A DNA stretch of 7,998 nucleotides. Origin: Octopus sinensis (taxonomy: Eukaryota). Below the pieces are notes generated by a model. The model was not told the DNA's origin. It made no database searches and was given only the letters and a program-made list of their open reading frames with translations. Numbering within the stretch: position 1 is the stretch's first letter; every line of letters begins with the position of its first letter. Location: contig NW_021828634.1 of NCBI RefSeq assembly GCF_006345805.1, positions 1-7,998 of the forward strand, read 5' to 3'. Positions 1 through 7,998 of this stretch are shown here, piece after piece. The position numbers and the translations under genes are program-made.

Positions 1-28
1 TATCTATCTATCTATCTATACATATCTG

Positions 29-97
<69 letters not shown>
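1..97. repeat. (TATC)n tetranucleotide microsatellite, running into degenerate (TA)/(TG)/(TATG) repeat to ~300
   Basis: Direct reading: near-perfect tatc tandem with one interruption at ~20-30. Confidence 0.97.
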
Positions 98-560
98 GTG
101 TATGTGTGTACGTATGTATATGTATGCATGTTTGTATGTTTGTATATCTATATCTATATGTGTGTGTGTATACACATATGTATGTATATATAAATATGTA
201 TGTATATAAAAATATGTATGCATATATGTATGTATATATATATATATATATATATGTGTATGCATATGTTTGTGTGTGAGTGTGTATGTGTGTTTGTTTT
301 TATGTGAAGCGGTTTATATTAATTTAAAGGATTACTCAACACATTTTCGTAGAGCACATCTTGTATTAATTTTTACGTGGAAAATTTTGATAGTGACCTC
401 GAAGTTTTGGCTTAGTAGCCTTCATCGGTTTGGTGAAAATTATCAAGTTAAAACATCGAAATCTCTATCGCCTTTCCTATGTGATAATTATTAAACACAT
501 GCCTTCATATACAGACACATACATACATACATGCATATATATATAAATATATATATACAT

Positions 561-700
561 ATCAGCCGAAATTGCGAGGATGATCCGGTTCTTGACTGAA
601 GATTGAAGGCTGCGAATGTCCCGTCCGTGTTTTTTGTATCATCTTCTAAATGTTTTACGCTCTTGTCCCAGTTTGTATTTTTCTACATATAATATATATA
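561..700 (+). repeat. Left terminal direct repeat of element A
   Basis: atcagccgaaattgcgagg...ctacatataatatatata matches 1401-1527 except for 2 substitutions and a 13-nt segment (611-623) missing from the right copy. Confidence 0.97.
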
Positions 701-786
701 GCAATGCCCGTACACTTTTTGGTCTTGTATGTAAGTACATATTTCTTTAAATTTGGTACGACTCTATAACACTGTCTCTCTCTCCT

Positions 787-928
787 ACATTTCTCTGCCT
801 TTCACACTTTGCACTCTACTTTGACCTGTCTCTCTCTCTCTCTCTTCCCCTCCTCCTTTTCTTGCCTCTGATTCTTTGGTCTCCTCTTCTCCCACTCTCT
901 CACATTTCTCTGTCTTTCTCACTTTGCA
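787..928 (+). repeat. Internal duplication in the element A polypyrimidine body (787-813 vs 902-928)
   Basis: acatttctctgcctttcacactttgca vs acatttctctgtctttctcactttgca, 25/27 identical, 115 bp offset. Confidence 0.85.
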
Positions 929-1400
929 TCTCACTGATTCTGTCGCCAAGCCAATCCTTGGCACGCTCTCTTTCTTCTCCCCTCTTTAATTCCTTCTTTC
1001 TCTCTCTTCTCTCCCCTTTGGTGCCTTTGTCCCTCTCTTTCTCTCTCTCTTTGATTCCTTTGCCCCCTTTAGTCTCTCTCTTCTCCTCTCACGTGACCGC
1101 TGGTCAACCAGCCTTTCAGCTTCTGACCACCGCCACGAGAACATCGTTTTCTTCGTCTGCCGAAAAAGGCATTTTTTTGCCAAATACGCCAGCTAAGCAA
1201 AGTTGAACTGTCTAAAGTCGTAAGACACCCGCTGTTTTTGTCCTGTTATTACTATTATTGTTTTTTGTATTTATATTCGTGTGGCATCGTCCGTTTTTCT
1301 GTCCTTGTTTCGTATACATTCGATCCTTTTTCCAAGAAATCTAATGCTCGTAGCTTAGTTTTTCTTTGGGGCTGGCTGGATCGGAGTATTCTCAAGATTA

Positions 1401-1510
1401 ATCAGCCGAAATTGCGAGGATGATCCGGTTCTTGACTGAAGATTGAAGGCTCCGTGTTTTTTGTATCGTCTTCTAAATGTTTTACGTTCTTGTCCCAGTT
1501 TGTATTTTTC

Positions 1511-1527
<17 letters not shown>
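1401..1527 (+). repeat. Right terminal direct repeat of element A
   Basis: Copy of 561-700 starting 840 bp downstream, followed by pure (TA)n. Confidence 0.97.
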
Positions 1528-1561
<34 letters not shown>

Positions 1562-1577
1562 CATCATCATCATCATC

Positions 1578-1617
<40 letters not shown>
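1520..1617. repeat. Compound microsatellite (TA)n-(TCA)6-(TAA)13
   Basis: Direct reading: TCA at 1561-1578, TAA at 1579-1617. Confidence 0.97.
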
Positions 1618-1619
<2 letters not shown>

Positions 1620-1799
1620 TGGGAGAATATCATTCCAAACTTACAGGGAAAATTCAATTTAGAAATACTTAAATCGCCTGTTGAACATCACTTCAGAAGA
1701 TGTTGAAACTGGATTTTAAAATGTTTCCATCCAATAAAACAATGGAAAAGTAAAAAGAAAAAACGTGTTTGTAAAAGTTATTTTTGTTTAATATCATTC

Positions 1800-1822
1800 A
1801 GTCTTTTAGTGGCCACCCTGTA
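1800..1822. mobile_element. Possible solitary Tc1/mariner-type terminal inverted repeat end
   Basis: ...gtggccaccctg|ta reads TA|CAGGGTGGCCAC on the minus strand, a typical Tc1/mariner terminus with TA target. The only partner is a 7-nt tacaggg at 1642-1648. Confidence 0.3.
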
Positions 1823-2057
1823 TATATACGCAGAGTGAGATAGTTGTAGACATACTATATATATACAAACATGCGCGCGCGCTCATACACACTTACACAC
1901 ACAAACACATACACACACGAACGCACGCGTACACACATACACATGCACGTGTATCCTGCAATCAATTGCGTATATTTCTAAAAAGCATTAATTTAAAATT
2001 TATCTAATGAACTGCATAAAAGATTTTAGAAAACCATATGAAGTGTTAAGAAAGCAT

Positions 2058-2308
2058 GCATATACATATATATATATGTATATATATATATATATGTATA
2101 TACATATATGTATATATTATATATGTATATATATATTATATCTATATATATATCTATATATACATATATATATATATATATATACACATATTATATATAC
2201 ATATATATTATATATAAAGTTAATCCAAACAAGAAAACAAAAAGACAACAACGCAAGGATGTGGAACAAATAAAGTATTATTGGACGCTCAGGAAAGAAG
2301 GGAAGAAG

Positions 2309-2363
<55 letters not shown>

Positions 2364-2539
2364 CATATATACATATTGTATAATAATATATATATGTTAT
2401 ATACATATATACATATATGTATATATATATGTAAATCTATATATATATATACATATATACATATATGTATTATATATGTAAATATATATATACATACATA
2501 TGTGTGTATATATATATATACATACATATATATATGTTG

Positions 2540-2574
<35 letters not shown>

Positions 2575-2575
2575 A
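2058..2575. repeat. Degenerate (TA)n/(TACA)/(TG)n microsatellite field, interrupted at 2216-2310
   Basis: Direct reading. Confidence 0.95.
2216..2310 (-). mobile_element. 95-bp purine-rich insert within (TA)n; probable truncated end of a microsatellite-targeting (Penelope-like) retroelement
   Basis: Complex sequence with sharp borders between two TA arrays. Recalled (unverified) as the terminus of an abundant octopus repeat. Strand is tentative. Confidence 0.45.
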
Positions 2576-2627
2576 GATAGACGCACACATTTACATGTGT
2601 ATGTGTATGCGTGCTGCGTGCGTGTGT

Positions 2628-2683
2628 AGGCAGTGCCCCAGCATGGCCGCTGTCTAATTACCGAAACAAGTAAAAGACAAAAA
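2628..2683 (+). mobile_element. Isolated SINE 3' tail, same family as 3623-3933
   Basis: aggcagtgccccagcatggcc...gaaacaagtaaaaga aligns with aggcggcgctccagcatggcc...gaaacaactaaaaga at 3874-3923. Confidence 0.85.
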
Positions 2684-2809
2684 TATATACCCGTTTAATA
2701 CGTATGTCTCTCTCTCTCTCCCTCTCTCATATATATATATATGAACACGTATATACGTACAATATGTGTTTCCACACAACGTTCCCTACAAATGCTCAAT
2801 ATGAAATTG

Positions 2810-2960
2810 TGCGTTCATAATATCCGATTATCAAAACAACATTCATAATTACGCCATTATAATTAGGGATTAAATAGAAAATATGCAAATTTCTATTGAA
2901 TAAACGGCCCATCAAGCGTCGCTTCTCTAATTACTTAATGACGTCATGAATATTAATGAG
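2810..2960. promoter_or_regulatory. Candidate enhancer: POU/homeodomain/CRE motif cluster
   Basis: ATGCAAAT 2883-2890; ATGACGTCAT 2938-2947; TAATTA at 2846, 2860 and 2928; GGATTA 2867-2872; ATGAATATTAATGAG 2946-2960. Motif evidence only. Confidence 0.35.
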
Positions 2961-3026
2961 GCTACTTAACTGAAGCCTCTTACACCTGTATATTTTGTAA
3001 ATTTTTGGTAATGTTGCTGGTGATGG

Positions 3027-3051
3027 TGTGGTGTGGTGGTGGTGGTGGTGG
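3027..3051. repeat. (GGT)n microsatellite
   Basis: Direct reading. Confidence 0.9.
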
Positions 3052-3094
3052 CGGCCTCGTTTCCTATCGTTGTTCATATTGCTTAAGTTTAGAT

Positions 3095-3483
3095 AATCCT
3101 TGTCTGATCAGACATATGATCAAAGACAACACCCCACCCATGACCATCCAGATAATTTTCTATATGCTTGAAACCCAAGTCACTGTTATTCAATACGTCG
3201 CAGTCTGAGAAAGCAGAGTAGAAGTTGAAGAATTTTTAACTGCTATTTCTTGCATGTCCATAACCTATGAGCACACTAACGCGATTCCGTCGGTGTTGTT
3301 GCTGTTGATGTAGTCTAGCCTTAGCCTATCTTTAGCTTAATCGAGTAGTCCTGTAATAAAAGTCTTTCCATCAATGACAATGCCATCGGTTATTTTTCTC
3401 AATTTAATTATGGAATGACTCCTTCGGCTTTAGAGTTCCTAGTGTGGAATTTTGGGATTATTTGGCCGCTATTTCTAAGTGGC
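3095..3483 (+). repeat. Two old, degenerate copies (~230 bp apart) of a dispersed repeat
   Basis: atgaccatcc (3140) vs atgacaatgcc (3374), and tttaactgctatttct (~3235-3250) vs tttggccgctatttct (3461-3476), in the same order and spacing. Confidence 0.4.
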
Positions 3484-3497
3484 TGCATAAACTAGTA

Positions 3498-3551
<54 letters not shown>

Positions 3552-3560
3552 CAGCAGCAG
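3498..3560. repeat. (TAG)18(CAG)3 compound microsatellite
   Basis: Direct reading. Confidence 0.97.
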
Positions 3561-3622
3561 CGGTTTTAATCTTTGTTCGATCATAATTTCGATAATTGGC
3601 CTCGTGTTGATTTTCTGTAGAA

Positions 3623-3933
3623 TGCCTTCCAGCCACATGGTTCTGGGTTCAGTCCCACTGCGTGACACCTTAGGCAAGTGTCTTCTTCTATAGCCTTGGG
3701 CCGACCAAAGCCTTGCGAGTAGATTTGGTAGACGGAAACTGAAAGAAGCTCGTCGTATATACATATATGTGTGTCAGTATTTGTTCCCCCATCACCGCCT
3801 GACAACCATTATTGGTGTATTTGCGTCCCCGTAACAAAGTCATGGGGTCGATTTCTTCAGCTAAAACCCTTCAAGGCGGCGCTCCAGCATGGCCTTGGTA
3901 AAATGGCTGAAACAACTAAAAGAATAAAAGAAT
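3623..3933 (+). mobile_element. tRNA-derived SINE (CORE-like central domain), 5'-truncated
   Basis: Pol III B-box-like gggttcagtccc at 3645-3656, then CORE-like accttaggcaagtgtctt, an internal TA/TG spacer and a tandem (taaaagaa)2 tail at 3917-3932. The tail is shared with 2628-2683. No A box seen. Resembles a common octopus SINE (from memory). Confidence 0.85.
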
Positions 3934-4134
3934 TGGTTATGTGATGCTGCCAGTACATTCTAAGAATCCTACACAAGCATCTTTGGTGGAACACATGTAG
4001 CATCTTGTTGGTTTTCATGGAACTCTTTCCATGTCTCACTGGTATAGCAGACTATTACAGAGACGGATCTTCGTGCGTAGGCCGATGATTTTGGAAATAA
4101 AGTCAATTCGTGTTCACTGGAATACAGCCGCGAC
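3931..4134 (-). pseudogene. Decayed non-LTR retrotransposon (RTE-like LINE) reverse transcriptase C-terminal fragment
   Basis: Minus-strand translation across frameshifts: VAAVFQ*..SKIIGLRTKIRLCNSLLY / YTSETW / KMLHVFHQRCLCRILRMYWQHHITN. This matches the RTE-type pattern TKxRLY..LLYGSETW..LxxFHxRCLRRILxIxWxDxITN. It contains a stop and at least two frameshifts. Confidence 0.85.
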
Positions 4135-4195
4135 ATCACAAGCTCAATTTTAGTCACCAGCTCTCACTATAGTCCTTGATACCGATGATGCGACA

Positions 4196-4413
4196 CAGAA
4201 ACGTTAGCACACCGGGCGAAATGCTTAACGGTATTTTGTCTGCCGCTACGTTCTGAGTTCAAATTCCGCCGAGGTCGACTTTGCCTTTCATACTTTCGGG
4301 GTCGATTAAATATGTACCAGTTACGCCCTGGGGTCGATATAATCGACTTTATACCTATGTCTGTCCTTGTTTGTCCACTCTATGTTTAGCCCCTTGTGGG
4401 CAATAAAGAAATA
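4196..4413 (+). mobile_element. Second tRNA-derived SINE family, nearly full length
   Basis: B box gagttcaaattcc at 4255-4267. Central ggtcgactttgcctttcatactttcggggtcgat...gtaccag block resembles conserved metazoan SINE domains. Hairpin gtcgatataatcgac at 4333-4347. The 3' aataaagaaat is repeated at 4402-4412 and 4419-4429. Confidence 0.88.
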
Positions 4414-4461
4414 TATTTAATAAAGAAATCACAGATAAAGATTTTATGACCCAGAGAATTG

Positions 4462-4582
4462 AAAAAAAAAAACTGGAAGAAAACGAAATTAATTTCATAC
4501 CTGTGGGATTTGAACCCTTGGCATGAAGATTGGCAACAAAACATCAGCTGATAATCTGTCCAACGCCGTAAGTTGTCCACCG
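4462..4582 (-). other. Degenerate tRNA-like/Pol III unit (SINE head or tRNA pseudogene)
   Basis: Minus-strand B box gggttcaaatccc (4517-4505) with a T11 run ~33 nt downstream (4472-4462). No full cloverleaf or clear A box. Confidence 0.3.
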
Positions 4583-4695
4583 TTTCTGCGCATTCGAACA
4601 GTTCACGCAAGTGTGTACAGGAAAAAAAATATAGTTATAATTTAGTACAATTTGATGACGGTTTCCATGTGTATTGGTGTGCTTAGGGAAAAGAC

Positions 4696-4880
4696 TGTGT
4701 GTGAGTGAGTGTGTTTGTGTGTATGTATGTACGCTTGTGTGTATGTGTGTGTGTGTGTGTGTGTGTCTATTGCACTCATTGATTGATTGATTGTGTAGGT
4801 GTGTGTTAGCGAGAATTTTGTACTGGTCTTTCGTATTAAAATTATATATGTATATATGTATTTACATACACACACACACA

Positions 4881-4912
<32 letters not shown>

Positions 4913-4980
4913 TACACACACGCATATATATATATATAATGTACATATATATGTAAGAATATGTGAATATAATGTCTATG

Positions 4981-5012
<32 letters not shown>

Positions 5013-5152
5013 AGTATGTGTGTGTATGTACATATGTACTTGTGTGCGTATACGAAGAGACGCCCACATATAAAAACACATGCATATAGTCATACTTGCA
5101 TTGATTTATATGTAAATCTGTGTGTGTGTGTGTGCATGTATGTATATATATA
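4696..5152. repeat. Mixed (TG)n/(CA)n/(TA)n microsatellite field
   Basis: Direct reading; includes (TG)n at ~4744-4765, (CA)n at ~4868-4920 and (TA)n at ~4986-5012. Confidence 0.93.
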
Positions 5153-5260
5153 AAATTAAAGTATTTCTGAATACAAAAATGACTAAATTTGTTTAGCAAA
5201 TGTTTAAAATTTAATATATTCTCCGTCTCACTCCCTTCTCACTCTCACTCTCTCCTCAAG

Positions 5261-5261
<1 letters not shown>

Positions 5262-5319
<58 letters not shown>

Positions 5320-5508
5320 TTGTATATGTATATGTATATGTATATATATGTATATATATATATATATTATATATACGTATGTATGTATATATATATACAT
5401 GTATGTATATACTGTAAGACACACACATATACATATATACAGGCATACATGCACACACTGACAAGCACGCATACACATACACACACACACACAGCTATGT
5501 ATGTGTGT
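5262..5508. repeat. (TA)n, (TATATG)n and (CA)n microsatellite field
   Basis: Direct reading. Confidence 0.95.
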
Positions 5509-5729
5509 AAAAGGAACGAATTTTTTTGCGTCTATTTCCATATTTGCTCACACCTTGTACATTCACAGATTAAATTTTACCTAAAGAGTAAAAAAAATAT
5601 ACATATATAATACAATAAATAAATAGAAGCTATATATGGTTTTCAAATATTAAATATGATTGCTATGGTAAAAAAAAATCTATGTAGCTATATACTTGAT
5701 ACGAATATAATCAAATACACATAAGCATA

Positions 5730-6079
5730 AACATATACATGTACAGATACACTTATATACATACATACACATATATACAAACATATATATATATATATAT
5801 AAATATTATATATATATATATATATGATTTTATATATTATACACATATGCACATATATTCATATAGAAAGATATAGGTGTTATAATTAAGTCAATAAAAG
5901 AATACGAATAGTTCTTCTCATTCAATCTATAAATATGTATTTATATATATTTACGTACATACATGTATATGTGTGCGTGTGTGTGTGCATACATACACAT
6001 GTACGCACACACGCACTCATACATATACATATATATATATATATGTATGTATATATATATGTATATGTATATATATATG

Positions 6080-6113
<34 letters not shown>

Positions 6114-6135
6114 AAATATATATATATATGTATAA
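5730..6135. repeat. Degenerate (TA)n/(CA)n low-complexity field, with a short unique spacer at ~5865-5930
   Basis: Direct reading. Confidence 0.9.
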
Positions 6136-6138
6136 TTA

Positions 6139-6333
6139 TAATGCTTACAGCTTAGTTTTTTTTCTTGGGGCTGGCCGAGTTGGAGCAATATCAGAATTGA
6201 ACAGCCGAAATTTGCTTATGATGATTCGGTGTCTGACGAAGAATTGAAGGCTTCGAATGATTTGTCTGGTTCCGTGTTCGTCCCTTCCTGTATTTCACGT
6301 TCATTATATATAAAAACATTCATTCTTATATAT
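6139..6333 (+). repeat. Left terminal direct repeat of element B (195 nt)
   Basis: Matches 6845-7041 with 7 small indels and no substitutions. Confidence 0.97.
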
Positions 6334-6844
6334 TGCGGCGTTACGTGCACCCCCCCGTTGTTTGTCCAATTTGAAACCCTGCACGACTTCTATACACACT
6401 GTCTTTCCTACCCGCCATTGCTTCTCACCAAACTTTTGGCGCCCTCCGATTCTTCCCCTCTCTTCCTCCCATCCTTCTCCCTCTTCCTCCCATCCTCCTT
6501 AATCCCTTCTTTCTCTTTTCTCTTGGTCACTGATTCTGTCCCCTGCCTTCCACCCTTTGATTCCCTCTCTCTCTGTCTCTCTTTCTCTCTCTCTCCTGCA
6601 ACCTGCTGCTTCTTAAACCATTCTGTTGGCCATCGTATCTCGACCAACATGTGTCCCCGCTAACCGAAACGGTATTATTTCTACGCCAGCTATGTTGTTG
6701 TTGTTTTTGTCTCATTTGGTCTAAAGTCGTATGACACCACCGTTATATATATTTTGTTTATTCATTACTGTTTTCAATTACGTTTTCGTCTCTTGTATTT
6801 ACATCCGTCTTGTGCGTTCACATTCCTGTCTTCTACAAGAAATC

Positions 6845-7041
6845 TAATGCTTACGCTTAGTTTTTTTTTTCTTGGGGCTGGCCGAGTTGGAGCAAATATC
6901 AGAATTGAACAGCCGAAATTTGCTATGATGATTCGGTGTCTGACTGAAGATTGAAGGCTTCGAATGATTTGTCTGTGTTCCGTGTTCGTCCCTTCCTGTA
7001 TTTCACGTTCATTATATATAAAAACATTCATTCTTATATAT
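6845..7041 (+). repeat. Right terminal direct repeat of element B (197 nt)
   Basis: Copy of 6139-6333, starting 706 bp downstream. Confidence 0.97.
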
Positions 7042-7044
7042 ATG

Positions 7045-7076
<32 letters not shown>

Positions 7077-7087
7077 ATTATATATAT

Positions 7088-7166
<79 letters not shown>

Positions 7167-7176
7167 ATATATATTA

Positions 7177-7209
<33 letters not shown>

Positions 7210-7215
7210 ATATAA
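7036..7215. repeat. (TA)n then (TG)n microsatellite
   Basis: Direct reading. Confidence 0.96.
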
Positions 7216-7766
7216 ATATTCGTACTGATGTACCTACTTACAACCTACATACCGACATAGGTGCGTTAATTAATTCTATACAAGAATATGCATTGTTCTA
7301 TTTTACGCTCGTATAGTATACATGTAGATATGTTTTTATATATTTTTGTATGTATGTAAAAAGAAAAAAGAGAGAGAGAGAAAGGGCGACAGAGAAAGTG
7401 AGAGAAATACATACATATATTCATATCTGTGATATATAGGATATATATATGTGTGATATATATAACATATAATATTGGTATGATAAATAATTTATATATA
7501 CACATTTTAAATTTATATATGCATATTTTAAATTATATATAATTTATATATATACATATTTTATATGATATATAAGATATATAAGTATACATATATATGA
7601 TAATATATACATGTGAGTGTATATGTACAGGGGTTTCTGTGCATCTATATACGCACACGCATATCTACACACATGCATAAATACATATATTTGAATAATA
7701 AGGTATCGGCACAATATCTCGATATGCCGTTGCTCATAGTAAAAACATATGCTGTATTAGTCTTAT

Positions 7767-7850
7767 TTATGAAGGAGAGTTCAGATGCAAAAATTTCATT
7801 TACCTGAGAAAATTTTTGCACTAAGAAACTTAAAAAAATATCCTTCATGA
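7767..7850. other. Nested imperfect inverted repeat (long hairpin)
   Basis: tgcaaaaattt (7786-7796) pairs perfectly with aaatttttgca (7810-7820); atgaagga (7769-7776) pairs with tccttcat (7841-7848). Confidence 0.75.
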
Positions 7851-7900
7851 TTTCCCTTAAATTTTTTTAAATCGTCAAGCAAATGAATTAACTACATGTA

Positions 7901-7909
7901 TATATGTGA

Positions 7910-7941
<32 letters not shown>

Positions 7942-7943
7942 GT
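7901..7943. repeat. (TG)n microsatellite
   Basis: Direct reading. Confidence 0.95.
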
Positions 7944-7998
7944 AGCAGAATGAAAGAATCTGATACGGCATTATATATTTGAAAGCATGATCAGAAAT

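Follow-up and report, generated by a model that had tools for sequence, protein, structure and literature searches.

What are the two elements that sit embedded in (TA)n in a 7,998-nt stretch of the Octopus sinensis genome (contig NW_021828634.1, positions 1 to 7,998; hereafter the window), and how are they copied? A sequence-only reading had described each as a truncated unit followed by a full monomer, with 140 nt (A) or 195 nt (B) of the upstream unit retained. Alignment agrees with this partial-tandem layout, which amounts to 1.17 and 1.28 monomers, respectively. The features of the two loci, members of what we call families A and B, are as follows.

517-562: (TA)n-rich tract flanking the 5' end of A
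561..700, + strand: family A 5'-truncated upstream copy (pseudo-LTR); starts 9 nt 3' of the predicted cut, within the 5'-end pile-up zone
701..1527, + strand: family A full monomer, non-coding; GC-rich head, pyrimidine tract, hairpin, putative ribozyme, 3' end into (TA)n
701..735, + strand: family A head segment; about 25-35 nt recurring as an optional 3' tail at L023, L217 and L230
1333..1368, + strand: hairpin directly 5' of the putative ribozyme; present when A and B are folded, and recognized by eye in families F and I
1514..1559, unstranded: (TA)n target microsatellite at the 3' end of A
6019-6134: (TA)n-rich tract flanking the 5' end of B
6139..6333, + strand: family B 5'-truncated upstream copy; whole putative ribozyme copy, its core with 1-nt indels (possibly read errors)
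6334..7041, + strand: full-length, non-coding monomer (about 715 nt) of family B, a young family
7035..7174, unstranded: (TA)n target microsatellite at the 3' end of B

In A, positions 561-700 and 1401-1527 agree in 125 of the 127 columns aligned, the downstream copy having a 13-nt deletion, and in B, positions 6139-6333 match 6845-7041 at 192/192 columns, with several 1-2-nt indels. A and B themselves share only ~78% identity across a 129-nt core and less similarity further upstream, so the elements are, as had been claimed, near-identical internally and diverged from one another. The monomer ends show no terminal inverted repeats, and the long open reading frames of the window are microsatellite or CT-repeat frames, which bears out the earlier statement that neither inverted repeats nor a credible ORF is present. 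The short TA linker assigned to each junction does exist, but in B it is a fixed junction sequence in most tandem copies and not a variable microsatellite. The duplications are not an assembly quirk, because the head-to-tail junction recurs at many loci and in contigs of 2/4 independent public runs. The family A monomer measures ~850 nt in other copies.

A and B are dispersed, non-coding, thousand-copy families: their core has 2,842 exact matches in the genome, against 0 for the control. Family B is young (~2% diverged). Where a unit does not continue into another head, its 3' end runs into (TA)n or (CA)n in 77/85 A units and in 61/61 B units; continuation into the next head was seen for 14/99 A and 34/95 B units. 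The combination of a fixed right end at (TA)n and variable left truncation, on which the original proposal leaned, is thus seen in both families. Inverted, 5'-truncated adjacent copies were found at L021, L023, L038/L053, L230, and L309, and tails of about 25-35 nt at L023, L038, L217, L230, and L200; in position-ordered samples, a clear tail was present in 2/99 A units (L217 and L230, with L228 possible) and 1/91 B units. Penelope-like elements (PLEs) are characterized by pseudo-LTRs, inversions, and optional 30-40-bp tails (PMC8557442, PMC11167929), and A and B display partial tandems with a fixed 3' end, inverted truncated copies, and a tail. Their anatomy is a well-supported Penelope-like insertion signature, and the ends, inversions, and tails together lend good support to the suggestion of non-autonomous, RNA-based, PLE-type mobilization.

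The element had also been treated as hammerhead-free, and here the earlier view has to be revised. Judged by sequence, the conserved 3' core of A and B contains all of the hammerhead core strands in the non-circular order site, GAAA, CUGANGA, which is that of type SGC. The 5' strand of stem II lies upstream of the site block, leaving the chain open at A9|G10.1; we refer to this arrangement as split-SGC. The motif is laid out in the window as follows.

1370..1452, + strand: family A split-SGC hammerhead, whole motif
1370-1375, stem II 5'; 1376-1382, helix x; 1386-1390, stem III 3'; predicted cut after 1391
1392-1397, stem I 5'; 1402-1407, stem II 3'; 1408-1411, GAAA; 1411-1415, stem III 5'
1422-1428, x'; 1430-1435, stem I 3'; 1436-1442, CUGAAGA
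6876..6963, + strand: family B split-SGC hammerhead, whole motif, intact
6876-6880, stem II 5'; 6882-6888, x; 6892-6897, stem III 3'; predicted cut after 6898
6899-6903, stem I 5'; 6910-6914, stem II 3'; 6915-6918, GAAA; 6918-6923, stem III 5'
6930-6936, x'; 6939-6943, stem I 3'; 6944-6950, CUGAAGA; 6957-6963, y'

The A motif of the window is decayed (stem III is mutated and a deletion follows the core) and fails our descriptor, which is passed by 31/46 other full-motif copies of A, 68/76 of B, and 26/37 of family F. The predicted core has CUGANGA, GAAA, an NUH site, and stems I and III joined directly, and its blocks run S, G, C, stems I and II being connected by a helix. A stem II strand directly after CUGANGA, with at most 1-2 inserted bases as in strict SGC, was not found: a contiguous stem II would have 0-1 bp in A, B, and C, 2 bp in family I and Naiad, and 3-4 bp in F, G, and H, the last three of which could build it after a 1-nt bulge. 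The upstream stem II spans 4-6 bp in the representatives compared. The putative ribozyme is, on this reading, SGC-like in its working and not a strict SGC member. Nor does it form the circularly permuted, pseudoknot-free three-way junction of types I, II, and III, from which its strand order differs. An Rfam scan of the window missed it, returning no hammerhead at E<=1 and only microsatellite-driven miRNA matches, all under the gathering score. By eye, the core was also compared with type I/II/III hammerheads and with HDV-like, SECIS, and C/D-box structures, and each was rejected since the needed stems are missing.

Sequence-unrelated families F, G, H, I, and J have the same strand order with different stems, which differ in compensated fashion from family to family. 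The catalytic core bases are all kept across these families, N7 alone varying, and A9 is followed by U or A in 10/10 representatives, these being the two bases that the CChMVd hammerhead tolerates at this position (PMC3705267). The SGC core arose in 1/2,000 dinucleotide shuffles of A and 0/2,000 of B. In a set of 14 different sequences from A and C, pairing is found in 92.9% of cells, compared to 14-45% in slid controls, and 9/27 pairs have changed on both sides; this count covers two related families, from which the structure was itself derived. B was excluded because the aligner misplaced its compensated indels, which lie in stems I and III. The combination of upstream stem II and helix x is weak in individual old families, being equaled in 55-57/2,000 shuffles for one C copy, G, I, and Naiad and in 298/2,000 for J. 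Helix x comprises 7 bp in the pair count; the 8-10 bp obtained for A, B, and C in the comparison of representatives is overstated, as overlap with stem II was allowed there. Nested folding gave no support (z of 0.08, 0.53, -0.36, and 0.93), pseudoknots lying beyond that model. About six isolated matches of a looser descriptor (L079, L132, L150, L204, L214, and L229) have long spacers and look like chance.

If the RNA cleaves itself before it is copied, 5' ends of genomic copies should gather at the predicted cut. We kept 100 A, 94 B, and 71 F units, leaving out those with short flanks or duplicate contexts; the A mapping included no reference for a second A subfamily, which touches only ends beyond about -147. 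In A, 5' ends fall at 0 to +20 nt from the predicted cut in 26/86 copies at risk versus 38/621 in other bins, and in held-out A copies the 21 nt 3' of the cut contain 18/59 versus 28/421 (p=7e-7). Family F, for which the window of positions was fixed beforehand, gave 16/60 versus 28/432 (p=1e-5). The pile-up is weak in B (7/87 versus 19/778, p=0.011), where this is not the best window. The pile-up suggests cleavage in vivo at the predicted cut, and it is likely that A/B RNA self-cleaves by means of a knotted, non-circularly permuted hammerhead. In most copies (60/86 in A, 44/60 in F, and 80/87 in B), the predicted cut is read through; therefore, any cutting would be partial or reversed.

We consider the best explanation, with a probability of roughly 0.7, to be that these are non-coding families with a knotted, likely self-cutting hammerhead, which are likely copied into (TA)n by a borrowed Penelope-like reverse transcriptase (RT) and endonuclease. 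As non-coding tandem units that each carry a predicted hammerhead, they resemble non-LTR retrozymes, with a hammerhead that is not type I. In the model that we propose, a tandem copy would be transcribed on the + strand, and the ribozyme would cut after position 17, producing RNAs with stem I at their 5' end; two cuts would free a monomer, which could be ligated into a circle. The PLE protein would nick (TA)n and prime cDNA synthesis at the fixed 3' end or, where a tail results, ~30 nt further, in the next head. On cut RNA, RT would run off at the cut, leaving copies of ~150 nt; RNA that is uncut or circular would be read through, giving 1.2- to 3.x-mers, and priming on both strands could generate the inverted pairs.

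Which PLE supplied the enzyme? The proposed link to Naiads is supported by shared ribozyme geometry: the split-SGC arrangement occurs at the 3' end of the RT-encoding Naiad of this genome and, read by eye, at the 3' ends of published coral, ctenophore, and octopus Naiads. The Naiad motif has 223 exact matches in the genome, with RT sequence upstream on the same strand, and 13/25 copies have a stem III of 4-5, a stem I of 6-8, and an upstream stem II of 5-7 bp, ~20 nt before the cut, matching the geometry of family A. Neither A nor B is itself a Naiad. No DNA homology of A, B, C, or F to the 50 GIY-YIG loci, which comprise Neptune-type and other PLEs, or to the Naiad loci examined was found, neighboring insertions aside (PLE ORFs beside L111, L178, L324, and L335 were taken as such and rejected as partners), and an ORF with an N-terminal GIY-YIG, a CxC linker, and RT is absent from the monomers and from the regions upstream of 30 C, 30 F, 16 H, and 16 I loci; upstream extension of these four families revealed neither an RT nor an endonuclease. 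Most likely, Naiads gave rise to the families and were the first to mobilize them. Their present driver may be a Neptune, since all Naiad RT matches found (77 and 128, with a longest open frame of 320 aa; Naiad 11% diverged) are decayed while family B is young. That a Neptune-type PLE now acts in trans on the same element, with the ribozyme only recording Naiad ancestry, is a serious contender, if somewhat short of an even chance. Many copies recovered by the GIY-YIG search have open frames of 760-880 aa, those read have RT, a CxxC linker, and GIY-YIG at the C-terminus, median divergence is ~6%, Neptune-type loci terminate at (TA)n and carry tails (L086 and L089), and no intact Naiad was among the scored candidates. 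On the other hand, Neptune-type loci share no sequence with A, B, C, or F, the hammerhead-like motifs of their 3' UTRs follow the type I order, and a young Naiad lineage may be unseen, given that 150/5,029 GIY-YIG candidates were scored and 50 loci (30 + 20) read.

The multi-monomer insertions could also come from linear read-through of tandem donors or from template jumping, with no circular RNA. We regard this as a tenable but rather doubtful account. Tandem loci are common, and the head-to-tail joint in public contigs is expected equally from a circle and a tandem transcript: contigs of runs that we guessed to be RNA contain family B, including this joint in X6 and X13, and contigs cannot show ends, strand, or circles. 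Yet a linear donor cannot give a longer daughter, and arrays in the young family reach three monomers plus a part (L052 and L307); moreover, monomers within a locus are near-identical, differing by 0.4% as opposed to 1.6-2.0% between loci (8 pairs). Both points are arguments, not proof, in favor of the circle.

Another possibility is a genuine knotted structure without cleavage activity, or with such activity only as a dimer or with a protein, that serves to bind protein or stall RT. The pile-up would then reflect stalling or microhomology, and several of its ends indeed adjoin TA-like bases; read-through by most copies and the weak B signal fit this view, as does the finding that a Poseidon hammerhead needed a protein for cleavage and was not required for insertion in vitro (PMC11167929). 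Stalling, however, is expected at the part of the structure that RT encounters first (+21 to +62), and 5' ends are at background there; they fall away just 5' of the predicted cut, and TA/AT-richer bins contain fewer of them. Together with retention of the catalytic core, N7 excepted, in unrelated families, this makes a non-cleaving structure improbable. A non-autonomous Helitron-like or other DNA element with tandems made by rolling-circle DNA replication would be non-coding, head-to-tail, and associated with microsatellites, but is largely refuted by copies that vary in 5' truncation and share a fixed 3' end, by inverted truncated pairs, by tails, by the missing terminal inverted repeats, and by an RNA-level catalytic core in common with an RT-encoding element (Helitron end motifs were compared by eye).

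Beyond self-cleavage and borrowed enzymes, we lean, with a little less assurance, toward a wider interpretation: a fourth hammerhead permutation, opened in the core at A9|G10.1 and triply knotted, would be active in animals; it would be the missing Naiad ribozyme, from ctenophores and corals to octopus (with type-CSG in nematode Naiads), and would define a large, hitherto unrecognized class of 700-850-nt retrozymes copying from RNA circles. Non-circular hammerheads, so far environmental and without a host, would thereby be placed in an animal genome with a biological context, accompanied by a genome-wide footprint of the predicted cut. The pile-up may offer a rare indication that a hammerhead associated with a PLE is at work on the RNA undergoing reverse transcription. 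The split-SGC form likely explains why Naiads were thought to lack a hammerhead, offering a testable answer both to this apparent absence and to the identity of the "half-core" matches, and standard descriptors may overlook whole retrozyme families.

The closest structural relatives are the type-SGC and type-CSG hammerheads (Eckert et al. 2023, PMC10085705), with which the predicted A/B motif shares the order site, GAAA, CUGANGA, all core bases, a stem I-II linker of 1-6 nt, and an additional helix (x) that connects stems I and II at their far ends. The strand circle is the same but opened at A9|G10.1 in A/B, so that helix x and the 5' strand of stem II come upstream of the site block and CUGANGA has no stem II after it; A/B also add helix y, tying the post-core strand to stem III. 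Blocks were assumed to be unsplittable, a rule that the predicted break contradicts, and SGC and CSG had been found only in meta-omic data with no known organism (PMC10085705), whereas the motif described here is genomic and animal, with thousands of copies.

Metazoan non-LTR retrozymes (PMC7761336; bioRxiv 10.64898/2026.07.22.740005) are likewise non-coding, tandem, hammerhead-bearing units thought to be mobilized by PLEs and to produce cDNA exceeding one unit in length. They are shorter and have type I hammerheads, in contrast to the 700-850 nt, permuted hammerhead, and PLE tails and inversions of A/B; circular RNA has been shown for them, while A/B are known here from DNA copies and contigs. 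Non-autonomous Chlamys elements such as MRC1 (PMC8557442) are also PLE derivatives with pseudo-LTRs and multicopy head-to-tail insertions, but they share 3' sequence with an autonomous family, have no reported ribozyme, and belong to green algae. Naiad PLEs (Craig et al. 2021, PMC8557442), described as having no canonical hammerhead and only unexplained "core" and "half-core" matches, differ from A/B in that the latter lack an ORF and, at the DNA level, show no detectable homology to the catalogued octopus Naiad; they resemble A/B in (TA)n targeting, partial tandems, inversions, tails, and a predicted split-SGC motif ~90-150 nt from the 3' end.

The sequence-only reading had described internal duplications in the two non-coding, (TA)n-embedded repeats of the window, A and B, each a truncated copy followed by a full monomer, and both duplications were confirmed. 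These and other features of the window are as follows:

561-1527: repeat A
731-736: GTAAGT, a splice-donor-like hexamer in the head (5' segment) of the A monomer
1616-1675: short repeat end adjoining the microsatellite after A, in 4 of 364 loci compared
2213-2312, minus strand: truncated 3'-terminal stretch of a further TA-embedded family, in 9 of 364 loci compared
3606-3915, with a fragment at 2621-2700: dispersed repeat, matched in 103 and 51 of 364 loci compared; presumably SINE-like
4176-4420: another dispersed repeat, matched in 63 of 364 loci compared
6139-7041: repeat B

Words similar to the splice-donor-like hexamer occur in two further families, C and F; Penelope-like elements (PLEs) retain 5' UTR introns.

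The 2.72-Gb genome holds 3,495 candidate copies of A and 1,580 of B (40 scored for each). A pattern for their shared core had 2,842 exact genomic matches, versus none for the control pattern, while 3'-end patterns matched 1,730 (A) and 906 (B) times genome-wide. Anatomy was read from the 30 best loci per family plus position-ordered sets (the first 100 listed matches for A, 94 of the first 100 for B). One plan was common to both samples, a constant 3' end and a varying 5' end, the pattern that the sequence-only reading had named as support for its model. The 3' end abutted a TA or CA repeat in 77 of 85 A units and all 61 B units, and passed into the head of the next monomer in 14/99 A and 34/95 B units. 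The longest arrays comprised three monomers and a partial one (locus L307); inverted truncated copies were present, and some copies bore tails of ~25-35 nt built from head sequence. At one locus (L273), a B array is followed by a second short copy sharing the 5' truncation point of the array's first part. Passages of PMC8557442 give a fixed 3' end, variable 5' end, tandems, inversions and tails as PLE features, and PMC11167929 attributes such features to RT starting internally and to priming on both strands. This anatomy supports the PLE-type mobilization suggested earlier for A and B, which we regard as highly likely for the families.

The same insertion plan recurs in the older or unrelated families C, F, H and I, with no RT or endonuclease found upstream of their loci. 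Loci L352, L122, L387, L366 and L244 represent the non-coding, (TA)n-targeting families F, G, H, I and J, all built on this ribozyme plan; among them, F is a young, tandem family about 850 nt long (2,230 candidates). Two public sequencing runs (X1 and X6) contain contigs from a related family with shorter pre-ribozyme spacing, and family B words occur in runs labelled as eight different organisms.

When A, B and C were read side by side, the three strands of a hammerhead appeared, the cleavage site first, then GAAA, then CUGANGA. Stem III links A15.1 with U16.1 and is followed by one unpaired base; stem I pairs the strand after that base with the bases directly preceding CUGANGA. The stem II partner of the pre-GAAA strand sits ~20-27 nt upstream of the predicted cleavage position (the cut, after position 17), not after CUGANGA. 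In dinucleotide shuffles of the monomers, the SGC core arose in 1/2,000 (A) and 0/2,000 (B). A set of 14 distinct sequences (7 from A and 8 from C before removal of duplicates) had 92.9% of cells paired, a pairing level attained by 0/500 shuffles; slid partners paired at 14-45%. In this set, 9 of 27 pairs had changed on both sides. Independent pair-change events are few, since the comparison covers two families only. Families F, G, H, I and J and a Naiad (a PLE group) preserve the strand order despite unrelated stem sequences, which is stronger support for the motif than the A/C pair count. Against the motif, nested folding detected no excess stability, the upstream stem II pairing taken alone is weak in old families, and a short contiguous stem II is an alternative in F, G and H. 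In the window, the downstream B ribozyme alone is intact, the A copy having decayed. We put the probability that the predicted split-core hammerhead is an active ribozyme at about 0.75. In a longer copy of the family at 2213-2312 (L146), a hammerhead-like motif has its strands arranged as in type I.

Insertion 5' ends would be expected to cluster just 3' of the cut if the RNA copied by RT had been cleaved there. Among the 86 A units at risk, 26 had 5' ends at 0 to +20 nt, counted 3' from the cut, versus 38/621 across ten other 21-nt bins. This bin was picked after looking at part of the data, so held-out loci provide the fair test: 18/59 in the bin versus 28/421 elsewhere (p=7e-7). For F, with the test fixed beforehand and 71 of the first 100 matches, the counts were 16/60 and 28/432 (p=1e-5); for B, they were 7/87 and 19/778 (p=0.011), with a different window of offsets equally high. 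Bins richer in TA/AT dinucleotides held fewer 5' ends, and bins where RT would meet structure first were at background. The window's own truncated A copy begins at +9. Most copies read through the cut site, and therefore much of the template was uncut or re-ligated. At L104 (about 1100-1500 in the orientation of the element), a piece of another PLE family lies inverted and is fused directly to an A copy beginning 11 nt past the cut, a joint that could possibly reflect a template switch between two RNAs.

B monomers differ by 0.4% within one locus versus 1.6-2.0% between loci (8 pairs), and this near-identity within a locus fits repeated copying of one template. Circles are the accepted retrozyme model (PMC7761336, in part), and we give a circular RNA template about even odds. 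Tandem read-through or template jumping may instead be responsible, public contigs fitting circles and tandem read-through alike.

Canonical hammerheads are absent from Naiads according to PMC8557442, which also lists core and half-core matches left unexplained, the Octopus family among them. The Octopus Naiad consensus in that paper has the split-SGC motif (the strand order above, stem II 5' strand upstream) at its 3' end. Copies in this genome match that end. The genomic motif had 223 exact matches; 16 of 25 copies passed the stem I and III test, 13 with the upstream stem II as well. RT sequence lay upstream in 1/20 extended loci; starting from RT, 14/30 loci aligned to the motif-bearing 3' region and 2/30 reached a passing motif within the flank taken. 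The Naiad label for genomic copies denotes a by-eye match to the published sequence, independent of the N-terminal endonuclease. For all but one of the 54 published Naiad consensus sequences (53), the final ~350 nt were inspected by eye only, without computation. Six Naiads displayed the split-SGC form (two octopus, three coral and one ctenophore, the last with a stem I of just 2 bp), and a squid consensus probably does as well. Six nematode ends (1-, 2- and 3-Nbra, Hcon, Hpol and Asuum) displayed a contiguous type-CSG form, of which PMC10085705 gives just two natural sequences in its main text. Neither form was seen in this stretch of the remaining Naiads, many of which have incomplete consensus sequences or may carry the motif further upstream. 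Bivalve and hemichordate Naiads (PMC8557442 File S5) share a conserved GC-rich motif directly after the stop codon, not a hammerhead and possibly another ribozyme.

The Naiad RT matches (77 and 128) are all decayed, with a longest open frame of 320 aa. Copies of the Naiad are about 11% diverged and those of A about 9%, compared with about 6% in the main Neptune family and about 2% in B; A could have moved together with the known Naiad, which cannot easily be the mover of B and F. An unseen young Naiad lineage and Neptune elements with intact frames are about evenly placed as the current driver, no DNA homology having been found that settles the partner between them. Loci L061-L090 and L315-L334 represent a minimum of six PLE families of Neptune type, plus one that lacks the CxxC linker; open frames of ~780 aa occur in some of them, and variant hammerhead cores in type-I order in the 3' UTR of some.

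Our literature search, mostly without subscription papers, turned up no description of permuted hammerheads in animal elements. In the parts consulted, a 2026 retrozyme preprint (bioRxiv 10.64898/2026.07.22.740005) confines its hammerhead search to type I, and PMC13725137 cites just two papers for other permutations, PMC10085705 of 2023 and another on fungal agents. The families may already be named in Dfam or Repbase, and the supplements of PMC10085705 may contain related variants, our comparison being with its main text. The feature is real and more interesting than first flagged, combining known kinds (a non-autonomous PLE or retrozyme and an SGC hammerhead) in a new variant. The order site, GAAA, CUGANGA is type SGC, known in that main text from meta-omic data only. 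In contrast to that type, the octopus motif has its stem II 5' strand upstream of the cut rather than 3' of CUGANGA; an extra helix, x, extends from this strand and pairs beside stem I, as the counterpart of the stem I-II helix of PMC10085705. With stem II placed upstream and running on into helix x, the motif is the SGC/CSG strand circle opened at A9|G10.1. The base following A9 is U or A in 10/10 representatives; according to passages of PMC3705267, a natural hammerhead accepts an additional A or U at this junction but neither C nor G. The novelty lies in the presence, in an animal genome, of a predicted hammerhead that is split-core and non-circular and is shared with Naiads.

What the first reader, a model, noticed from the sequence alone, without database searches (positions are those of the whole stretch)
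701..1460. Chain of short colinear motifs conserved between A and B, suggesting a structured RNA or cis-acting signals
Seen (A vs B): acgactctataacactgtct 758-777 vs acgacttctatacacactgtct 6383-6404; tcactgattctgtc 931-944 = 6527-6540; tacgccagcta 1185-1195 = 6682-6692; gtctaaagtcgta(a/t)gacacc 1210-1229 vs 6719-6738; caagaaatctaatgct 1333-1348 = 6836-6851; gcttag-Tn-ggggctggc; cagccgaaatt; tgactgaagattgaaggct 1433-1451 = 6941-6959. Spacers between these blocks are barely alignable. Inference: island-like conservation without coding signal implies selection on RNA structure, promoter elements or RT-recognition sites rather than neutral decay.
Basis: partly seen in the sequence, partly recalled or inferred. 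Interest (0 to 1): 0.75.

Follow-up and report, generated by a model that had tools for sequence, protein, structure and literature searches.

The report
Two subfamilies of Penelope-type repeat
The motif chain is real: A and B are copies of two diverged subfamilies of an abundant non-coding mobile repeat that sits in TA microsatellites as 5'-truncated partial tandems. It is likely copied by a Penelope-like reverse transcriptase, and the conserved blocks are likely its cis-acting signals rather than a folded RNA.

Summary
Observation confirmed. All 12 quoted strings sit at the stated coordinates. The colinear chain of exact blocks is 10 blocks, 134 nt; 500 shuffles gave a mean of 12.5 and a maximum of 58.

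A (561-1530) and B (6139-7041) are two subfamilies of a dispersed non-coding repeat. One 19-mer occurs 3054 times in the 2.72-Gb genome. Copies share a fixed 3' end and have randomly truncated 5' ends. Copies that reach the unit start run on into another partial unit (1.1 to over 5 units). (TA)n lies on both sides, with occasional head-to-head inverted pairs and 30-50-nt tails. This is the footprint described for Penelope-like elements (PLEs) and their non-autonomous derivatives.

Between family majorities, conservation is clustered: 81% in a ~135-nt module (1330-1465) against ~58% elsewhere. Subfamily-defining variants are depleted in the islands. Private mutations are not depleted in family A. 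This suggests constraint on the propagating lineages.

A structured RNA is not supported. Rfam gave no match, fold z-scores are about 0, and 1 of 28 predicted pairs is compensatory. There is no coding signal.

The genome holds intact RT+GIY-YIG PLEs that also sit in (TA)n. No sampled autonomous element shares sequence with A or B, so the partner is inferred. This is an ordinary but neat transposon-biology result.

The parts
561..700 (+). Copy A: upstream partial unit (pseudo-LTR), that is the last ~140 nt of a unit, 5'-truncated inside the conserved module
   Evidence: Matches 1401-1527 at 125 of 127 aligned columns. The unit HMM matches positions 704-843 of 845. It is preceded by a TA/CA microsatellite.
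701..1530 (+). Copy A: one full unit (830 nt)
   Evidence: Unit HMM positions 2-845 match at 719-1529. The own-genome search gave 49 matches at about 84-94% identity, with 4278 first-look candidates of which 40 were scored.
775..1090 (+). CT-rich low-complexity core of copy A, with an internal duplication (778-813 resembles 895-928)
   Evidence: GC skew is -0.40 to -0.49. Repeat family D17 is 85% identical. This is the least conserved and least alignable part between A and B (58% over 701-1180).
1185..1229 (+). Two internal conserved islands (TACGCCAGCTA; GTCTAAAGTCGTAAGACACC)
   Evidence: Exact or near-exact in B at 6682-6692 and 6719-6738. Family-majority identity is 72% over 1181-1232.
1330..1465 (+). 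Conserved ~135-nt module: CAAGAAATCTAATGC, GCTTAG-Tn, TTGGGGCTGGC, CAGCCGAAATT, GATGATYCGG, TGACTGAAGATTGAAGGCT(TCGAATG). It lies in the part that is duplicated as the pseudo-LTR. Predicted cis-acting region.
   Evidence: 119 of 147 aligned columns (81%) are identical between the A and B majorities. 43 invariant and 78 nearly invariant columns of 176 in 44 sequences. The 19-mer occurs 3054 times in the genome and the reversed control 0 times. This copy lacks 13 nt (GCGAATGTCCCGT) that 561-700 carries; in the 44-sequence alignment it is the only row gapped at that stretch.
1466..1530 (+). T-rich 3' terminal segment ending in ...TTTTTCTACATATAATATATA, the fixed 3' end of family A
   Evidence: The 3' end is constant: HMM end at position 838 or later in 22 of 25 unbiased copies. 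Junction sequences are shown. It is only 57% identical to B.
1520..1620 (.). 3' flanking microsatellites (TA)n, (ATC)n, (ATA)n: the presumed target site
   Evidence: (TA)4 or longer follows the 3' end in 82 of 113 arrays, against 6% of background windows.
6139..6333 (+). Copy B: upstream partial unit (pseudo-LTR), the last ~195 nt of a unit
   Evidence: Matches 6845-7041 at 192 of 192 aligned columns with 7 small gaps. Unit HMM positions 643-845. Preceded by (TA)n.
6334..7041 (+). Copy B: one full unit (708 nt)
   Evidence: Unit HMM positions 2-844. The own-genome search gave 73 matches at 90-97% identity, including runs of overlapping matches spanning about 7.8 kb on C6 and 6.5 kb on C14, roughly 11 and 9 units by my arithmetic.
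6682..6738 (+). Copy B counterparts of the two internal islands
6833..6992 (+). Copy B counterpart of the conserved module
7035..7200 (.). (TA)n and (TG)n microsatellite flanking copy B on the 3' side

Best explanation
A (561-1530) and B (6139-7041) are copies of two subfamilies of a non-coding repeat present in thousands of copies, with a fixed 3' end, random 5' truncation, partial-tandem ends and (TA)n flanks; it is likely a non-autonomous retroelement mobilised in trans by the reverse transcriptase and GIY-YIG endonuclease of a Penelope-like element (PLE). Shown: the anatomy and its distribution over more than 100 copies; the absence of coding capacity and of any Rfam family; and the clustered conservation between subfamilies. 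Inferred mechanism: a transcript spanning more than one unit, made from a partial-tandem or array copy, ends in a short UAUAU tract. A PLE endonuclease would nick a (TA)n microsatellite, the nicked TA strand would anneal to the UA tract and prime reverse transcription. Copying would stop at a random point (5' truncation) or run through the unit boundary into the next unit, regenerating the pseudo-LTR. The conserved ~135-nt module lies 65-200 nt from the 3' end and is duplicated in the pseudo-LTR. It is predicted to hold the signals the lineage cannot lose: RT binding and/or a promoter that drives the downstream unit, as in Penelope and Chlamys. The CT-rich core and T-rich spacers would be free to drift and slip. 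The islands are therefore best read as primary-sequence cis-signals of a parasite of a retrotransposon, not as a folded RNA.
For: (1) Copy number and dispersal. The 19-mer TGACTGAAGATTGAAGGCT occurs 1492+1562 times; the reversed control occurs 0 times.
(2) Direction. In an unbiased sample of 25 distinct elements (30 loci), 22 of 25 end at HMM position 838-845 of 845, while 5' ends range from 2 to 736. 17 of 25 are shorter than 0.7 unit.
(3) No true 5' end. Of the 8 sampled copies of 0.9 unit or more, 5 run on into an upstream partial unit by HMM (1.16-2.15 units) and 2 more do so by eye. In the A-query loci 21 of 28 distinct main arrays (L013 and L015 are the same place) are 1.07-2.35 units. 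B forms runs of about 11 and 9 units.
(4) Target. (TA)4 or longer lies within 20 nt upstream in 49 of 113 arrays and at the 3' end in 82 of 113, against 155 of 2569 (6%) background windows.
(5) PLE-type oddities. Head-to-head pairs of 5'-truncated copies, each with its own 3' end, occur in L042 and L144 (2 of 118 loci) and at C4:108949120-108950049. There is one tail-to-tail pair (L027). A 'tail' of about 32 and about 50 nt that continues into the next unit follows 2 of 105 terminal 3' ends.
(6) Published PLE features (passages read; PMC8557442): high 5'-truncation, partial tandems forming pLTRs, an adjacent inverted 5'-truncated copy, a 30-40-bp tail, and (TA)n as preferred target of Naiad and Hydra. 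Naiad and Chlamys lack canonical hammerheads. Non-autonomous Chlamys elements make pLTRs and head-to-tail multicopy insertions.
(7) Candidate helpers exist. There are 5029 GIY-YIG first-look candidates, 149 matches of 150 scored, several with open frames of 780-883 aa. L151 holds an element of about 4.1 kb with a 765-aa ORF carrying RVT_1 plus a C-terminal GIY-YIG domain. It is flanked by (TA)n and ends in TTTTTTACAAATATATA. 6 of 15 inspected copies carry a ~31-nt tail.
(8) Constraint. Clustered A-B identity and depletion of shared, but in family A not of private, variants in the islands.
(9) No ORF is conserved and there is no Pfam match.
Against: No autonomous partner was found. A and B share no significant sequence with any of the following:
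- 30 GIY-YIG loci. blastn gave only 21-50-nt hits at E 0.006. nhmmer with the module HMM gave a best E of 4.9, and 0 of 8 conserved blocks are present.
- The 3' UTR of the full PLE in L151. Local alignment scores lie within the shuffle range; the terminal TTTTT-TACA-(TA)n match scores 26 against 20.8 +/- 2.5, reached by 15 of 300 shuffles.
- 30 RVT_1 loci.
Non-autonomous elements usually share the 3' end of their helper. Only 60 of tens of thousands of RT or EN candidate loci were sampled. The most PLE-specific marks are rare here: inverted pairs in 3 of 118 loci and tails at 2 of 105 ends, although the literature calls them frequent. Canonical PLE pLTRs carry hammerheads and none is found here. 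(TA)n is abundant in this genome, and 5' junctions were placed by HMM, so upstream TA counts are approximate. In family B, private substitutions are also somewhat lower in the islands (0.0031 vs 0.0055 per base), so a mutational or alignment contribution is not excluded. No transcript evidence was obtained.
Confidence: 0.6

Rival explanations
1. A LINE-dependent, SINE-like non-autonomous retroposon. A microsatellite-targeting non-LTR retrotransposon, rather than a PLE, would copy the RNA by target-primed reverse transcription. The multi-unit copies would come from read-through transcripts of tandem master loci.
For: A fixed 3' end, heavy 5' truncation and microsatellite flanks fit LINE-type TPRT as well. 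The genome has very many RT loci (59985 RVT_1 first-look candidates). Some copies are followed by (TAA)n or (ATC)n rather than (TA)n (window 1558-1620; L005, L018, L022).
Against: Systematic partial tandems with no defined 5' end. Head-to-head pairs in which both arms keep their own 3' end; by general knowledge, twin priming of LINEs gives an inverted internal segment without a 3' end. Tails that continue into the next unit. These are marks described for PLEs. No similarity to 30 sampled RVT_1 loci, though that sample is tiny and probably dominated by one family.
Confidence: 0.15
2. A retrozyme-like element that moves through a circular RNA. Unit-length RNA would be excised and circularised by an unrecognised self-cleaving motif or by back-splicing, and rolling-circle reverse transcription would yield the 0.1 to over 5-unit, circularly permuted copies.
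For: Copies behave as if circularly permuted, with any 5' start, one 3' end and multimers. Animal non-LTR retrozymes are tandem, non-coding and attributed to PLEs. The most conserved island contains CUGAAGA and GAAA boxes, which resemble the hammerhead core as I recall it. The internal unit junction has a short constant TA tract.
Against: No hammerhead or any other ribozyme family is found at E<=10 on either copy. By hand the boxes are in the wrong order and spacing and lack helices. The units are 708-830 nt, against 150-450 bp for retrozymes. The whole-unit RNA is not unusually self-paired (z -0.10 and -0.20), unlike retrozyme circRNAs. A tandem DNA master explains the multimers equally well.
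Confidence: 0.08
3. A non-autonomous Helitron-type rolling-circle DNA transposon, which inserts at A|T and so favours (TA)n and can form tandem arrays.
For: (TA)n flanks and tandem arrays.
Against: Most copies are short 3' fragments with random 5' ends: 17 of 25 are under 0.7 unit. No 5' TC or 3' CTRR termini and no GC-rich subterminal hairpin are seen in the ends displayed. Termini were read by eye, not modelled.
Confidence: 0.05
4. A dispersed satellite or macrosatellite spread by recombination or extrachromosomal circles, with the islands being regions of lower mutability.
For: Runs of about 9-11 units exist. The spacers are slippage-prone low-complexity sequence. In family B private substitutions are lower in the islands.
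Against: Thousands of dispersed loci share one fixed end and one polarity. Circle reintegration would give random breakpoints at both ends. In family A private substitution rates are equal inside and outside the islands.
Confidence: 0.05
5. A family of host structured non-coding RNA genes.
For: Conserved non-coding blocks. One helix (alignment columns 63-66 with 81-84) stays paired through three A-to-B changes.
Against: No Rfam family. Fold z-scores are about 0. The minimum-energy structures of A and B differ. Covariation is no better than shuffles: 1 pair against a mean of 1.5. Both changes of the one compensatory pair are CpG transitions. The copy-number and truncation pattern is that of a transposon.
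Confidence: 0.03

Closest known systems
Non-autonomous Penelope-like elements of the Naiad/Chlamys type, e.g. MRC1 and other non-autonomous Chlamys families (Craig et al. 2021, PMC8557442; passages read)
   Same: Non-coding; pseudo-LTRs from partial tandem insertion; multicopy head-to-tail insertions; frequent 5' truncation; microsatellite targets; no canonical hammerhead.
   Different: [quoted passage not shown] Here the host is an animal genome, the target is (TA)n, and no sampled autonomous element shares the 3' end.
Autonomous (TA)n-targeting PLEs: Naiad (N-terminal EN) and Hydra (C-terminal EN) in Craig et al. 2021, and the RT+C-terminal GIY-YIG family found in this genome (L151, L061-L090)
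   Same: (TA)n insertion, 5' truncation, tails, inverted adjacent copies, and a T-rich end running into (TA)n.
   Different: Those are 3.4-4.4-kb coding elements. A and B are 0.7-0.83-kb non-coding units with no detectable sequence homology to them.
Animal non-LTR retrozymes (Cervera & de la Pena 2020, PMC7229834, passages; Li et al. 2026 bioRxiv 10.64898/2026.07.22.740005, abstract and introduction)
   Same: Tandem, non-coding, AT-rich dispersed repeats thought to be non-autonomous derivatives of PLE pseudo-LTRs.
   Different: Retrozymes are defined by a type I hammerhead in each 150-450-bp unit and give highly self-paired circRNAs. Here there is no hammerhead, the units are 708-830 nt, and there is no excess folding.
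TRIMs / LTR retrozymes (miniature LTR retrotransposons)
   Same: Short direct terminal repeats flanking a non-coding core of about 700 bp.
   Different: The left boundary of the 5' repeat differs from copy to copy. No TG...CA ends, PBS or PPT were seen in the displayed sequence, and no fixed-length TSD is definable. Arrays exceed 2 units.

Membership tests
PLE-type (Penelope-like) non-autonomous retroelement | Frequent 5' truncation with a constant 3' end | tested here: met
   22 of 25 unbiased copies end at HMM position 838-845, 5' ends span 2-736, and 17 of 25 are under 0.7 unit.
PLE-type (Penelope-like) non-autonomous retroelement | Partial tandem insertion forming pseudo-LTRs, and head-to-tail multimers | tested here: met
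   Window copies are 1.17 and 1.28 units. 21 of 28 distinct main arrays in the A-query loci are 1.07-2.35 units. B runs reach about 9-11 units.
PLE-type (Penelope-like) non-autonomous retroelement | An inverted 5'-truncated copy abutting the 5' end, and 30-40-bp 'tail' extensions | tested here: met
   Present but rare. Head-to-head pairs occur in L042 and L144 (2 of 118 loci) and at C4:108949120-108950049, and one tail-to-tail pair in L027. Tails of about 32 and about 50 nt follow 2 of 105 3' ends.
PLE-type (Penelope-like) non-autonomous retroelement | Microsatellite, (TA)n, target preference | tested here: met
   49 of 113 upstream and 82 of 113 downstream, against 6% background.
PLE-type (Penelope-like) non-autonomous retroelement | Sequence similarity, usually at the 3' end, to an autonomous PLE of the same genome | tested here: not met
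   None in 30 GIY-YIG loci, the L151 3' UTR or 30 RVT_1 loci. The sample is small relative to 5029 and 59985 candidates, so absence is not shown.
PLE-type (Penelope-like) non-autonomous retroelement | Mobilisation by a PLE RT/GIY-YIG endonuclease | not testable with these tools
   Needs a retrotransposition assay. Intact candidate ORFs exist.
Animal non-LTR retrozyme | A type I hammerhead ribozyme in each tandem unit | tested here: not met
   No hammerhead at E<=1 on the whole window or at E<=10 on 540-1540 and 6120-7060.
Animal non-LTR retrozyme | Small (about 150-450 nt) unit giving a highly self-paired circular RNA | tested here: not met
   Units are 708 and 830 nt, with fold z -0.10 and -0.20. 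Circularity itself was not testable.
LTR retrotransposon / TRIM | LTRs with fixed boundaries (TG...CA), PBS, PPT and a 4-6-bp TSD | tested here: not met
   The 5' repeat boundary varies between copies. No such motifs were seen in the displayed ends. Read by eye only.
Helitron | 5' TC and 3' CTRR termini with a subterminal hairpin; both ends conserved | tested here: not met
   Ends shown lack them, and 5' ends are random. Read by eye only.
Any Rfam RNA family / structured RNA | A covariance-model match, excess fold stability, or covariation | tested here: not met
   (no match in A or B). (z from -0.03 to -0.20). (1 of 28 pairs compensatory; 472 of 500 shuffles as high).

The most novel reading that the evidence does not exclude
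A hammerhead-less 'giant retrozyme': a 0.7-0.8-kb non-coding parasite of Penelope-like elements that propagates through a circular or multimeric RNA. Its invariant module (CAGCCGAAAUU...GAUGAUYCGG...UGACUGAAGAUUGAAGGCU, with CUGAAGA and GAAA boxes) would be an undescribed self-processing or RT-recruiting RNA motif rather than a promoter.
Probability: 0.08. Interest if true: 0.7.

Novelty: new member of a known kind. Interest (0 to 1): 0.33.

Why it matters
It turns an apparent conserved non-coding RNA into an annotated mobile-element family of at least about 2000 copies (my estimate from the 3054 occurrences of the 19-mer). Repeat libraries would probably file it as 'unknown', 'LTR' or 'satellite'.

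It also gives a natural experiment on what a PLE-type parasite must keep. A ~135-nt module and two short islands survive while the rest of the unit turns over. PLE transposition (pseudo-LTR formation, tails, microsatellite targeting) is mechanistically poorly understood. A small, abundant, hammerhead-free non-autonomous element with defined conserved blocks would be a handy substrate for dissecting RT recognition and promoter function.

For genome annotation, it warns that island-like conservation between two nearby copies is expected for transposon subfamilies and is not evidence of a host RNA gene.

Tried and rejected
- Rfam on the window at E<=1 gave 109 matches. None lies inside the A or B units; one (mir-297, 504-560) overlaps only the TA/CA flank. 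All scored far below gathering and nearly all are microRNA-type matches lying in TA/CA-rich microsatellite DNA. Laxer scans of A and B gave only junk below 20 bits.
- ARAGORN found no tRNA.
- By hand I tried to fold the CUGAAGA and GAAA boxes into type I, II or III hammerheads. The helices do not form, so I dropped this.
- By eye, the module's GATGATCCGGTTCTTGACTGAAG resembled the repeated TGATGACGTCCCGTTCTGCTTGACTAA motif of the PLE 3' UTR in L151. Local alignment against shuffles did not pick it out, so I rejected it as evidence.
- A search for the helper found nothing in 30 GIY-YIG loci, 2 full PLE loci and 30 RVT_1 loci. PLE ORF fragments lie in the flanks of 4 of 118 A/B/C loci; by my own rough estimate this is about what shared (TA)n targeting could give.
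- Dating by divergence of the two repeats within a copy failed. Within-copy identity (median 96.6% A/C, 99.5% B) is no higher than between copies for the same segment (97.1%, 100%).
- Expression: no RNA holder was listed. 20 runs of 12 studies hold 23-37% of B's sampled words, all stored as contigs, with kind only guessed. Laying 4 of them gave fragmentary repeat contigs and tandem junctions (7030 to 6331), but no information on transcripts.
- ORFs: stop-free frames of 151 and 173 aa are CT-rich low complexity, not similar between A and B (best E 30), and have no Pfam match.
- Earlier-findings look-ups for this genome and for the module sequence returned nothing.
Full report
OBSERVATION. The window (G000:C5105:1-7998, in a 2.72-Gb genome of 13516 contigs) is rich in TA, CA and TG microsatellites.

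The best colinear chain of exact matches of 10 nt or more between A 701-1460 and B 6334-6970 has 10 blocks totalling 134 nt. 500 dinucleotide-preserving shuffles of B gave a chain total of mean 12.5, maximum 58. A global alignment of one unit each gives only 54% identity, 369 of 684 aligned pairs. The 'islands in barely alignable spacers' description is therefore correct.

- A: 561-700 matches 1401-1527, with 125 of 127 aligned columns identical, one 13-nt gap and a period of 840.
- B: 6139-6333 matches 6845-7041, with 192 of 192 aligned columns identical, 7 small gaps and a period of about 706.
The objects are thus A = 561-1530 (1.17 units) and B = 6139-7041 (1.28 units). Both are on the + strand and both are bounded by microsatellite.

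WHAT IT IS: ANATOMY ACROSS THE GENOME.
- A as query gave 4278 first-look candidates; 40 were scored, giving 49 matches at about 84-94% identity.
- B as query gave 1428 candidates and 73 matches at 90-97%. These include runs of overlapping matches spanning C6:77463615-77471397 and C14:38615410-38621903. By my arithmetic these are about 11 and 9 units.
- The invariant 19-mer TGACTGAAGATTGAAGGCT occurs 1492+1562 times, and the reversed control occurs 0 times.

The first 30 places of that pattern search form an unbiased sample and collapse to 25 distinct elements:
- 22 of 25 end at position 838-845 of an 845-position unit profile. The exceptions end at 832, 825 and 817.
- Their 5' ends lie anywhere from position 2 to 736.
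- 17 of 25 are shorter than 0.7 unit.
- Of the 8 that reach 0.9 unit or more, 5 run on into an upstream partial unit by HMM (1.16-2.15 units), and 2 more show upstream-unit remnants by eye (L116, L117).

So there is no true 5' end. Length is continuous across the unit boundary and one polarity is fixed. The same holds in the query-biased loci. A third, intermediate A-like subfamily (L117 type, with GATTAGAGGCT in place of GATTGAAGGCT) also exists.

Flanks. (TA)4 or longer lies within 20 nt upstream of the HMM-defined 5' end in 49 of 113 arrays and at or after the 3' end in 82 of 113. The background is 155 of 2569 windows, or 6%. The junction print-outs show TA runs abutting random truncation points.

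Rare complex structures:
- Head-to-head pairs of two 5'-truncated copies, each with its own 3' end, occur in L042 and L144 and at C4:108949120-108950049. One tail-to-tail pair occurs in L027. That is 3 of the 118 loci examined, plus one place seen only in the hit table.
- At 2 of 105 terminal 3' ends, a 'tail' of about 32 or about 50 nt continues into the start of the next unit and then stops.

Other checks:
- No stop-free frame is conserved between A and B, and none has a Pfam match.
- No tRNA was found.
- No Rfam family matched in either copy.

HOW IT MOST LIKELY WORKS. A fixed 3' end with random 5' truncation is the signature of target-primed reverse transcription (established knowledge). 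The further combination is exactly what Craig et al. 2021 describe for Penelope-like elements (PMC8557442; passages read):
- partial tandems (pseudo-LTRs);
- head-to-tail multimers;
- an adjacent inverted 5'-truncated copy;
- short tails;
- (TA)n targets.
In that paper (TA)n is the preferred target of Naiad and of nearly all Hydra families. Naiad and Chlamys lack canonical hammerheads. [quoted passage not shown]

The genome holds plenty of candidate helpers:
- PF01541 gave 5029 first-look candidates and 149 matches of 150 scored, several in open frames of 780-883 aa.
- This element sits between two (TA)n tracts and ends in ...TTTTTTACAAATATATA.
- 6 of 15 inspected copies carry a ~31-nt tail after that end.

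I therefore infer the following. A/B/C RNAs end in a short UAUAU tract. They would be copied at nicked (TA)n targets by such a PLE enzyme. Templates spanning more than one unit, transcribed from a pLTR or array copy, would regenerate the partial tandem.

This last step, and the identity of the helper, are not shown. A and B have no significant similarity to any of:
- the 30 sampled GIY-YIG loci;
- the L151 3' UTR;
- the 30 RVT_1 loci (which includes a positive control on the window).
Only the terminal T-run-TACA-(TA)n resembles the PLE end, and that is weak: score 26 against shuffles at 20.8 +/- 2.5, with 15 of 300 reaching it.

THE CONSERVED ISLANDS. I aligned 101 full units: 99 from loci plus the 2 from the window. 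Single linkage at 88% identity gave an A/C cluster of 53 units, a B cluster of 45, and 3 singletons that I left out of the profiles.

Majority letters of the two clusters agree at 420 of 653 aligned columns (64%). The agreement is unevenly spread:

| A coordinates | A-B majority identity |
|---|---|
| 701-1180 | 58% |
| 1181-1232 | 72% |
| 1233-1329 | 62% |
| 1330-1465 | 81% |
| 1466-1530 | 57% |

Clustering exceeds permutation:
- The variance of 20-column identity is 0.0195 against a permuted mean of 0.0111; 2 of 5000 permutations reach it.
- There are 9 runs of 10 or more matches against a mean of 2.7; 0 of 5000 reach it.
- The longest run is 26; 9 of 5000 reach it.

Private (single-copy) substitutions mark decay after insertion. 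Variants shared by 3 or more copies mark changes in the propagating lineages:
- Family A: private substitutions are equally frequent in island and other columns (0.0106 vs 0.0112 per base). Columns with a shared variant are halved in islands (17 of 129 against 195 of 698).
- Family B: shared variants are also depleted in islands (2 of 129 against 34 of 586). Here private substitutions are lower too (0.0031 vs 0.0055), on small counts.

I read this as purifying selection on the source copies, acting on 10-26-nt blocks. This favours cis-acting sequence signals. The fine-grained interleaving of blocks and variable spacers inside the module argues against a single recently exchanged segment.

The main module lies in the stretch that becomes the pseudo-LTR. 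In Penelope and Chlamys-3 the pLTR carries the transcription start. The L151 PLE has repeated TGACGTC-type motifs and a TATAAAA in the corresponding 3' region (the motif naming is my own). A promoter and/or RT-binding role is therefore the most economical prediction.

STRUCTURED RNA? I aligned 44 module sequences: 2 from the window, 25 A/C-type and 17 B-type. The 42 locus sequences were chosen from 79 distinct ones.
- RNAalifold gives a weak consensus: -17.3 kcal/mol over 176 columns, with a covariation term of -1.64.
- 1 of 28 pairs changes on both sides. This is a single A-to-B event, and both changes are CpG transitions.
- Counting with controls: 'pairs with a change on both sides' is 1 against a shuffled mean of 1.5, and 472 of 500 shuffles are as high. 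The higher cell-level scores reflect the two-family structure, and the structure was derived from these same sequences.
- Fold energies are ordinary. z is -0.14 (A module), -0.03 (B module), -0.10 (B unit) and -0.20 (A unit).
- The minimum-energy structures of A and B differ.
The RNA-structure reading is not supported. With so little variation in the module, it is not strictly excluded either.

COMPARISON WITH KNOWN SYSTEMS. The family works like a non-autonomous PLE.
- Met: 5' truncation, pLTR and multimers, inverted pairs and tails (rare), and the (TA)n target.
- Not met in my sample: 3'-end similarity to a helper.
- Not testable here: mobilisation.
- It is not an animal non-LTR retrozyme as defined. 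It has no hammerhead, its units are 708-830 nt against 150-450 bp, and it shows no excess self-pairing (PMC7229834 passages; Li et al. 2026 abstract and introduction).
- It is not a TRIM or LTR element, because its 5'-repeat boundaries vary and no PBS, PPT or TG...CA ends are seen by eye.
- It does not show Helitron ends.

Two text searches found no description of this family: 'Penelope-like' + 'pseudo-LTR' + 'microsatellite' (7 papers) and 'octopus' + 'Penelope' + 'transposable elements' + 'tandem' (14 papers). I read passages only from PMC13282606, which lists Penelope families without mentioning non-autonomous ones. Repbase and Dfam could not be consulted, and supplementary files were not read.

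Two earlier AI notes describe similar 'retrozyme-without-ribozyme' repeats in TA microsatellites of other genomes. They are leads only.

VERDICT. Interest is modest.

Noticed in passing
L151:1910-6047 (G000:C6), also L061-L090: An abundant Penelope-like element family with apparently intact ORFs (765 aa from the first ATG; RVT_1 plus a C-terminal GIY-YIG domain). It is inserted in (TA)n and ends in TTTTTTACAAATATATA. 6 of 15 inspected copies carry a ~31-nt tail (cccactcgtatacgagctaatcttattataa). Rfam found no hammerhead at E<=0.1 in L151.
   Followed up: partly
L151:5230-5620: The PLE 3' UTR holds about 5 repeats of a GATTGGTCAA...TGATGACGTC motif (CRE-like, by my own naming) followed by TATAAAA. 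This looks like a promoter placed where a pseudo-LTR would put it upstream of the next copy. A different 3' UTR variant, rich in CAC/CTA trinucleotides, occurs in L068.
   Followed up: no
L077:2484-2543: A short 5'-truncated B-like fragment (GGCTTTGAATGACCCG...TTTCACGTT) directly abuts the 3' end of a PLE copy. Both elements landed in the same TA tract.
   Followed up: no
window 3600-3900 and 4200-4400: Two stretches with tRNA-like B-box motifs (GGTTCTGGGTTCAGTCCCACTG; GTTCTGAGTTCAAATTCCGCCGAGGTCGAC) look like tRNA-derived SINE copies. ARAGORN calls no tRNA there.
   Followed up: no
window 1451-1452 compared with 612-624: The downstream repeat of copy A lacks 13 nt (GCGAATGTCCCGT) that the upstream repeat carries. 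In the 44-sequence module alignment it is the only row gapped at that stretch, so this is a deletion private to this copy.
   Followed up: yes
L107 and L108 (G000:C1:14.92 Mb, about 5 kb apart, opposite strands): Two short A-type copies share the same unusual 5' junction (..tatatacttacattg[t/c]gcttgg|GCTTAG). This suggests an inverted segmental duplication rather than two independent insertions.
   Followed up: no
window, many TA/CA/TG microsatellites (e.g. 5959-6035, 2490-2610): Rfam at a lax threshold reports dozens of mir-297, mir-466 and mir-3149-type matches in the microsatellites. All are far below gathering scores and appear on both strands, so they are low-complexity false positives.
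   Followed up: yes
L035, L037, L043, L046, L057, L058 (B copies): Six B copies have 5' ends within a few bases of each other, near the GTTGTTGTTGTTTTTGTCTCATTTGG stretch (HMM positions about 501-509), with different flanks. This may be a hotspot for 5' end joining, or a transcription start.
   Followed up: partly
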